A program made the position numbers and the translations under genes. From positions 2,105-66,104 of the forward strand of contig DATAQC010000047.1 in NCBI GenBank assembly GCA_036264885.1: a stretch of 64,000 nucleotides of DNA, in the 5' to 3' direction. Under the pieces are notes generated by a model that saw nothing but the letters and a program-made list of their open reading frames with translations, was not told the origin of the DNA and made no database searches. Within the stretch, counting starts at the first letter, position 1; every line of letters starts with the position of its first letter. This document shows, piece by piece, positions 1 to 64,000 of this stretch. The stretch is from Acidimicrobiales bacterium (GTDB lineage Bacteria; Actinomycetota; Acidimicrobiia; Acidimicrobiales; AC-14).

Positions 1-28
1 GTCACCCGGCGCTCTGGGATGCTGAAGA

Positions 29-310
29 GTGACCATGCCGCAGCGGTTCCAACGATCACGTCGCAAGGGGGCGCGCCTGCCGGCGGGCGTCGTCGTGGTG
101 ACGCGGCCGACCAAGTGGGGAAATCCGCATCCCCTGGACCTCGGTCGGGAGGAGGCGGTACGCCGGTACCGTGAGGATCTGCTCGCCGGGCGGTTGGGGG
201 TCACCGTCGAAGACGCCGAACGGGAACTTGGCGGCCGCGACCTGGCGTGTTACTGCCCGCTCGACGGGCCCTGCCACGCCGACATCCTCCTGGAGGTTGC
301 CAACAGGTGA
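29..310 (+). CDS. DUF4326-like small protein
   Basis: 93-aa ORF. It contains WGNPH and C-terminal CYCPLDGPCHADILL motifs that I associate with the DUF4326 family. Confidence 0.55.
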   Translation: MTMPQRFQRSRRKGARLPAGVVVVTRPTKWGNPHPLDLGREEAVRRYREDLLAGRLGVTVEDAERELGGRDLACYCPLDGPCHADILLEVANR

Positions 311-355
311 TTCTTGCCGTCGTCGGTGGCGGTTGCGGAGCTCGCGCAGCTGATG

Positions 356-1330
356 CTAGAGGATGCCCTCGCTGACCAGCGCCGGCCGCAACTCATCGGT
401 GAACCACCGAGTGAACGACTCCTGGTGGTCGCCGCCGATCTGCACGATCGCCACCTCGGTGAAGGCGGCATCGACGAACTTCCGGATGGCCTCGACGTGG
501 CGGTCGACGTCGGGCCCGCACGGGATGCTCCCGGCGACGTCGTCGGGGGTCACGAACTGGGAAGCAGCGGCGAACGCCGGCGGGCCCGGCAGCTCGGCGT
601 TGATCTTCCAGCCCCCACCGAACCACCGGAACTGCTCGTGGGCTCGCTTCACGGCCGCGCCCTCGTCGGCGTCGTAGCAGACCGGCACCTGTCCGACGCG
701 GGGCTTGCCGCTCCCGCCGGCGGCGTCGAAGGCCTCGCCCAGGTTCGGGTCGGGCTCGACGGCGATCATGAGATCGCCCAGCTCTCCGGCCAGGCGACAC
801 GACTGCGTTCCCGACACGGCGATGCCGACAGGTGGGAGTTGATCGGGAAGATCCCAGATCTTTGCCGACTGCACATCGAAGAACTCCCCGCTGCGCGTCA
901 CGTACCCACCCCGAAACAAGGCCTGGATGATCTCCACTGCCTCCCTGAGCATCCGGTGGCGCACGTCCACCGCCGGCCAGCCTCCTCCCACCACATGCTC
1001 GTTCAGGTTCTCGCCCGCCCCGAGGCCCAGAGTGAAACGGCCCTCGGAGAGGAGCTGCATGGTGGCCGCCGCCTGGGCGATGACGGTCGGGTGGTAGCGC
1101 ATGATCGGGCAAGTCACGTAGGTCATCACCGGGATCCGCTCGGTGGCCTGGACTGCGGCGCCCAGGACCGACCAGGCGTAGGGCGCGTGACCCTGGCTGT
1201 CGAGCCACGGGAAGTAGTGATCGGAGATCACCGCGAAGTCGAACCCCGCCTTCTCGGCCCGGACCAGGTCACCCACAAGCTGTCTCGGGCCCGCCTGCTC
1301 CGTCATCATGGTGTAGCCGATCTTGGTCAT
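356..1330 (-). CDS. LLM-class F420-dependent oxidoreductase (G6PDH-related family)
   Basis: 324 aa. The N-terminus MTKIGYTMMTEQ..LV..AEKAGFDFAVISDHYFPW is typical of luciferase-like F420-dependent oxidoreductases. Confidence 0.8.
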   Translation of the reverse strand: MTKIGYTMMTEQAGPRQLVGDLVRAEKAGFDFAVISDHYFPWLDSQGHAPYAWSVLGAAVQATERIPVMTYVTCPIMRYHPTVIAQAAATMQLLSEGRFTLGLGAGENLNEHVVGGGWPAVDVRHRMLREAVEIIQALFRGGYVTRSGEFFDVQSAKIWDLPDQLPPVGIAVSGTQSCRLAGELGDLMIAVEPDPNLGEAFDAAGGSGKPRVGQVPVCYDADEGAAVKRAHEQFRWFGGGWKINAELPGPPAFAAASQFVTPDDVAGSIPCGPDVDRHVEAIRKFVDAAFTEVAIVQIGGDHQESFTRWFTDELRPALVSEGIL

Positions 1331-1404
1331 CTTCCAGCCCTACCCGCTTTGATCCAAAGTTCCCCTCCTGCCGCCGAGGCGCGCCCGCTTCGTGTGTTCT
1401 CAGT

Positions 1405-2454
1405 TCAGTTGGCTCGCCGGGTGACCCACCAGTAGCAGCCGATGACAGCGACGAGGGCGAGGGCGACGTAGATGGCGGCTTCGAGCCACTGGAAGGTCCA
1501 GTAGCGGTCGGCTGGCTGATAGGTCACCGCGAAGTGGAACACGCCCGCCGCCTGCTGGCGGCAGGTTTCGAACGCGCTGGGGTCGCCGGGGAACTTGCCC
1601 ACCTGGCCTGGCGCCACTGAAGGGTGGGCGATGGTCGGGCAGTACTGGTTGATGAAGGCACCCCGTTGGGCGGCGCTGGCGGCGTCGCCGGCGCTGGTGA
1701 CGATCCGGCTGGACTGGATCCAGGCGTTGGGGATGTCGGCCCCCCGGGCGACGAGGTCGACGGTCCCGTTGCCTGTGGCGGTGAAGCCGAAACGTCCGGC
1801 GGAGAGCAGTGAGAGCGACTTGTGGACGGGAGCGAGGAGATGCGGCCGGACCCACGCGGTGATGGCGATGCGGGTGAAGGCGAAGCCGCCGAGCGTGGCG
1901 GCCATCGCCGGCAGCACCCGGCGGATCACCGCCCCGAGGAACGCGCCGAGGGCGAAGGCGAAAACGGCGTAGGCAACCGGCGCCAGGTCCCGCCTGTCGA
2001 ACAGGCCGAACCGGTTGGCGCCGACCTTGTCCACGGCTCGGAACCACCAGGTGGTCGTGAGCGTCAACAGGCCGGCGGTGGCGACCGCGCTGGCGCCCAC
2101 GAGGAGCAGCTTCGTGGTCAGCCATCGGGTGCGGGTGACGCCCTGGGTCCAGGCGAGGCGGTAGGTGCCGGTTTCCAGCTCGCGGGCGAGGAGCGGGGCA
2201 CCCCAGAAGATGCCGACGAGGGCGGGCGCCAAGCGCAGGATGAGCTCGAAACCGTTCTGGAGCCAGCTGTAGTGCGCCGAGAACTGCTCGCTGGCGAGTC
2301 CGCAGGCATCCGTGGCGGCGCAGGGGGCGACGAGGCTGTCGTAGAGGTGAGAGAGGCGGATGCCGGTGATGGCGGCGACGACGGCCAGCGCGGCGAGGGC
2401 GGCGAGGGTGGTCAGGGTCTGGGTTCTGGATTGCAGCCAGGCGAAGCGGGTCAT
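1405..2454 (-). CDS. ABC transporter permease (ABC-2 type)
   Basis: Multi-TM protein. I trimmed the track ORF (1405..2664) to the internal ATG (MTRFAWLQSRTQ...), which overlaps the upstream ATPase stop as ATGA at 2451-2454. The Arg/Pro-rich N-terminal extension looks non-coding. Confidence 0.65.
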   Translation of the reverse strand: MTRFAWLQSRTQTLTTLAALAALAVVAAITGIRLSHLYDSLVAPCAATDACGLASEQFSAHYSWLQNGFELILRLAPALVGIFWGAPLLARELETGTYRLAWTQGVTRTRWLTTKLLLVGASAVATAGLLTLTTTWWFRAVDKVGANRFGLFDRRDLAPVAYAVFAFALGAFLGAVIRRVLPAMAATLGGFAFTRIAITAWVRPHLLAPVHKSLSLLSAGRFGFTATGNGTVDLVARGADIPNAWIQSSRIVTSAGDAASAAQRGAFINQYCPTIAHPSVAPGQVGKFPGDPSAFETCRQQAAGVFHFAVTYQPADRYWTFQWLEAAIYVALALVAVIGCYWWVTRRAN

Positions 2455-3347
2455 CGTGCCACCGCCAGTCGGGTGGTGGAGGGTGTGCCGGCGTCTCGGG
2501 CTTGGCGCATGTAGGCGAGGATGATGTCGTCGAGGCTGACGGGCGTGACGGTCCAGGCCGGATCGAGAACCGGTTGGTCGGTACGCACCAACAGGGTGGT
2601 CTGCTTGTCGAGGTGACTTGCCTCGATCACTGTCTGGTTGGCGGGGAGGCTGGATGGATCGCATCGGGGGCCGATGAGGCGACGGTGGGATGCCAGCAGG
2701 GCCTCGACCTCGCCGGTGAGGGCGACGTGTCCGGTGGCGAGCACCACGAGGTAGTCACAGACCCGCTCGAGGTCGGCAATCTGATGGGAGGACAGCACCA
2801 CGCCGACGCCGTGGGAGGCGACGACCTCCATCAAGCCTTGGAGGAACTCGCGGGTCGCCAGCGGATCGAGGCTGGCAACCGGTTCGTCGAGCAGGAGCAG
2901 CTCCGGTCGTTTGGCCACCGCGAGGGTGAGCGCCAGCTGGGCCTGCTGTCCGCCGGAGAGGGTGCCGGCACGCTGCCGCAGATCGAGCCCGAGCTCGTCG
3001 ACCCGCGTGCGTGCGAACCCGTCGTCCCACCCCTGGTTGAGCCACCCGCCCATCCGCAGGTGCTGCGCCACCGTCAACCGGGCATACGTGGGGCTGTCCT
3101 GGGCGAGGAACCCGACTCGCGCCAGCGCCGCCGGCCCGGAGCCGGGACGGTCCCCGAGCACGGCGATGGTGCCGGCACTGGGCGCCAGCAGCCCCACGGC
3201 CAGATGGAGCAGCGTCGTCTTGCCGGCGCCGTTGGGACCGACCAGGCCGACGACCTTCCCGGCCGGGATCGACAGCGTGCAGTCCGACAGAGCCCATCGG
3301 CGGCCATAGCTCTTACCCAGACCGACCGTCTCCAACATGGCTGTCAT
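2451..3347 (-). CDS. ABC transporter ATP-binding protein
   Basis: Walker A GPNGAGKTT, signature LSGGQQ and Walker B LLLLDEP are present. It is coupled to the GntR gene upstream and the permease downstream. Confidence 0.9.
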   Translation of the reverse strand: MTAMLETVGLGKSYGRRWALSDCTLSIPAGKVVGLVGPNGAGKTTLLHLAVGLLAPSAGTIAVLGDRPGSGPAALARVGFLAQDSPTYARLTVAQHLRMGGWLNQGWDDGFARTRVDELGLDLRQRAGTLSGGQQAQLALTLAVAKRPELLLLDEPVASLDPLATREFLQGLMEVVASHGVGVVLSSHQIADLERVCDYLVVLATGHVALTGEVEALLASHRRLIGPRCDPSSLPANQTVIEASHLDKQTTLLVRTDQPVLDPAWTVTPVSLDDIILAYMRQARDAGTPSTTRLAVAR

Positions 3348-3736
3348 GCCGCACCTTCGGCGGCGCAGTCGCGCACGGCGGTCCGGTAGATCGCCTCGAT
3401 CTCATCCGACGTCAACCCCGCGCTCCTCGCCGAACGCAACCACGCCGCCATCGACCGACGGAACTGGGCCTGCGCTTCGGGGTCGGTCCGCGGCAGCGTC
3501 GCCACCACGAACGTGCCCATGCCGGGGCGGGCCCGGACCAACCCGGCTCTCTCGAGATCACGGTAGGCCTTCAGCACCGTGTTGGGGTTGATGGCGAGTG
3601 ACGCCACGACCTGCTGCGCGGTCGGCAGCCGGTCTCCGGGCTCGAGCAGACCGAGCTGGAGCGCTTGGTTGACCTGCTGCACCAGCTGCATGTAGGTCGC
3701 CACCCCCGACGACGGGTCCAGGTGGAACTCGATCAC
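3344..3736 (-). CDS. GntR-family transcriptional regulator (YtrA-like, short)
   Basis: 130 aa. Winged-HTH segment LPTAQQVVASLAINPNTVLKAYRDLERAGLV. First gene of a GntR-ABC-permease operon, with a 4-nt overlap onto the ATPase gene. Confidence 0.85.
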   Translation of the reverse strand: MIEFHLDPSSGVATYMQLVQQVNQALQLGLLEPGDRLPTAQQVVASLAINPNTVLKAYRDLERAGLVRARPGMGTFVVATLPRTDPEAQAQFRRSMAAWLRSARSAGLTSDEIEAIYRTAVRDCAAEGAA

Positions 3737-3828
3737 GCTTCACCCTTTCACTAACAGGTTAGTGAAAGCATGCTTGAGTCGGACGGGAAAGTCAAGGGGT
3801 TGCCAGTGGTCAGGCTGGTCGAAATGGT

Positions 3829-4257
3829 TTGGTCACTCGTGCCGGTAGCGTCAACAAGGTGAGTACCGAGGGATCCGGCGCCAGCGTCTACGACGCCGTC
3901 GGCGGCCGGTCGTTCTTCGTCGAGCTGGTCGACGGCTTCTACGCCGGGGTGAGCGTCGATCCGCTCCTACGCCCCATGTACCCGGAGGACCTCACCGATG
4001 CCCGGCGTCACCTGGCGGGCTTCCTGACGCAGTACTGGGGTGGGCCCTCCACCTACAGCGACGAGCGGGGGCACCCACGCCTGCGCATGCGGCACGCACC
4101 CTTCGTCATCGGGGAGGCGGAGCGCGACGCATGGCTGGTACACATGCTTGGGTCCCTGGAGGCGGTCGCCGCCACCCGGGGGACGCCCGTGGAGGCGGTG
4201 GCGCGCATCCGGACGTACCTCACCGACGTGGCCGACTTCCTCGTCAACGCCCGCTGA
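3829..4257 (+). CDS. glbO: Group II truncated hemoglobin
   Basis: Contains [44 protein letters not shown] and RDAWL, which are classical trHbO motifs. The exact start is uncertain and an internal start is possible. Confidence 0.85.
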
Positions 4258-4311
4258 CGGCCGGCGCGGAGTCCGAGGACGCTCGGCGTCCCACCAGGTC
4301 TGATCGGGCGA

Positions 4312-5778
4312 TCAGGTTCTGCGCCGGCCGAGGTCGGCGGTGGTCCAGAAGCCTGGGGCGGGGGCATCGGTGTGGCCGCCTTTGGCGTAGCGCCGGAGCC
4401 GCTCGCGCCCTTGGGGCGACAGCAGGTCGACGATGTCGAAGACCACCGAGGGGCCGGCGGCGCGCAGGGCGGTGTCGGCCTCGCTCGGGCGGCGGGGCAG
4501 GGCGGTGGTGAGCAGCACGAGGGGGGCACCGGCAGTGTCGCGGCCGTTGACGGCAGCCGCCCGTCCCAGCGCCTTCCACACCGCGTCGGTGCGCGCCATG
4601 CCGTCGCGGTGGCGGCTGAAGGGGCCCACCACGTCGAACAACCACGGGCCGCCGTCGCCGTCGGTGGCGGTGAAGGCGATCGTCACCCCCGTCCGGGGGA
4701 TGCGCCGATCACTGCCGGTGACGGTGTAGCCGGCCTCGACCAGGGCCTCGCCGGCGACGCGCGACGCGGTCTTGCCCTCCTCCTCGGCGATGCGCCGCAG
4801 GTTTGGGTCGCCGCCAGGATCACGAGCGGTTTGGACGGCGACGGCGGCTGATGACTCGGCGACCCGGTGGCGCGCCAGGTCGACGTAGGCGGGATCGAGG
4901 TCGTAGCCCACGTAGCGGCGACCGAGGCCGGCGGCGGCGACCATGGCCGAGCCGCTGCCCATGAACGGGTCCAGCACCAGGTCGTCGACGTAGGTGTAGA
5001 GCTCGATGAGCCGGGCCGGCAGCTCGACGGGGAAGGGTGCCGGGTGCCCTACGCGCCGGGCGCTCTCGGGCGGGATCGACCAGAGGTCGAGTGTCAGGGC
5101 CATGAAGTCGTCGGTGCCCAGCTCGCTGCGGTGAGGCAGGCCCTCGGCCTGGCGACGGGCGACTGACCGGGCCCGGTCGAACCGCCCCTTGCTGGCCACC
5201 ACGACACGCTCGGTGATGTCGCGGAGCACCGGGTTGGCAGGACTGCGGAACGACCCCCAGGCGCACGAGCCGCTGGCCCCTTCCCCCTTCTGCCAGATGA
5301 GCTCGCCCCGCAACAGCAGCCCCAGGTCGTGGACGAGGATGCGGGTGACGTCGGCCGAGAGGCTGCGGTAGGGCTTGCGCCCCAGGTTGGCCACGTTGAC
5401 GGCGATCCGCCCGCCCGGCTCCAGGGTGCGGACGCACTCGGCGAACACGGCGGTGAGCAGGTCGAGGTACTCGAGATACGACGAGGGCACGCCGTCGCGC
5501 TGGAGCTCCTCCTCGTACTGCTTGCCGGCGAAGTACGGGGGCGACGTGACCACCAGCGCCACCGAGGCGTCGGCCACCGCGTCCATCGACCGGGCGTCGC
5601 CGCGGATGAACGGCTCGGAAACCGGCTGGGGCGCGGCGACGACGTCGTCGTCGCTGAGCTCGGGGGGTCGGAAACGGTCGTAGAAAGCGGTGGCGTCGTG
5701 GCTCTCCCGGCGGCCCACGCCGAAGTTCGAAGTCGACGTACGCCGGCGCTGCTCCACACGGCCACCTCCTGCGCCCAC
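4312..5778 (-). CDS. Site-specific DNA methyltransferase (beta-class N4/N6) with an uncharacterised ~170-aa C-terminal domain
   Basis: Motif IV TSPPY lies upstream of motif I DPFMGSGS, the beta-class permutation. After about residue 315 the sequence (DPNLRRIAEEEGK...FDVVGPFS...) matches nothing I recognise. Confidence 0.8.
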   Translation of the reverse strand: MGAGGGRVEQRRRTSTSNFGVGRRESHDATAFYDRFRPPELSDDDVVAAPQPVSEPFIRGDARSMDAVADASVALVVTSPPYFAGKQYEEELQRDGVPSSYLEYLDLLTAVFAECVRTLEPGGRIAVNVANLGRKPYRSLSADVTRILVHDLGLLLRGELIWQKGEGASGSCAWGSFRSPANPVLRDITERVVVASKGRFDRARSVARRQAEGLPHRSELGTDDFMALTLDLWSIPPESARRVGHPAPFPVELPARLIELYTYVDDLVLDPFMGSGSAMVAAAGLGRRYVGYDLDPAYVDLARHRVAESSAAVAVQTARDPGGDPNLRRIAEEEGKTASRVAGEALVEAGYTVTGSDRRIPRTGVTIAFTATDGDGGPWLFDVVGPFSRHRDGMARTDAVWKALGRAAAVNGRDTAGAPLVLLTTALPRRPSEADTALRAAGPSVVFDIVDLLSPQGRERLRRYAKGGHTDAPAPGFWTTADLGRRRT

Positions 5779-5869
5779 AGAGTAGGTGGCGGCGGTGGGC
5801 GTGACCGCCCACGGCGCCGCCGGCCCGACGCGACGCGCGACTCGGCCGGTGGGTTGCTAGCTTTCGCCG

Positions 5870-6532
5870 GTGTCCGGGGCAAAGCGAGATCGCAAGAGGG
5901 AGGGCCGCCAGGCTCGCCTCGCCGCCCTCGAGGCGGCCCGGCGCAAGGCGGCACGGCGTCGCCAGATCGTGGTGGCCGTCGCCGTCGCCGTCGTCGCCGT
6001 CATCGTGATCGCATTGATCAGCCGAGGCGGGTCCGACAAGAAGAAGGTGGCCACCGCGAACACGAGCTCGACCCCAGGTGCCACCCGGGCGACGGTGCCG
6101 CCGACGTCGTCAGCGGCCTCGGCGGCGGGAAAGCCCTGCGTCGCCATGTCCGACCCCGCCCCGAACGGCGCGCCGACGGTGCCCGTGAAGGTGGGACCGC
6201 CACCGACGGACCTGGTCAAGGAGGACCTGAAGGTCGGTACCGGCCCACCCGTCACCAAGGACGAGACGGTCACCGTCAACTACATCGGTGTGGCGTGTAC
6301 GACGGGCAAGGTGTTCGACTCGTCGTACTCCCGCAACCAGACGGCGACCTTCCCCCTCAGCGGCGTCATCAAGGGCTGGCAGGACGGCATCCCCGGCATG
6401 AACGTGGGCGGTCAGCGGCTGCTCGGCATCCCCTCGGCGATGGCGTACGGAGCCCAGGGAAGCCCTCCGACCATCGGGCCCGACGAGCCCCTGTGGTTCG
6501 TTGTCGACGTGGTGGACGCCAAGGCCGCCTGA
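5870..6532 (+). CDS. FKBP-type peptidyl-prolyl cis-trans isomerase, membrane-anchored
   Basis: Basic N-terminus plus a TM helix. The C-terminal FKBP core reads VTVNYIGV..GKVFDSSY...VIKGW..G..GM.VGG.R...IP...AYG. Confidence 0.85.
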   Translation: MSGAKRDRKREGRQARLAALEAARRKAARRRQIVVAVAVAVVAVIVIALISRGGSDKKKVATANTSSTPGATRATVPPTSSAASAAGKPCVAMSDPAPNGAPTVPVKVGPPPTDLVKEDLKVGTGPPVTKDETVTVNYIGVACTTGKVFDSSYSRNQTATFPLSGVIKGWQDGIPGMNVGGQRLLGIPSAMAYGAQGSPPTIGPDEPLWFVVDVVDAKAA

Positions 6533-6533
6533 T

Positions 6534-6836
6534 CTAGCCCGGCGGCGGCTGCAGGCCCTTGACCAGCTTGTCGGTCTCGGTCTCGTTGAACGCCCGCATG
6601 GTCGTGATGTCGAGGCTGCCGGTCAGGCCCATGAGGGCGAACCTGGCCATGGTCTCGTCGTCGGGGGCCTCCACGACGGTCACCACGTCGTACTCACCCA
6701 TCACCAGGTACTGCTGCTTCCAGGTGATGCCCATGGCCTTGGCCGCCTTCTTACCGGCAGCCCGCCCGGCGTGGGAATCCTTGATCGAATCCACGCCCGG
6801 ACTGATGAACTTCATCATCATGATGTAGGTGCCCAT
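6534..6836 (-). CDS. GYD-domain protein
   Basis: 100 aa starting MGTYIMMMKF and containing ...MGEYD.V.VVEAPDDETMARF. I trimmed it from the 271-aa track ORF. Confidence 0.75.
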   Translation of the reverse strand: MGTYIMMMKFISPGVDSIKDSHAGRAAGKKAAKAMGITWKQQYLVMGEYDVVTVVEAPDDETMARFALMGLTGSLDITTMRAFNETETDKLVKGLQPPPG

Positions 6837-6871
6837 TGTCGCTTCTCCTTCTTCTCCGGCGGCGGTTCGGT

Positions 6872-7057
6872 TCAGTCGTCGGCTGCGCCGGGGGCGGGGA
6901 GTCGGGGCGGAGTCTGCGGGTCGGGCCACTCGCCTCCACCTTGGGCCTCCTCGGCGCCCACGGCCTGCTGGACGGGCGTCTCGACGCCGTCCTCGGTCTC
7001 GAGCTCCTCGCCCCGCACCAGCTTCGGCTGCGACTCCGGGCTCTGTGGGTCGGTCAT
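6872..7057 (-). CDS. Small acidic protein (61 aa), hypothetical
   Basis: Its ATG overlaps the sigma-factor stop as ATGA at 7054-7057. Third codon positions are almost all G/C when read by eye. I see no recognisable homology. Confidence 0.35.
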   Translation of the reverse strand: MTDPQSPESQPKLVRGEELETEDGVETPVQQAVGAEEAQGGGEWPDPQTPPRLPAPGAADD

Positions 7058-8004
7058 GCCGACAGAAGGTCGCGCACGCCTCGGCTGGCCGACCGGCGCA
7101 GCTTGGCGATGGCCTTGACCTCGACCTGACGGACTCCTTCGCGGGTGAGGCCGAAGCGCTCCCCCACCTCTTCCAGGGTGCGGGGCTTGCCCCGGTCGAG
7201 GCCGTAGCGCAGGCACAGCACCTCGCGCTCACGGGGCTCGAGCTGGGCCAGCAGGGCCGTGACCTGGGCGGGCAGCATGGCCGTGAAGACGGCTTCGTCG
7301 GGCGCTGCGGCTGTCGTGTCCTCGACCAGGTCGGCCAGCTCGGCGTCACCGTCGGACAGGCGTTCGGACAGCGACACCGGCTCGGCCAGGAACGGTGTGA
7401 GCTCCTGGATCTTCGTGGGTGTCATCCCCAGGGCCTGGCTGACCTCGTCAGGACGGGGCATGCGGCCCAGTTGCACCTCGAGGGAGGCGTTGGTCATGCG
7501 GATGGCGAGGAGCTGGTCGCCGGCGTGCACGGGCAGGCGAATGGCGCGCCCGGTGTTGGCGATGCCCCGGGCGATGGTCTGGCGTATCCACCACGTGGCG
7601 TAGGTCGAGAACTTGAAGCCCCGCCGCGGGTCGAAGCGCTCGACGGCGTGCATGAGGCCGAAGTTGCCCTCCTGGATGAGGTCGAGGAGGGGGAGACCGG
7701 AGGCCTGGTACTTCTTGGCGATGGACACGACGAGACGGAGGTTGGCCCGCACGAACCGCCCGGTTGCCTCGTCGCCCGCCTTGACCTCGGCTTCGAGATG
7801 GGCCCGCCGCTGGTCGTCCTGGACCCGTCCGCTGGCCAGTTCCTCCGCGGCCTTCCGTCCGGCGCCGACGGCCTCACCAAGGGTGACCTCGTCGGCTCTG
7901 GTCAGCAACGCGTACTTGCCGATGTCCTTCAGGTAGAGCTGGAGGAGATCCTCCTCCTCGCCGCTCCGACCCCCCTGATTGACCAAAGAAGCCCTCCTGT
8001 ACAC
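7054..8004 (-). CDS. RNA polymerase sigma-70 family factor, group 1/2-like (SigB-like)
   Basis: 316 aa. Contains LYLKDIGK, region 2 FKFSTYATWWIRQTI, IRLPVH and a region 4 HTH EEVGERFGLTREGVRQ. Confidence 0.9.
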   Translation of the reverse strand: MYRRASLVNQGGRSGEEEDLLQLYLKDIGKYALLTRADEVTLGEAVGAGRKAAEELASGRVQDDQRRAHLEAEVKAGDEATGRFVRANLRLVVSIAKKYQASGLPLLDLIQEGNFGLMHAVERFDPRRGFKFSTYATWWIRQTIARGIANTGRAIRLPVHAGDQLLAIRMTNASLEVQLGRMPRPDEVSQALGMTPTKIQELTPFLAEPVSLSERLSDGDAELADLVEDTTAAAPDEAVFTAMLPAQVTALLAQLEPREREVLCLRYGLDRGKPRTLEEVGERFGLTREGVRQVEVKAIAKLRRSASRGVRDLLSA

Positions 8005-8056
8005 GACGAACGTACCAAAGGTGCGGGCATTGCGCCGGACGGCTCCGCCCTGCCCG

Positions 8057-8509
8057 TCACCCCGGGCGGTCGAAGCGCATGACCAAGAAGACGCCCTCGT
8101 CGTCGCGACCGACCTCGCAGGACGTGGTCACCCGGTCGATGAGCCACAACCCCCGGCCTCGCTCGGCCATCGGGGGAGGGGCCTGGCGGATGCTGGAGCG
8201 CAGGTCGAAACCCGGGCCGGCGTCCCACACCCTGACGACCAGACACGACCGGTCGAGTACGAGGTCGGCCCGCACCGCCGCTCCCCCGTGACGGCGGGCG
8301 TTGACGAGTGCCTCGTGGACGGCCAAGACGACGTCGTCGGTGCTTCCCTCCCACCCGGCGTCGGTGAGGAAGGCCTCCACGTCACGCCGAGCGGCGCCGG
8401 GCTCCAGAGGCAAGACGATGGGTTCAGCGAACTGGGACACCGTCATTGCACCTTCTCCCGGCGTTCTCGGTGGTCTGTGGATACTCTCCCCCGGAACCGA
8501 CTGCCTCAA
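8057..8509 (-). CDS. Anti-sigma regulatory factor, RsbW-like HATPase_c serine kinase
   Basis: 150 aa. N-box-like HEALVNARRH, then VWDAGPGF and ERGRGLWLI motifs. It lies immediately upstream of the sigma gene. Confidence 0.75.
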   Translation of the reverse strand: MRQSVPGESIHRPPRTPGEGAMTVSQFAEPIVLPLEPGAARRDVEAFLTDAGWEGSTDDVVLAVHEALVNARRHGGAAVRADLVLDRSCLVVRVWDAGPGFDLRSSIRQAPPPMAERGRGLWLIDRVTTSCEVGRDDEGVFLVMRFDRPG

Positions 8510-8518
8510 TCCCGCAGG

Positions 8519-9628
8519 TCAGGCCCCGAAGACGGCGGCCAGCTCCTCGGGGACGGCCACGTCGAGCTGGGCATAGGTGCACGAGGCGGGCTGGCGGTCG
8601 GTCCGCCACCGCACGAACTGGGTGGCGTGGCGGAACCTGTCGCCCTGGAGATGGTCGAAGGCGACCTCGGCCACCAGCTCCGGTCGCAGTGGCTCCCAGG
8701 TGAGATCGCGCGTGGCGTTCCAGCGGCTGGCCCCGCCCGGCATGCGGCCCGCCCCGGTTCCTGGCTCGGTCCCGGGCACGGTCCCCGGCCCGGTGCCGGC
8801 GTGCTGAGCCGTCGCCCACGAGGCCCAGGGATGCCCGTCCAGGGCCCCGTCGCGCAGGGGGGTGAGCACGTCGACCAGCTCCTTGCGCCGAGCCATGGTG
8901 AACGAGGCGGCCACACCCACGTGGTGCAGGACCCCGGCATCGTCGAACAGGCCGAGCAGGAGCGAACCGATGACGCCGCCGCTCTTGTGCCAGCGGAACC
9001 CGGCCACGACACAGTCGGCGGTGCGCTGGTGCTTGACCTTGAGCATCACCCGCTCGTTCTCCTTGTAGGCCACGTCGACCCGTTTGGCCACCACGCCGTC
9101 CAGGCCGGCGCCCTCGAAGCGGTGGAACCACTGGGCGGCCAGGGTCGAGTCGTCGGTGGCCGGCGTGAGGTGCACCGGGGGCCGGGCATCGGAGAGGGCC
9201 TGCACCAGCAGGGCCCGGCGTTCGCCGAAGGGACGGCCCCGGAGGTCGTCGTCGCCCAGGGCCAGGAGGTCGAAGGCGACGAACGAGGCCGGGGTCTGGG
9301 TGGCGAGGAGCCGGATCCGGGTCTCGGCGGGATGGATGCGCTGAAGCAGGGCCTCGAAGTCGAGGCCGTGGTCGGAGGCGATGACGATCTCACCGTCGAG
9401 CACGCAGCGCCCGGGGAGAACGGTGCGCAGCGGGTCGGCCAACTCCGGGAAATACCGGGTCAGCGGGCGCTCGTTGCGACTGCCCAGCTCCAGCTCGTCA
9501 CCGTCACGGAACACGATGGCCCGGAAGCCGTCCCACTTCGGTTCGTAGACCAGGTCGTCACCCTCGGGCAGGTCCCGCGCGAGCTTGGCCAGCATGGGCT
9601 TCACAGGAGGCATCACCGGCAACTGCAT
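8519..9628 (-). CDS. ligC: ATP-dependent DNA ligase (LigC-type)
   Basis: 369 aa. Adenylation motif I YEPKWDGFR. Its size and lack of extra domains fit LigC. The stop lies 9 nt from the rsbW-like start. Confidence 0.85.
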   Translation of the reverse strand: MQLPVMPPVKPMLAKLARDLPEGDDLVYEPKWDGFRAIVFRDGDELELGSRNERPLTRYFPELADPLRTVLPGRCVLDGEIVIASDHGLDFEALLQRIHPAETRIRLLATQTPASFVAFDLLALGDDDLRGRPFGERRALLVQALSDARPPVHLTPATDDSTLAAQWFHRFEGAGLDGVVAKRVDVAYKENERVMLKVKHQRTADCVVAGFRWHKSGGVIGSLLLGLFDDAGVLHHVGVAASFTMARRKELVDVLTPLRDGALDGHPWASWATAQHAGTGPGTVPGTEPGTGAGRMPGGASRWNATRDLTWEPLRPELVAEVAFDHLQGDRFRHATQFVRWRTDRQPASCTYAQLDVAVPEELAAVFGA

Positions 9629-9672
9629 GCGCCGAGCGTAGGTCCACGGGAGGCCGGGTAGGTTCGGGCGCC

Positions 9673-12381
9673 ATGCAACCCGCCGAACGCCCGCGGGCCG
9701 CGGAGACCGCTCCGCGCGCCACCTACCGGCTGCAGCTGCATGCCGGTTTCGGCTTCGACGACGCGGCCGCCATCGCCGGCTACCTGGCCGACCTGGGCGT
9801 CAGCCACGTCTACTGCTCCCCCTATCTCCAGGCGGCGGCAGGAAGCGCCCACGGCTACGACGTGGTCGATCACCGCAGGCTCAACGCTGAGCTCGGTGGG
9901 CCCGAGGCCTTCGGGCGCATGACCCAGGCCCTCGCCGCCCACGGCCTGTCCCAGGTGGTCGACATCGTGCCCAACCACATGGCGGCGGTGGGACGGGAGA
10001 ACCCGTGGTGGTGGGACGTGCTCGAGAACGGACCGTCCAGCCGCTGGGCCGACGCGTTCGACATCGACTGGGGCAGTGCTGCCGAGGTGACCGCCAACCG
10101 CGTGCTGCTGCCCATCCTCGGCGACCACTACGGGCGCCTGCTCGAGGCCGGTGACATCCGCCTCGTTCGGGACGGGTCGGCGTTCGAGGTCCGCTACTTC
10201 GAACACGCCGTCCCCGTCTCACCTCGAACCCTCGACGTGGTGCTCACCCGGGCGGCGGCCCGGTGCGGGTCAGACGAGCTGGCCACCCTCGCCTCCGCCC
10301 TCGGTCGCCTCCCGCCGGCGACGGCCACCGACCGCCACAGCGTGCGGGAGCGCCACCGCGACAAGTTCGTGCTGGGCCGCCTGCTCGGCCGGCTCCTGGA
10401 GGAGCAGCCCCAGGTGGCTGCGGCCGTCGACGACGCGGTGGCGTCCACCAACGCCGACCCCGACGCCCTCGACGCCCTCATCGCCCGGCAGAACTACCGC
10501 CTGGCCCACTGGCGCGTCGCCTCCGAGGAGCTCGATTACCGGCGGTTCTTCGACATCTCCACCCTGGTGGGCCTGCGGATGGAGCTGGCGCACGTGTTCG
10601 ACGAGACCCACGAGCTCATCCTGGGCCTGGTCGACAGCGGCGCCGTCACCGGGCTGCGGGTCGACCACCCCGACGGCCTGCGAGACCCCGAGGGCTACCT
10701 GTGCCGGCTGTTCGAGGCCACCGCGGGGGCCTGGATCGTGGTGGAGAAGATCCTCGAACCAGGAGAGGAGCTCCCGCCCACATGGCCGGTGGCGGGCACC
10801 ACGGGATACGACTTCCTCAACCTGGTCGGGGGCATCTTCGTGGACCCAGGCGGCGAGAAGCCCCTCACCGAGTTGCACAGCCGCTTCACCGGCGCTCCTG
10901 ATGACTATGCCGAGGTGGTGCGAGAGAAGAAGCACCTGGTGATGCATGAGACGCTGGCCGCCGACGTGCGACGGATCGTCGACCTGGCGGTGGTGGTCTG
11001 TGACCGCCACCGGCGGTTCCGTGACTACACCCGGCCCGAGCTGGAGGCGGGCATCACCGAGCTGGTGGCGTGCTTCCCGGTCTACCGGACCTACTTCCGG
11101 CCCGGTCAGCCGCCGAGCGACGTCGACGTGGCCCGGGTGGGCGGGGCGGTCGCCGAGGCCCGCTCGCGCCGGCCCGACCTCGACCCGGACCTGTTCGGCC
11201 TCCTGAACGACGTGTTGACCCTCGGCGTGCCCGGTCCGGCCGAGGAGGAACTGGCCGTGCGGTTCCAGCAGCTGACCGCGCCGGTGATGGCCAAGGGCGC
11301 GGAGGACACCGCGTTCTACTGTTGGCGACGATTGGTCTCGCTCAACGAGGTGGGAGGCGACCCCGGCTGTTTCGGCACCGGCGTGGAGGAGTTCCACCGG
11401 TGGAACAGCCGCGCCGCGACCGACTACCCGTCCACCATGCTGGCGCTGTCGACCCACGACACCAAGCGCAGCGCCGACGTGCGGGCCCGGATCAGCTTGC
11501 TGTCGGAGATCCCCGATCAGTGGGCGCTGGCCGTGCGCCGGTGGTCGGCCATGAACGAGGCCCACAAGGTCGACGGCCTGCCCGACCGGGGCGCCGAGTA
11601 CCTCCTCTACCAGACGCTGGTGGGAGCCTGGCCGCTGTCGACCGAGCGAGCCGTCGCCTACATGGACAAAGCGGCGCGGGAGGCCAAGGAGCACACGTCG
11701 TGGACCCGTCCGGACCCGGTCTACGACCAGGCTCTGCGTACCTTCGTGGAGGCGGTCATGGCCGACCCCGGGTTCAGCGCCGATGTGGCGGCATTCGTCG
11801 CCCATCTGGTACGACCCGGGCGGGTGACCTCGCTGGCCCAGGTCCTGGTGGCCATGACGGCGCCGGGCGTGCCCGACCTCTACCAGGGCTCGGAGCTGTG
11901 GGAGCTGAGCCTCGTCGACCCCGATAACCGTCGTCCCGTCGACTACGACGCTCGTCGCCGGGCGCTCGACCAGGTCTGGTCGGCCGGGCCCACCGACGTG
12001 TGGCCGCCCGACCCCGCCTGTGACGGGACGGCCAAGCTGTGGCTCATCCACCGGGCGCTGTCGGTGCGCCGGGAGCGGGTGGCAGCGTTCGCCCCCGGGT
12101 CGTCCTACGACGCCTTGGAGGTGAGCGGCGACAAGGCCGACCACGCAGTGGCGTACTGCCGCGAGGCACAGGTGGCCGTTGTCGTGCCCCGGCTGGTGAT
12201 GGGGCTGGGCTGGGGTTCGCCCCTGGGCGGGGAGGCCACCCCCCCGTGGGGCGACACGACCGTGACCCTTCCGCCGGGGCGTTGGACCGACGCCCTGGGC
12301 GGCGCCGTGGTGGAAGGAGGCGAGGTCGGACTGGACGGCCTGCTGTCGCAGTTCCCCATGGCCCTGTTGGTAGCCGAATGA
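9673..12381 (+). CDS. treY: Malto-oligosyltrehalose synthase
   Basis: 902 aa. N-terminus TYRLQLHAGFGFDDAA.IA.YLADLGVSHVYCSPYLQA..GS.HGYDVVDH. Confidence 0.9.
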   Translation: MQPAERPRAAETAPRATYRLQLHAGFGFDDAAAIAGYLADLGVSHVYCSPYLQAAAGSAHGYDVVDHRRLNAELGGPEAFGRMTQALAAHGLSQVVDIVPNHMAAVGRENPWWWDVLENGPSSRWADAFDIDWGSAAEVTANRVLLPILGDHYGRLLEAGDIRLVRDGSAFEVRYFEHAVPVSPRTLDVVLTRAAARCGSDELATLASALGRLPPATATDRHSVRERHRDKFVLGRLLGRLLEEQPQVAAAVDDAVASTNADPDALDALIARQNYRLAHWRVASEELDYRRFFDISTLVGLRMELAHVFDETHELILGLVDSGAVTGLRVDHPDGLRDPEGYLCRLFEATAGAWIVVEKILEPGEELPPTWPVAGTTGYDFLNLVGGIFVDPGGEKPLTELHSRFTGAPDDYAEVVREKKHLVMHETLAADVRRIVDLAVVVCDRHRRFRDYTRPELEAGITELVACFPVYRTYFRPGQPPSDVDVARVGGAVAEARSRRPDLDPDLFGLLNDVLTLGVPGPAEEELAVRFQQLTAPVMAKGAEDTAFYCWRRLVSLNEVGGDPGCFGTGVEEFHRWNSRAATDYPSTMLALSTHDTKRSADVRARISLLSEIPDQWALAVRRWSAMNEAHKVDGLPDRGAEYLLYQTLVGAWPLSTERAVAYMDKAAREAKEHTSWTRPDPVYDQALRTFVEAVMADPGFSADVAAFVAHLVRPGRVTSLAQVLVAMTAPGVPDLYQGSELWELSLVDPDNRRPVDYDARRRALDQVWSAGPTDVWPPDPACDGTAKLWLIHRALSVRRERVAAFAPGSSYDALEVSGDKADHAVAYCREAQVAVVVPRLVMGLGWGSPLGGEATPPWGDTTVTLPPGRWTDALGGAVVEGGEVGLDGLLSQFPMALLVAE

Positions 12382-14066
12382 CGGGGATGCTCGAGGTGTG
12401 GGCCCCGAAGGCCCAGGCCGTCGATGTGGTGGTGGGCGAGGGCCGGACGGCCATGAACGGTCCCGACGAACGGGGCTGGTACCGCACCGCCGCCGTCGCC
12501 GAGATCGACACCGGCGCCGACTACGCCTTCTCTCTCGACGGAGGCCCACCCCTGCCCGACCCCCGCTCGCCGTGGCAGCCCCACGGTGTCCACGGCCCGT
12601 CCCGCCGGGTCGACCACGGCGTCTTTGCGTGGACCGACGCCGCCTGGGCGGCACCCGAGCTGGCCGACGTGGTGGTGTACGAGCTGCACGTGGGCACCTT
12701 CTCGCCCGAGGGCACGTTCGACGGGGCCATCGCCCACCTCGACCACCTGGTCGCCCTGGGGATCACCGCCGTCGAGGTCATGCCCGTGGCCGAGTTCCCA
12801 GGCCGTCGAGGGTGGGGCTACGACGGTGTGCACCTGTGGGCGCCCCACTCCGCCTACGGGGGCCCCGACGGGTTCAAGCGTCTCGTCGACGCCTGCCACG
12901 CCCGCGACCTGGCCGTCGTCCTCGACGTGGTCTACAACCACCTGGGGCCGGACGGGAACTACCTGCCGCAGTTCGGCCCCTATTTCACCGACCGCTACTC
13001 GACGCCCTGGGGCGAGGCGGTCAACTTCGACGGCCCCGACAGTGACGACGTGCGCGACTTCGTCGTCGACAACGCCTGCATGTGGGTCCGCGACTACCAC
13101 GTGGACGGCCTCCGCCTCGACGCCGTGCACGCCATCGTCGACACCTCGGCCGTCCACGTGGTGGAGGAGGTCGCCGACGCCGTGCACCGGTTGGCCGCCG
13201 ACCTCGGGCGGCGGGCATGGGTGGTGGCCGAGAGCGACCTCAACGATCCCCGGGTCGTACGCGGACCCGAGCTCGGGGGCTGGGGATGTGACGCGCAGTG
13301 GAGCGACGACTTCCACCACGCCCTCCACGCCCTGCTCACCCGTGAGCGCACCGGCTACTACGCCGACTTCGGCTCGTTGGCCCAGCTAGCCAAGGCCCTG
13401 CGGCAGGCCTACGTCTACGATGGCTGCCGCTCGCAGCACCGCCGGCGCCGCCACGGCCGCCCGCCTACCGGGCTGGCGGCGACGAGGTTCTTCGGGTTCG
13501 CCCAGAACCACGACCAGGTGGGCAACCGGGCCACCGGCGAGCGCTCGGCCGCCCTCATGGGAACGGGCCGCCTCAAGATCGCCGCCGCCCTGGTGCTGTG
13601 CTCCCCGTTCGTGCCCATGTTGTTCCAGGGCGAGGAGTGGGGCGCGTCCACACCGTTCCAGTACTTCACCGACCATGGGAACGCCGACCTGGGCCGGGCC
13701 GTCAGCGAGGGCCGGCGCCGGGAGTTCGCCGCGTTCGGATGGGACCCCGACGACGTCCCCGATCCCCAGGACCCCGAGACGTTCCGTCGGTCCCGTCTGG
13801 ACTGGGACGAGCTCGGCCGCCCCCCGCACGACGAGGTGCTGGCCTGGCATCGGGAGCTGCTCGGTCTGCGGCGGGAGGTCCCGGCTCTGGCAGGGACCGA
13901 GGTAGGCGCCCCCGAGGTCCGCTTCGACGAGGCCGCCGGCTGGCTGGTGTTGCAGCGGGGGCCGCTGTCGGTGGTGTGCAACCTGAGCGACGCCGAGCGG
14001 CGGGTGCCCCTGGACGGCGGGGGCGAAGCCGTGGTGGCCCCCGAGAGCGTGCTGATCGTCGGCTGA
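12378..14066 (+). CDS. treZ: Malto-oligosyltrehalose trehalohydrolase
   Basis: GH13 motifs are present: GYDGV, VVLDVVYNHLGP, GLRLDAVHA and FAQNHDQVGNR. The start ATG overlaps the treY stop (ATGA at 12378-12381). I trimmed it from track ORF 12039..14066. Confidence 0.9.
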   Translation: MTGMLEVWAPKAQAVDVVVGEGRTAMNGPDERGWYRTAAVAEIDTGADYAFSLDGGPPLPDPRSPWQPHGVHGPSRRVDHGVFAWTDAAWAAPELADVVVYELHVGTFSPEGTFDGAIAHLDHLVALGITAVEVMPVAEFPGRRGWGYDGVHLWAPHSAYGGPDGFKRLVDACHARDLAVVLDVVYNHLGPDGNYLPQFGPYFTDRYSTPWGEAVNFDGPDSDDVRDFVVDNACMWVRDYHVDGLRLDAVHAIVDTSAVHVVEEVADAVHRLAADLGRRAWVVAESDLNDPRVVRGPELGGWGCDAQWSDDFHHALHALLTRERTGYYADFGSLAQLAKALRQAYVYDGCRSQHRRRRHGRPPTGLAATRFFGFAQNHDQVGNRATGERSAALMGTGRLKIAAALVLCSPFVPMLFQGEEWGASTPFQYFTDHGNADLGRAVSEGRRREFAAFGWDPDDVPDPQDPETFRRSRLDWDELGRPPHDEVLAWHRELLGLRREVPALAGTEVGAPEVRFDEAAGWLVLQRGPLSVVCNLSDAERRVPLDGGGEAVVAPESVLIVG

Positions 14067-14070
14067 CGCC

Positions 14071-14117
14071 TTCTCTTCGCGATTTCCAACACCCAAGGTT
14101 GAAAATCGCGAAAAGAA
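14071..14117. repeat. 47-bp palindromic element, copy 1 (20-nt arms, 7-nt loop)
   Basis: TTCTCTTCGCGATTTCCAAC-ACCCAAG-GTTGAAAATCGCGAAAAGAA. It is AT-rich relative to the surrounding DNA and lies between convergent treZ and the PHP gene. A near-identical copy lies at 48435-48481. Confidence 0.8.
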
Positions 14118-14121
14118 CGGT

Positions 14122-15183
14122 TCAGTGACCGGCCGCCCAGGCCACCAGGTCGTCGGCCGAACGGGTGTTGACCACCGATTCGAGGGGGACGTCGGCCTCG
14201 GCGGCGCGCACGCAGCCGTTGGTGAGCCATTCGAGTTGGCCGGGAGCGTGGGCGTCGGTGTCGATCGACACCGTGCAGCCGGCGGCCACGGCCTGGCGCA
14301 ACAGGCGCATCGGGGGGTCGAGGCGCTCGGGCCGGGAGTTGATCTCGACGGCGGTGCCGGTGGCCAGGCAGGCGGCGAACACCGCCTCGGCGTCGAAGCT
14401 GGACTCGGGACGCCCCGCTCCTCGGCCCCGACCCCGTCCGGCGGTGTTGTCGGGCCCCGATGGCAGCAGCCGCCCGGTGCAGTGGCCCAGAATGTCGACG
14501 TGGGGACTCTGGACGGCAGCCACCATGCGTCTGGTCATCTCCGGCGCCTCCATGCGCAGCTTGGAGTGCACGCTGGCCACCACCACGTCGAGGCGGGCGA
14601 GCAATTCCTCCTCCTGGTCGAGGGCACCGTCGAGGAGGATGTCGACCTCGATGCCAGTGAGGATCCGGAACGGGGAAAGTTCGTCGTTGAGGGCGGCGAC
14701 CACCTCCAGTTGCCGGCGGAGGCGATCGGGGGACAGGCCGTGGGCGATGGTGAGCCGGGGGGAGTGGTCGGTGAGCACCACGTAGTCGTGACCCAGGTCG
14801 CGGGCGGCCAGGGCCATCTCTTCGATGGGGCTGCCCCCGTCCGACCAGTCGGAGTGGGTGTGGCAGTCGCCGCGCAGGGCGCCTCGGAACTCGGCCGCTC
14901 TCCCCGTGGGGGCGGCAGCGGCGGCCGGAGCGACGTCTTCTTCCAACCGGGCCAGGTAGTCGGGGACCCCGCCGGCCAGCGCCTGGGTCACCACCTCGGC
15001 GGTCTTCTCACCCACGCCCTTGAGATCGCGCAGGCGGCCCTGGTCGGCCCGGCGCCGCAGCTCGTCGGGTTCGAGGGCCGACAGGGCCGTCACCGCCGTC
15101 CGGAAGGCCCGCACCCGGTAGGTGGGCGCGCCCGACCGCTCCAGCAGGTAGGCGATGCGCTCCAGAGCCTGGACAGGGTCCAC
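14122..15183 (-). CDS. PHP-domain phosphoesterase with N-terminal helix-hairpin-helix (PolX-like, no polymerase core)
   Basis: N-terminal HhH segment LKGVGEKTAE. PHP motifs are CHTHSDWSDG and VLTDHS. Confidence 0.75.
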   Translation of the reverse strand: MDPVQALERIAYLLERSGAPTYRVRAFRTAVTALSALEPDELRRRADQGRLRDLKGVGEKTAEVVTQALAGGVPDYLARLEEDVAPAAAAAPTGRAAEFRGALRGDCHTHSDWSDGGSPIEEMALAARDLGHDYVVLTDHSPRLTIAHGLSPDRLRRQLEVVAALNDELSPFRILTGIEVDILLDGALDQEEELLARLDVVVASVHSKLRMEAPEMTRRMVAAVQSPHVDILGHCTGRLLPSGPDNTAGRGRGRGAGRPESSFDAEAVFAACLATGTAVEINSRPERLDPPMRLLRQAVAAGCTVSIDTDAHAPGQLEWLTNGCVRAAEADVPLESVVNTRSADDLVAWAAGH

Positions 15184-15223
15184 GGACCGGGCAGCGTACC
15201 GTCACTGCCCGTGAGCCGGGGCC

Positions 15224-15727
15224 TTGCGAACTGAGATGCCCCACGTCGTCGTGCTGGCCGACACCCACATCCGCCGGGGTTCGACCCGTCGCCTCTCCGA
15301 CGCCGTCTACGCCCACCTGGAGCGGGCCGACTTCATCCTGCACGCGGGCGACGTGGTGGTGGCCGACGTGCTCGACGAGCTGAAGGGATTCGCTCCCGTG
15401 CGCACCGTGCTCGGCAACAACGACGTCGAGCTGGTGGGGCTGCTCCCCGAGACCCGCGTGTTCGACGTGGACGGCGTGCGCATCGGAATGATCCACGACA
15501 GTGGCGCGTCGACGGGACGAGCGGGTCGGCTTCGCCGCCGCTTTCCCGACGCCGACGTGGTGGTCTTCGGCCACAGCCACATCCCGTGGGACACCGAGGG
15601 AGTGGATGGCCAGGTCCTGTTCAACCCGGGCTCGCCCACCGAGCGTCGTGCTCAGCCCCACAAGACCCTGGGCACCCTCGACATCGAAGACGGCCGGGTG
15701 GTCGACCGTCGCATCCACCGGGTCTGA
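15224..15727 (+). CDS. YfcE/MJ0936-family metallophosphoesterase
   Basis: 167 aa. Contains VLADTH, HAGD, GNND and FGHSH motifs. Confidence 0.8.
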   Translation: MRTEMPHVVVLADTHIRRGSTRRLSDAVYAHLERADFILHAGDVVVADVLDELKGFAPVRTVLGNNDVELVGLLPETRVFDVDGVRIGMIHDSGASTGRAGRLRRRFPDADVVVFGHSHIPWDTEGVDGQVLFNPGSPTERRAQPHKTLGTLDIEDGRVVDRRIHRV

Positions 15728-15743
15728 CCGCGGACCAGGTGTA

Positions 15744-18635
15744 CTAGGAGCGGGACCCGGCCAGCTCCTCGACGAGCAGTGTGCTCTCGACGGTGGGTTC
15801 CAGACCGAGCTCGGCCAACCGGGCCTTGAGGCGGGCGAAGGTGGCTTCCACCTCGTCGGGGCGGAACTGCCGGGCGTGCAGGCGCATGATGCGGCGGTAG
15901 AGCTGCTCGGCCACCGGGTCGACCTCGATGGCGTGGGAGAGCACGTCGAGCGCCCCCCGCACGTCGCCCGCCACCAGGCGGGTGGCGCCCAGGGACACGA
16001 GGACGTCGACGGCCCGCCGGCGCAGGTCTTCGCGCGGGACGTCGGCCCATGCCCAGTCGACGCCGGCCAGGAGCTCACCGTCGTACATGTCGGCGGCGTC
16101 CTGGAGGGCGGCGGCCCACTCGGGGTCGCCGGTGCTGGCCCCGGGGGGCGGCAAGGCGGCCTGGAAGCGCCACAGGTCGACGTCGAAGACGGGCTCGATG
16201 CGGTAACGCTCGCCGTCTCGTTCGATGATCTTCAGGGACTTGATGCCGGTGACGCCCCGCAGGCGGCTGCGCAGGTTGCCCAGCGCGGTCCAGAACCACT
16301 CCGAGCCCCGTCCGGCGTCGGCCTCGGGCCACAGCGCCTCGGTGGCCACGTCGAGGGTGGTGCCCTCGGGGTGCAGCAGGTAGAAGGCCAGGAGCTCGCG
16401 GGCCTTGGCCCGCAGGCCGCTGCGCACCTCGGCGCCGTCCACGTCGATGCGGTAGGGGCCCAGCACCCGGACCTGGATGGGCGCCGGAGTGGGGCCACTC
16501 AGCAGCACGAAGGGCTCGCTGTGCACCTCGACGAGCGGGGTCACCTCGTCGTCGGTCCGCGCCGCGGCCATGACCTCGAGCACCTCGGTCATGGCCTTCG
16601 AGCCCACGGTGAACATCCGGGAGCCGGCCAGGTCGGGTCCCCCGGACGGCCCGACCTCACGCACCGCGCCGCCGGGATCGATGCTGATGACGGTGGCGCC
16701 TTCGGTGGCCTCGCCCACCAGGAGGGCGGTCACGCCGACGTGGCGGCCACGCCCCACGAGGTCACCCACACGCGGTGCCAGAGCGCCCAGCGGTTCCGAG
16801 GTGACCAGCAGCAGGGTCGGGTAATCGGGGTCGTGGCCCCCTCCGGTGGGCGGGGCCGCGGTGCGCCGGGTGATCTCACCCTCGACGGAGTCGAGGGCGC
16901 TGGCCAGGTCGGCGGCGGTTTCAAGACCGGGGAAGTTCGGACGGGTCGGGAGCAGGTCGCCGGCCACGATCACCGAGGCCGAGGGGCCTCGCGTGGCCAG
17001 GAAGGTGGCGACCAGGGCCCGGCCGGCATCGTGGGCGTCGGGACCGACGAGGGCGACAGGCCTGGGAGCCAGGTCGACGGCGACCTCCTCGCCGTCGCGC
17101 TCGGCGGCCACGACGGTCGCGCCGGTGAACGGCGCTCCTGAAGCGCCCCCGCCGCCGTCGGCGGGGGCGGAGCCGGAGCCCCAGGCCAGGCCGCGGCGCG
17201 CCAGGGCGAAGCGCTCCAGACGCCGGCTGAGCTCTCCGGCGAAGGGGTCGTGGCGGAACAGCCCGGCGGCGGGCGCTCCTGCCGGTCGCCGCCGGCGGCG
17301 ACGAAGGCGGGCCCGGCCCAGGGCGGTGCTGACCCCCATGGCGAGCGTGGGGCCCACGGCCACGCCGGGCAGGACACAGGTTACCGCCGACTCCCGGTCG
17401 CCAGGCGCGGCGGGCTCGCCGGCGTCGGCGACGACGCCTCCGGCTGCCGGCGCACCGGCGGAGGACCCGGCCTCGGAGACGTCGGGTGTGGGGCCGGGGG
17501 CGCCGACCTGGCCTCCCCGGGCGACGGGCTCGGCGGCGGCAAACGCCATGGGCCCAGCGGCCATCCCCGGCAGCAGGGGGGTTTGGACGGGGGCGCTGAC
17601 CTCGCCGCCCGGGACGACGGGGGCGCCGACTTCGCCGCGCGGGCCCTCGCCGCCCGGGCCCTCGCCGCCCGGAGGCGGGGCCGCTTCGGCGGTGGTCACA
17701 GGGCCGTCGCTCGGCGACGAGCCCAGCGGGACCACCGGCGGCGCGTCCGGGGCCGGAGGGGCGGGTGCCGGCGCCGGCGACGCCGGCACGGCCGGCGCAA
17801 GCCACCGCTCGACGGCTCGGCGCACGGCCTCGTCGACCACGATGGTAAACCACTCGGCCGCCTCGTCCTGGGCCTCGTGCAGCTGGGACACGATGTCGGG
17901 GCCATCGCCCTCGTCGTCCGCCGGCGCGGGGGCGGCCGAGTGGTCGGCGGACAGGGTGGGGGCCAGGGCGTCGGCCACCGCGGCAGGGAGGGCCTCGGAC
18001 AGGGCGGCGCCGAGTTGGGCCACCACGCCACGCAGCTCGGTCACGGCGCCGGAGACGGCGGACTGCACGGCGCCGGAGACGGCGGACTGCACGGCGCCGG
18101 CCACCAGCTCGGGCAGGGCCTGGGCCAGCTGGGCGCGGGTGTCACGCAGCGTGGCCGCTTCGTTGCGGAGGTGGGCCGTGCAGCCCTCCAGCTCGGCCAG
18201 GGTGGAGTTCAACTCTGTGGCCTGTGACCCGGTGATGCGCAGGACGGTCTCTTCCTGGCGCCCGAGGCGGTTGGACAGGCTCTGCAAGTTGGCGTTGACG
18301 TCGTCGAACTCGCCGCGCAGCCAGGCCAGCACCTCGGCGGCGGGATCGGGCACCGGCGGCGGCGGCTCGGGCCAGCCGCTGTCGGGCTCGTCGATGCCGC
18401 CGTCGGCAGTGCCGTTGCCACTCACCGGTGGCCTTCCTTGGGCCCGCTCAGCTTCCATCTCGGCGGCGATCTCGGCCTTGATCTCCGCTTCGATCTCGGC
18501 GACCGGTGGGACGGGCGGGTCGAGATCGGACCGACCGGGGTAGGCGGGCTCCGGAGGGCGCTCGGACATCACCTCACCCGCCCAGCTGGGGGCACGGTGA
18601 GAACCGCCGTCGGGCGCGCGGGCACCCGGGGACAC
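15744..18635 (-). CDS. Large multidomain protein with C-terminal SARP module (OmpR-type winged helix plus BTAD)
   Basis: The last ~270 aa read VRVLGPYRIDVDG..V......KARELLAFYLLHP.G...D...EALWP followed by a BTAD-like helical region. The N-terminal half is coiled-coil and Pro/Ala-rich with in-frame tandem repeats. The start is uncertain; an alternative ATG lies at 18569. Confidence 0.65.
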   Translation of the reverse strand: MSPGARAPDGGSHRAPSWAGEVMSERPPEPAYPGRSDLDPPVPPVAEIEAEIKAEIAAEMEAERAQGRPPVSGNGTADGGIDEPDSGWPEPPPPVPDPAAEVLAWLRGEFDDVNANLQSLSNRLGRQEETVLRITGSQATELNSTLAELEGCTAHLRNEAATLRDTRAQLAQALPELVAGAVQSAVSGAVQSAVSGAVTELRGVVAQLGAALSEALPAAVADALAPTLSADHSAAPAPADDEGDGPDIVSQLHEAQDEAAEWFTIVVDEAVRRAVERWLAPAVPASPAPAPAPPAPDAPPVVPLGSSPSDGPVTTAEAAPPPGGEGPGGEGPRGEVGAPVVPGGEVSAPVQTPLLPGMAAGPMAFAAAEPVARGGQVGAPGPTPDVSEAGSSAGAPAAGGVVADAGEPAAPGDRESAVTCVLPGVAVGPTLAMGVSTALGRARLRRRRRRPAGAPAAGLFRHDPFAGELSRRLERFALARRGLAWGSGSAPADGGGGASGAPFTGATVVAAERDGEEVAVDLAPRPVALVGPDAHDAGRALVATFLATRGPSASVIVAGDLLPTRPNFPGLETAADLASALDSVEGEITRRTAAPPTGGGHDPDYPTLLLVTSEPLGALAPRVGDLVGRGRHVGVTALLVGEATEGATVISIDPGGAVREVGPSGGPDLAGSRMFTVGSKAMTEVLEVMAAARTDDEVTPLVEVHSEPFVLLSGPTPAPIQVRVLGPYRIDVDGAEVRSGLRAKARELLAFYLLHPEGTTLDVATEALWPEADAGRGSEWFWTALGNLRSRLRGVTGIKSLKIIERDGERYRIEPVFDVDLWRFQAALPPPGASTGDPEWAAALQDAADMYDGELLAGVDWAWADVPREDLRRRAVDVLVSLGATRLVAGDVRGALDVLSHAIEVDPVAEQLYRRIMRLHARQFRPDEVEATFARLKARLAELGLEPTVESTLLVEELAGSRS

Positions 18636-18754
18636 CTGCTCGTCATGACGGCGAGCTTACCGGCAGGGTGCGGCGCGCCCCAGTCCGAGCGGGATGGGCG
18701 ACAGGGCGCCGGCGACCGGGAAGCGGGCGCCCGCCCGAGTACCGTCACCGGTGC

Positions 18755-19768
18755 GTGTCCCCGAGCCCGGCATTCGACCGCCGCATCGACCTGGCCCATC
18801 AGCCGACGCCGCTGGAGCCAATGGACCGTCTGGGGGCCCACCTGGGCATGGCGGCGGGCCGCCTGTGGGTGAAGCGCGACGACATGACGGGGCTGGCCGG
18901 CGGGGGCAACAAGGCCCGCAAGCTCGAGTACCTGTGCGCCGACGCCGTCGACAAGGGCTGCGACACCCTGGTGACCGGGGGCGGCGCCCAGAGCAACCAC
19001 GTACGGATGACGGCGGCGGCGGCCAACCGCCTGGGCCTGGCCTGCACCATCGTGCTGAACGGCGAGCGACCCGAGCCACCGTCGGGCAACGTGGTCCTCG
19101 ACGAGTTGCTGGGTCCCGAGATCGTGTGGGCGGGGCGCCAGGGCGAGCTCGACTACTTCGGCATCGAGGGGGCCATCGACGAAGCCTGCCGGCGCCTGAG
19201 TGCGGGCGGCCGCCATCCCTACGCCATGCCGATCGGCGGAGCCAGCGTGGTGGGAGCCCTCGGCTACGCCCGAGCTGCGGTTGAGCTGGTGGCCCAGGAC
19301 GCAGGGTTCGACCTGGTGGTGGTGGCCGACGGCTCGGGGGGGACCCACGCCGGGCTGGTCGCCGGCCTGGGCGACCACCGGGCGGTCTACGGCGTCGATG
19401 TCGGGGCCCGCCCCGACCTGGACCAGACGGTCCCGCCCAAGGCGGCCGAGGTCGCCGCCCTCGGCGGGTTCCCGGCGCCCGTGGGCGACGCGGGGCCGGG
19501 CGGCCACCCGGCGGCGGTCATCGACCACGACCGTTTCGGGGGCGCCTACGGCGCCCAGACCGACCAGACCCGTCAGGCCATGCGCCTGGCGGCCAGGACC
19601 GAGGGGCTCATCCTCGACCCGGTGTACACGGGCAAGGCCATGGCCGGGCTGATCGCGGGGGTGGCCAGTGGACGCATCCCGGTCGATGCGAGGGTGGTGT
19701 TCGTCCACACCGGTGGGCTGCCGGCGCTGTTCGCCGCCGGCTTCCCCGAGTGGCTCAGCCATGGATGA
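18755..19768 (+). CDS. PLP-dependent D-cysteine desulfhydrase / ACC deaminase family protein
   Basis: Contains PTPLEPMDRLGAHLG..LWVKRDD.TGLAGGGNKARKLEYL. I chose the GTG start at 18755 because the upstream part of track ORF 18506.. is Arg/Pro-rich. Confidence 0.75.
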   Translation: MSPSPAFDRRIDLAHQPTPLEPMDRLGAHLGMAAGRLWVKRDDMTGLAGGGNKARKLEYLCADAVDKGCDTLVTGGGAQSNHVRMTAAAANRLGLACTIVLNGERPEPPSGNVVLDELLGPEIVWAGRQGELDYFGIEGAIDEACRRLSAGGRHPYAMPIGGASVVGALGYARAAVELVAQDAGFDLVVVADGSGGTHAGLVAGLGDHRAVYGVDVGARPDLDQTVPPKAAEVAALGGFPAPVGDAGPGGHPAAVIDHDRFGGAYGAQTDQTRQAMRLAARTEGLILDPVYTGKAMAGLIAGVASGRIPVDARVVFVHTGGLPALFAAGFPEWLSHG

Positions 19769-19800
19769 AGCGCATTTGAGGATCGAAGGTTAGGAGCCGT

Positions 19801-20703
19801 ATGGTGCGCCACAGGATGGCCGACGAGACCGCAGTGAGACCACGCAGTCGCATGGGCGCCTACGTGGCCCTCACCAAGCCGCGGATCATCGAGTTGCTGC
19901 TCGTCACCACGCTGCCGACCATGGTGGTGGCCAAGCGGGGGCTGCCGTCGGGCTGGCTCGTCCTGGAGACCCTGGTCGGCGGGGCCCTGGCCGCTGCCGG
20001 CGCCAACACCATCAACATGTACATCGACCGCGACATCGACAAGCTCATGAAGCGGACGAGTCGCCGGCCCCTCGTCACCGGTGAGATCACGCCCACCAAC
20101 GCCATGGTGTTCGCCGTGACCCTCGAGGTGGCCGCCTTCGGCGAGCTGTGGCTGCTGGTGAACCTGCTGAGCGCCGTCCTGGCGGTGAGCGCCACCCTCT
20201 TCTACGTGTTCGTCTACACGCTCTGGCTCAAGCGCACCTCGTCGAACAACATCGTCATCGGAGGGGCGGCGGGCGCCGTGCCCGTCCTCGTCGGGTGGGC
20301 GGCGGTGCGCAACTCCCTGGGGCTGGCGCCGCTGGTTCTGTTCGCCATCATCTTCTACTGGACGCCGCCCCACTTCTGGGCCCTGGCCATCCGCTACCGG
20401 GAGGACTACGCGGTGGCCGACGTGCCCATGCTGCCGGTGGTGGCCTCCTTCGCCCAGACGGCCCGGAAGATCGTGATCTACACCCTCGTCCTGTGGGCCA
20501 TCACGCTGGTGTTCTGGCCGGTGGGGCAGATGGGCGACCTCTACCTGGCCTCGGCCATCGTGCTCGGTGGGGTGTTCACCTGGAAGGCCGTCCAGTTGGC
20601 CCGCAGCGGCACTCCCGAGCGGGCCATGAAGCTGTTCGGCTGGTCGATCACCTACGTCACCCTGCTGTTCGCGGCCATGGCCGTCGACCAGCTCATCCGC
20701 TAG
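19801..20703 (+). CDS. ctaB: Protoheme IX farnesyltransferase (heme O synthase)
   Basis: UbiA-family polytopic protein. Contains YVALTKPRIIELLL, NMYIDRDID and WTPPHFWALA. Confidence 0.9.
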   Translation: MVRHRMADETAVRPRSRMGAYVALTKPRIIELLLVTTLPTMVVAKRGLPSGWLVLETLVGGALAAAGANTINMYIDRDIDKLMKRTSRRPLVTGEITPTNAMVFAVTLEVAAFGELWLLVNLLSAVLAVSATLFYVFVYTLWLKRTSSNNIVIGGAAGAVPVLVGWAAVRNSLGLAPLVLFAIIFYWTPPHFWALAIRYREDYAVADVPMLPVVASFAQTARKIVIYTLVLWAITLVFWPVGQMGDLYLASAIVLGGVFTWKAVQLARSGTPERAMKLFGWSITYVTLLFAAMAVDQLIR

Positions 20704-20755
20704 TGCGGCTGCGCGAGTCGATCAGCCGCAGGGCTGCTGTATAGAGTCCGCCGAG

Positions 20756-22474
20756 ATGTCTGCGACCGACACGAGCGAGGCACACGAGGTGGAGGCTCCG
20801 GCCGCCGAAGAGGTTCCCGTCTCGGAGCCGTGGTCGCCCGGCACCGACCACAAGGTGGTGGGCACGCTGTTCGTGGTCGTGGGCCTGCTCTTCCTGGTGG
20901 CCGCCGGCGTGCTCGCCCTGGTCCTTCGGGCCCAGATGGCCGGTCCCGACGCCGGCGTGGTGGGGCGAACCACCTACCGCGAGCTGTACACCTTGCACGG
21001 CGTCCTTGGCGTGTTCTGCTTCCTGGGCCCGGTGTGGGTGGGACTGGCCACCGCCATGGTGCCCCTCCAGATCGGCGCCACCCGGCTGGCCTTCCCCCGC
21101 CTGCAGTCCCTGGCCCTCTGGCTGGTCGTGGTCGGGGGGGCGATGATCGTGGCCGCACCCTTCATGAACGGTGCCGACGTCATCAGCGGCTGGGCCCTGT
21201 CCACACCGGTCCCCGACGGAGCCTCGTTCTCCGGGCACGGACCCGACCTGTTGATCCTCGGTCTGGCCATCGTGTGCATCGCCTTGGTGGCGGCTTCGGT
21301 GAACCTGATGGTGACGGTGCTGAAGATGCGGGCTCCGGGTCTCACCCTGCGGCGCGCCCCCCTGTTCTCCTGGTCGGTGCTCGTTTCCAGCTCGATCCTG
21401 CTCCTGGCCCTGCCCGTGCTCGTCGGCGCGCTGGTCATGCTCTTCGTCGACCGCCACTACGGCGGGCACATCTTCAACGGCTTCACCGGCTCGGGCGGCG
21501 GTGACCCGCTCCTGTGGCCCCGACTGTTCTGGTTCGCCGCCTACCCCACGCTGTGGGCCCTGCTGCTGCCCGGCCTGGGCGTGGCCTCCGAGATCGTTCC
21601 CGTCGCCGCCCGCCGCCGCATGTTCTCCCACCAGCGGGCTACCCTCGCCATCGGGGCAGTCGGCATCCTCGCCTTCGCCGGGTGGGGTAGCCAGTTGCAC
21701 TCACTCACCCGGGCCCGCTTCATCTTCGGCGTCGGCGCCATCGTCGTCCTGTTGCCGGTCGCCTCGCTGCTGCTCAACTGGCTGGCCACCCTCGCCATCG
21801 CCATGCGCCAGCACACCGCGGGCCCCAAGAACCTCAAGACGGCCCCCATGGTCTATGCCGGCGGGTTCATCGCCCTCCTGGGCCTGGGAATGGTCGGTTG
21901 GGCCGCCGCCGTGGTGAGCGGCAACGCCGGCCGGTCCAACTACTGGCAGGCCGCCTCGCAGCACACCCTTTTCTTCGGTGCGGCCACGCTGGCGGTGGTG
22001 GCGGCGCTGGCGTACTGGGCTCCCAAGCTGTGGGGCCGGCACCTGTCGGACAAGGCCAGCCTGCCCACCTCGGTCCTGCTCAGCGGAGGCATGGTCGTCA
22101 CCTTCGGTGCCTTCTTCGTCCTCGCCTACCAGGGCCTGGCGATGCACGCGTCGTCGTTCTCCGACACCGACCTGACGCCGGCCAACCTGGTCGCCGGCAT
22201 CGGGTCGGCCATCACCGGTCTCGGTCTGCTGGCGTTCGTGGCCGACCTGTGCGTGAACGTGATCGCCGGGCGGGGCCGCCAGGCGGATCCCGACCCCTGG
22301 ACGGGCCACACCCTGGAATGGTCCACGTCGTCGCCCCCGCCGTCCTACAACTTCGACCGTCTGCCCGAGATCCGCTCCGAGGCGCCCATGCTCGACCTGC
22401 GTAGTGCATCCGACTCCCTTACCGGCCCCGGCGGCGTCCCCATCGCCGCCACCGTCGCCCGGGCGTCGGGATGA
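20756..22474 (+). CDS. Heme-copper oxidase subunit I paralogue lacking binuclear-centre ligands
   Basis: 572 aa. It aligns along its length with the canonical CtaD in this window at DHK, YxxLxTxHG, PLQIGA..LAFPRL, DPLLW, NWLAT, YW.PK..G..LSD and TLEWS. However GHPEVY is AYPTLW, WAHHMF is QLHSLT and AHFHY is ASQHT. Confidence 0.8.
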   Translation: MSATDTSEAHEVEAPAAEEVPVSEPWSPGTDHKVVGTLFVVVGLLFLVAAGVLALVLRAQMAGPDAGVVGRTTYRELYTLHGVLGVFCFLGPVWVGLATAMVPLQIGATRLAFPRLQSLALWLVVVGGAMIVAAPFMNGADVISGWALSTPVPDGASFSGHGPDLLILGLAIVCIALVAASVNLMVTVLKMRAPGLTLRRAPLFSWSVLVSSSILLLALPVLVGALVMLFVDRHYGGHIFNGFTGSGGGDPLLWPRLFWFAAYPTLWALLLPGLGVASEIVPVAARRRMFSHQRATLAIGAVGILAFAGWGSQLHSLTRARFIFGVGAIVVLLPVASLLLNWLATLAIAMRQHTAGPKNLKTAPMVYAGGFIALLGLGMVGWAAAVVSGNAGRSNYWQAASQHTLFFGAATLAVVAALAYWAPKLWGRHLSDKASLPTSVLLSGGMVVTFGAFFVLAYQGLAMHASSFSDTDLTPANLVAGIGSAITGLGLLAFVADLCVNVIAGRGRQADPDPWTGHTLEWSTSSPPPSYNFDRLPEIRSEAPMLDLRSASDSLTGPGGVPIAATVARASG

Positions 22475-23136
22475 CCATGACCGCTCCGGTCCGGGCCACG
22501 GCTCCGACGCCGGCCCCCGCCCCAGGGTTGTCGGCACCGGCGTTGCCTGCGGGCCGCGACGAGCCCATGCCTGCCGGCCGGCCCAACGGCACCACGCTGC
22601 TGGCCATGAAGTTGGTGCTGGCCGCCGACGCCATGGTCCTGGCCACGCTGCTGGTGGCCTACTTCACCATCAAGCAGGGCGCGCCGGTGTGGCCGCCCAA
22701 GGGCGTCAAGGTCGGCACCTACCTGCCCACCATCATCACCATCACCGCCGCCATGTCGGCGGCGTCGGGTTGTTGGATGCTGTTCTGCGTCCGTCGCAAC
22801 GACCAGCGCAACGCGGTGGCCGCCGCCGTGCTCACCGTCATCCTGGGGACGGCCGTGGCCAACGCCCAGTGGTACTCGATCACCAACCCCAAGTTCGGGG
22901 CCGATTCCCACGCCTACGGCTCCCTCTACAAGGTGATGCTCGGGTTCCACCTGGCCCATGTGGTCGCCGGCATGGTCATGATCGTGGTGGTCGCCGCCCA
23001 GGCCCTGGCCGGGCACTACGGCAGCGAAGACCACGAGCCCGTCTCCGCCGTCGTGTGGTTCTGGCAGTTCGCCAACGTCGCCTGGGTGGCCATCGTGGTG
23101 GCCCTGTTCGTCCTCAGCCCCCATGCCACCAAGTAG
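22471..23136 (+). CDS. Cytochrome oxidase subunit III-like paralogue (5-TM type)
   Basis: Its ATG overlaps the upstream stop (ATGA). MLGFHLAHVVAG and WFWQFANVAWV align with LTGFHGAHVTLG and LYWHFVDIVWI of the canonical CtaE in this window. Confidence 0.7.
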   Translation: MTMTAPVRATAPTPAPAPGLSAPALPAGRDEPMPAGRPNGTTLLAMKLVLAADAMVLATLLVAYFTIKQGAPVWPPKGVKVGTYLPTIITITAAMSAASGCWMLFCVRRNDQRNAVAAAVLTVILGTAVANAQWYSITNPKFGADSHAYGSLYKVMLGFHLAHVVAGMVMIVVVAAQALAGHYGSEDHEPVSAVVWFWQFANVAWVAIVVALFVLSPHATK

Positions 23137-23145
23137 GACGACCTC

Positions 23146-24123
23146 ATGCTGAGCCAGTCCTCCAAGGTCTTCCTTCCCCTCGCCGGGCTGTCTTTGGTGA
23201 TGGCTCTCGCCTACGGCATGGCCACCGGCAACACCGACGGCACGGTGCTGTTCTTCGGGTTGGTGGTGGCGGCCACGTTCGCGGGCGTCAGCGTGAGCGC
23301 GGCGCGGGAGAACGAGTTCGCCCCCCGGGTCGCCCCCGACGCCCCTCCACCCGAGTTGCACCGGGTGACGTGGGCCCGCCCCGTGGCCGGAGGGCTGTGG
23401 TCGGCCCTCGGCGCCGCTGCCGTCGGCCTGGCCGTCTGCGGGTTCATCGTCGGTCCCGTCCTGGCCGTCGCCGGCCTGGTGGTGGGGATCGCCGCCATCG
23501 TGGGCTGGATGACCAGCGTCTCGGCCGACCACACCGGCCGCCGTCTCGACCTGTCACCGCTCGCCATACCGGTGGTCGGGTTGTTCACCATCTTCTGCCT
23601 CATGTTCTCCATCTCCCGGGTGCTGCTGGCCGTGCCCGAGCAGGCCTCCACCGTCATCGCCATCGCCATCGCCATCACCATCCTGGGCACGGCTTCGCTC
23701 GTTAACTTCCGGCCCGGGCTGTCCAAGCGGTCGCTGCTCGCCGTCCTGGCCGTGGCCGGGGTGCTGTTCGCCGGTGGCGGGGTGGCGGCCGCCTCGTTCG
23801 GCCCGCGAACGATAGAGAAGCCCGAGGGCGTGGCCCCCGCCCCGGTGAAGCTCGCCGCCGCGGGCATCCAGTTCGTCAACAAGGACCTCACCGTCAAAGC
23901 CAACCTGCCCGCCGAGATCGTCTTCGACAACAAGGACAAGAACATCGTCCACAACGTCGCCGTGGCCAGCGACGCCGACTTCTCCCACCGGATCTTCACC
24001 GGCGACGTGGTACCCGGGCCCCGGACCATCGACTACAAGTTCAAGGCGCCGGCTGCCGGAACCTACTTCTTCCGCTGCGACATCCACCCCAGCATGCAGG
24101 GCAAGTTGACCGTGACCAAGTGA
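23146..24123 (+). CDS. Polytopic membrane protein with C-terminal type-1 copper cupredoxin domain
   Basis: About 6-7 hydrophobic helices are followed by IQFVNKDL.V......VFDNKD...HNV ... YFFRCDIHPSMQGKLTV. The ligand pattern H...C-x2-H-x2-M is amicyanin-like. It starts 9 nt after the upstream gene. Confidence 0.75.
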   Translation: MLSQSSKVFLPLAGLSLVMALAYGMATGNTDGTVLFFGLVVAATFAGVSVSAARENEFAPRVAPDAPPPELHRVTWARPVAGGLWSALGAAAVGLAVCGFIVGPVLAVAGLVVGIAAIVGWMTSVSADHTGRRLDLSPLAIPVVGLFTIFCLMFSISRVLLAVPEQASTVIAIAIAITILGTASLVNFRPGLSKRSLLAVLAVAGVLFAGGGVAAASFGPRTIEKPEGVAPAPVKLAAAGIQFVNKDLTVKANLPAEIVFDNKDKNIVHNVAVASDADFSHRIFTGDVVPGPRTIDYKFKAPAAGTYFFRCDIHPSMQGKLTVTK

Positions 24124-24232
24124 GGCGCGTCAGCGACCGTGTGACGGGTGTGGCCGAGATTGGACGAGTGACCGGGAGGCGGGAGACAGTGGGGGCGAAC
24201 ATGACCGCCAGCGCCACCGGGAGACCACCGAA

Positions 24233-25240
24233 GTGAGCAGGACGCACAGACGGGTGCGCCTCGGCGTCATCCTCGCTCTGGCCGCCCTGGCGGTAGCCGC
24301 CTGTTCGTCGAACGCTCCCCAGACCACGCTCGACCCCCAGGGCCCGAACGCCCGCACCATCAGCCACCTCATCAACCCGGTGTTCTGGGTGGCAGGCGTC
24401 GTCTTCGTCCTGGTCGAGGGCATGGCGATCATCTTCGTCATCAAGTACCGCGACCGGGGCGATTCCCAGGAACCGGTGCAGATCCACGGCAACAGCCGCC
24501 TGGAGGTGGGCTGGACCCTCATCCCCGCCGCCATCCTGGTAGCCGTGGCCATCCCCACCATCGCCACCATATTCAAGCTGTCGAAGAAGCCTGCCCATGC
24601 CATCAACGTCACGGTGACGGCCCACCAGTGGTGGTGGGAGTACAACTACCCCGATCTGGGCGTGGTGACGGCCAACGAACTGCACATGCCGGTGAAGCAG
24701 CCGCTGGAGATCACCCTCATCGGTGCCGACGTGATCCACAGCTTCTGGGTGCCGGCGCTGGCGGGCAAGCAGGACGTGGTCCCGGGGCGGGTCAACCACA
24801 TGAACATGACCGGCGACAAGGTGGGCACCTTCCTCGGCCAGTGCACCGAGTTCTGCGGCTCCAGCCACGCCAACATGCGCCTGAAGGCGATGGTCCAGAC
24901 CCCTCAGGACTTCCAGTCGTGGGTCGCCAGCCAGCGCCAGGCGGCCGCCACTCCGACCGGCGGCTCTCCGGCCGACGAGGGCCTCACCCTGTTCACATCG
25001 AAGGGCTGCTCCGGCTGCCACACCGTGCAGGGTGTGTCGGACGGCAAGGTCGGTCCCAACCTCACCCACCTCCAGAGCCGCACCAGCTTCGCCGGCGCCA
25101 TCTTCACCATGAACCCGGACAACCTGAGCACCTGGCTGAAGAACCCGCCGGGCGTGAAACCCGGTTCCAAGATGCCCAATCTCAACCTGAGCGGCGACGA
25201 GATCTCCAAGCTCGTCGCCTACCTCGAGACCCTCAAGTGA
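24233..25240 (+). CDS. ctaC: Cytochrome c oxidase subunit II with fused C-terminal cytochrome c domain (caa3-type), lipoprotein
   Basis: Lipobox LAVAACSS. CuA site HSFWVP...CTEFCGSSHANM. C-terminal heme c site GCSGCH with a downstream KMPN. Confidence 0.9.
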   Translation: MSRTHRRVRLGVILALAALAVAACSSNAPQTTLDPQGPNARTISHLINPVFWVAGVVFVLVEGMAIIFVIKYRDRGDSQEPVQIHGNSRLEVGWTLIPAAILVAVAIPTIATIFKLSKKPAHAINVTVTAHQWWWEYNYPDLGVVTANELHMPVKQPLEITLIGADVIHSFWVPALAGKQDVVPGRVNHMNMTGDKVGTFLGQCTEFCGSSHANMRLKAMVQTPQDFQSWVASQRQAAATPTGGSPADEGLTLFTSKGCSGCHTVQGVSDGKVGPNLTHLQSRTSFAGAIFTMNPDNLSTWLKNPPGVKPGSKMPNLNLSGDEISKLVAYLETLK

Positions 25241-25277
25241 TCTGCGACGCCGCGTTGACCGTCGAAGGAAGCCGCTG

Positions 25278-27455
25278 ATGACCATCGTCACCGATCCCCC
25301 CGCTCGCCCCCCGGTCGCCACACCGCCGGACCAGCCCATCCGGCTGCTCCGCCGGCCCACCGGTTACACCAAGGGCATCTGGTCCTGGGTGACCACCGTC
25401 GATCACAAGAAGATCGGCATCATGTACGGAGTCACCGCCTTCGTCTTCTTCCTGCTGGGCGGCATCGAGGCCCTGATGCTGCGCATCCAGCTGGGCTCGC
25501 CGAACAACACGTTCCTCAGTGCCGACACCTACAACCAGGTGTTCACCATGCACGGCACGACCATGATCTTCCTGTTCGTGATGCCGCTGTCGGCGGCGTT
25601 CGCCAACTACCTGATCCCGATACAGATCGGGGCGAGAGACGTGGCCTTCCCCCGCCTCAATGCCTTCGGGTACTGGGTCTTTCTCGTCGGTGGGCTGTTC
25701 ATGTACTCCAGCTTCATCCTGGGCGGCGCCCCCAACGGCGGGTGGTTCGGCTACGCCCCCAACACCCTCAAGCTCTACAACCCGGGCCACAACATCGACT
25801 TCTGGGTGTTCGGCCTGCAGATCCTCGGCATCGCCTCGCTCACCGGCGCGGTGAACCTGATCGTCACCGCCATCAACATGCGGGCGCCGGGCATGAGCCT
25901 GTTCCGCATGCCCATCTTCACCTGGATGTCGCTGGTGGCCCAGTTCCTGCTGCTGTTCGCCATCCCGGTCATCACGGTGGCGCTGTTCCTGCTCATGTTC
26001 GACCGCACCTTCGGGGCCAACTTCTTCAACGCCCAGGCAGGATCAGACCCACTTCTGTGGCAGCACCTCTTCTGGCTCTTCGGCCATCCGGAGGTCTACA
26101 TCCTCATCTTGCCAGCCATGGGGATCGTCTCAGAGGTGATCCCTGTCTTCGCTCGCAAGCCCCTGTTCGGCTACCAGGTGATGGTGTTCTCGGGCATCGC
26201 CATCGGCTTCATGGGCTGGGGCGTGTGGGCCCACCACATGTTCGCCACCGGCCTGGGCCCGGTGGCCACCTCGGCCTTCAGCGCCTCCACCATGTTCATC
26301 GCCGTCCCCACCGGGGTGAAGATCTTCAACTGGCTGGCCACCATGTGGCGGGGCAAGATCAAGACGAACGCGCCCATGCTCTTCGCCGTGGGCTTCGTGG
26401 CCATGTTCACCATCGGTGGGCTGTCGGGCGTGACCCACGGCGTGGTGCCCGCTGACACCCAGCAGACCGACACCTACTACGTGGTGGCCCACTTCCACTA
26501 CGTGCTGTTCGGTGGGAGCGTCTTCGGCCTGTTCGCCGGGATCTTCTACTGGTACCCCAAAGTGGTCGGCCACATGCTGTCCGACACGTTGGGCAAGATC
26601 CAGTTCTGGCTGTTCCTCATTGGGTTCAACATGACCTTCGGGCCCTTCCACATCCTGGGCCTCGAGGGCATGCCCCGGCGCATCTACACCTACCCGTCCC
26701 ACCGGGGCTGGGACTTTTGGAACATGATCTCCACCATCGGCTCCTTCGTCATCGCCGCCGCCGTCCTGCTGTTCATCTACAACGTGTGGAGCTCGAGGAA
26801 GAACCCCAAGGTCGGCAACGACCCGTGGGACGCCCGCACCCTGGAGTGGAGCATCCCGTCGCCGCCGCCGGAGTACAACTTCGCCGAGGTCCCGCTGGTC
26901 ACCGCCCGCGACGACCTGTGGCACCGCAAGTACACCGAGGACGAGAACGGACGCACCATTCCGCGCCATCCCGCCGACGCCCCCGCTGAAGCGGAGACCG
27001 AGGCGGTGGTGCGCGCCGCCGTCACCGACGACCCGTCCGGCGACGGCGACGGGTCCGGAGCCGATGCCAACCAAGGTGACGCCGCCCACGACGGCGACGC
27101 CCACGACGGCGACCCCGCCCGCGACGGTGACGCCCGCGACGGTGACGGTGACAGCCACGACGGCGACGCCGGCGGCCACGAGGAGCACGAGCCGCACGTC
27201 CACATGCCCTCCCCCTCGTACTGGCCCGCCTTCAGCTCGATCGGCCTGGCCGTCATTTCCTACGGGATGATCTACCGGGTGTGGGTCGTGGCCATCCTCG
27301 GCGGCCTGTGGGTGCTCGGCGGGCTCTACGCCTGGAGCCTGGAGCCGGCCACCGCCCCCGAAGAGCCCGAGCTCGACACCGAGCCGTCCACCGACCTCGA
27401 ACCCGTAGGCGTGGGGCCCGCAGGCACCGCCGCCGGCAGCGGGGGGTCGGACTGA
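25278..27455 (+). CDS. ctaD: Cytochrome c oxidase subunit I, with D/H-rich insertion and two extra C-terminal helices
   Basis: All canonical motifs are present: TMHG, WLFGHPEVYILILP, VWAHHMF and VVAHFHYVLFGG. A ~190-aa C-terminal extension contains PSPSYWP plus 2 TM helices, resembling the N-terminal helices of Cox3. Confidence 0.92.
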   Translation: MTIVTDPPARPPVATPPDQPIRLLRRPTGYTKGIWSWVTTVDHKKIGIMYGVTAFVFFLLGGIEALMLRIQLGSPNNTFLSADTYNQVFTMHGTTMIFLFVMPLSAAFANYLIPIQIGARDVAFPRLNAFGYWVFLVGGLFMYSSFILGGAPNGGWFGYAPNTLKLYNPGHNIDFWVFGLQILGIASLTGAVNLIVTAINMRAPGMSLFRMPIFTWMSLVAQFLLLFAIPVITVALFLLMFDRTFGANFFNAQAGSDPLLWQHLFWLFGHPEVYILILPAMGIVSEVIPVFARKPLFGYQVMVFSGIAIGFMGWGVWAHHMFATGLGPVATSAFSASTMFIAVPTGVKIFNWLATMWRGKIKTNAPMLFAVGFVAMFTIGGLSGVTHGVVPADTQQTDTYYVVAHFHYVLFGGSVFGLFAGIFYWYPKVVGHMLSDTLGKIQFWLFLIGFNMTFGPFHILGLEGMPRRIYTYPSHRGWDFWNMISTIGSFVIAAAVLLFIYNVWSSRKNPKVGNDPWDARTLEWSIPSPPPEYNFAEVPLVTARDDLWHRKYTEDENGRTIPRHPADAPAEAETEAVVRAAVTDDPSGDGDGSGADANQGDAAHDGDAHDGDPARDGDARDGDGDSHDGDAGGHEEHEPHVHMPSPSYWPAFSSIGLAVISYGMIYRVWVVAILGGLWVLGGLYAWSLEPATAPEEPELDTEPSTDLEPVGVGPAGTAAGSGGSD

Positions 27456-28084
27456 TGGTCGTCACCGCCAGCGAGGGCAGCCACACCGAGGACCCCGCCA
27501 TCCCCGAGGGCCACCCGCCCACGGCCACCGGGCTCAGCAACGAGAAGGTGGCGATGTGGGCCTTCCTGGGCTCGGAGTGCCTGCTCTTCGGTGCCCTCAT
27601 CTCGGTGTACCTGCTCTTCAAGGGCCAGAGCCAGCCCAACACCATCACCCCCAAGAACGTCTACGACATCCCCTTCACATCGGTCAGCTCGTTCGTGCTG
27701 CTGATGAGCTCGCTCACCATGGTGCTGGCCCTGGCCGCCATCCAACGGGGAGACCACCGCCGCCTGCGGATCTGGGTGCTCACCACCGCCCTGCTGGGGG
27801 CCACCTTCGTGGCGGGCCAGATGTACGAGTTCACCACCTTCTACAGCAAGGGCCTGAAGATCTCCACCAACCTGTTCGGGAGCAGCTTCTTCGTGCTCAC
27901 CGGCTTCCACGGGGCCCACGTCACCCTCGGCATCCTCATGCTCCTGACGCTGTGGAACCTGTCGGTGCGGGGGAAGCTCCCGGCCAACCGATCCGAGACG
28001 GTCGAACTGGTGGGCCTGTACTGGCACTTCGTCGATATCGTGTGGATCATCATCTTCACACTCGTCTACCTCATCCCGTCCTGA
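27455..28084 (+). CDS. ctaE: Cytochrome c oxidase subunit III (5-TM form)
   Basis: Contains GSECLLFGALI, GFHGAHV and LYWHFVDIVWI. The start overlaps the ctaD stop (TGATG). I trimmed it from track ORF 27281..28084. Confidence 0.88.
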   Translation: MVVTASEGSHTEDPAIPEGHPPTATGLSNEKVAMWAFLGSECLLFGALISVYLLFKGQSQPNTITPKNVYDIPFTSVSSFVLLMSSLTMVLALAAIQRGDHRRLRIWVLTTALLGATFVAGQMYEFTTFYSKGLKISTNLFGSSFFVLTGFHGAHVTLGILMLLTLWNLSVRGKLPANRSETVELVGLYWHFVDIVWIIIFTLVYLIPS

Positions 28085-28455
28085 TGGCCACTGAAGCCGA
28101 GATCGAAGAGACCGCCTTCCCCGACGGCGGCGCCGTCGTCGCTCACGCCACCGACGAGGCGGGCGCGCCGCACCCCCACAAGCACCCCACCGAGGGCCAG
28201 TACGTCCTCATCGCCCTGTTGCTCGCCGCCATCACCGGCGTCGAGGTGGCGGTCTATTACATCTCCGCGCTGGGAGACCTGCTGGTCCCCCTCCTGCTGC
28301 TCTTCGCCATCGTCAAGTTCAGCGTGGTGGTGGCCTTCTTCATGCACCTGCGCTTCGACAGCCGCCTGTTCCGCCGACTGTTCGTTCTCGGCCTGGGCCT
28401 GGCCATATTCGTGTTCACCGTCGTGTTGACCACCTTCCACTTCTGGTCCCGGTGA
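28084..28455 (+). CDS. ctaF: Cytochrome c oxidase subunit IV (prokaryotic COX4/CyoD-like)
   Basis: 123 aa with 3 TM helices. Contains KFS.VV.FFMHLRFD. The start overlaps the ctaE stop (TGATG). Confidence 0.75.
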   Translation: MATEAEIEETAFPDGGAVVAHATDEAGAPHPHKHPTEGQYVLIALLLAAITGVEVAVYYISALGDLLVPLLLLFAIVKFSVVVAFFMHLRFDSRLFRRLFVLGLGLAIFVFTVVLTTFHFWSR

Positions 28456-28456
28456 C

Positions 28457-29419
28457 ATGACCGGCGCGCTGGCCGCCGTGAGCTTTCCCGGGTGGCACGC
28501 CCACCCCGACGTCTGGGCCCTGCTGGGCGGCGTCCTGGCCGGTTACCTGTTGGCCGTCCGTGCCGGACGGGCCCGGGGATCGGTCACCACAGCCCGGCAG
28601 GTGGCCCTGTTCTGCTCGGGCGTGGCCGTGTTGTGGGTGGGATCGGACTGGCCCGTGCACGACCTGGCCGAGGGGTACCTCTACAGCTTCCACATGGTGC
28701 AGCACCTCTTGTTCACCCTGGTGGCCGCCCCCCTGCTGTTGCTGGGGACGCCGGCCTGGATGGGGCGCCGGCTCCTCGGTGTGGGGGCGGCCGGGGAGCC
28801 GTCCAGCCGCCGCCTCCCCGTGGTGAGATGGCTGGCCCGGCCCGTGCCCGGGCTCATCCAGTTCAACCTGGTGCTGGTGCTGAGCCACTGGCCGGCGGTG
28901 GTCGAGGCCACCCTGGTACACCACCCGTTGCACTTCGTGGCCCACGCCCTGCTCCTGGTGTCGGCCCTGCTCATGTGGATGCCTGTCGCCAGCACCGTTC
29001 CCGAGGTCCCTCGGGCCCGGCCGCCCACCCAGATGCTCTACCTGTTCCTCCAGACGATCATCCCCACCGTTCCCGCGTCGTTCCTGACCTTCGGGGACAA
29101 ACCGCTCTACCACATCTACGAGACCTTCCCCCGGCTGTGGGGCGTGGGGGCTCTCACCGACCAGCAGGTGGCCGGCCTGATCATGAAGCTGGCCGGCGGC
29201 TTCTACCTGTGGACGGTCATCGCCGTGATCTTCTTCCGCTGGTACCAGCGTGAGGAAGCCGAGAACGCCTCCGGCCCCGGGCCTCCCGGCCGCCCGGCCG
29301 AGCCGCCGCCCAAGGCCGACGACGACGTCCTTCTCTGGGCCGACGTGGAACAGGAGTTGCGCCGACTCGACGCACCCTCGGGGGGCTCTGCCCCCCGAGT
29401 CCCCCCTGAAGTCAACTAG
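28457..29419 (+). CDS. ctaG: Cytochrome c oxidase assembly factor CtaG (Bacillus caa3_CtaG type)
   Basis: Polytopic protein. Contains the SFHMVQHLLFTLVAAPLLLLGTP motif. It starts 1 nt after the ctaF stop. Confidence 0.8.
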   Translation: MTGALAAVSFPGWHAHPDVWALLGGVLAGYLLAVRAGRARGSVTTARQVALFCSGVAVLWVGSDWPVHDLAEGYLYSFHMVQHLLFTLVAAPLLLLGTPAWMGRRLLGVGAAGEPSSRRLPVVRWLARPVPGLIQFNLVLVLSHWPAVVEATLVHHPLHFVAHALLLVSALLMWMPVASTVPEVPRARPPTQMLYLFLQTIIPTVPASFLTFGDKPLYHIYETFPRLWGVGALTDQQVAGLIMKLAGGFYLWTVIAVIFFRWYQREEAENASGPGPPGRPAEPPPKADDDVLLWADVEQELRRLDAPSGGSAPRVPPEVN

Positions 29420-29568
29420 CGCTCGGGGCTGCCGGCGGACGGGTCAGGTGCCCCGGCCGGTGCGCTCCTGCAACTCGTCGATGCGCTTGGCCATCGAACA
29501 CCTATTCGTCCCAGGACTTCGACCATCGGGCTGGCAAAGCCCCCCGACTGTGCGGCTACCGTGCCCCA

Positions 29569-30852
29569 ATGCTCGACCTCAGGCGACTCCGCACAGATCT
29601 GGACGCGGTCATGGCCGGGTTGGCCCGCCGGGGCCTCGACCTCGGCGACATCGAACGGGCGGCCGCCCTCGAGGCCCGGCACCGGGCCCTGAGCACCCGG
29701 GCCAACGAGCTGCGGGCGGCGGTGCGGGTTCTGTCGGGCGAGGTGGGCAAGGCCAAGAAGGCGGGCGACGTCACCGGGGCCGAGGCCAAGGCGGCGGACA
29801 GCCGGGCCCTGGGCGCCGAGGAGAAGACAGTGTCGGCGGAGGCCGACGTGGTGGCCGGCGAGCTCCGCCAGCTCCTGTTGCACACCCCCAACCTGCCTGC
29901 CGACGACTGCCCGGATGGCGCCGGGGCCGACGACAACGTGGTGGTCCGGGTGGAGGGCTTCGACGCCGGCGCCTACGCCGACCACCAACGGGTACCCCAC
30001 TGGGACGTGGGCTCGGCTCTGGGAATCCTCGACCTGGAGCGGGGAGCCAAGCTCTCCGGCTCGATGTTCCCCGTGTACCGGGGGGCGGGGGCCACCCTGA
30101 CCAGGGCCCTGTGCCAGCTGGCCCTCGACCTCAACGCCGACGCCTTCGAGGAGATACGGCCTCCCACCCTGGTGCGCACCGAGACGATGCTGTCCACCGG
30201 CCACCTCCCCAAGTTCGCCGACGACGCCTATCACCTCGAGCGCGACGACCTGTGGGCCATCCCCACCGCCGAGGTACCGCTGACATCGCTCGGTCGCGAC
30301 GAGCTGTTCGACGAGGCCGACCTGCCCGTGCGGCTCATGGCTCACACCTCGTGCTTCCGCCGGGAGGCCGGTTCGGCCGGCCGCGACACCAGGGGGCTGC
30401 TACGGGTCCACGAGTTCGACAAGGTCGAGATCCTCGCCTATGCCACTCCCGAGCAGGCGGCAGCCGTCCACGCCGATCTCCTGCGCCGGGCCGAGGCTCC
30501 CCTGCGGGCCCTGGGGCTGGCCTACCGGGTCGTCGACCTGTGCGCCGGCGACCTGGGGGCGTCGGCGGCCCGGACGTTCGACCTGGAGGTGTACGCACCA
30601 GGGTGCGACCTGTGGCTGGAGGCGTCTTCGGTGTCGTGGTTCACCGACTACCAGGCCCGCCGGGCCAACATCCGCTTCCGGCGGGCGAGCGGCGGTACCA
30701 GCCACGTCCACACGTTGAACGGCTCGGCGCTGGCCGTACCCCGGGTGTGGGCGGCGGTGGTGGAGACCTGGCGCCGGCCCGACGGGACGGTCGAGGTTCC
30801 CGAGGTGCTGTGGCCCTACCTGCGGGGCGCCACCGTCATCGGGGGACGGTAG
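29569..30852 (+). CDS. serS: Seryl-tRNA synthetase
   Basis: 427 aa. An N-terminal coiled-coil arm is followed by a class II core with FRREAGS.GRDTRGL.R.HEF.KVE. Confidence 0.92.
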   Translation: MLDLRRLRTDLDAVMAGLARRGLDLGDIERAAALEARHRALSTRANELRAAVRVLSGEVGKAKKAGDVTGAEAKAADSRALGAEEKTVSAEADVVAGELRQLLLHTPNLPADDCPDGAGADDNVVVRVEGFDAGAYADHQRVPHWDVGSALGILDLERGAKLSGSMFPVYRGAGATLTRALCQLALDLNADAFEEIRPPTLVRTETMLSTGHLPKFADDAYHLERDDLWAIPTAEVPLTSLGRDELFDEADLPVRLMAHTSCFRREAGSAGRDTRGLLRVHEFDKVEILAYATPEQAAAVHADLLRRAEAPLRALGLAYRVVDLCAGDLGASAARTFDLEVYAPGCDLWLEASSVSWFTDYQARRANIRFRRASGGTSHVHTLNGSALAVPRVWAAVVETWRRPDGTVEVPEVLWPYLRGATVIGGR

Positions 30853-30862
30853 GTTCGGGCGG

Positions 30863-30997
30863 GTGACCGGGGCGCAGACGGTGTTCGTGATCGCCCTGAG
30901 CGTCATCGCCGTGATCATCGGCGCATTCGCCGTCTACGTGGCCAGCTCCACCATGTGGGCCGACCGGTGGTACGACAGGCGGGGACGCCGGCGATGA
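30863..30997 (+). CDS. Small hydrophobic peptide (44 aa), hypothetical
   Basis: Not in the ORF track because it is under 60 aa. A GTG start gives VTGAQTVFVIALSVIAVIIGAFAVYVASSTMWADRWYDRRGRRR. GC3 is high. Its stop overlaps the sdhC ATG (ATGA at 30994-30997). Confidence 0.35.
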   Translation: MTGAQTVFVIALSVIAVIIGAFAVYVASSTMWADRWYDRRGRRR

Positions 30998-31428
30998 GCG
31001 TCACGGATGGCCGGCCTCCCGCCCGACCGGTTGGGCCCGAGCGGTCGCACGAGCGCAGTCCCGGGCGCCGGCCCTACCGGGGAAGGACCGGCCAGTGGGC
31101 CTTCGTCGGTCACCGGGTCAGTGGGTTCCTGGTGTTCTTCTTCCTCCTGCTGCACATCGTCGACGTCTCCCTGGTGCGCTGGCCGGCGACCTATGACGAC
31201 GTCCACGCCGTGTACGGCAATGTGGTCCTGCGTCTGTTCGAGGTGGGCCTGCTGTTCGCCCTCGTGTTCCATTCCCTCAACGGGCTGCGCATCGTGGCCG
31301 TCGACTTCTTCCCCGGAGCGGTCAAGAACGAGCGCCGGCTGCTGAGCGCGGTGGTGGTCATGACCCTGCTCCTCGGCATCCCCGGGGCGTGGATGATCAT
31401 GCTCCCGTTCGTGCGAGGCCACTTTTGA
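30994..31428 (+). CDS. sdhC: Succinate dehydrogenase cytochrome b subunit
   Basis: Contains WAFVGHRVSGFLVFFFLLLHIVD and HSLNGLRI, the heme-ligand His context. I chose the start at the ATG coupled to the upstream small ORF; the track start at 30955 is an alternative. Confidence 0.8.
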   Translation: MSVTDGRPPARPVGPERSHERSPGRRPYRGRTGQWAFVGHRVSGFLVFFFLLLHIVDVSLVRWPATYDDVHAVYGNVVLRLFEVGLLFALVFHSLNGLRIVAVDFFPGAVKNERRLLSAVVVMTLLLGIPGAWMIMLPFVRGHF

Positions 31429-31823
31429 GCCCCGTCCGCTCCGAGCGGGCCGACGCACTCCAGGCGCGAGCTACTTCGCCCCGGCGCCGGCGCAGCTTCG
31501 AGACGTGGTCGTGGTTCTTCATGCGCCTGTCGGGGCTGGCCCTGGTGTTCCTGGCCCTGATCCACTTCACCATCACCCATATCGCCAACGACGTGGTGAC
31601 CACCAACCACGCCTTCGTGGCCGAGCGTTGGGACAACCCGCTGTGGCGCCTATTCGACTGGTCACTGCTGGCCCTGGCCCTGGCTCACGGGCTCACCGGC
31701 CTGCGCCGCATCATCCACGACTACGTGCGGCGCCCGGCGATGCGACGGATGGCCCTGATCGCCATGGTGGGCGTCAGCGGAGCTCTGTTCGCCTGGGGCA
31801 CGTTCACCATCGTCACGTTCTGA
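31425..31823 (+). CDS. sdhD: Succinate dehydrogenase hydrophobic membrane anchor subunit
   Basis: FETWSWFFMRLSGLALVFLALIHF...W.NPLWRLFDWSLL.LAL.HGL.GLR.II.DY resembles actinobacterial SdhD. The start is uncertain: TTG at 31425 overlapping the sdhC stop, or ATG at 31389. Confidence 0.75.
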   Translation: MSPVRSERADALQARATSPRRRRSFETWSWFFMRLSGLALVFLALIHFTITHIANDVVTTNHAFVAERWDNPLWRLFDWSLLALALAHGLTGLRRIIHDYVRRPAMRRMALIAMVGVSGALFAWGTFTIVTF

Positions 31824-31835
31824 GCGCGGCCGGTG

Positions 31836-32249
31836 TCAGCGCTCGCGGGGGGACTGGAGACGCAGCAGCACCTCGGCGTCGTCCTCGGAGGCCTCCGGGC
31901 CGTACCCGAGGACGGCAGTCGCCCGGGTGGCGCACAGGGGACAGGTGAGGGCCACCACCGCGAGCATGTCGTCGGGGTCCGACGCTCCCTCGGTGCGGCG
32001 CAGGAACTCCACCTCGACGTCGGACACGTCGCTCTGGCGGTGGCAGGTGAAGCACAGCAGACACCCCCCGGGTCGGGCGGCCATCTGGCCGGTGTAGCCC
32101 TGCTTCTCCAGCAGGGACATGACCTCGGCCAGGTTGGGCGCGTTCTCGTTGGCGGCGGCGTCGTCGATGGGGCCGACCTTAGGGTCAGTGTGGTGCCCGG
32201 AGCCACCTGCGGCTCGTTTCCCGGCACTGGTTGGCGGGTAGCCCTCCAA
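31836..32249 (-). CDS. Hypothetical zinc-ribbon-like protein (two Cys pairs)
   Basis: 137-aa ORF with CLLCFTC and CPLC pairs. I recognise no family and the start is uncertain. Confidence 0.5.
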   Translation of the reverse strand: MEGYPPTSAGKRAAGGSGHHTDPKVGPIDDAAANENAPNLAEVMSLLEKQGYTGQMAARPGGCLLCFTCHRQSDVSDVEVEFLRRTEGASDPDDMLAVVALTCPLCATRATAVLGYGPEASEDDAEVLLRLQSPRER

Positions 32250-32273
32250 GGTTCAGCAAAGGAGGCCCCCGAC

Positions 32274-32858
32274 GTGAAACATCTGGCCGAGCACAACGTG
32301 GTGGCGACGTTCCCCGACATGGAGGCGGCCCGCGGCGCGGTTGACGCCCTGACCACCGCGGGCATCGAATCCGAGGACATGTCGCTGCTGGGGCGCGCCG
32401 TCGAAGAGGCCCGCAACGACAGCGACACGCGCCTGCGGGACATGGAGGCCACCGGGGAGATCGCCAAGCGGGCGGGTGCCGGTATAGCTGCGGGGAGCGC
32501 CCTCGGCGCCCTGGCCGGTGTGGCCGCCTTCGCCATTCCCGGCGTGGGCCCGGTGGTCGGTTCGGGCATCCTGGCGGCCGTCGTGGGCGGCTCGGTGGCG
32601 GGGGGCAGCGTGGGAGGGATGGTCGGTGGGGTGGCCGGGGTCAGCCTGGAGGACGACTGGGACCTCACCTTCCACGACTCGATCCGGGCGGGCCGGGTGT
32701 TGGTGGCCGTGCACGCCGCGGCCAAGGAGGATGTCGACAAGGCGGCAAAGGTCCTCGAGGGCAAGCACCCCGACCGTGTGGACTGGCTCGGCCCCGACGG
32801 CAAGAAGCTGTCCGACGACGCGGACGATGGGGGAGCGGGCGGGGACACGCAGGCCTGA
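32274..32858 (+). CDS. Glycine-zipper membrane or stress protein (YflT/DUF1269-like)
   Basis: The GTG start is preceded by a strong AAAGGAGG Shine-Dalgarno sequence at 32258-32265. A Gly-rich zipper GAGIAAGSALGALAGVAAFAIPGVGPVVGSGILAAVVGG sits between two small alpha/beta-like domains. Confidence 0.65.
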   Translation: MKHLAEHNVVATFPDMEAARGAVDALTTAGIESEDMSLLGRAVEEARNDSDTRLRDMEATGEIAKRAGAGIAAGSALGALAGVAAFAIPGVGPVVGSGILAAVVGGSVAGGSVGGMVGGVAGVSLEDDWDLTFHDSIRAGRVLVAVHAAAKEDVDKAAKVLEGKHPDRVDWLGPDGKKLSDDADDGGAGGDTQA

Positions 32859-32899
32859 GCCGGCGCCGCCGGCGCGCCGGGGCTGACGCCTGTTCGGCT

Positions 32900-33196
32900 C
32901 TACCGCCCGACCACCGGGTCGTCGGGTGCCGACCGCTTCCTGACGACTTCCCCCACGGTTGGGGCCAGGACATCGGCGTGGGGTTGGCCGTCGTCCGACG
33001 GCGCGGTCGGTGCGTCGCCGAGGATGGCGGCCTCGGCGCTGGCCGCCAGCTCGGCCTGGATGGCGGCGATCTGGGACTCGAGGCGGGCCGCCTCGTCGGG
33101 CCGGTACTGGGTCCGGGCCAGGTGCTGTTGCTCGACCAGCTCGACGAGCTGCAGCTCGAGGCCCACGACGTGGTCTTCGAGACGAGGATCGGACAT
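32900..33196 (-). CDS. Hypothetical coiled-coil protein (98 aa)
   Basis: ATG at 33196. The frame has high GC3. A heptad-like segment reads LELQLVELVEQQHLARTQY...LESQIAAIQAELAA. I trimmed it from the 517-aa track ORF. Confidence 0.45.
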   Translation of the reverse strand: MSDPRLEDHVVGLELQLVELVEQQHLARTQYRPDEAARLESQIAAIQAELAASAEAAILGDAPTAPSDDGQPHADVLAPTVGEVVRKRSAPDDPVVGR

Positions 33197-33294
33197 GTCC
33201 GAGTTCTCCCCCCTCCCAGCGGCGGCTAAGCATCGGTGTCGGGTCAGGCCTAGTCTTGCCCGGGCCGCAAAAACCGCCCTTCGAGGAGGCAGCG

Positions 33295-33600
33295 ATGAAG
33301 TTCCTGGTCGTGTGGAAGATGGAGATCTCCCGGCTGTCGACGGACATGATGAAGACCGTCCTGCGGATGCCCGACTTCGCCAAGCCGCTGGAGGAGAGCG
33401 GCAAGGTGGTGGGGCGCTACCACATCGTCGGCTACCACGGCGGGGCGTGGATCTTCGACGTTGGGTCCAACGACGAGCTCGAGATGCTGCTGGCCCAGAT
33501 GCCGGTGTACAACCTCTCCCACTTCGACGTGTACCCGTTGGCCGACATGTCATCGTTGCCGGTGGTCCCCCCTGGTGAGGGGAGCGGCTCGGGCGGGTAG
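33295..33600 (+). CDS. Small alpha/beta protein, DUF3303 / muconolactone-isomerase-like
   Basis: The ATG is preceded by GAGGAGG at 33283-33289. The MKFLVVWKME... N-terminus is typical of this fold family, though my recognition is weak. Confidence 0.55.
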   Translation: MKFLVVWKMEISRLSTDMMKTVLRMPDFAKPLEESGKVVGRYHIVGYHGGAWIFDVGSNDELEMLLAQMPVYNLSHFDVYPLADMSSLPVVPPGEGSGSGG

Positions 33601-33652
33601 GCACAACCACGAGCAGACCCTTCGTCTGCCCGCGAGACGGGAGGACATACCC

Positions 33653-34510
33653 ATGGCTCTGCAGCTCGTCGAGGACCTGCTCGAGCGTCTCCACCAGGCC
33701 GAGGCGCTCGACCGGGTGGCCAAGCCCGTGTCGAGCTTCGTGGCTGAGGTCATCCCCCACGGCGTGGTCAAAGACGCCCTGTCGGGAACCTGGCTGGGTC
33801 ATCCCCTGCACCCCATGCTCACCGACGTGGCCATCGGCTCGTGGACCAGCGCCTTGGTGATCGACGCCCTCGGCCGGGACGGCAGCGAGGCGGCGGCCGA
33901 CACCCTGGTGGGCATCGGCGTTCTCAGCGCCCTGCCCACAGCCGCCGCCGGCCTGGCCGACTGGTCGGACCTGTTGGGATCCGAGCGCCGCGTGGGCCTG
34001 GTCCACGCCGGCGCCAACATCGTGGCCGTCAGCCTCTACGGGTGGTCGTGGCTGGTCCGGCGCAGGGGCCATCGCGGCCGCGGGGTGGCACTGAGCCTGC
34101 TGGGGGCCACTGTGGCCACCGTCGGCGGGTACCTGGGCGGCCACCTGTCCTACCGCCAGGGAGTCAACGTCGACCGCAACGCCTGGGAGGACGGACCCGG
34201 CGACTGGGTCGACACCGTCGACGCCGCCGACCTGGCCGAGGGCGCCCCCGCCGTCACCTCGGCCGGTGGCATCGACGTCATGCTCGTGCGCCGGGGCGAC
34301 ACCATCCTGGCCATCGCCGACGTGTGCGGTCATGCCGGAGGGCCGCTGCACGAAGGTGAGATCGACGGCGACTGCGTCACCTGCCCCTGGCACGCCAGCA
34401 CCTTCCGGCTGTCCGACGGCGCCGCGATCCACGGTCCTGCCACCGCTCCCCAACCCGCGTTCGACACCCAGGTGGCGGTCGGCCGCGTCCAGGTCCGGCG
34501 CCGAGCCTGA
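33653..34510 (+). CDS. DUF2231-like membrane domain fused to a Rieske [2Fe-2S] domain
   Basis: The N-terminal region has GHPLHPMLTDV plus 4 TM helices. The C-terminal Rieske ligands are CGHAGGPL and CPWHAS. The ATG start at 33653 has an upstream GGGAGGA. Confidence 0.75.
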   Translation: MALQLVEDLLERLHQAEALDRVAKPVSSFVAEVIPHGVVKDALSGTWLGHPLHPMLTDVAIGSWTSALVIDALGRDGSEAAADTLVGIGVLSALPTAAAGLADWSDLLGSERRVGLVHAGANIVAVSLYGWSWLVRRRGHRGRGVALSLLGATVATVGGYLGGHLSYRQGVNVDRNAWEDGPGDWVDTVDAADLAEGAPAVTSAGGIDVMLVRRGDTILAIADVCGHAGGPLHEGEIDGDCVTCPWHASTFRLSDGAAIHGPATAPQPAFDTQVAVGRVQVRRRA

Positions 34511-34530
34511 CGCCGACGGACCGGCTCGGA

Positions 34531-35193
34531 GTGTGGCTGCCCCGCCGCTTCGCCGACCGGGCCGAGGCGGGAAGGGCGCTGGCCGCCGCTCTGGGTCAGT
34601 GGGCCGGGCGGGACGACGTGGTGGTGCTCGGCCTTCCCAGAGGAGGCGTGCCCGTGGCTCGCGAGGTAGCGGTGACCCTCGGCGCGCCGCTCGATGTCTT
34701 CGTGGTGCGCAAGCTGGGGGTGCCCGGTCATCCTGAGCTGGCCATGGGCGCCATCGCCACCGGCGGGGTACGTGTGCTGAACACGGGAGTTGTCTCGTCG
34801 CTCGACATCTCCGCCGAGGCCATCGAGGAGGTGGTGGCCCGCGAGGCGGTCGAGCTCGACCGGCGCCAACGGCTGTACCGGGGTGACCGCCGGTTTCCCG
34901 ACCTCGCCACCAAGGTGGTGATGGTGGTCGACGACGGCCTGGCCACCGGCGCCACCATGCGCGCCGCGGTGCAGGCTGTGCGCTCCTTCGGGTCCGAGCA
35001 GGGTAGCGGGCCTGAGCGGGTGGTGGTGGCCGTGCCCGTCGGGGCGGCGTCGACTTGTCGCCAGTTGGCCGAGGTTGCCGACGAGGTGGTCTGCCTCCGG
35101 TCGCCGGTGCCCTTCGAGGCCGTCGGTCGTTGGTTCGTCGACTTCACGCCGCCCACCGACGCCGAGGTTCGTCGCCTGCTCGACCGCGGGTGA
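34531..35193 (+). CDS. Phosphoribosyltransferase-family protein
   Basis: Contains VVLGLPRGGVPVA and the PRPP-binding loop VVMVVDDGLATGATM. Confidence 0.8.
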   Translation: MWLPRRFADRAEAGRALAAALGQWAGRDDVVVLGLPRGGVPVAREVAVTLGAPLDVFVVRKLGVPGHPELAMGAIATGGVRVLNTGVVSSLDISAEAIEEVVAREAVELDRRQRLYRGDRRFPDLATKVVMVVDDGLATGATMRAAVQAVRSFGSEQGSGPERVVVAVPVGAASTCRQLAEVADEVVCLRSPVPFEAVGRWFVDFTPPTDAEVRRLLDRG

Positions 35194-35277
35194 GCCCTGC
35201 TCGACCGCGGGTGAAGGCACGGTCCGTCAGCCAGGAATGCCACGATGGCCCGAACGCCGAACCCGAGGAGGACGTCG

Positions 35278-36366
35278 ATGGCGCACGAGGTACAGGGAGT
35301 GGTGGCTCGCTCGGCCGGCGCCGCGGTCAGCCTGGAAACGGTGCTCGTACCCGATCCCGGTCCCGGCGAGGCGCTGGTGCGGGTGCAGGCGTGTGGCGTG
35401 TGTCACACCGATCTGCACTACCGCGAGGGAGCGATCAACGACGAGTTCCCCTTCCTTCTCGGCCACGAGGCGGCGGGGGTGGTCGACTCGGTCGGCGACG
35501 GCGTGAGCGGGGTGGCTCCCGGCGACTTCGTCGTCATCGCCTGGCGGGCCCCATGCGGCGTCTGCCGCTCGTGCCGCCGGGGTCGGCCCTGGTACTGCTT
35601 CGGCAGCCGCAACGCGTCGCAGAGGATGACGCTGGTCGACGGCACCCCCCTGAGCCCGGCGTTGGGCATCGGCGCCTTTGCCGAGCTCTCCCTGGTGGCG
35701 GCCGGTCAGGCGGTGAAGGTGCCGCCGGCCAGGCCCGAGGCGGCCGGCCTCGTCGGTTGCGGGATCATGGCCGGTATCGGCGCCGCCCTGCACACCGGGG
35801 CGGTCCAACGGGGCGACACCGTCGCCGTGTTCGGATGCGGCGGCGTGGGCAACGCCGCCATCGCCGCGTCCGCCCTGGCTGGGGCCCGCCAGGTCGTCGC
35901 CGTCGACATCGACGACCGCAAGCTGGCCGCGGCCCGCCAGTTCGGGGCCACCGACACGGTGAACTCGACCCAGGGTGACCCGGTGGAGGCGGTCAGGGAG
36001 CTCACCGGGGGCTTCGGTGTGGACGTCGCCATCGAGGCGGTGGGGCTACCCCAGACCATGCTCCAGGCCTTCTATGCCCGTGACCTGGCGGGGACGCTCG
36101 TGCAGGTCGGCGTCCCCTCGCCGACCATGACCGTCGAGCTGCCCATGCTCGAGTTCTTCGGGCGGGGCGGGGCGTTGAAGCCCTCGTGGTACGGCGACTG
36201 CCTGCCCAGTCGCGACTTCCCCATGTTGATCGACGCCTACCTGGCCGGGCGCCTCGACCTCGACCGCTTCGTGTCCGAGACCATCGCCGTCGACCAGGTG
36301 GAGGAGGCCTTCGGCCGGATGCAACGGGGCGAGGTACTGCGCTCCGTCGTGGTGTTCGATTCTTGA
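35278..36366 (+). CDS. Zn-dependent class III alcohol dehydrogenase, likely S-(hydroxymethyl)mycothiol dehydrogenase
   Basis: Contains [16 protein letters not shown] and structural-Zn cysteines [15 protein letters not shown]. The mycothiol assignment is inferred from mshA in the window and family resemblance. I took the start at MAHEVQG; the track ATG at 35245 is possible. Confidence 0.75.
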
Positions 36367-36368
36367 CC

Positions 36369-37736
36369 ATGGGCGTCGAGCGTCACGACGTGATCGTGGT
36401 GGGAGCCCGCTGCGCGGGCGCGCCGCTGGCCGCCCAGTTGGCCCGGGCCGGGTTGTCGGTGGCTCTGGTCGACCGCGCCAGCTTCCCGAGCGACACCGCC
36501 TCGACGCACATCTTCCAGGCCGGGGGCATCGCCGTGCTCGGTCGCCTCGGGCTCACCGAACGGCTGGTGGCCACCGGTGCACCGTGGCTGGAGGTCGCCG
36601 ACTTCCACCTGGGTGATTTCTCGGCTCGGGAGCCGTGGCCGACCGAGCCCTCCGATCCGGGACCGGCCTTGTGCATACGGCGCCACGTGCTCGACGCCAT
36701 TCTGGTCGACGCCGCCACCGAGGCCGGCGCCGCCGTGCACACGTCGACACGTGTCACCGCCCTCATCCGAGAGAGCGGTCGGATGGCGGGTGTGGTGGCC
36801 GATGGCGACGGCGGCGAGCGCCGCCTCCTGGCCCCCCTGGTCGTCGGTGCCGACGGGCGGTCGTCGAAGGTGGCCCGCCTGGTGGGCGCCCGTACCTACA
36901 ACGTGGCGCCCAACGAGCGCTTCGGGTTCTGGGCCTACTACGAGGGGGCGACGTGGGAGGGACCGGCGGCGATCCTGCTCGTGCGCGACGAGCGCTTCGT
37001 GATCGCCTGTCCCACCGACGCCGGCCTCTACATGGTGGCCGTCCTGGCCCCGCTGTCCGAGCTGGACTCGTTCACCGTCGACGTGGAGGCCTCCTACGAC
37101 GACTACGTGGCCCGGTGCCCGCAGCTGACCGACATCCTCGCCGGTGCCCGCCGGGTGGGCAGGCCCCGCGGCATCTCGTCGTTCACCGGCTTCTTCCGCG
37201 AGTCGGCCGGCCCGGGCTGGGTCCTCGTCGGCGACGCCGGTCACTTCAAGGACCCGGCGCCGGGCCAGGGCATCTCCGACGCCCTGCGCCAGGGCGAGGC
37301 CCTGGCCACCGCCATCGTCGGCGCCGGTGGCGTGGCCACCGCAACCGACGCCGCTCTGGCCCGGTGGTGGCGCTGGCGGGACGGCGATGCCGCGGGGATG
37401 CACTGGTTCGCCCACGACCTGGGCGCGGCGGGGCCCGTCCCGATCGTCTTCGGCGGGATCGTGCGCGGCCTGGCCGCCGAGCCTGACGGCCTGCGCCGGG
37501 CCATCGACGTGTTCAACCACCGGGTGGAGCCCAAGGAGCTGCTCACGCCCCGTCGGTTGGCCGTGGCCGCGGTGAAGGCCGTCGCCTCGCGCCGCCATCC
37601 GCCCGCCGCCGTGCTGGCCGAGGTACGGGAGGTGGCCGGCCGCGAGGTGCGGCGCAGGTGGCACGACCGCCACCCGCTCTACGTCACCACCACGCCGGTG
37701 CCCGTCGCCGACCCCGCTACCGCGGCCGGCGGGTGA
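36369..37736 (+). CDS. FAD-dependent oxidoreductase (geranylgeranyl-reductase / monooxygenase-like)
   Basis: Rossmann motif DVIVVGARCAGAPLA and a GD motif VGDAGHFKDP. The ATG lies 2 nt after the ADH stop. I trimmed it from track ORF 36186..37736. Confidence 0.75.
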   Translation: MGVERHDVIVVGARCAGAPLAAQLARAGLSVALVDRASFPSDTASTHIFQAGGIAVLGRLGLTERLVATGAPWLEVADFHLGDFSAREPWPTEPSDPGPALCIRRHVLDAILVDAATEAGAAVHTSTRVTALIRESGRMAGVVADGDGGERRLLAPLVVGADGRSSKVARLVGARTYNVAPNERFGFWAYYEGATWEGPAAILLVRDERFVIACPTDAGLYMVAVLAPLSELDSFTVDVEASYDDYVARCPQLTDILAGARRVGRPRGISSFTGFFRESAGPGWVLVGDAGHFKDPAPGQGISDALRQGEALATAIVGAGGVATATDAALARWWRWRDGDAAGMHWFAHDLGAAGPVPIVFGGIVRGLAAEPDGLRRAIDVFNHRVEPKELLTPRRLAVAAVKAVASRRHPPAAVLAEVREVAGREVRRRWHDRHPLYVTTTPVPVADPATAAGG

Positions 37737-39480
37737 GCCCGCGGGGGTCGATCTCGACGGGCTTCTCGATCAGATGCGCCTCCGGGTCCGGACCGGCGGG
37801 CTCGAACCAAGGAGCGCCAGGGGCGGCGTCGGGACTCAACGTCCATTTGCGGCCCACCCGGTCGATGCCCACCGGGTAGAGCGTGAGGCCGCCGTCAGCG
37901 TCGAAGTGCAGGCGCAGGAAGTGCTTCTGGTCCATGTGATGCAGCGGTGCGTAGGCCTCGTTGCCGTGGAAGCCGAAACAGTTGGTGGCCCAGAAGTACC
38001 CCGACATGCCGAAAGTGCCGCCGATGCCGCCCAGCACGGCGACCAGAGCGAGGAAGACCACCATCGACGTCGTCCCTCGGGACCCCACCAGCTCGGATGT
38101 CAACCACGACGAGGCGATCATCACCGCCCCGACGCTCGCCAGTTGCAGCCCGGCGTGAACCAGCCCGAGCACCACCTTCGGCACACCTTTGGCGTCGTGG
38201 GCGAACCGCACCATCCCGGCCAGGAGCACGATCATGAACAGGATCAGCACGAATGCAGTTGGGCTCTCCCACACCGCCCGGGTCAGCTCGACCGGGTCGA
38301 GTGACGCATAGCGGTTGTGGAGCTGCAGGCCCATCATGAACGCCAGCAGCACCTGGACGGTGCCGAAGGCGGCGGCCAGGGGGAGGTTGTAAAAGGGGAG
38401 CAGCCACACCCGCTTCCTCAGCTTCCTCGAGACCTCGGGCGAGGGGTAGACGCCCACCCTGCGGTACGGCCCGTCACCTTCGCGGCCGGGGATGACGAGC
38501 TCCTCGGGCAGTCGGTGGGTGGGGTGCAAGAAGGCCCCGCCCCCGCCCGAGGTGATGTGCTGGCGGCGACCGTCCTCCTCGACGTTGCGGCAGTAGTGGT
38601 GACGTCCGCTCTTGAGGTGCAGGACGACCCGGGCGCCGGCCGGTTCGATGATCTCGTGCTCGAGGTACTCCAGGTTGCGGTCGGAGAAGATCTCGTCGGT
38701 GCTGCGGCCGCTCTGGACCTCCTTGGCCGTGCACACGATGATGCGGTCGCCCTCGGCGATCTGGTCGGCGGCGACAGTGGAGAAGTACTCGAGTTGGGCA
38801 TCGTCGAGGTGGGCCCCGAACTGCACATCGATGCCCCAGAGCCACCAGCCGCTGGGCAGCTTGAGGGCGAAGTAGCTGCGGTGCTGGCGGGTCTTCCACC
38901 CGCCGATCCAGCGGCCGTGGCAGAAGATGCTGGTGAAGTTGACCAGCCCGTCGTACCAGTCGTGGCTGCCGGGGATGGCGAACAGCTCGGGCCCGTCCTC
39001 GGTGGCGCACGGCAGGGCCGAGCGGTAAGGGCCGAGCATGCGGTTCTCGTACTCGGCCCGCTTGGGCACGGGGTACACCTGATCGCCGCCCATGACCAGG
39101 ATCCGACCCCGCTCGGTGAGGTGCGTCTCACCCTCCCACCCGAGTTCGAGGCCCTCGGCGGCCAGGAGCCTGGCCACGGTGTAGGTCGAGTTCCACCCGT
39201 CGCCCAGATCGGCCACGTAGTCGAGCCACAGGCCCGACGGTCCCGGCTCGGAGCGGTCGGTGACCTCGCTCGGCGTCAGCGCCTGTAGCTCCCGGTTGTC
39301 GGCATAGGAGCTGAAGATCCCCGACAACAGGACACGCGCCGCGGTGTCGGCCAGCTGGTGGGGGTCGAGCCAGCGCACCATCGGCCGGCGCACGAAGCCC
39401 AGGGCCGACTCTTCGGTCGACGACGGGCGACCAGGGCAGGGCGGGAGGGCGGAGGAACGCCCCGCGGCTGACTCGGCCAT
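37717..39480 (-). CDS. Metallophosphoesterase with C-terminal polytopic membrane domain
   Basis: Contains DLGDGWNS, GGDQVYP and IPGSHDWYDG motifs, followed by about 5 TM helices. I set the start at ATG 39480 because the upstream part of the track ORF is AT-rich with poor GC3. Confidence 0.7.
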   Translation of the reverse strand: MAESAAGRSSALPPCPGRPSSTEESALGFVRRPMVRWLDPHQLADTAARVLLSGIFSSYADNRELQALTPSEVTDRSEPGPSGLWLDYVADLGDGWNSTYTVARLLAAEGLELGWEGETHLTERGRILVMGGDQVYPVPKRAEYENRMLGPYRSALPCATEDGPELFAIPGSHDWYDGLVNFTSIFCHGRWIGGWKTRQHRSYFALKLPSGWWLWGIDVQFGAHLDDAQLEYFSTVAADQIAEGDRIIVCTAKEVQSGRSTDEIFSDRNLEYLEHEIIEPAGARVVLHLKSGRHHYCRNVEEDGRRQHITSGGGGAFLHPTHRLPEELVIPGREGDGPYRRVGVYPSPEVSRKLRKRVWLLPFYNLPLAAAFGTVQVLLAFMMGLQLHNRYASLDPVELTRAVWESPTAFVLILFMIVLLAGMVRFAHDAKGVPKVVLGLVHAGLQLASVGAVMIASSWLTSELVGSRGTTSMVVFLALVAVLGGIGGTFGMSGYFWATNCFGFHGNEAYAPLHHMDQKHFLRLHFDADGGLTLYPVGIDRVGRKWTLSPDAAPGAPWFEPAGPDPEAHLIEKPVEIDPRGLTRRPR

Positions 39481-39521
39481 CTGCGCCCATTCTTGCAGTG
39501 GGCCGTCCACCCCTTTCCTCA

Positions 39522-39611
39522 GGGTCCAGAAGATAACTACCTGCGCATCGTGTAAGCCACCTACCAGCGGATTCACATCATCGGATGCCCAGGTAGTTAT
39601 CTTTCTGACCC
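39522..39611. repeat. 90-bp AT-rich inverted-repeat element (22-nt arms, 46-nt centre)
   Basis: Left arm GGGTCCAGAAGATAACTACCTG at 39522-39543. Right arm CAGGTAGTTATCTTTCTGACCC at 39590-39611. 19 of 22 positions are complementary, including a 14-nt perfect core. It abuts the DUF72 stop codon. Confidence 0.75.
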
Positions 39612-40367
39612 TCACCGGCGACGGAGGCGATCAGCCAGCCAGCGGGCGTCGTGCACGGCGTAGCCGGAGTCGTCGTTGTTGAAATAGGCGTAGACGTCGC
39701 AACCCTCGTCCAGCCAGTGGCTGAGGCGGTCCGCCATCCAGAACAAGCCTTCCTCGCCATAGCGGCCCTGGTACGCGTGCTCGGTGGCGTTGGGCCCGTG
39801 GAACCGGACGTAGGTCCAGTCCGTGGTCCGCTCCCAGGGGTGGCCGGCGAGGAGGTCGTGGACGCACAGGGCGGCGCCGTGGCGATGCAGCACCTCGTAC
39901 ACCTCCTCGTGCAACCACGACGGCTCGCGCAGCTCCACCGCCCAGCGCGTCGTGCGGGGAGCTGCCGACAGGAACTCGTCGAGGCGCTCGGCGTTGCGCC
40001 GCCAGCGCGGCGGCAGCTGCACCAGCGTCGGGCCCGCGGTGGCGCCCAACCGGGCTACGCGGTCCATGTGGTTTCCGAGCCACGATTGCGCGTCGCGCAG
40101 CTTCATGCGGTGCGATCCGAAGGCTCCGAGCTTGAGGGCGTAGATGAACCCGGGGGGCGCCTGGGCCGCCCATCCCTCCACGGCCGACTCCGTCGGCAAC
40201 CGGTAGAACGTGTTGTTGATCTCCACCGTGTCGAGCAGGGTGGCATAGTGCTCGAACCACAGGCGTTGCGGGAGCTTCTCGGGGTACACCGGCCCCCGCC
40301 AGTGCTTGTACATCCACCCAGAGCACCCGACGCGGGCGGTCCCCGTCGACGGCTGATCGCTGGTCAT
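39612..40367 (-). CDS. DUF72-family protein
   Basis: Contains GCSGW.Y..W.G.VYP, a YA..L.TVEINNTFYRLP pattern and FN.D motifs. I took the start at the internal ATG (MTSDQPS). Confidence 0.8.
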   Translation of the reverse strand: MTSDQPSTGTARVGCSGWMYKHWRGPVYPEKLPQRLWFEHYATLLDTVEINNTFYRLPTESAVEGWAAQAPPGFIYALKLGAFGSHRMKLRDAQSWLGNHMDRVARLGATAGPTLVQLPPRWRRNAERLDEFLSAAPRTTRWAVELREPSWLHEEVYEVLHRHGAALCVHDLLAGHPWERTTDWTYVRFHGPNATEHAYQGRYGEEGLFWMADRLSHWLDEGCDVYAYFNNDDSGYAVHDARWLADRLRRR

Positions 40368-40411
40368 CGTGGTTGACACTACGCAGGCGTCGGGCGGATC
40401 CTGGGTAGACG

Positions 40412-41725
40412 GTGCCGACAAACGAAGCCACACCTGAGAACCGCGCCGCTCTGGCTGCCGTGACCGGCGTCCGCGACCTGGTGGTCGAGCGGCACCTGGT
40501 GCGGGCCGCCTTCGACCACCTCACCGCCGACGCCTTCATGGCGCTGCCGTTCGAGGCGTTGGGCCCGACCAAGCAGTTGCTGAAGCGGTACTTCTCGTCC
40601 CAGCCGTGGACGGCGGCTGACGACGCTGCCCTGGCCGAGGTGGTGGGACCGGGCGAGGGCTGGTGGCGACATGACCTCGACGCCGACGTGACCCTCGAGT
40701 ACGGCTGGGTCGACGGCCGCTTCCGTGTCGGCCTGGTCGCCCCCGGGGCCGAGACCGGCGCGACCAGCGTGACCGGGGTGACCGGGCCCGCGGGCCCCGT
40801 CGTCGGTGACGCCGCTGGTGCCGGTACCGGCGAGGGGCTGGAGGGCAGCTTCGACGGTCCGGTGGTGCCCGAGGCCACCCCCAACCCCCGCACCATCAGG
40901 TTCCAGGTGGGCCCGATCCACGACGGGCCCAGCCGGTGGTACGTGGCCCCGAGCGACGCGAGGCGCAGCGGAGGCCAGACCGGGGACGAGCCCTCCGGCG
41001 CCGCCCCCGACGACCCCGGCGTCGACCGCCTCTTCGCCGAGGTGGCCGAGGTCGCCAACGTCTTGGTCGGCCCCGAGTTCGTGGCCGTGGGGCTGCGCCG
41101 GGCCGGCGACTGGGAGCGGCTGCTCCGGCCGGTGCTGGCCATCGTGACCGACGAGTTCGCTCCTTTCGAGCGGGTGACCCCGGGCGCCGGCGCCGGCGAA
41201 TCGAGGGCCATGGGGGGTCCTGCGGGCGCCGGCTCGGTCGGCGGAACGGGTGGAGATGTTGCGCCCGGACGCACGGGCGGTGGCGGGACCGATCACCGGG
41301 TCAGCCGGCTGGAACAGGCATGGCACGATCTGGGATCGTTGCGGCCCACCGTGGTCGGCGATCTGGCTCGGGTCCGGGCGGCGGCCGGAGACGGCGACCC
41401 GTCCCGCCGCCAGGTGGCGGCCAACCTGCTGCGCGAGGCCGATCCCGACACGGCCGCCGCCGAGTGGAGCCGGTTGGTCGGCGACCCGGTGCGCTCCGTG
41501 CGGCGGGCAGCCGTCGATGCCATGGTCGACGTGGATCGTGAGGGGCTGCGGCCCCTGCTGGAACGAGCGCTGGCCGACGCCGACCCGTGGGTCCGCTGGA
41601 AGGCCTTGCGCGGCCTGGCCCAGCTCGGCGCCGCCCCCAGTCGCCACCTCGTCGCCGTCCGGGCCGATGATCCCGACTTCCGGGTACGGCTGGAGGCGGC
41701 GTCGATCCTGCGCGCCATCGCCTAG
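40412..41725 (+). CDS. Nfu_N-like domain plus C-terminal HEAT-repeat protein
   Basis: The central TPNPRTIRFQV segment resembles the Nfu/NifU N-terminal scaffold domain. The C-terminus has repeated DP.VR..A...L HEAT-like units. Confidence 0.55.
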   Translation: MPTNEATPENRAALAAVTGVRDLVVERHLVRAAFDHLTADAFMALPFEALGPTKQLLKRYFSSQPWTAADDAALAEVVGPGEGWWRHDLDADVTLEYGWVDGRFRVGLVAPGAETGATSVTGVTGPAGPVVGDAAGAGTGEGLEGSFDGPVVPEATPNPRTIRFQVGPIHDGPSRWYVAPSDARRSGGQTGDEPSGAAPDDPGVDRLFAEVAEVANVLVGPEFVAVGLRRAGDWERLLRPVLAIVTDEFAPFERVTPGAGAGESRAMGGPAGAGSVGGTGGDVAPGRTGGGGTDHRVSRLEQAWHDLGSLRPTVVGDLARVRAAAGDGDPSRRQVAANLLREADPDTAAAEWSRLVGDPVRSVRRAAVDAMVDVDREGLRPLLERALADADPWVRWKALRGLAQLGAAPSRHLVAVRADDPDFRVRLEAASILRAIA

Positions 41726-41760
41726 CGCGGGGGATCCCCGACCCGATCCGCGGGCGGGGA

Positions 41761-43410
41761 TTACCTGGTCGAGCGCACCCGCTTGGCCGCCTCGGCGATC
41801 CTCGCCTTGGCCGCCGCCTTCTTGGCAGCGGTGTCCGGCACCGGCGCGGCGGTTTCCGACGCCGCAGCAGGAGGCGCCGCTGCGCTGCCGGCCCGGGCGC
41901 TCCTGGTCTTGGCGGCCTGCGGTGCCTGCGGCGGCGCCTTGGTCACCCGCCTACGGGCGGACGAGGCCTTGGTGGCGGGACTCGCTGTCGTCTTGCCGGC
42001 GGCCGACTTCCGGGGCGCCGCCCTTGTGGCCTCCTTCTTCGCAGCCGCCGCCTTTGTGGACGCTTTCTTTGCAGCCGCCGCCTTCGGAGCCGCCGCCTTT
42101 GTGGTTGCCGCCTTCCGGGCCGTCCCCCGTCCAGCGGACGCCTTGGCTGCCGGTGCCTTGGTGGCGGACGCCTTGGCTGCCTTCTTGGTGGCCGGCGGCC
42201 TTGTCGCCCTGGGCGCCGGCGTCGTCGCCGCCGCGGGCACCGCCCGCCCTCCGGCGGAGCGCCTCCGGGTCTTGGGGGACGCCTTCGCCGGACCCGCCGA
42301 ACCCCTGGCCTTGGGCTTGTCAGCCGCCGGCGAGGGCCGGGGCGAGCGGCTGGCAGCCGCCTTCTGGCGCTTCGTCGTCGAGGCCGGCCTCGGGGTGATC
42401 ATCCGGGACATGTTGGCGACCACGTCTGAGAAGTCGGCCGTGGCCGGCGCCTCGTCCTCGTCGTCGAGGTCGTCGTCGTCGTACAGCTCGTCCTGGTCGA
42501 CCTCCAGCTCGTCTTCGTCCTCGTCGAGCTCGTCCTCGTCGATCTGGGTGCCAGGGAGGGCCACCACGCGCCGGGAGGAGTCGGGGCGCGGGGGGCGGCG
42601 CGCCTCGGCCCGGGCCCGCATGACGGCCAGGGCGGATTCCGCCGCGTCCTCGTCGTCCCCCTCGTCGACGGTGGCCATCCGGGGCCGGCCTCGATCGCGA
42701 ACCGACCGGGGTCCGCCCCGCAGCGGGCTGGGCGGGGGCGGCTCCACTTCGGCGACCAGGGCCTCCCGCCGGGCGCGGATGCGTTCGAGCACGGTCCGGC
42801 CCGAGCCGTCCTCGCCCTGGGCCAGGATCTCCTCCTCGGCCTTCTTGCGGGCGGCCAGCCGGTTCAAGACGCTGGTGACCGGATCGGCGGGAGGTTTGTG
42901 CGAGGTTTTCTGCTGCCTCGCCTCCTGCTGCTCGAAGAACTGACGCATGGCCTGGTCGCGCATCATCTCGGCGGCGAAGGGGTCCTGGCGGATGACCAGG
43001 TCTTCGGGATCGGTCCCGAACCGGGCGGCGTGGTCGCGAAGGGCGAGCTCGGTGACCGACGCCGCCTCGTCGGCCGCCTCCTCGTCGTCGTCGTAGAACG
43101 GTGCGTCGGGCCCCAACGTGGGTGGGGGCGCCCCCCGCCCCCCCGGGACGCCCCCGAAGGCGGGAGCTCCAGGCGGGGGTCCGCCCCCCAGGTCGGGCAC
43201 GGGCGGGCGGAAGGGCTGCGATGCTCCCGCTGACCGTCCGCGCATCGAGTCGGCCACCTCGTCCAAGGCGGTAGGGGGCCCGCTCGGGGGCGAATAGGTC
43301 GGCCGTGGCCCCGCGGCGCGCGACAGGCGTTCGAGCTCCCGCTGGGCCTCGCGCTCGATCTCCGCCTTCGAGAGAGGACCCTTGGATTTGCCGAAGAGGT
43401 CCTTTTTCAC
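41761..43410 (-). CDS. Hypothetical protein with polyacidic block and Lys/Ala-rich histone-H1-like tail
   Basis: 549 aa. Contains the acidic run DEDELDEDEDELEVDQDELYDDDDLDDEDE, then about 190 aa of AKKA/TKAA-type repeats. I recognise no enzymatic motif. Confidence 0.6.
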   Translation of the reverse strand: MKKDLFGKSKGPLSKAEIEREAQRELERLSRAAGPRPTYSPPSGPPTALDEVADSMRGRSAGASQPFRPPVPDLGGGPPPGAPAFGGVPGGRGAPPPTLGPDAPFYDDDEEAADEAASVTELALRDHAARFGTDPEDLVIRQDPFAAEMMRDQAMRQFFEQQEARQQKTSHKPPADPVTSVLNRLAARKKAEEEILAQGEDGSGRTVLERIRARREALVAEVEPPPPSPLRGGPRSVRDRGRPRMATVDEGDDEDAAESALAVMRARAEARRPPRPDSSRRVVALPGTQIDEDELDEDEDELEVDQDELYDDDDLDDEDEAPATADFSDVVANMSRMITPRPASTTKRQKAAASRSPRPSPAADKPKARGSAGPAKASPKTRRRSAGGRAVPAAATTPAPRATRPPATKKAAKASATKAPAAKASAGRGTARKAATTKAAAPKAAAAKKASTKAAAAKKEATRAAPRKSAAGKTTASPATKASSARRRVTKAPPQAPQAAKTRSARAGSAAAPPAAASETAAPVPDTAAKKAAAKARIAEAAKRVRSTR

Positions 43411-43495
43411 CAGCCACCTCAGGTCGGGGACGAGTCGACACCGATCCTAAGCGAGGTGCCGGGCATCGTCCACAGCGCCCGCTGGCACGGCCATC

Positions 43496-43569
43496 GGTGG
43501 GGGCGGGGAGGATCGAACTCCCGACGCGCAGCTTAAAAGGCTGCCGGTCTACCACTGACCTACGCCCCC
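43496..43569 (-). tRNA. tRNA-Lys (anticodon UUU)
   Basis: The reverse complement folds by hand into a cloverleaf: acceptor GGGGGCG/CGCCCCC, D stem GGTC/GACC, anticodon stem GCAGC/GCTGC with loop CUUUUAA, and T arm GGGAG-TTCGATC-CTCCC. Only CC of the CCA end is encoded. Confidence 0.9.
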
Positions 43570-43749
43570 TGGGACCGGCGCGACCACTGGTGCGATCGTC
43601 CCATCCCCCATCGTAGGGCGATGGGCCGGCCTTCCTGAGGGCTGCCGCGGCCGGCGCCAGGCGGCGGGCCCTGACCCCGTCATCCGGGGGCCGAGGGGAG
43701 ATAGCGTCCGCCCTGTGTCCGGGCGGTCCGGACCGGGGAGGGCCGAGCC

Positions 43750-44046
43750 ATGGCCGGATTTGTGCAGATCATCGAGATCAAGACGTCGCGTATCGACGAG
43801 ATCGACGCGCTCGTCGAAGAAGCGGTTTCTCGCGGCGGCTCCATGCCGATGACGCGGGCGACCATGACGGCCGATCGTGACCGTCCCGGCTACTACCTCT
43901 CCATCCTGGAGTTCGACTCCTATGAACAGGCGATGGAGAACTCCAACAGCCCGGAGACCACCGAGATGTCCGCAAAGATGGCGTCGCTCTGTGACGGGCC
44001 CCCGACGTTCTACAACCTCGACGTTCGCCGCGTCGCAGAGAGGTAG
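43750..44046 (+). CDS. Small dimeric alpha/beta-barrel (ABM-like) protein, hypothetical
   Basis: 98 aa beginning MAGFVQIIEIKTSR and containing ...YLSILEFDSYEQAMENS. The fold assignment is tentative. Confidence 0.5.
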   Translation: MAGFVQIIEIKTSRIDEIDALVEEAVSRGGSMPMTRATMTADRDRPGYYLSILEFDSYEQAMENSNSPETTEMSAKMASLCDGPPTFYNLDVRRVAER

Positions 44047-44115
44047 GACGGCCACACCCGACGACGGCCCCGGGCCGCTGAAAGGAAAGGCCGTCAGGTC
44101 CCGTACCCTGGGTCG

Positions 44116-45741
44116 GTGCTTTCCGTGCAGGGTCTCAGTGTCGAGGTAGGTGGTCGATTCACCTTGGCCGACGCCTCGTTCACCCTGCATGCGGGTGACA
44201 AGGTCGGGCTGGTGGGCCGCAACGGCGCCGGCAAGACCAGCCTGTTGAAAGTGCTCGGCGGCGAGGACGAACCGGCGGGGGGAACCATCCGCCACACCGG
44301 GGGCCTGGGGTACCTGCCTCAGGACCCGAGGCCCCAGGGCGTCGGGCGCCAGGCGACCGGGTTCTCCCACATCCTGTCCGGGCGGGGCCTCGACAAGGCC
44401 GCCCAGCGCTTGGACGAGCTGCGCGCCGCCCTCGAGCACGACAAGTCCGACCGAGCCCTGGCCCGTTTCAGCGATGCCGAGGAAGGCTTCTTCGAAGCCG
44501 GCGGGTACGCGGCCGAGGCCCAGGTCCGCAAGCTGGCCGCCGGGCTGGGCCTTACTGTCGACCGGGTCGACCTGGCCATCACCGCCCTCTCCGGGGGCGA
44601 GCGGCGGCGCATCGAGCTGGCGCGCATCCTCTACGGCGGCAGTGACGTGCTGATGCTCGACGAGCCCACCAACCACCTCGACACCGACGCCAAGGCATGG
44701 CTGATGGGGTTCCTCGGCACCTACCGGGGAGCGTTGCTGGTGGTGAGCCACGACCTGCACCTGCTCGACAAGGCCATCACCCGCATCCTGCACCTCGACG
44801 AAGGTCGGTTGATCGAGTACCGGGGCACCTACTCGGAGTACCGGGCCGCCCGAGCCGCCGACGAGGAGCGGGCGGCCAAGACCGCCGGTCGCCAGCAGGC
44901 CGAGATCCGTCGTCTCAGCGACCAGGCCGACAGCATGCGGGGCCAGACGGCCAAGCGGGCCCGGGTCGCCAAGTCGATCGACCGGCGGGTCGACAAGATC
45001 CGCACCTCGGCGGTGCAGGGGCCGGTGCGGGAGAAGAAGTACAACGTCCGCCTCCCCGACCCGCCGCGGTCGGGCCGCATCGTGTTGGAGGGGGAGGGCC
45101 TCGCCAAGTCCTACGGGGCCACGGGGCCGGACGGCCCCGGCCAAGCCACCGAGGCAGCGGCAGTGTTCGAGGGTGTGGACGTCACCTTGGAGCGGGGCCG
45201 ACGCCTGCTGGTGATGGGCCTCAACGGCGCCGGCAAGACGAGCCTGTTGAAGGTCCTGGCCGGCACCACCGAGCCCACCGAGGGATCGGTTCGACTGGGC
45301 ATGGGCGTGTCGGTGGGCTACTACGCCCAAGAGCATGAGGGGATCCGCGAGGGGGTGTCGGTGCTCGACCATCTCCGGGAGAACGGCAACGCCCCCGACG
45401 TGGAGCTGCGCGCCCTGCTCGGCATGTTCGGGTTGATGGGCGAGATCGCCTTCCAGGACGCCGGCACCCTGTCGGGGGGGGAGAAGACCAAGCTGGCCCT
45501 GGCCCAACTGGTGGCCGGTCGCCACAACCTGCTCCTCCTCGACGAGCCCACCAACAACCTCGACCCGCCCTCCCGCCAGGCCATCGGCAAGGCCCTGGCC
45601 GGCTGGTCGGGCACCATGGTGGTGGTCAGCCACGACACCGAATTCGTCAACCAGCTGGCGGCCGACGACGCCCTCCTGCTGCCCGAAGGCACCTTCCAGC
45701 GCTGGAGCGACGACCTCCTCGACCTCGTGTCGCTGGCCTAG
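44116..45741 (+). CDS. ABC-F family ATPase (two fused ABC cassettes, no TM domain)
   Basis: Two Walker A motifs (GRNGAGKTS, GLNGAGKTS), two signatures (LSGGERRR, LSGGEKTK) and an interdomain linker are present. Confidence 0.88.
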   Translation: MLSVQGLSVEVGGRFTLADASFTLHAGDKVGLVGRNGAGKTSLLKVLGGEDEPAGGTIRHTGGLGYLPQDPRPQGVGRQATGFSHILSGRGLDKAAQRLDELRAALEHDKSDRALARFSDAEEGFFEAGGYAAEAQVRKLAAGLGLTVDRVDLAITALSGGERRRIELARILYGGSDVLMLDEPTNHLDTDAKAWLMGFLGTYRGALLVVSHDLHLLDKAITRILHLDEGRLIEYRGTYSEYRAARAADEERAAKTAGRQQAEIRRLSDQADSMRGQTAKRARVAKSIDRRVDKIRTSAVQGPVREKKYNVRLPDPPRSGRIVLEGEGLAKSYGATGPDGPGQATEAAAVFEGVDVTLERGRRLLVMGLNGAGKTSLLKVLAGTTEPTEGSVRLGMGVSVGYYAQEHEGIREGVSVLDHLRENGNAPDVELRALLGMFGLMGEIAFQDAGTLSGGEKTKLALAQLVAGRHNLLLLDEPTNNLDPPSRQAIGKALAGWSGTMVVVSHDTEFVNQLAADDALLLPEGTFQRWSDDLLDLVSLA

Positions 45742-45751
45742 GCTCGCAGCG

Positions 45752-46168
45752 ATGACCGACAGCACGACCAGCGACGACACGGGTGAGTCGGCCCGCTCCC
45801 GGCTCGTCGAGGAGCGCACCCGGCTCCAGAGCGTCCGCGACGGCCTCGACGACGACCACCTGAGTGACCAGACCGAGCAGGACAGCTTGTCCGAGCTCTC
45901 GTCGGTCGACCAGCACCAGGCGGACATGGGCACCGAGACCTTCGAACGGGAGAAGGACATCTCCATCCTCGAGGCCATCGAGTCGGAGCTGGCCGACGTC
46001 GAGCACGCCCTGCGACGCCTCGACGAGGGCACCTATGGCACCTGTGAGGCGTGTGGTCGTCCCATCGACGACGACCGCCTCCAGGCCCTGCCTGCCGCTC
46101 GCCTGTGCCGAGACGACCAGGAGCGCGCCGAGGTGGCCCCCGGCGCCACCGTCACCGAGAACGAGTGA
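45752..46168 (+). CDS. DksA/TraR-family C4 zinc-finger protein
   Basis: An acidic coiled-coil is followed by GTYGTCEACGRPI...RL.A.P.A..C. Confidence 0.8.
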   Translation: MTDSTTSDDTGESARSRLVEERTRLQSVRDGLDDDHLSDQTEQDSLSELSSVDQHQADMGTETFEREKDISILEAIESELADVEHALRRLDEGTYGTCEACGRPIDDDRLQALPAARLCRDDQERAEVAPGATVTENE

Positions 46169-46222
46169 GTTGAGCTGCTGAACGCGCGCAAGGCCGTCCC
46201 TCTGGCTGCGGCGGGGACCGCC

Positions 46223-47635
46223 GTGGCCGGAGCAGCCGCGGCGGGCCTCGTCCTGGCCGACGAGGACCGACGCCTGCGCCTCGACCGCCAGGCCCGGGTG
46301 TGGCGTCTGTCCGCCCGGCGGGCCGTGCACTGGTCGGTCATCAAGATCCGGGGGCGGCGGGCCACCGAGGCGGAGCGGGCCCGCTTGGAGGAGACCTTTG
46401 CCATCCGCAGCGCCCAGGACGTGGCCGAGGTGCTGGGCGGCATGAAGGGCGCCATCATGAAGGCGGGGCAGATGATCTCGTTCATCGCCGAGGGCCTACC
46501 CCCCGAGGCCCGGGCCGCCCTGGCCACCCTGCAGGCTGACGTCCCGCCCATGGCCCCGAGCCTGGCCGAGGGGGTCATCCGCGCCGAGCTGGGAGCCGAC
46601 CCCGAGAAGCTCTTCCTCGACTGGGACCCGATTCCGAAGGCGGCGGCGTCGATCGGACAGGTGCACCGGGCGGTGATGCACGACGGGCGCATCGTGGCCG
46701 TGAAGGTGCAGTACCCCGGCGTCGACAAGGCCATCCGCTCCGACCTCGACAACGCCGAGCTGCTCTACGGGATGTTCGCCAGCTTCGCCCTGAAGAACAT
46801 GGACGTGCGGGCCATGGTCGACGAGCTGCGGGCGCGCATGAGCGACGAGCTCGACTATCGGCTCGAGGCCCGGTGCCAGACCGAGTTCGCCGAGCGCTAC
46901 CGCGGCCACCCGTTCATCCACGTGCCCGACGTGGTGCCCGAGCGCAGCGCCATGCGGGTCATCACCAGCGAGTGGGTCGACGGCCTGTCATGGGCCGAGT
47001 TCGGCGCCACCGCCACCCACGCCCAGAAGCAGGTGGCGGCCGAGGTGCTGTTCCGCTTCGCCGAGGGGTCCATCTGGCATCACGGCGTGTTCAACGGCGA
47101 CCCCCACCCCGGCAACTACCGCTTCCACACCGACTCGGCCCGGATCACCTTCCTCGACTTCGGGTTGGTGAAGCGCTGGGCCCCGGGTGAGCTGGAGACC
47201 CTGAGCCCCATCCTCGACGCCATCCTCGCTCAGGATCCCGATGCCCTCATCACCGCCCTGGTGCGGGCCGGGTTCCTGCCCGCCGACCACGGGATCGAGC
47301 CGGCCAGGATCTACGAGTACTGCAGCGGCCCCTACATCCCGTTCCAGCGCGACCATTTCACCTTCGACTCCGAGTTCGTGGGGCGCACGCTGGGGCGCAT
47401 GCTCGACCTCCAGGGCGAGTTCGGCGACGTCATACGCCTGCTGAACATGCCTCCGTCCTACGTCATCCTCGACCGGGTGGTGTGGGGCATGAGCGCTCTG
47501 TTCGGCCGCCTCCAGGCCGGCGCCCGCTGGGGGGCGCTGCTCGACGAGTACCTCCACGACGGCCCCCCCTCCACCGCGCTGGGTCGAGCCGAGGACGAGT
47601 GGCGGCACGCCCGGCAAGCTACGGCAACGCCGTAG
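46223..47635 (+). CDS. ABC1/UbiB (AarF) atypical kinase family protein
   Basis: Contains GAIMKAGQM.S, AAASIGQVHRA and VAVKVQYPGV motifs. The start is uncertain. Confidence 0.8.
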   Translation: MAGAAAAGLVLADEDRRLRLDRQARVWRLSARRAVHWSVIKIRGRRATEAERARLEETFAIRSAQDVAEVLGGMKGAIMKAGQMISFIAEGLPPEARAALATLQADVPPMAPSLAEGVIRAELGADPEKLFLDWDPIPKAAASIGQVHRAVMHDGRIVAVKVQYPGVDKAIRSDLDNAELLYGMFASFALKNMDVRAMVDELRARMSDELDYRLEARCQTEFAERYRGHPFIHVPDVVPERSAMRVITSEWVDGLSWAEFGATATHAQKQVAAEVLFRFAEGSIWHHGVFNGDPHPGNYRFHTDSARITFLDFGLVKRWAPGELETLSPILDAILAQDPDALITALVRAGFLPADHGIEPARIYEYCSGPYIPFQRDHFTFDSEFVGRTLGRMLDLQGEFGDVIRLLNMPPSYVILDRVVWGMSALFGRLQAGARWGALLDEYLHDGPPSTALGRAEDEWRHARQATATP

Positions 47636-48414
47636 GCGGCTTCGTCCGCCGGTTCGCCTTCCCTCCCCGCTACGGGCGTGAGGAGCGGCTCAGCCTCGTC
47701 ACCTCTGACGGCGTACACCTCACGGGGGCCCGACTGAGCGGTCCGCCCGACGCCTTCGCCACCGTCGTGCTGGTGCACGGCCTGGTCCAGTCGGCCCGCA
47801 CGCCTCGCATCAACGCCTTCGCCCGCCAGCTGGCCGGTCACGTCAACGTGGTCGTCCCCGAGCTCCGCGGCCACGGGAGGTCCGGAGGGCTGTGCACGCT
47901 GGGCCGCGACGAGCCCCTCGACGTGGCCGCCGCCGTGGCCGCCGCCCCCGCCGGGCTGCCGGTCGTCACCGTGGGAATCAGCCTGGGCGGGGCGTCGGTG
48001 CTGCTCCACGCCGGTACCTACGGAGGTGTGGCCGGGGTGGTGGCCATCAGCTCACCAGCGCGGTGGACCACCTGGGACACCCGGGCCACCATCCGGGTGA
48101 AGCGCTACGTCGACTCTCGTACCGGGCGCCAGGTGCTGGCCCGGGTGCTGCGCACGCGGGTGGCCGCCAACCTCGACGAGGTGCCCGACGCCAGCGGCGT
48201 GGTCGCCCGCATCGCCCCGGCGTTCACCCTCGTGGTCCACGATCCCGCCGACCACTACTTCGGCGAGGAGCACGCCCGCACCCTCTACGAGTGGGCGGCC
48301 GAACCCAAGGACCTGTGGCTCCTCCCCGGCACCGGCCACGGCACCGATCTGTTGACGCCTGCCCTGGGCCACCGCCTGATCGCCGACCTGCGCCGCCGCC
48401 TCACCGGCGTCTGA
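47599..48414 (+). CDS. Alpha/beta hydrolase
   Basis: Contains VVLVHGL and a nucleophile elbow GISLGG. The start is uncertain. GTG at 47599 overlaps the upstream gene by 37 nt, while the track ATG at 47482 would overlap it by 154 nt. Confidence 0.65.
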   Translation: MAARPASYGNAVGGFVRRFAFPPRYGREERLSLVTSDGVHLTGARLSGPPDAFATVVLVHGLVQSARTPRINAFARQLAGHVNVVVPELRGHGRSGGLCTLGRDEPLDVAAAVAAAPAGLPVVTVGISLGGASVLLHAGTYGGVAGVVAISSPARWTTWDTRATIRVKRYVDSRTGRQVLARVLRTRVAANLDEVPDASGVVARIAPAFTLVVHDPADHYFGEEHARTLYEWAAEPKDLWLLPGTGHGTDLLTPALGHRLIADLRRRLTGV

Positions 48415-48434
48415 GCGCCGAGCGGCCCCACCGA

Positions 48435-48481
48435 TTCTTTTCGCGATTTCTAACCGCCGATGTTAGAAATCGCGAAAAGAA
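48435..48481. repeat. 47-bp palindromic element, copy 2 (perfect 20-bp stem, 7-nt loop)
   Basis: TTCTTTTCGCGATTTCTAAC-CGCCGAT-GTTAGAAATCGCGAAAAGAA. The arm is 18/20 identical to copy 1 at 14071-14117. It lies between convergent genes. Confidence 0.85.
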
Positions 48482-48498
48482 CGGGCCGGAGTCGGGGG

Positions 48499-48966
48499 TC
48501 AGCTGTTGGTCTTGGCCAACAGGAAGCCGCGGGCGCGCTCGGCCCGGCGGTAACGGTGGACGAGAGCCCAGAAGGCGGGCCCGTGGCGGGGCTCGACGAG
48601 GTGGGCCAGCTCGTGGACGAGGACGTAGTCGACCACCCAGGCGGGAAACCCGGCCAGGCGGGAGGACACCCGGATAACCCCGTCGTCGGGCGAGCACGAT
48701 GCCCAGCGCGAGTGCTGGTTGTCGACCCAGCGGACAGCGCCGGGGCTGGGCAGGCGGTAGCGGGCAGCCAGGAGCCTGGCCCGGGCGTCGAGGTCGGTGG
48801 CCTCGGTGGCCTTGCGACGGTCGAGACGGCCGAGCATCTCGGCCACCCAGCGCTCCTCGTCCTCCCGGCTCATGGCCGCCGGGATCCAGACCCGGACGAC
48901 ACCGTCGGTCTCCGAGGCCTGTACGGTCTTGCGCCGGCGCGGGCTGCGTATGACCTCGACCCGCAC
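48499..48966 (-). CDS. YgjP/DUF45-like (M48-type) zinc metallopeptidase-fold protein
   Basis: Contains VEVIRSPRRRKTV.A and the HELAHL zinc motif. I chose the GTG start at 48966 because the rest of the 405-aa track ORF is antisense to the MaoC gene. Confidence 0.65.
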   Translation of the reverse strand: MRVEVIRSPRRRKTVQASETDGVVRVWIPAAMSREDEERWVAEMLGRLDRRKATEATDLDARARLLAARYRLPSPGAVRWVDNQHSRWASCSPDDGVIRVSSRLAGFPAWVVDYVLVHELAHLVEPRHGPAFWALVHRYRRAERARGFLLAKTNS

Positions 48967-49077
48967 GGTGTGCGACGCTAGCCGCAGGCCATCCCGCTCA
49001 GAGGGCTGCTCGGGCCTTGGGCTCCAAGCACGCTCGTCCACGCCGTAGCGGCCGATCGCCGACACAAGGAGCAGTCC

Positions 49078-49932
49078 GTGGGGCTCGACATCGCCAAACT
49101 CGGGGCCCGGTACGGGCCGGACAGGGGTCTCGTCGACCCCGAGCGGGCTCTGGCCTACGCGGCCGCCACCAACGACCCAGGCGCCGGGTACCGGCCCGAC
49201 GGGTTGGTGCCGCCCCTGTACGCCGTGGTCCCCACCTGGGACACCACCATGGCCGCCGTGCACGACGTGGTGCCCGGCGACGCCATGGGCATGCTCGTGC
49301 ACCTGTCCCAGGACATGCGCTTCTTCCGGCCCCTCACCGCCGGCCAGGCCCTGGTGACCGAAGCCGAGATCTGTGGCATCCGCAGCCGTCGATCGGGTGC
49401 ATCTCTGCTGGTGGTCGTCACCAGCGTCGACGAGGCAGGCGATCCGGTGCTGCGCCAGTACGCCACCATGTTCATCCGGGGACTGGGAGGCGGTGAGAGC
49501 GGAGGAGACGAACCTCCCGACCACAGCGTTGCCAACGGGGCCCGTGGTCTCCTCGTGGCGGAACGCACGGTGCGCCTCGACGACGACCAGACGCTGCGTT
49601 ACGCCGAGGCCTCGGGCGACACCAACCGTATTCATGTCGACGAGACCTTCGCCAAGGAGATGGGGCTTCCGGGCATCATCGTCCACGGCATGTGCACCAT
49701 GGCGTTCTGTGGGCACGCGGTCATCGGCGAGACCGCCGGGGGAGACCCGGCGCTGCTGCGCCGCCTGGCCGTGCGCTTCTCGCGCCCCGTCCTGCCCGGG
49801 TCGGACCTGGTGACGTCGGTCTTCGCCGCCGGAGAGTCGTCCGACCGGCGCTGTTTCGTCTTCGAGGCCCGAAGCCGGGGGGAGGTCGTGATCAAAGACG
49901 GATGGGCGGAGATCGGGCCTCCGCCGGCCTAG
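49078..49932 (+). CDS. MaoC-family double hot-dog dehydratase
   Basis: 284 aa. The C-terminal half has YAEASGD.N.IH.D...A...G.PG.I.HGM. The N-terminal half is a degenerate hot-dog fold. Confidence 0.75.
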   Translation: MGLDIAKLGARYGPDRGLVDPERALAYAAATNDPGAGYRPDGLVPPLYAVVPTWDTTMAAVHDVVPGDAMGMLVHLSQDMRFFRPLTAGQALVTEAEICGIRSRRSGASLLVVVTSVDEAGDPVLRQYATMFIRGLGGGESGGDEPPDHSVANGARGLLVAERTVRLDDDQTLRYAEASGDTNRIHVDETFAKEMGLPGIIVHGMCTMAFCGHAVIGETAGGDPALLRRLAVRFSRPVLPGSDLVTSVFAAGESSDRRCFVFEARSRGEVVIKDGWAEIGPPPA

Positions 49933-49934
49933 CC

Positions 49935-51323
49935 ATGCCGAGCCTGCGACTGTTCGCGGCGGCGCGCGAGGCCGCCGGTGTGGCTCGGGCCGACTTCGAG
50001 GGGACGACCGTCGCCGAGATGCTCCAGGCCGCCGAGGCCTCCTTCGGCGAGCGGTTCAGTGCCGTGTTGCGGCAGTCCCGGGTGTGGGTGAACGGCGAGC
50101 CGGCGACGGCCGAGACGGCCGTCACGGGCCACGACGTGGTGGCCGTCCTCCCCCCGGTCTCGGGTGGCGCCGGCGAGGTGGCGGCCACCTCGACCCCGGT
50201 TCGTCCCCGTCCCGCCCGTCCCCTCCCTACCCGCCTCGCACCCACCGCCCCCCGGCGCACCGCCGCCCCCGCCGGACCCGCGCCCACGGCCGGCCCCCAG
50301 CCCACGGCCGGCCCCCAGCCCACGGCCGGCCCCAGCCCCACCGCCGCTCCTGCCCGGCGTCCCGTGGCCCCCGAGACCGCGCCGGCGGTGCGCGCGCCCG
50401 GGCCCGTTCCGAGGGATCAGGCCCCGACCACGACCAGATCCGGGCCGGCGCTCCCGTCGAAGGCGACGGCCGGGGCGGCCGGCAGAACTCCGGCGGTGCC
50501 GGCCGCCACCAGCCCGGCGGCAGCGGCGACGGCCACGACGGGGCTGGCGGCGTCCGACGAGTGGTGGGAGCCGCTGGCCCGGCTCGGGGTGGTCTACGAC
50601 AACAGCCGTCCGCACGGGAGGATCGGCCTGGCCTGGGCGGTGGTGACGGTGGGCGCCACCATCGCCGGCCCGACCTGGATCGCCGCCTGGTTGGCGGTGA
50701 GCGCCTTCGTCGGCGCCTCCCAGGCCGCCGGGACCCGCCGGGCCCTCGACGTGGCCCCACCACCGTGGCTGGCGGCGGTGACCTCGTTGGCGCCGCCGGT
50801 GGCGGCAATGTTCGGCGGGCGCTACGCCGTGGCCGTCATCGCCACCGGCCTGGGGCTGGCCATCGTCGTCCGGGTGTTCGTCAACCACAAGGGCACCGCC
50901 GAGAACCTCGCCCTGGCCCTGGTCATCGGGATGGCCACCGGCTCGGCCGCCGCCGCCGTGGCCCTCACCAGAGACGTCAACATCGCCGCCGCCGTCTACC
51001 TCCTCGCCTGCGCGTGCATCTACGATGCCGGGGCCTATCTCGTCGGGACCGGGGCCTCGGCCGCCTGGGAGGGACCGGTGGCGGGGGTGGTGGCCCTCAT
51101 CCCCGTGACGATCCTGGCCGCCGTCGTGCTCGTCCCGCCCTTCCCAGGCGGCACGCCGTTGGCCCTGGGGCTGCTGGCCGCCGTCCTCGCCCCCCTGGGC
51201 CCGCTGGCCGGCACCGCCCTGCTCGGCCGCCGCGACGCCGACGCCCCCGGCCTCCGACGTCTCGACTCGCTGATCTTCCTCGCCCCCGCATGGGCCTGGC
51301 TGATCACCACGATCCTGCGCTGA
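49935..51323 (+). CDS. Fusion protein: MoaD/ThiS-like ubiquitin-fold domain, Pro-rich repeat linker, degenerate CdsA-like membrane domain
   Basis: The N-terminus is LRLFAAAREAAG....F.G.TV.E.L.......G..F......SRVWVNGEPA......GH.VVAVLPPVSGG. The ORF then continues without a stop. The linker carries an 18-bp x ~2.9 repeat (PTAGPQ). The C-terminus has YDAGAYLVGTGASAAWEGP and RRLDSLIF, which resemble CDP-diglyceride synthase motifs but lack the K-D and HGG residues. Confidence 0.6.
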   Translation: MPSLRLFAAAREAAGVARADFEGTTVAEMLQAAEASFGERFSAVLRQSRVWVNGEPATAETAVTGHDVVAVLPPVSGGAGEVAATSTPVRPRPARPLPTRLAPTAPRRTAAPAGPAPTAGPQPTAGPQPTAGPSPTAAPARRPVAPETAPAVRAPGPVPRDQAPTTTRSGPALPSKATAGAAGRTPAVPAATSPAAAATATTGLAASDEWWEPLARLGVVYDNSRPHGRIGLAWAVVTVGATIAGPTWIAAWLAVSAFVGASQAAGTRRALDVAPPPWLAAVTSLAPPVAAMFGGRYAVAVIATGLGLAIVVRVFVNHKGTAENLALALVIGMATGSAAAAVALTRDVNIAAAVYLLACACIYDAGAYLVGTGASAAWEGPVAGVVALIPVTILAAVVLVPPFPGGTPLALGLLAAVLAPLGPLAGTALLGRRDADAPGLRRLDSLIFLAPAWAWLITTILR

Positions 51324-51364
51324 CGACCAGTCGGCTGACGACCGGTCGGCTGACGACCAGTCGG
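51320..51364. repeat. 15-bp direct repeat x3 (CTGACGACCRGTCGG)
   Basis: Three head-to-tail units lie at 51320-51334, 51335-51349 and 51350-51364. The first overlaps the stop codon of the fusion gene. The array sits in the gap before convergent sodN. Confidence 0.85.
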
Positions 51365-51380
51365 CCCGGGTGCTGCGCTG

Positions 51381-51800
51381 CTAGGCCTTCTTCGTCTCCC
51401 AGAAGATGGTGTCGATCTGGCCGATGAGGTCGAGGAGCTGGTCACCGCTCGCCGGGTCCTCCGACTTCTTGGTCGCGCCGGCCGCCTTGGTGGCGTCCCA
51501 GAACAGCTGGTGCAGCTGCGGGTACTTCTCGACGTGCTCGGGCTTGAAGTAGTCGGTCCAGAGCACCCAGAGGTGGTGCTTCACCAGGTCGGCGCGCTCC
51601 TCTTTGATCTGCACGGCGCGCTGGCGGAAGACCTCGTCGTCGGAGGCCTGGAACTTCTCCTGGCACCCCTTGACCGATTGGGCCTCGATACGGGCCTGGG
51701 CCGGGTCGTAGACCCCACAGGGGAGATCGCAGTGGGCGTGCACCCGTTCGGGCGGACGGATCCGGTCGACGAGGGCGGTGATGCCGGTGAGAATGGGCAT
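51381..51800 (-). CDS. sodN: Nickel-containing superoxide dismutase precursor
   Basis: The Ni-hook HCDLPCGVYDP follows a 22-aa propeptide ending in Ala. The product is 139 aa. I trimmed it from the 276-aa track ORF. Confidence 0.92.
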   Translation of the reverse strand: MPILTGITALVDRIRPPERVHAHCDLPCGVYDPAQARIEAQSVKGCQEKFQASDDEVFRQRAVQIKEERADLVKHHLWVLWTDYFKPEHVEKYPQLHQLFWDATKAAGATKKSEDPASGDQLLDLIGQIDTIFWETKKA

Positions 51801-51860
51801 GCCTGATGCTCCTCCGCTTCGATTGTTGATGCCCCAGAACACTACCCAGTCCCCCGAAGG

Positions 51861-52265
51861 GTGACGGCAACGCGGCGATCGTGGGCCTTCGCGGTTCTCG
51901 CCGGCGGGGCCTGGGCGGCGCTCCGGGTGGGCCGGGTCAGGCGGGTCGAGGTGGTGGGCGACAGCATGCGTCCCACGCTGGAGCCCGGCGACCGCCTGGT
52001 GTTGAGCCGGGGGCGCCGGCCTCGGGTGGGCGAGCTGGTGGCGGTGGTCGATCCGCGACAACCGGCGCGCACCGTGATCAAGCGTCTGGCCGCCGTCTCC
52101 GCCGCGGGGCTCATCGTCGTGGGCGACAACCCGGCGGCCAGCACCGACAGCCGGGTCTTCGGGCCTGTCGCCCCCGGCGCCGTTCGTGGTCGGGTCGTTT
52201 ACCGCTACCACCCCGTCGACCGGCGTGGCCGGCTGTCCTCACCCGGCCCGACCAGCCGTTGGTAA
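51861..52265 (+). CDS. sodX: Ni-SOD maturation protease (S26 signal-peptidase family)
   Basis: Contains GDSMRPTL and VIKRL...GDN...S.DSR motifs. It is divergent from sodN across a 60-bp gap. Confidence 0.85.
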   Translation: MTATRRSWAFAVLAGGAWAALRVGRVRRVEVVGDSMRPTLEPGDRLVLSRGRRPRVGELVAVVDPRQPARTVIKRLAAVSAAGLIVVGDNPAASTDSRVFGPVAPGAVRGRVVYRYHPVDRRGRLSSPGPTSRW

Positions 52266-52274
52266 CGTGCTGCC

Positions 52275-52775
52275 ATGGGATGGAGGGACGACCTGGACCG
52301 CATCCTGGCGCCCGACTATCTCGGCGACACCGCCACCCGCTCCATCGAGGAGCTCCGTGAGATGGCCGCCCAGTCCCAGGCCGTGGGGGACGACATCTCG
52401 TACCTTCGGCGCCAGGTACAGGGGCGCCTCGACATCGTCCGCTGGGAGCTGGCGCGGCGAGAATCGGGCGAGGGCCGGTCGAGCACCGACGACCTGGTGA
52501 AGAGCCTCAGCGGCGTGCTGGCGGCCAACGTCCACGCCCCCGGCCACCAGCAGATGGTGGATGGCGTCGAGCCCGCCCACCTCGACGAGCTCACCGATGA
52601 GCTCAGCGCCCTCGTGCCCCCGGTGTGGAAGCTGCCCGATCTCGACGACACCGAGCTGCAGGCGCTGGCCGACGGTCTGGCCCGGCACGAGAGCGAGTAC
52701 TCGTCGTTGCGCAGGGAGGTCTTCTCCCGCGCCGATGCCCTCCGGGGCGCAATCACCGCCCAACTCGGCGGCTGA
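52275..52775 (+). CDS. Helical protein with RsiG-like motifs (possible c-di-GMP-binding anti-sigma factor)
   Basis: 166 aa, predicted helical. ISYLRRQVQGRLD fits S-x2-R-x3-Q-x3-D. ESEYSSLRREVFSRAD fits E-x3-S-x2-R-x7-D. I am confident it is a CDS but the functional call is tentative. Confidence 0.4.
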   Translation: MGWRDDLDRILAPDYLGDTATRSIEELREMAAQSQAVGDDISYLRRQVQGRLDIVRWELARRESGEGRSSTDDLVKSLSGVLAANVHAPGHQQMVDGVEPAHLDELTDELSALVPPVWKLPDLDDTELQALADGLARHESEYSSLRREVFSRADALRGAITAQLGG

Positions 52776-52781
52776 GTTACT

Positions 52782-52910
52782 GGCGGCTTCGCCGCCCCGG
52801 GCGGGGCCCCAACCCCGCCCTCCTCCGAAGCGGCGGGGCCCCCACCCCGCCGCCGGCCGTGTTACCGGCGGCTTCGCCGCCCCGGCCGTGTCCCTGGCGG
52901 CTTCGCCGCC
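52782..52910. repeat. Array of three GGCGGCTTCGCCGCC hairpin units plus duplicated GGGGCCCC(A)ACCCCGCC motif
   Basis: The 15-nt self-complementary unit occurs at 52782-52796, 52867-52881 and 52896-52910. The first two sit in a longer shared context, GTTACYGGCGGCTTCGCCGCCCCGG. Confidence 0.8.
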
Positions 52911-52970
52911 ACGGGCGGCGCCCTCCCGGTGGTGAAGGTAGAGGTCCGTCACTGGGTAGGGTTGCACCCC

Positions 52971-54179
52971 GTGCGTCGGCTGGCCGTCATCTCGTTGCAC
53001 ACCTCTCCGCTCGCCCAGCCAGGTGCGGGAGACGGTGGGGGCATGAACGTCTATGTGCGTTCGCTGTCGTCGGCGCTGGCCCGCGCCGGCATCGACTGCG
53101 ACGTGTACACGCGCGCCTGGCGTGGCGGACTGGCCCCGGTGGTTTCGGTGGAGCCCGGGTTCCGGGTGCACCACGTTCCCGCCGGCCCCATGGCCACGGT
53201 GCCCAAGGAGTCGATGCCCGAGCTGGTGCCGGAGTTCACCAAAGGCGTCCTGGCCGCCGTCGCCGCCCACGGTTCGGCCGATCTCATCCACGCCAACTAC
53301 TGGCTGTCGGGCGTGGCCGGCCACGCCCTCAAGCACGAGCTGGGCCTCCCGCTCGTCAGCACCTTCCACACCCTGGCGAGGGTCAAGGCCCAGGTCATGG
53401 CGGACAAGGGCGAGAGCCGGGGGCGGGCCGAGGCCGAGGTGGTCGGGTGCTCGGATGCCATCCTGGCCTCCTCCGACGACGAACGGGCCCAGCTCGAGCG
53501 CCTCTACGACGCGCCGCCGGGGCGGGTGGAGATCGTGCCACCCGGTGTCGACCACGAGCGGTTCGCCCCCGGCGACCGGGCCCGAGCGAGGTCCGACCTC
53601 GGGCTCGGTGATGGCCCGGTGCTGCTGTTCGTGGGCCGGATCCAGCCCCTCAAGGGTGTCGATGTGGCCATCGAGACGGTCGCCCGGCTGCATGGCGATG
53701 TCACCCTCGTCATCGTCGGCGGCCCCTCGGGGCCCGACGGCCAGAGTGAGCGTCGTCGCCTCGATGGTCTCGTCGCCCAGCTCGGCGTCGAGTCGCGCGT
53801 CCGCTTCGTCGAACCCCAGCCCCATGCCCAGCTGGCGGCGTGGTACCGCGCTGCGGACGTCTGCCTGGTCCCCAGCCGGTCCGAGTCGTTCGGTTTGGTG
53901 GCCTTGGAGGCGGCGGCCTGCGGGACGCCGGTGGTGGCCGCCGCCGTCGGGGGACTGCCCACACTGGTCGTCCACGGTGTGACCGGGTACCTCGTCGAGG
54001 GCGGCGACTCCCGAGGTTTCGCGGCGCGGGTGGGCGAGGTGCTCGGCGAGCCGGCGCGTGCCGCCCGCATGGGCCAGGCCGCCTCCCTGGGAGCCCGTCG
54101 CTACAGCTGGTCGATCACCGCGGCGCGCCTCCGGCGCCTGTATGCGGATCTGACCGCCCGCGACCTGGTGGAGTGTTAG
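52971..54179 (+). CDS. mshA: D-inositol-3-phosphate glycosyltransferase (mycothiol biosynthesis)
   Basis: Contains the RRLAVISLHTSPL.QPG.GD.GGMNVYV signature and a GT4 C-terminal E-x7-E region. I preferred the GTG start at 52971; the track start at 52929 is possible. Confidence 0.85.
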   Translation: MRRLAVISLHTSPLAQPGAGDGGGMNVYVRSLSSALARAGIDCDVYTRAWRGGLAPVVSVEPGFRVHHVPAGPMATVPKESMPELVPEFTKGVLAAVAAHGSADLIHANYWLSGVAGHALKHELGLPLVSTFHTLARVKAQVMADKGESRGRAEAEVVGCSDAILASSDDERAQLERLYDAPPGRVEIVPPGVDHERFAPGDRARARSDLGLGDGPVLLFVGRIQPLKGVDVAIETVARLHGDVTLVIVGGPSGPDGQSERRRLDGLVAQLGVESRVRFVEPQPHAQLAAWYRAADVCLVPSRSESFGLVALEAAACGTPVVAAAVGGLPTLVVHGVTGYLVEGGDSRGFAARVGEVLGEPARAARMGQAASLGARRYSWSITAARLRRLYADLTARDLVEC

Positions 54180-54339
54180 GTAGTCTCTGCCCTTCCGGGG
54201 CACCAACTGTGAGGCTCCAGTCGACGTCCAGCCCTCCTCCAACGGGGTAGTTGGCGCGCCCCGAGATATTTCACACCATCTGCTTGCATCTGGTGCAGGG
54301 GCCGGGCTAGGGTGGCAGTGGCCCGAGGGGCAGAACGGA

Positions 54340-54500
54340 GTGGTCGTTCGGGGAAGTGCGACTGCACCGGGAGGTTCCTCGGGCCCCTCGTCGCATGGTC
54401 ACCATCCGGGTCGTCAGTGCCCCGGGCACTGCACCGGTCCCCACCTGCACTTCGAGATTGGCAGCCCCCGAGACCCCAGGCCTTCCTACCCTGAGCGGCA
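54340..54500 (+). pseudogene. Remnant of an M23 (LytM-type) peptidase C-terminus
   Basis: The frame containing 54433-54459 reads TGPHLHFEI, the hallmark HxH motif context of M23 peptidases. There is no room upstream for the HxxxD half, and neighbouring frames suggest frameshifts. Confidence 0.4.
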
Positions 54501-54545
54501 CGCACTGCCAGCGTCCACCCGGTCGCCCCGCCTACATTCGTCGCC

Positions 54546-55340
54546 ATGGGCTTGCGGCTGGTCATCGTCGGTGGCGGGAAGATGGGCTCGGCATTGGTGG
54601 CCGGGCTGGTGGGTGCCCACTGGGCCGGAGCCGAACAGCTGGCGGTGGTCGAGCCCATCGCCGCCCGGCGCGACGAGCTGGGTCGCCTCCATCCCGGTCT
54701 GGCGGTCACCGCCGAGGTTCCCGGGGCCGAAGGCGCCGTCCTGGCCGTGAAGCCGTCCGACGTCGCTGCCGCCTGTGCCGGCGTCGCCGGCGCCGGGATC
54801 GCCCGGGTGCTGTCCATCGTGGCCGGGGTCGGGCTCGACAGCCTCCAGTCCGCCCTGGGTGATGACGTGGCCGTGGTGCGGGCCATGCCCAACACGCCGG
54901 CGCTGGTCGGCGCCGGGGCGGCGGCCATCGCCGGCGGCCCGGGCGCACGTGAGGCCGACCTCGACTGGGCCGACGGCATCCTGTCGGCCGTGGGCCTGGT
55001 CGTGCGCGTGGGCGAGCCTCTGCTCGACGCCGTGACCGGCCTGTCCGGGTCCGGGCCGGCCTATGTGTTCTACCTGGCCGAGGCGCTCATCGAGGCGGGG
55101 GTGCTCAACGGCTTGACCCGCGACGTGAGCCGGGCACTGGTGGTGCAGACCATCCTGGGATCGGCTCGGCTGCTCGACCAGTCGGGACAGTCGGCCGGCG
55201 AGCTCCGGGCGGCGGTGACCTCTCCCGGAGGCACCACCGCCGCCGGCGTGCGGGCCCTGGAGGCCGCCGCCGTGCGCAGCGCCGTGCTGGAGGCGGTGAC
55301 GGCGGCCGCCGAGCGCTCCCGGGAGCTGGGCCGGGGGTGA
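54546..55340 (+). CDS. proC: Pyrroline-5-carboxylate reductase
   Basis: Contains IVGGGKMG, RAMPNTPA, LSGSGPAYVF and SPGGTT motifs. Confidence 0.9.
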   Translation: MGLRLVIVGGGKMGSALVAGLVGAHWAGAEQLAVVEPIAARRDELGRLHPGLAVTAEVPGAEGAVLAVKPSDVAAACAGVAGAGIARVLSIVAGVGLDSLQSALGDDVAVVRAMPNTPALVGAGAAAIAGGPGAREADLDWADGILSAVGLVVRVGEPLLDAVTGLSGSGPAYVFYLAEALIEAGVLNGLTRDVSRALVVQTILGSARLLDQSGQSAGELRAAVTSPGGTTAAGVRALEAAAVRSAVLEAVTAAAERSRELGRG

Positions 55341-55359
55341 AATCCGGCCCCTCTTTCCC

Positions 55360-55602
55360 TTGTCCGCCCCGCGGCGTACATTGCCAGGAGCGAAGAGGGG
55401 AGAGTTCACGGTGAAGTCCGATGCGCGCGCGCGGTTTCTGACCGCGGCAGAGGTGGGTGGGCTCCTCCGGGTCTCCACCATGACGGTCTACCGGCTGATC
55501 AAGAGCGGCCAGCTGGCCGCCGTCCGGGTCGGCAAGTCCTACCGGGTCCGAGAGGACGACGTCGACCGCTTCCTCGCCAGCACCTACACCGAAGCAGGCT
55601 GA
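55360..55602 (+). CDS. Excisionase-family helix-turn-helix DNA-binding protein
   Basis: Contains LT.AEV..LLRVS..TVYRLI..G.L.A.RVG...R. As I recall, a small HTH gene lies immediately after proC in other actinobacteria. The start is uncertain. Confidence 0.75.
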   Translation: MSAPRRTLPGAKRGEFTVKSDARARFLTAAEVGGLLRVSTMTVYRLIKSGQLAAVRVGKSYRVREDDVDRFLASTYTEAG

Positions 55603-55670
55603 CCTCCCAGGCTGGACCTCCCCCAGGCTGGACCTCCCCCAGGCTGGACCTCCCCAGGCTGGACCTCCCC
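55595..55670. repeat. 16-bp tandem repeat CAGGCTGGACCTCCCC, about 4.7 copies
   Basis: Head-to-tail copies begin at about 55595 (partial, overlapping the TGA of the HTH gene), 55608, 55624, 55640 and 55655. They are followed by the hairpin CCGGCC-GGAGGAG-GGCCGG at 55670-55688. Confidence 0.85.
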
Positions 55671-55711
55671 CGGCCGGAGGAGGGCCGGCCTGGCAGTAGC
55701 GTGCCGAGGGC

Positions 55712-56560
55712 ATGGCTGCCGGGTTCGACACCGTCTCGTTCCTGTCCGACTACGGGCTGGCCGACGAGTTCGTCGGCGTGGTCAAGGCGGTGATCGCCGC
55801 CATCGCCCCCGCGGCGCGGGTGATCGACGTGAGCCACCAGGTCGCCCCCCACGACATCCGGGCGGGCAGCCTGGTGCTGGCCCGCAGCATCCAGTACCTG
55901 CCTCAGGGAGTGGTGCTGGCTGTCGTCGACCCCGGCGTCGGCACCGCCCGGCGTGCCGTGGCCGTCGAGGTCGGTGGCGACGACGGCGGTGCCGACGACG
56001 GCGGTGGCGACGACCGCTGGGTGCTGATCGGCCCTGACAATGGCCTGCTGGCTCCTGCGGTGGCCCTGGCCGGCGGCGCCCGGCGGGCGGTGTCGCTCAC
56101 CAACACCGACTGGCACCTGGCCGCACCGGGGCCCACTTTCGCCGGGCGCGACGTGTTCGGGCCGGCGGCCGCCCACCTGTGCGCCGGCGTGGAGCTCGAC
56201 GAGCTGGGTGACCCCGTCGACCCGTTCACCCTCGTGCCCGGCATCATCCCTCTCCCCCGGGAGGAGAACGGCGGGGTGGAGGGCGAGGTGCTGTGGGTCG
56301 ACCGGTTCGGCAACGCCCAGCTCAACGTGGGGCCCGACGAGATCGAGGCCATGGGCTCGCCCGTCGTGGTGCGCATGGGCGAACGGACCCGCAGCGCGGC
56401 GCGGGTGGCCAGTTTCGCCGAGCTGTCCACCGGACAGGTCGGCCTGGTCGTGGACTCCTACGGCCTGCTGGCCGTGGCCCTCGATCGCCGGTCGGCGGCC
56501 GAGGACCTCTCGCTGGCCGCCGGGGACCTGGTCCGCCTCGAGCCCACCGGTGACGCGTGA
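55712..56560 (+). CDS. SAM hydroxide adenosyltransferase / DUF62 (SAM hydrolase-halogenase family)
   Basis: Contains SFLSDYGL.DEFVGV.K, DVSH, VVDPGVGT.RR and GPDNGLL motifs. Confidence 0.8.
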   Translation: MAAGFDTVSFLSDYGLADEFVGVVKAVIAAIAPAARVIDVSHQVAPHDIRAGSLVLARSIQYLPQGVVLAVVDPGVGTARRAVAVEVGGDDGGADDGGGDDRWVLIGPDNGLLAPAVALAGGARRAVSLTNTDWHLAAPGPTFAGRDVFGPAAAHLCAGVELDELGDPVDPFTLVPGIIPLPREENGGVEGEVLWVDRFGNAQLNVGPDEIEAMGSPVVVRMGERTRSAARVASFAELSTGQVGLVVDSYGLLAVALDRRSAAEDLSLAAGDLVRLEPTGDA

Positions 56561-56646
56561 GACGGGGCACCACCATCGCCCTGGCGGCCCTGCTGTTCGC
56601 CATCTTCGCCGCCGCCATCGCCCAGTTCCTCATCATCGGCCGGTAG
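56557..56646 (+). CDS. Hydrophobic micro-ORF (29 aa), hypothetical
   Basis: The GTG overlaps the upstream TGA (GTGA at 56557-56560). The product is VRRGTTIALAALLFAIFAAAIAQFLIIGR. GC3 is high. It is not in the ORF track. Confidence 0.3.
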   Translation: MRRGTTIALAALLFAIFAAAIAQFLIIGR

Positions 56647-56662
56647 CCGGCCGGTCGAACGG

Positions 56663-57073
56663 TCAGCCCGTCCGATCCCCGAGTGAGCTGCACAGGCGGC
56701 TGATCTCGCGCTCGAGCGAGTTCAGCCCCTCGACCTTGTCGAGGCACAGAGCGACGCCCGCCTCGTCGGCCTCGCGCTGCAGGGCATCGTCGATGTAGGC
56801 GGTGTAGAGCACGACGACCTGGTCGGGCCGCCGGCCCCGCAGCCGGCGGGCGGCGTCCAGGCCGTCCATCACCGGCATCTTGTAATCGATGACGATCACA
56901 TCGGGATCGGCCTCGTCGACATGGTCGAGGGCATCGGGGCCGCCCGACGCCTGGTGGACCACGTCGAAGCCGTCGACGGTGAGCATGGTCGTGAGCATCC
57001 GCCGTACGTGGTCGGTGTCATCGACGATCATCACCCGGATGGGCGCCCGGCTGGCCTCGGCCACGCACGCCAA
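56663..57073 (-). CDS. Stand-alone response-regulator receiver (CheY-like)
   Basis: Contains VMIVDD, the phospho-acceptor context VIVIDYKMPVMDG, and a later conserved Lys region. No output domain or adjacent kinase is present. Confidence 0.8.
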   Translation of the reverse strand: MACVAEASRAPIRVMIVDDTDHVRRMLTTMLTVDGFDVVHQASGGPDALDHVDEADPDVIVIDYKMPVMDGLDAARRLRGRRPDQVVVLYTAYIDDALQREADEAGVALCLDKVEGLNSLEREISRLCSSLGDRTG

Positions 57074-57129
57074 TCTACCGGGTCGGGGTAACTACCGACC
57101 TCCCCTGGGCAGGGGAGCGGGTCGGGATC

Positions 57130-57819
57130 TCAGCTGTGGCTGTTGAGGGAATCGAGGGCCCGCAGGGCGTCGAGGACGAAGTGCAGCGTCGACACCGACG
57201 GCGCCGGCGGAGGCGGTGGTGTGGGGGCGACGGCGGGTGGAGCCGCCCGGGGGGGTTGCGGGACCGGTGGGACGGTGGTCGTGACCCGCCGGGCCACCGT
57301 GGGCGGAGGCCCCGGATCGGCGGCGGCGACGGATCGCCCACCGCCCCTCGGCTGCTCGAAGTCCTCCACCACATAGGTCCGGCCACCGCCGGAGGCGACG
57401 CCGATCCCGACCAGCGAGAAGTCGCCGGTGATGTTCTCGTAGTGGTGAGGACTGGCCAGCAGGGCCTGGTGCACCTCGGCGACGCTGGCGCCCACGCCCA
57501 CGTTCTCACCCAGTCGGGACCAGCCGTCGACCTGGGACCCCAGGTCGGGGTTGTGGGAGATGCCGCCCTGGGCGGCCATGGTCTGCGCCCACGAGCGGGC
57601 CACCGAAGAGAGTGACGAGTCCATGCTCAGCGCCGGGTCGCCGACCGACGCCCGAGCCTGATTGGTGAGAGCCAACAGGTTCGCCTCGTCGGAACCGGTG
57701 GCGGCGGCGGCGGGAGCAGCCGTGAGGGCCGTGCCCGGGAGCACGACCCCGAGGGTCAAGGTGCCGCCGGCGAGGGTGGCGACCGATGCCATGGCCGCGA
57801 TGAACCGACGTGCGCGCAT
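57130..57819 (-). CDS. Secreted CAP/SCP-domain protein with Pro-rich C-terminus
   Basis: A signal peptide is followed by the CAP core ...N..R......L.....L...A..WA..MA.....SHN and HH..N. motifs. Confidence 0.75.
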   Translation of the reverse strand: MRARRFIAAMASVATLAGGTLTLGVVLPGTALTAAPAAAATGSDEANLLALTNQARASVGDPALSMDSSLSSVARSWAQTMAAQGGISHNPDLGSQVDGWSRLGENVGVGASVAEVHQALLASPHHYENITGDFSLVGIGVASGGGRTYVVEDFEQPRGGGRSVAAADPGPPPTVARRVTTTVPPVPQPPRAAPPAVAPTPPPPPAPSVSTLHFVLDALRALDSLNSHS

Positions 57820-57985
57820 TGAGATCCCCTCCGGCGCCCGGCTGACGTCGCGGCCGTGGGTTCGACCCCGGCTGCGTCAGTCGTGCTGTGTCCAGGTACC
57901 GACTGTCCTGGACTGCTTCGGCAGGAGAGCGATCGAAGCTTGAGTCAAGCCCCCGCTAAATGGGCAGCAGTGCGGGGAGTGACGC

Positions 57986-58888
57986 TCAGCCGGTGGTGCT
58001 GGTGAACTCGGCGACCCGCTGGCTCGAGTGGCCCACCGGGGGCGGTGCGGATGCGCGGGCGGGGCGCAGGAAAACCACCATGGTGGGGACGAGGTAGGCC
58101 AGCCACACCGCCAGCTCGAGGCGGGACGGTGTGGGGCTGACGCTGAACAAGCCCTTCCACAGCGATCCCCACCAGCTCGACGGCGGCAGGATGCCGCTGG
58201 CGTCGAAGACCACGTGGCCCAGGCCCCCGAAGGTGAGGTACCCCGCCTCTTGGAGATCGTGCATGCCGTAGGCCAGCACGCCCGCAGCCACGACCACCAG
58301 ACCGGCGCCGGTGTAGCGGAAGAACCGGGCCAGGTTGATCTGAACCGAGCGACGGTACACGAGGTACCCGAGCACGAACGCGGTCGACAGGCCCAACGTG
58401 GCCCCGGCCACCGGCGTGAACGTGGACCCGGTCGACTGCACCGCCGTCCAGATGAAGAGGGCGGTCTCCAGGCCCTCCCGTGCGACGGCCACGAAGGCGG
58501 TGAAGGCGAGGGCGCCGGTGCCCATGGCCAGGGCCGAGTCGAGACGGTCGTGGAGCTCGCCCTTCAGGTGCCGGGCCGTCCGGCGCATCCAGAAGATCAT
58601 CCAGGTGACCAGGGCCACGGCCAGTACCGACATGACCCCACCGAAGGCCTCCTGGGCCTTGAACGTGAGCGAGTGCGAGGTGAAGGTGAGCAGGGCCCCC
58701 GCCGCCAGGCTGATGGCGGCTGCCGCCCCGGCGCCGATCCAGACCGAGCGCAGGGCGCCGCGGCGGTCGGTTCGCACGAGGTACGCCACGAGGATGCTGA
58801 CGACGAGCGCCGCTTCCAGCCCCTCTCGTAACCCGATCAAGAAGTTGGCGAGCACGGTCCGGTCCCTTCGTCGACCTGGCGTGAGCAC
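57986..58888 (-). CDS. FTR1/EfeU-family high-affinity iron permease
   Basis: Two REGLE motifs are present (GLREGLEAAL and AREGLETAL) with 7 TM helices. The start is either GTG at 58888 or GTG at 58855. Confidence 0.85.
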   Translation of the reverse strand: MLTPGRRRDRTVLANFLIGLREGLEAALVVSILVAYLVRTDRRGALRSVWIGAGAAAAISLAAGALLTFTSHSLTFKAQEAFGGVMSVLAVALVTWMIFWMRRTARHLKGELHDRLDSALAMGTGALAFTAFVAVAREGLETALFIWTAVQSTGSTFTPVAGATLGLSTAFVLGYLVYRRSVQINLARFFRYTGAGLVVVAAGVLAYGMHDLQEAGYLTFGGLGHVVFDASGILPPSSWWGSLWKGLFSVSPTPSRLELAVWLAYLVPTMVVFLRPARASAPPPVGHSSQRVAEFTSTTG

Positions 58889-58904
58889 AGACGCCCAGAG
58901 GGTA

Positions 58905-58923
58905 TTAGGTGAGCCTAACGAAG
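58905..58923 (-). promoter_or_regulatory. Candidate IdeR/DtxR iron box
   Basis: TTAGGTGAGCCTAACGAAG matches the 19-bp DtxR-type consensus TTAGGTTAGCCTAACCTAA at 15/19 positions. It lies 17-50 nt upstream of the iron permease start in an AT-rich gap. Confidence 0.55.
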
Positions 58924-58937
58924 TCTCTCAGGTAAAG

Positions 58938-59714
58938 CTAACTGTACTTCGCATCTACCCGTTCGACAACAGGTTCTTTGTCGGCAGGCCCGACCCGTCG
59001 GTCATCGGCGACGGGGCCCCGGCGGGGGCTGGACGTGGCCACCATGAAGCCGGCGAACACGAGGGCGATGCCCACCAGCAGGGTGACGGCGAACGCCTCC
59101 ATGGCGTCGAGCACCGAGTTGAACAGACCTCCGGCTCCCAGCACGAGCGTGCCCGTGGCGATGAGCACGTTGGCCCCGGCCAGGCGGCCTGCGGGGCCCC
59201 GGGCCGGCGCCGTCCGGCCGCTCCGCCAGAAACGCCACGCGCTCCACGCTGCGCCCCCGAGCACCACGGTGGCGCCCACGCCCGAGGCGACGGCGGCCAG
59301 GATGCGGGGGAGGGCGCCGAACACCTCTGATCCCTGGGGAAGGCGGTCGACCGGGACCCGACCGTGCATGGGCGCCTCCAGCACGACACCGGCGGCGAAC
59401 GCCGAGGCCAGGGCCACGATGGCCGTCCACCGGTCGGCTCTCCGCCGGTCGCCCAGCAGGTACACCGTTCCCAGGGCCAGGAACGGCACGTTGACCACCG
59501 CCCCGAACAGGTAGAAGACCCGGAAGGTGGCCTCGTCCCACCCGTTGGTGGCGCCGAACCACAACGCCGCCGCCCCCACGAAGAACATGACCAGCGACAC
59601 CGTCCACGCCAGCTCATGGGGACGACGGGCGGCCAGCCACCGCTCGTAGGTCGACATGGCGAGGGCCAGCGCCACCAAGGCGGCGGCGGCGGCCAGCGCC
59701 GACTGGGTGGACAC
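58938..59714 (-). CDS. Integral membrane protein, hypothetical
   Basis: 258 aa with about 7 hydrophobic helices. I recognise no motif. Confidence 0.6.
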   Translation of the reverse strand: MSTQSALAAAAALVALALAMSTYERWLAARRPHELAWTVSLVMFFVGAAALWFGATNGWDEATFRVFYLFGAVVNVPFLALGTVYLLGDRRRADRWTAIVALASAFAAGVVLEAPMHGRVPVDRLPQGSEVFGALPRILAAVASGVGATVVLGGAAWSAWRFWRSGRTAPARGPAGRLAGANVLIATGTLVLGAGGLFNSVLDAMEAFAVTLLVGIALVFAGFMVATSSPRRGPVADDRRVGPADKEPVVERVDAKYS

Positions 59715-59787
59715 GAACGGCGATTTTACCGATTGCGAGCGGGTAGGCCCCGACGCCTGTCGCCGGGCGGTGTTGGGGCAGCGACCC

Positions 59788-59805
59788 TTGTGAACGAGCG
59801 CACGA
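59788..59805 (+). promoter_or_regulatory. Possible Rex operator (ROP-like)
   Basis: TTGTGAACGAGCGCACGA compared with TTGTGAA-N4-TTCACAA gives a perfect left half and a 4/7 right half. It lies 24 nt upstream of the rex start. Confidence 0.3.
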
Positions 59806-59828
59806 GGGCGGCGTTACACTTGGGCACG

Positions 59829-60728
59829 ATGTCCGACCAGACCCCTGCCCAGGGGCGGTTCCCGGGCGATGCGTCCCCCGGCTCGTCAGGCAACGGCGCA
59901 GCGCCGCGGCCTCCCGGGTGGGAAGAGCCGCCGGCGGTCGACGGCGCCGACGGCGCCGACCTCGGCAATGCTGCCAGCGCCGACTTCGGCGACGCCGACG
60001 GTGGTCGGTCGCGCAGCCAGCGCCGCATTCCCGAAGCCACCGTTGCCCGCCTGCCCGTGTACCTGCGGTGCCTGGTCGAGCTGGCCGACCTCAAGACGGT
60101 GACGGCCTCGTCGGAGCGCCTGGCCGAGATGGGTGGCGTCAACGCCGCCAAGGTCCGCAAAGACCTTTCCTACCTCGGGTCCTACGGCACCCGGGGAGTC
60201 GGCTACGAGGTCGACAACCTCATCGTGCACATCTCGCGGATACTCGGTCTCACCCAGGACTGGCCGGTGGTGATCGTGGGCATCGGCAACCTGGGCCACG
60301 CCCTGGCCAAGTACCGGGGCTTTGCCGCCCGGGGGTTCCGGGTGGTGGCGCTGGTCGACGCCGACCGGTCCAAGGTCGGCGAGCGGCTCGAGGGCCTCGA
60401 GGTCCGCCATCTCGACGAGCTGCCTCAGATCGCCGCCGACGAGCAGGTCGCCATCGGCATCATCGCCACACCGGCTGCTGCCGCCCAGGACGTGGCCGAT
60501 CGGTTGGTGGCCGCCGGCGTGTCGTCGATCCTCAACTTCGCCCCGGCGATCGTCACCGTGCCCGCCGGGGTGTCGGTGCGCAAGGTCGACCTGTCCATCG
60601 AGTTGCAGATCCTGTCCTACCACCAGCAGCGGCGGGGAGCCGCAGCCGAATCCGCCCTCAGGACCGCCTCCGCCCTGGTCGCCGATGACGAGGCTGCGGC
60701 GGTGGAGGTCCAGGGAGCAGACCGCTGA
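59829..60728 (+). CDS. rex: Redox-sensing transcriptional repressor Rex, with ~55-aa low-complexity N-terminal extension
   Basis: Contains RLP.YLR.L, SS..LA...GV.AA.VRKDLSYLGSYG.RGVGY and the Rossmann motif VGIGNLG. I trimmed it from track ORF 59364..60728. Confidence 0.88.
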   Translation: MSDQTPAQGRFPGDASPGSSGNGAAPRPPGWEEPPAVDGADGADLGNAASADFGDADGGRSRSQRRIPEATVARLPVYLRCLVELADLKTVTASSERLAEMGGVNAAKVRKDLSYLGSYGTRGVGYEVDNLIVHISRILGLTQDWPVVIVGIGNLGHALAKYRGFAARGFRVVALVDADRSKVGERLEGLEVRHLDELPQIAADEQVAIGIIATPAAAAQDVADRLVAAGVSSILNFAPAIVTVPAGVSVRKVDLSIELQILSYHQQRRGAAAESALRTASALVADDEAAAVEVQGADR

Positions 60729-61357
60729 TGGTCGACCTCGACACCGCCTATCCCGTCAACCTGCTGGTGGCCGGTCGACCCTGCCTGGTCGTGGGTGGCG
60801 GCACGGTGGCGGCCCGCAAGGTGGAAGGCCTTCTGGCCTGTGACGCCTCCGTCCGGGTGGTCTCACCTGTCGTCGACGACGAGATCCGGGGGTGGCCCGA
60901 GGTCACCGTCGACCAGCGGCCCTACCGCCGGGGCGACGTCGACGGCCAGCGCCTCGTCATCTCCGCCACCGACTCGTCCGAGGTCAACCGGGCCGTGTAT
61001 CTCGATTGCGAGGCGGCCGGAGTGTGGGTGTGCGGCGCCGACGACCCCGACAACTGCTCGTTCACCCTGCCGTCGGTCGTGCGCCGGGGCACCCTGGTGG
61101 TCACCGTGGCCACCGGGGGCCGCAGCCCGGCCGTGGCCCGGTGGCTGCGCGAGCGGTTGGAGGCCCAGATCGGCCCCGAGTACGAGGTCCTGCTCGACCT
61201 GGTGGCCGATCAGCGGGCCGCGGTCAAGGCCGAGGGCCGCAGCCCGTCCCAGCTCGACTGGCAGAAAGCGCTGGACTCGGACATGCTCGATCTGATTCGC
61301 ACCGGTGACCTGGAGTCCGCGAGAAAGCGCCTGGAGACGTGTCTGTCGTTGTCGTAG
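60728..61357 (+). CDS. Precorrin-2 dehydrogenase / sirohydrochlorin ferrochelatase (siroheme synthase N-terminal type)
   Basis: Contains YPVNLLVAGRPCLVVGGG.VA.RKV..LL. Confidence 0.8.
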   Translation: MVDLDTAYPVNLLVAGRPCLVVGGGTVAARKVEGLLACDASVRVVSPVVDDEIRGWPEVTVDQRPYRRGDVDGQRLVISATDSSEVNRAVYLDCEAAGVWVCGADDPDNCSFTLPSVVRRGTLVVTVATGGRSPAVARWLRERLEAQIGPEYEVLLDLVADQRAAVKAEGRSPSQLDWQKALDSDMLDLIRTGDLESARKRLETCLSLS

Positions 61358-62589
61358 GTTTGAGCCACCGCTCCGTCCCCCTCGATCTGCTCGAGCGGAT
61401 GACCGTCGGTGAGCCCCGTCTCACCAAGGCGCTCGGCGATCTGTCGGCCCGGGAGTTCGTGAGCGAGGCCGTGGTCCTGTCGACCTGCCACCGGGTCGAG
61501 GTCTACGTGGTCGCCGAGCGCTTCCACGGCGCCGCCCAGGACGTGCGCAACTTCTTGTCGGAGCTGGCTCACGTGGCGCCCGAGGAGTTCAGCGACCACC
61601 TCTACACCTACACCGACGAGACGGCAGCCGCCCACCTGTTCAGTGTGGCCGCCGGCCTCGACTCGCTGGTGGTGGGTGAGAGCCAGATCCTCGGCCAGGT
61701 GCGCGACGCCTGGGACCGGGCCAGGCTCGAGGGCGCCGCCGGCCCCCGGCTGTCGACATTGTTCCGCCACGCCCTGGAGGTGGGTAAGCGGGCCCGCACC
61801 GAGACCGCCATCGGGCGGGGAATCACGTCCCTGGCCCACGCCGCGGTGGCCATGGCCGGCGACCAACTCGACCCCCTCGCCGATCGCCGGGTCATCGTGC
61901 TGGGCGCGGGCGAGATGGGCGAGGGGATGGTGTCGGCTCTCACCGGCGTAGGCGACCTGGTGGTGGTCAACCGCACCTGGGAGAAGGCGGCCGCCCTGGC
62001 CGAACGGGCGGGCGGGCGGGCGGTGCCCCTGGCCGAGTTGCCGTCGGCCCTGGCCGAGGCCGACCTCCTCCTGTCGTCGGCAGGGGCTCCGGGGGTCGTG
62101 CTGGAGGAGGCCGACCTCGCCCTGGACGACCGCCGTCCCGACCGACCCCTCCTCGTGATCGACCTGGGCATGCCCCGCAACGTCGACCCTGCCGTCGCCA
62201 GCCTCCCGGGCGTCACGCTGCTCGACCTGGCCGACCTGCGGGCCTTCGTCGACGCCGGGCTCGACAAGCGGCGCCAGGAGGTCGTGCGGGTCCGTGGCCT
62301 GGTGGCCGACGAGCTCAGCCGCTACACCTCCGATCTGGCTGCTCGCGAGGTGGTCCCCACCGTCACCGCACTTCGCCACCAGGCCGAGGCGGTGCGAGTC
62401 GCCGAGCTCGAGCGCCACCGAGCCCGTCTGGCCGGCCTCGATGTCCGTCAGGCCGAGGCCGTCGAGTCGCTCACCCGGGCCATGATGGCCAAGCTGTTGC
62501 ACGAGCCCACCGTGCGTCTCAAGGACGCAGCCGGAACGCCCAAGGGCGAGCGACTGTCCGGCGCTCTTCGCGACCTGTTCGACCTGTAG
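61339..62589 (+). CDS. hemA: Glutamyl-tRNA reductase
   Basis: Contains VVGLSHRS.P...LE, STCHRVE (active-site Cys) and GAGEMG motifs. Confidence 0.9.
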
Positions 62590-62591
62590 GC

Positions 62592-63512
62592 ATGACACGG
62601 GCGCTGCGTGCGGCGACGCGGCGGAGCACGCTGGCCCGGACCCAGACCCACCACGTCGCCGCTCTCCTCGGTGTCGACATCGATTTCGTGCTGGTCGAGA
62701 CCACGGCCGACCGCCGTCCCGAGATCCCCTTGTGGGAGCTGGGGGGGCAGGGGGCTTTCGTCACCGAGGTCCAGGCGGCGGTGCTCGAGGACCGGGCCGA
62801 CATCGCCGTCCACTCGGCCAAGGACCTCCGTTCCACTCCCACCGAGGGATTGGTCATCGCCGCCGTGCCCGAGCGCGAGGACCCTCGCGACGCCCTCGTG
62901 GGCTCCACCCTCGACGCCCTCCCCGTCGGGGGACGGGTGGGAACGGGGTCGGTGCGCCGGCGAGCCCAGTTGTCGTGGTTGCGCCCCGACCTCACCTTCG
63001 GAGGTCTGCGGGGCAACATCGAGACGCGCCTCCAGGCGGCGGGCCGCTTCGACGCCATCGTGGTGGCCTACGCCGCTCTCCGGCGTCTGGGCCGCACCGC
63101 GGCGGTGTCCGAGGTGCTCGACCCGTCGGTCATGTTGCCCCAGGTGGCCCAGGGGGCCCTGGCTGTGGAGTGCCGGGTGGGCGACGAGCGCGTGCGGGCT
63201 CGGCTGGCGCCGATAGAACACCGGCCCACCCGGCTGGCTGTCGACGCCGAGCGCGCCTTTCTGGCCGAGCTCGGCGGTGGCTGCGACCGGCCGGTGGGTG
63301 CGTTCGCCACCGTCGACGACGAGGGAAGGGTCCACCTCGACGCCTTGGTGGCGTCGGGCGACGGTCGTATCCTGTTGCGCGACCACGCCGACGGCGACGA
63401 CCCGGGTGTCCTCGGCCGCGACCTCGGTCGGGCCCTGCTCCAGCGGGCTGGGGCCGCCCAAATCCTCGACGACGCCGCCCCCACCGTCGCCGCCTTCCCC
63501 CGGGACGAATGA
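62592..63512 (+). CDS. hemC: Hydroxymethylbilane synthase (porphobilinogen deaminase)
   Basis: Contains T.GD, HSAKDL, RGN..TRL and FL.ELGGGC..P.GA motifs. Confidence 0.9.
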
Positions 63513-64000
63513 CCGTCTGGTTGGTCGGCGCCGGCCCCGGTGACCCGGGGTTGCTCACGGTGCGGGGCGCCGAGGTGCTGGCCCGGGCCGACGTCGTCGT
63601 GCACGACCGCCTGGCCGAGCGGTCGTTGCTCGACCTGGCGCCGTCGGGCGCCGAACGGATCGACGTGGGCAAGTCCCCCGGCGGCCCCGTCGAGCAGGAG
63701 GACATCAACGCCCTCCTCGTGGACCGGGCCCGCGCCGGGCGGGCCGTGGTGCGCCTCAAGGGGGGCGACCCCTTCGTGTTCGGCCGCGGAGGTGAGGAGG
63801 TGGAGGCGCTGCTGGCTGCCGGTGTGGACTTCGAGGTGGTGCCGGGGGTGACGTCGGCGGTCGCCGTTCCCGCCTACGCCGGCATCCCCGTCACCCACCG
63901 GGGCCTGTCCACGTCGTTCACCGTGGTCACCGGTCACAGCCGTCACCGCCCAGACGATCCCGTGCACTGGGAGAGCCTGGCCCGCGCCGGCGGCACCGTG
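63509..64000 (+). CDS. cobA: Uroporphyrinogen-III C-methyltransferase domain (partial, runs off the window; may be a CobA-HemD fusion)
   Basis: The ATG overlaps the hemC stop (ATGA). Contains [30 protein letters not shown] and PGVTSA motifs. The ORF is open at the window end. Confidence 0.85.

What the first reader, a model, noticed from the sequence alone, without database searches (positions are those of the whole stretch)
49935..51323. MoaD/ThiS-like ubiquitin-fold domain whose Gly-Gly terminus is fused in frame to a Pro-rich repeat linker and a degenerate CdsA-like membrane domain
Residues 1-78 look like a sulfur-carrier or ubiquitin-like protein and end in the canonical ...VAVLPPVSGG. 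Instead of a stop codon the ORF continues (AGEVAATSTPVRPRP...). It then passes through a ~150-aa Pro/Ala/Thr linker that contains a perfect 18-bp tandem repeat (50283-50335, PTAGPQ x3). The remainder is a ~230-aa polytopic domain. Its DAGAYLVGTGASAAWEGP and RRLDSLIF segments resemble CDP-diglyceride synthase motifs but lack the conserved K-D and HGG catalytic residues. Sulfur carriers need a free GG carboxylate. Either the protein is proteolytically processed at GG, as in eukaryotic ubiquitin precursors or JAMM-dependent bacterial systems, or the beta-grasp domain has been co-opted as a non-conjugating module on a membrane protein. The start codon lies 2 nt after the stop of a MaoC dehydratase gene, which suggests a lipid-related operon.
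Basis: partly seen in the sequence, partly recalled or inferred. Interest (0 to 1): 0.6.

Follow-up and report, generated by a model that had tools for sequence, protein, structure and literature searches.

The report
MoaD fused to CdsA-like membrane protein
The small sulfur-carrier protein MoaD, needed to make the molybdenum cofactor, is encoded here as one chain with the membrane protein of the next gene; the fusion is real and kept across a whole clade of Acidimicrobiia, and MoaD most likely has to be cut free after its Gly-Gly, as in known MoaD-MoaE fusions.

Summary
ORF 49935-51323 encodes a MoaD-type beta-grasp domain (residues 1-78) that ends in ...PPVSGG. No stop follows. A disordered Pro-rich linker of about 130 aa and a 250-aa polytopic domain come next.

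- **Not an artefact.** 113 of 121 homologues carry both domains, and all 113 keep PPVSGG.
- **Membrane domain.** It has the CdsA fold, but four of the six residues shown to be essential in TmCdsA are replaced. It is not a CDP-diglyceride synthase. A canonical cdsA lies elsewhere in the genome.
- **N-domain.** It is the class-wide moaD orthologue. It is single-copy and is present or absent together with moaE. In three near-complete relatives it is the only ThiS-family gene. In two others it sits in a moeA-moaD-moaB-moaE cluster.
- **Origin of the fusion.** In most Acidimicrobiia, moaD and the membrane gene are separate but overlap at ATGA/GTGA. This leaves 1-2 residues after GG. The window's clade lost the stop once.

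Best reading, about 0.6: this is a MoaD precursor cleaved after GG, probably by a JAMM peptidase. JAMM was found in 14 of 15 relatives but not in this 73%-complete MAG. Cleavage is inferred, not shown.

This is a new variant of the MoaX-type fusion. The scan met the same fusion before on other DNA (e1-1211767, e1-1168015).

The parts
49078..49932 (+). MaoC-like double hot-dog dehydratase gene. Its stop lies 2 nt before the fusion gene's ATG. It is a syntenic neighbour, not shown to be functionally linked.
   Evidence: Pfam MaoC_dehydratas 92 bits, FAS1_DH_region and MFE-2_hydrat-2_N. It sits upstream of moaD in many, but not all, related loci.
49935..50168 (+). MoaD domain (residues 1-78), ending VAVLPPVSGG. 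G77-G78 are at 50163-50168.
   Evidence: - Pfam ThiS: 42.8 bits, with the profile end at G78.
- NCBIfam: best hit is moaD TIGR01682, 48.3 bits, below its 66 cut-off.
- AF2: pLDDT 91-97.
- Foldseek: mycobacterial MoaD2 6JBZ_B, target-normalised TM 0.79, and E. coli MoaD 1FM0_D, 0.75.
- Orthologue profile A5: single copy in about 108 of the 150 sampled Acidimicrobiia genomes, besides the window's own.
50169..50561 (+). Pro/Ala/Thr/Arg-rich linker (residues 79-209), disordered. Length and sequence are not conserved.
   Evidence: pLDDT is below 50 for residues 77-208. Linkers in 113 homologues span 29-231 aa, median 51, and do not align.
50269..50346 (+). Imperfect 18-bp tandem array inside the linker. 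The core at 50283-50336 reads PTAGPQ, PTAGPQ, PTAGPS.
   Evidence: TRF: period 18, 4.3 copies, 85% matches. Sequence read directly.
50562..51320 (+). Polytopic CdsA-fold membrane domain (residues 210-462) with a remodelled active site. The stop codon is at 51321-51323.
   Evidence: - AF2 on a 69-sequence alignment: pLDDT 94.7, pTM 0.91.
- Foldseek: the only good matches are TmCdsA 4Q2E/4Q2G, TM 0.60-0.66 over 259-273 columns. The next hit has TM 0.23.
- hhalign to the genome's own CdsA: E 2.6e-5.
- Family motifs in the 121 homologues: WEGP in 121, PPF and RRLDS in 120, the YDAGAY-type motif in 119, GTGA[SA] in 117, RPHGR in 116.
51024..51026 (+). Asp364, equivalent to TmCdsA Asp144. One of only two essential CdsA residues retained.
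   Evidence: hhalign. Residue roles from PMC4083444. Numbering checked by the spacing in the 4Q2G alignment.
51201..51203 (+). Pro423 at the position of the metal-binding Asp219 of TmCdsA. Invariant in the fused clade.
51255..51266 (+). R441-R442-L443-D444 in place of CdsA's D246-R-x-D249. Asp246 is replaced by Arg and Asp249 is kept. The HGG that precedes it in CdsA is absent.

Best explanation
- **What it is.** The gene encodes a precursor. Its first 78 residues are the organism's MoaD, the small sulfur-carrier subunit of molybdopterin synthase. The rest is an unrelated membrane protein with the CdsA fold.
- **How it arose (shown by comparison).** In most Acidimicrobiia the two are neighbouring genes. 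The moaD stop overlaps the membrane gene's start codon (ATGA, GTGA or TGATG). In the window's clade that stop was lost once, and the fused state has been kept since.
- **How it works (inferred).** MoaD needs a free Gly-Gly carboxylate to be adenylated and thiocarboxylated by MoeZ/MoeB and to insert into MoaE. So the chain must be cut after G78, most likely by a JAMM/MPN+ peptidase. That releases soluble MoaD in the cytoplasm and leaves the membrane protein with a Pro-rich N-terminal tail.
- **The membrane domain.** It is not a CDP-diglyceride synthase. Its own function is unknown.
For: **Shown**
- The fusion is conserved: 113 of 121 homologues have both domains and all 113 keep PPVSGG.
- On the membrane-domain tree, 18 fused rows (with one contig-truncated row) form one clade (SH-aLRT 99). 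L085 is a second, independent fusion.
- In a 65-locus sample of Acidimicrobiia, moaD lies directly upstream of the membrane gene: 18 fused, 11 ending GG-stop, 36 with a tail after GG (mostly 1-2 residues; the long tails in L034 and L048 look like assembly frameshifts). The stop and start codons overlap.
- The N-domain is the real MoaD.
  - Its fold matches MoaD2 and E. coli MoaD.
  - Its best NCBIfam hit is moaD.
  - The orthologue and moaE were both found in most sampled families and neither in six (f4 0/5, f15 0/26, f10, f18, f22, f25), with a few single-genome exceptions.
  - In G012, G062 and G139 (95-99% complete) the fused copy is the only PF02597 hit in the genome, although moaE is present.
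  - In L105 and L106 the orthologue is in frame with MoaB. In L106 it lies between moeA and moaE.
- The window's genome has moaE, moeA, moaB and MoeZ.
- Its other two ThiS-family genes are assigned elsewhere. One is ThiS, next to a downstream ORF I read as thiamine-phosphate synthase (ThiE) by eye. The other is a SAMP1-like carrier next to a ThrC-like gene, probably MetO/MetM.
- JAMM (PF14464) was found in 14 of 15 relatives examined. In G012, G028 and G062 it is adjacent to MoeZ. G012 and G062 have no other ThiS-family protein it could act on.

**Precedent**
- M. tuberculosis MoaX must be cleaved between Gly82 and Ser83 to be active (PMC4326299).
- D. radiodurans JAMM cleaves its MoaD-MoaE fusion. 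Archaeal JAMMs cut linear fusions whatever follows the Ubl (PMC8832034).
Against: - No JAMM gene was found in the window's own genome (PF14464; tblastn). The MAG is only 73% complete.
- Cleavage is not demonstrated for any member.
- The MoaD domain scores below NCBIfam's moaD equivalog cut-off (48 against 66 bits).
- In the window's genome a second GG carrier (SAMP1-like, contig C57) could in principle serve MoaE.
- The tight, class-wide linkage and the repeated fusion of moaD with this membrane gene hint at a functional link. The 'neutral fusion plus processing' model does not explain it.
Confidence: 0.6

Rival explanations
1. The chain is not cleaved. The MoaD-like beta-grasp has been co-opted as a permanent cytoplasmic module (adaptor or regulatory) of the membrane protein, as the YukD-like beta-grasp is in actinobacterial EccD. 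Another carrier supplies MoaE.
For: - No JAMM was found in this MAG.
- A second GG carrier exists on contig C57.
- Beta-grasp domains fused to polytopic membrane domains without conjugation are known: YukD/EccD, Iyer et al. 2006, PMC1779556.
- The long flexible linker would suit a tethered module.
Against: - PPVSGG is invariant in 113 of 113 fused proteins and also in the other-order fusions. That would not be expected if the GG had lost its chemistry.
- In G012, G062 and G139 the fused copy is the only ThiS-family gene, although moaE is present.
- The domain is orthologous to split copies that end in GG-stop, and to copies inside moa clusters.
Confidence: 0.2
2. MoaD and the CdsA-fold protein work together, so the fusion is a Rosetta-stone signal. 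Examples:
- The membrane protein docks or regulates MoaD or MPT synthase at the membrane.
- It acts on a phosphorylated Moco intermediate.
- It uses the activated Gly carboxylate of the Ubl on a lipid, an Atg8-like lipidation.
For: - The two genes are translationally coupled neighbours across the class.
- They fused at least twice independently.
- In other orders MoaD is fused to a very divergent domain that may be homologous (hhalign probability 64%, E 6.5e-5).
- Strong matches to the membrane gene came only from genomes that also have the MoaD orthologue, with the caveat that the first-look filter misses cases.
- CdsA chemistry, nucleotidyl transfer to a phosphate oxygen, resembles the MobA/MocA and E1 reactions (my own reasoning).
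Against: - The catalytic metal site of CdsA is destroyed.
- The membrane gene occurs without an adjacent moaD in L016, L018, L030 and L074.
- moaD occurs without the membrane gene in L101-L104 and throughout family f3.
- MoaD is also fused to MoaB elsewhere, so fusion to whatever lies downstream seems to be tolerated in general.
Confidence: 0.15
3. Assembly or sequencing error: a missed stop or a frameshift after GG joins two ordinary genes.
For: The template is high-GC and repeat-rich. In two long-read MAGs of the same clade (L034, L048) the reading frame breaks between the MoaD and membrane parts, which looks like assembly frameshifts. Reads could not be examined.
Against: The same in-frame architecture appears in 113 independent database proteins from many samples and assemblers, with linkers of 29-231 aa that all stay in frame. 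The fused rows form a deep clade.
Confidence: 0.02

Closest known systems
MoaX of Mycobacterium tuberculosis and DR2607 of Deinococcus radiodurans (fused MoaD-MoaE molybdopterin synthases)
   Same: An N-terminal MoaD with an internal Gly-Gly is followed in frame by another protein. Activity requires cleavage exactly after GG (PMC4326299). In Deinococcus an unlinked JAMM peptidase does the cutting (PMC8832034).
   Different: - The partner here is not MoaE. It is a polytopic membrane protein with no known role in Moco synthesis.
- A long disordered Pro-rich linker separates the two.
- Cleavage is untested.
- No JAMM was found in this incomplete genome.
CDP-diglyceride synthase CdsA (TmCdsA, PDB 4Q2E/4Q2G; Pfam PF01148)
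   Same: The whole-domain fold matches (TM 0.60-0.66). The D-x-x-A-Y motif (Asp144) and the final Asp of D-R-x-D-S (Asp249) are kept.
   Different: - Lys167, Asp219, Lys226 and Asp246 are replaced by Ser/Ala, Pro, Leu and Arg.
- The HGG is lost, and 11 residues are deleted after GTGAS.
- The Pfam score is below threshold.
- A canonical cdsA next to dxr exists elsewhere in the genome.
Ubiquitin-ribosomal protein fusions of eukaryotes (for example UBA52, RPS27A) and polyubiquitin precursors
   Same: A beta-grasp protein ending in GG is translated as the N-terminal part of an unrelated protein and released by a peptidase (established knowledge).
   Different: Here the carrier is a bacterial sulfur carrier rather than a protein modifier, the partner is a membrane protein, and the processing enzyme is unknown.
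EccD of actinobacterial ESX/type VII secretion (YukD-like beta-grasp fused to a multi-pass membrane domain)
   Same: An N-terminal ubiquitin-like beta-grasp sits on a polytopic membrane protein in Actinomycetota (PMC1779556). This is the model for the uncleaved rival.
   Different: YukD has no conserved GG and no sulfur-carrier chemistry. The window's domain is an orthologue of MoaD with an invariant GG.

Membership tests
MoaD (molybdopterin synthase small subunit; ThiS/MoaD beta-grasp family) | Ubiquitin-like beta-grasp fold | tested here: met
   AF2 pLDDT 91-97 for residues 1-70. Foldseek matches 6JBZ_B (target-normalised TM 0.79), 1FM0_D (0.75) and 5MPO_A (0.77).
MoaD (molybdopterin synthase small subunit; ThiS/MoaD beta-grasp family) | Sequence-profile membership | tested here: inconclusive
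   Pfam ThiS PF02597 is above its cut-off (42.8 against 22.5). NCBIfam moaD TIGR01682 is the best hit but below its equivalog cut-off (48.3 against 66.15).
MoaD (molybdopterin synthase small subunit; ThiS/MoaD beta-grasp family) | Free C-terminal Gly-Gly carboxylate | tested here: not met
   As encoded, GG (residues 77-78) is internal and 384 residues follow. The feature would be met only after cleavage, which is inferred.
MoaD (molybdopterin synthase small subunit; ThiS/MoaD beta-grasp family) | Partner genes moaE and an E1 (MoeB/MoeZ) in the genome, and co-occurrence with moaE across relatives | tested here: met
   - Own genome: moaE, MoeZ, moeA and moaB.
- In the class sample, both genes were found or both not found family by family, with a few single-genome exceptions.
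- The orthologue lies inside a moeA-moaD-moaB-moaE cluster in L106.
MoaD (molybdopterin synthase small subunit; ThiS/MoaD beta-grasp family) | Thiocarboxylate formation and sulfur transfer to cPMP | not testable with these tools
   Needs biochemistry or genetic complementation.
CdsA / CTP_transf_1 (CDP-diglyceride synthase) | Nine-helix CdsA fold | tested here: met
   Foldseek 4Q2E_A/B and 4Q2G_B: TM 0.60-0.66, probability 1.00. The next hit has TM 0.23. The query model has pLDDT 94.7.
CdsA / CTP_transf_1 (CDP-diglyceride synthase) | Pfam PF01148 gathering score | tested here: not met
   19.4 bits against a cut-off of 24. The genome's canonical CdsA scores 185 bits.
CdsA / CTP_transf_1 (CDP-diglyceride synthase) | Asp219-Asp249 metal dyad plus the essential Asp144, Lys167, Lys226 and Asp246 (PMC4083444) | tested here: not met
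   Only the Asp144 and Asp249 equivalents are kept. Asp219 becomes Pro423, Lys167 becomes Ser/Ala, Lys226 becomes Leu, Asp246 becomes Arg441, and HGG is lost.
MoaX-type cleaved MoaD fusion precursor | N-terminal MoaD with an internal GG followed in frame by another protein | tested here: met
MoaX-type cleaved MoaD fusion precursor | The fusion partner is MoaE | tested here: not met
   The partner is a CdsA-fold membrane domain. moaE is a separate gene on contig C69.
MoaX-type cleaved MoaD fusion precursor | Post-translational cleavage after GG | not testable with these tools
   Inferred from comparative genomics only.
JAMM/MPN+-dependent Ubl processing system | A JAMM (Prok-JAB) peptidase gene in the same genome | tested here: inconclusive
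   Not found in the own MAG, which is 73% complete. Found in 14 of 15 relatives examined, and next to MoeZ in three of them.

The most novel reading that the evidence does not exclude
The pairing is functional rather than incidental: Acidimicrobiia use a CdsA-fold membrane protein together with a MoaD-type GG carrier. One version is that the fused or cleaved carrier is held or handled at the membrane for a step of molybdoenzyme maturation. The boldest version is that the carrier's activated C-terminal glycine is joined to a lipid head group, a bacterial analogue of Atg8 lipidation.
Probability: 0.1. Interest if true: 0.85.

Novelty: new variant of a known kind. Interest (0 to 1): 0.45.

Why it matters
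- **MoaD as a precursor.** In a whole bacterial class the Moco sulfur carrier is usually made as a precursor. What follows the GG is 1-2 residues, a MoaB domain or a complete membrane protein. This implies a general 'cut after GG' activity in these bacteria, like ubiquitin-precursor processing. It also gives a natural set of substrates for studying bacterial JAMM specificity.
- **Annotation.** These proteins are labelled 'MoaD/ThiS family protein', 'molybdopterin synthase sulfur carrier subunit' or 'phosphatidate cytidylyltransferase'. None of these names describes the whole chain, and the last one is probably wrong as a function.
- **An uncharacterised family.** The CdsA-fold domain is widespread in Acidimicrobiia. 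Its metal site is replaced by an Arg-Arg-x-Asp motif, and its function is open.
- **The linkage.** If the moaD linkage turns out to be functional, it would connect a ubiquitin-like carrier to membrane lipid-enzyme architecture.

Tried and rejected
- **Frameshift or assembly artefact.** Rejected on conservation. The short 'membrane-only' hits lack the N-domain; the one inspected (P0012) is open to the contig end, so they look like contig-end truncations rather than split genes.
- **Sole or alternative CDP-DAG synthase.** Rejected. A canonical cdsA next to dxr is present and the catalytic residues are lost.
- **YgjP-like metallopeptidase (48499-49029, minus strand) as the processing protease.** It is syntenic in about 32 loci. 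Most of these are the split type, and it is absent from the other fused-clade loci, so nothing links it to the fusion.
- **MaoC link to a 'lipid operon'.** MaoC is missing from many loci that keep the moaD and membrane pair. No support.
- **First AF2 model of the whole chain.** It gave a poor membrane domain and no CdsA match. Solved with a deeper alignment of the domain alone.
- **The search for related loci with the 51-sequence alignment.** It failed for lack of a conserved stretch. A 10-sequence subset worked.
- **Class-wide search for the membrane domain.** Limited by the first-look filter, with only 16 candidates scored per genome. Its negatives are unreliable and were checked by fetching loci.
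Full report
**1. What is in the sequence**

The + strand ORF 49935-51323 encodes 462 residues. Its ATG follows the TAG of an upstream MaoC-type double hot-dog dehydratase gene (49078-49932) by two bases.

Residues 5-78 match Pfam ThiS/MoaD (PF02597, E 8e-11, above the curated cut-off). The profile ends exactly on G78 of ...VAVLPPVSGG. The next codon is GCC, not a stop.

Residues 79 to about 209 are Pro/Ala/Thr/Arg-rich and predicted disordered. They contain an imperfect 18-bp tandem array that reads PTAGPQ, PTAGPQ, PTAGPS.

Residues 210-462 are a polytopic domain with a sub-threshold match to the CdsA family (PF01148, 19.4 against 24 bits).

**2. The fusion is real**

A search of about 5.8 billion proteins returned 268 hits. 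Nearly all were proteins of 360-560 aa from Acidimicrobiales MAGs carrying both Pfam domains.

Of the 121 sequences examined, 113 have both domains. All 113 end the first domain with PPVSGG. Linkers range from 29 to 231 aa (median 51) and do not align.

The eight short hits lack the N-domain. The one inspected, P0012, is cut by a contig end: its frame stays open to base 1 of its contig through a 10-residue repeat. A sequencing artefact is therefore excluded as a general explanation.

**3. The membrane domain has the CdsA fold but not the CdsA active site**

- An AlphaFold model built on 69 homologous domains is confident (pLDDT 94.7, pTM 0.91).
- In the PDB it matches only Thermotoga CdsA (4Q2E/4Q2G) over its whole length, with TM 0.60-0.66. 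The next hit has TM 0.23.
- A profile alignment to the genome's own canonical CdsA (hhalign E 2.6e-5) was combined with the mutagenesis data for TmCdsA (PMC4083444; numbering checked).
- Only the equivalents of Asp144 (D364) and Asp249 (D444) survive.
- Lys167 becomes Ser/Ala. The metal ligand Asp219 becomes an invariant Pro423. Lys226 becomes Leu. Asp246 becomes Arg441. The HGG is gone, and 11 residues are deleted after GTGAS.
- The family has its own strongly conserved set: RPHGRLGxxW, YDAGAYLVGTGA, WEGP, PPF, APxGP and RRLDS.
- A normal cdsA, scoring 185 bits and lying next to dxr, sits on another contig.

So this domain belongs to the CdsA fold superfamily but fails the functional membership test. 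What it does is unknown.

**4. The beta-grasp is the organism's moaD**

- The model of residues 1-70 is confident. It superposes on mycobacterial MoaD2, E. coli MoaD and human MOCS2A.
- The best NCBIfam hit is the moaD equivalog, although below its cut-off.
- A profile of the orthologues (A5) finds one strong copy in about 108 of the 150 sampled Acidimicrobiia genomes (at least 85% complete). moaE is found in 105 of them (106 of 151 counting the window's own genome).
- Family by family, the two are found together or not at all. Both are missing from the small-genome family f15 (0 of 26), from f4 (0 of 5), and from f10, f18, f22 and f25. A few single genomes in otherwise positive families lack a moaE hit.
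- In three near-complete genomes of other orders (G012, G062, G139) the fused copy is the only ThiS-family hit in the whole genome, yet moaE is present.
- In two genomes where the membrane gene has no moaD in front of it, the orthologue lies in a moa cluster. There it is in frame with a MoaB/Mog domain. In one case it sits between moeA and moaE.
- The window's genome has moaE, moeA, moaB and a rhodanese-ThiF MoeZ.
- Its two other ThiS-family genes are assigned elsewhere. One is ThiS, next to a downstream ORF that I read by eye as thiamine-phosphate synthase (ThiE). The other is a SAMP1-like carrier next to a ThrC-like gene. This fits the MetO/MetM homocysteine route described in the GapMind 2026 preprint.

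**5. How the fusion arose**

A scan of one genome per species returned 80 loci with the membrane domain. Nearly all are labelled Acidimicrobiia or lower taxa within it; a few carry only a coarser label.

- Wherever upstream DNA is present, moaD sits directly in front on the same strand, with four exceptions.
- Among 65 such loci, 18 are fused, 11 end GG-stop, and 36 carry a tail after GG. The tail is 1-2 residues in all but a few. The long tails in L034 and L048 look like assembly frameshifts.
- In the split loci the moaD stop overlaps or abuts the start codon of the membrane gene (ATGA, GTGA, TTGA, TGATG). This explains the short tails. It also means a single-base change can fuse the frames.
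- On a tree of the membrane domain, the window and 17 other fused rows (with one contig-truncated row) form one clade (SH-aLRT 99), nested among split forms. One Microthrixaceae locus (L085) is an independent fusion.
- In other orders MoaD is fused, through a very short linker, to a highly divergent 250-aa membrane domain. It may be a distant homologue (hhalign probability 64%).
- In family f3 and some other lineages the membrane gene is absent, and moaD stands alone in the same synteny.

**6. Mechanism**

Established biochemistry requires a free C-terminal glycine on MoaD, both for adenylation and for insertion into MoaE. So 54 of the 65 loci sampled encode a MoaD that cannot work as translated.

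The simplest account is a processing peptidase that cuts after GG regardless of what follows. JAMM/MPN+ enzymes do exactly this:

- MoaX of M. tuberculosis must be cleaved between Gly82 and Ser83 (PMC4326299).
- The Deinococcus JAMM cleaves its MoaD-MoaE fusion.
- Archaeal JAMMs cleave linear Ubl fusions independently of the partner (PMC8832034).

A Prok-JAB gene was found in 14 of 15 relatives examined. In G012, G028 and G062 it lies next to MoeZ. In G012 and G062 the fused MoaD is the only ThiS-family protein it could act on.

I therefore read the window's gene as a MoaD precursor. Cleavage after G78 would release MoaD and a membrane protein with a Pro-rich tail.

The steps shown are the architecture, its conservation, the orthology, the co-occurrence with moaE, and the origin by stop loss. 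The steps inferred are the cleavage itself and the identity of the protease.

Weak points:
- No JAMM was found in this 73%-complete MAG.
- The SAMP1-like carrier on C57 could in principle substitute for MoaD.
- The model does not explain why moaD and this membrane gene are so persistently coupled.

**7. Rivals**

- An uncleaved, co-opted beta-grasp, as in EccD/YukD (PMC1779556), is possible. It fits poorly with the invariant GG and with genomes where the fusion is the only carrier.
- A true functional partnership between MoaD and the CdsA-fold protein remains open at low probability. The linkage argues for it. The destroyed active site and the independent occurrence of each gene argue against it.

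**8. Novelty**

- MoaD fusions to MoaE, to aldehyde oxidoreductase and to others are catalogued (PMC1779556). I found no description of a fusion to a CdsA-fold membrane protein, nor of the class-wide precursor habit.
- Earlier follow-ups of this scan reached the same reading on other genomes (e1-1211767 and e1-1168015). I saw these only after my own analysis.
- I file this as a new variant of a known kind, of moderate interest.

Noticed in passing
L013-L092 (for example L040:3004-3010, L057:1609-1620, L072:5944-5953): In split loci the moaD stop overlaps or abuts the start of the membrane gene (ATGA, GTGA, TTGA, TGATG). Most Acidimicrobiia MoaD proteins therefore carry 1-2 extra residues after GG. 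Only 11 of the 65 loci sampled end exactly at GG.
   Followed up: yes
L105:1333-2343 and L106:913-2274: The MoaD orthologue is in one open frame with a MoaB/Mog (MoCF_biosynth) domain, so the GG is internal. In L106 it is flanked by moeA and moaE. This is a second kind of MoaD fusion in the same class.
   Followed up: partly
L097:3377-4435, L098:2884-3957(-), L099:2695-4224, L100:2732-3982: In other orders of the class, MoaD (PPVSGG) is fused through about 10 residues to a very divergent 250-aa polytopic domain ending ...PGxLxxxDG. Pfam and the family HMM do not recognise it. Its homology to the window's domain is weak (hhalign probability 64%).
   Followed up: partly
L107:3970-5512(-), L108:2759-4305(-), L110:2206-4342(+): Rhodanese-ThiF (MoeZ-type E1) and Prok-JAB genes are adjacent or overlapping in G012, G062 and G028. 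In G012 and G062 the only ThiS-family protein in the genome is the fused MoaD.
   Followed up: partly
window 48499-49029 (-): A YgjP-like (DUF45, HExxH) metallopeptidase gene lies between the alpha/beta-hydrolase and MaoC genes, on the opposite strand. The same placement occurs in about 32 related loci, mostly those with split moaD.
   Followed up: partly
window 51319-51365: Three head-to-tail 15-bp units (GCTGACGACCAGTCG, 93% matches) begin at the stop codon of the fusion gene, in the gap before the convergent sodN.
   Followed up: no
G000 contig C12 (L001:1486-3255, minus strand): The genome's canonical CdsA ORF is 589 aa. The PF01148 domain covers residues 329-585, preceded by about 300 residues of acidic, Pro-rich, low-complexity sequence. 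Long disordered cytoplasmic N-terminal tails may be common on membrane proteins here.
   Followed up: no
G000 contig C57 (L003:244-1764): A ThrC-like gene with an N-terminal zinc ribbon is followed, with a 4-nt overlap, by a 91-aa SAMP1-like carrier ending in GG-stop. This matches the MetM/MetO thiocarboxylate route to homocysteine, which needs a Mec-type JAMM. No JAMM was found in this MAG.
   Followed up: partly
L012:1-450: The linker of a close relative consists of at least five tandem copies of QPRSEGRSGP running into the contig end. Linkers seem to grow by tandem duplication, and such repeats break assemblies, which produces 'membrane-only' gene calls.
   Followed up: no
L034 and L048: In two long-read MAGs of the fused clade the reading frame breaks between the MoaD and membrane parts (in L048 within the PPVSGG motif itself). 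These look like assembly frameshifts rather than true split genes.
   Followed up: no
window 51381-54179: The downstream synteny is sodN (Ni-SOD), sodX (S26 peptidase), an RsiG-like protein, and a GT4 glycosyltransferase of the MshA type (the MshA assignment is mine; Pfam shows only GT4 and Glycos_transf_1 domains). It is conserved next to the moaD and membrane pair across the class. sodN and sodX are missing in many families.
   Followed up: partly
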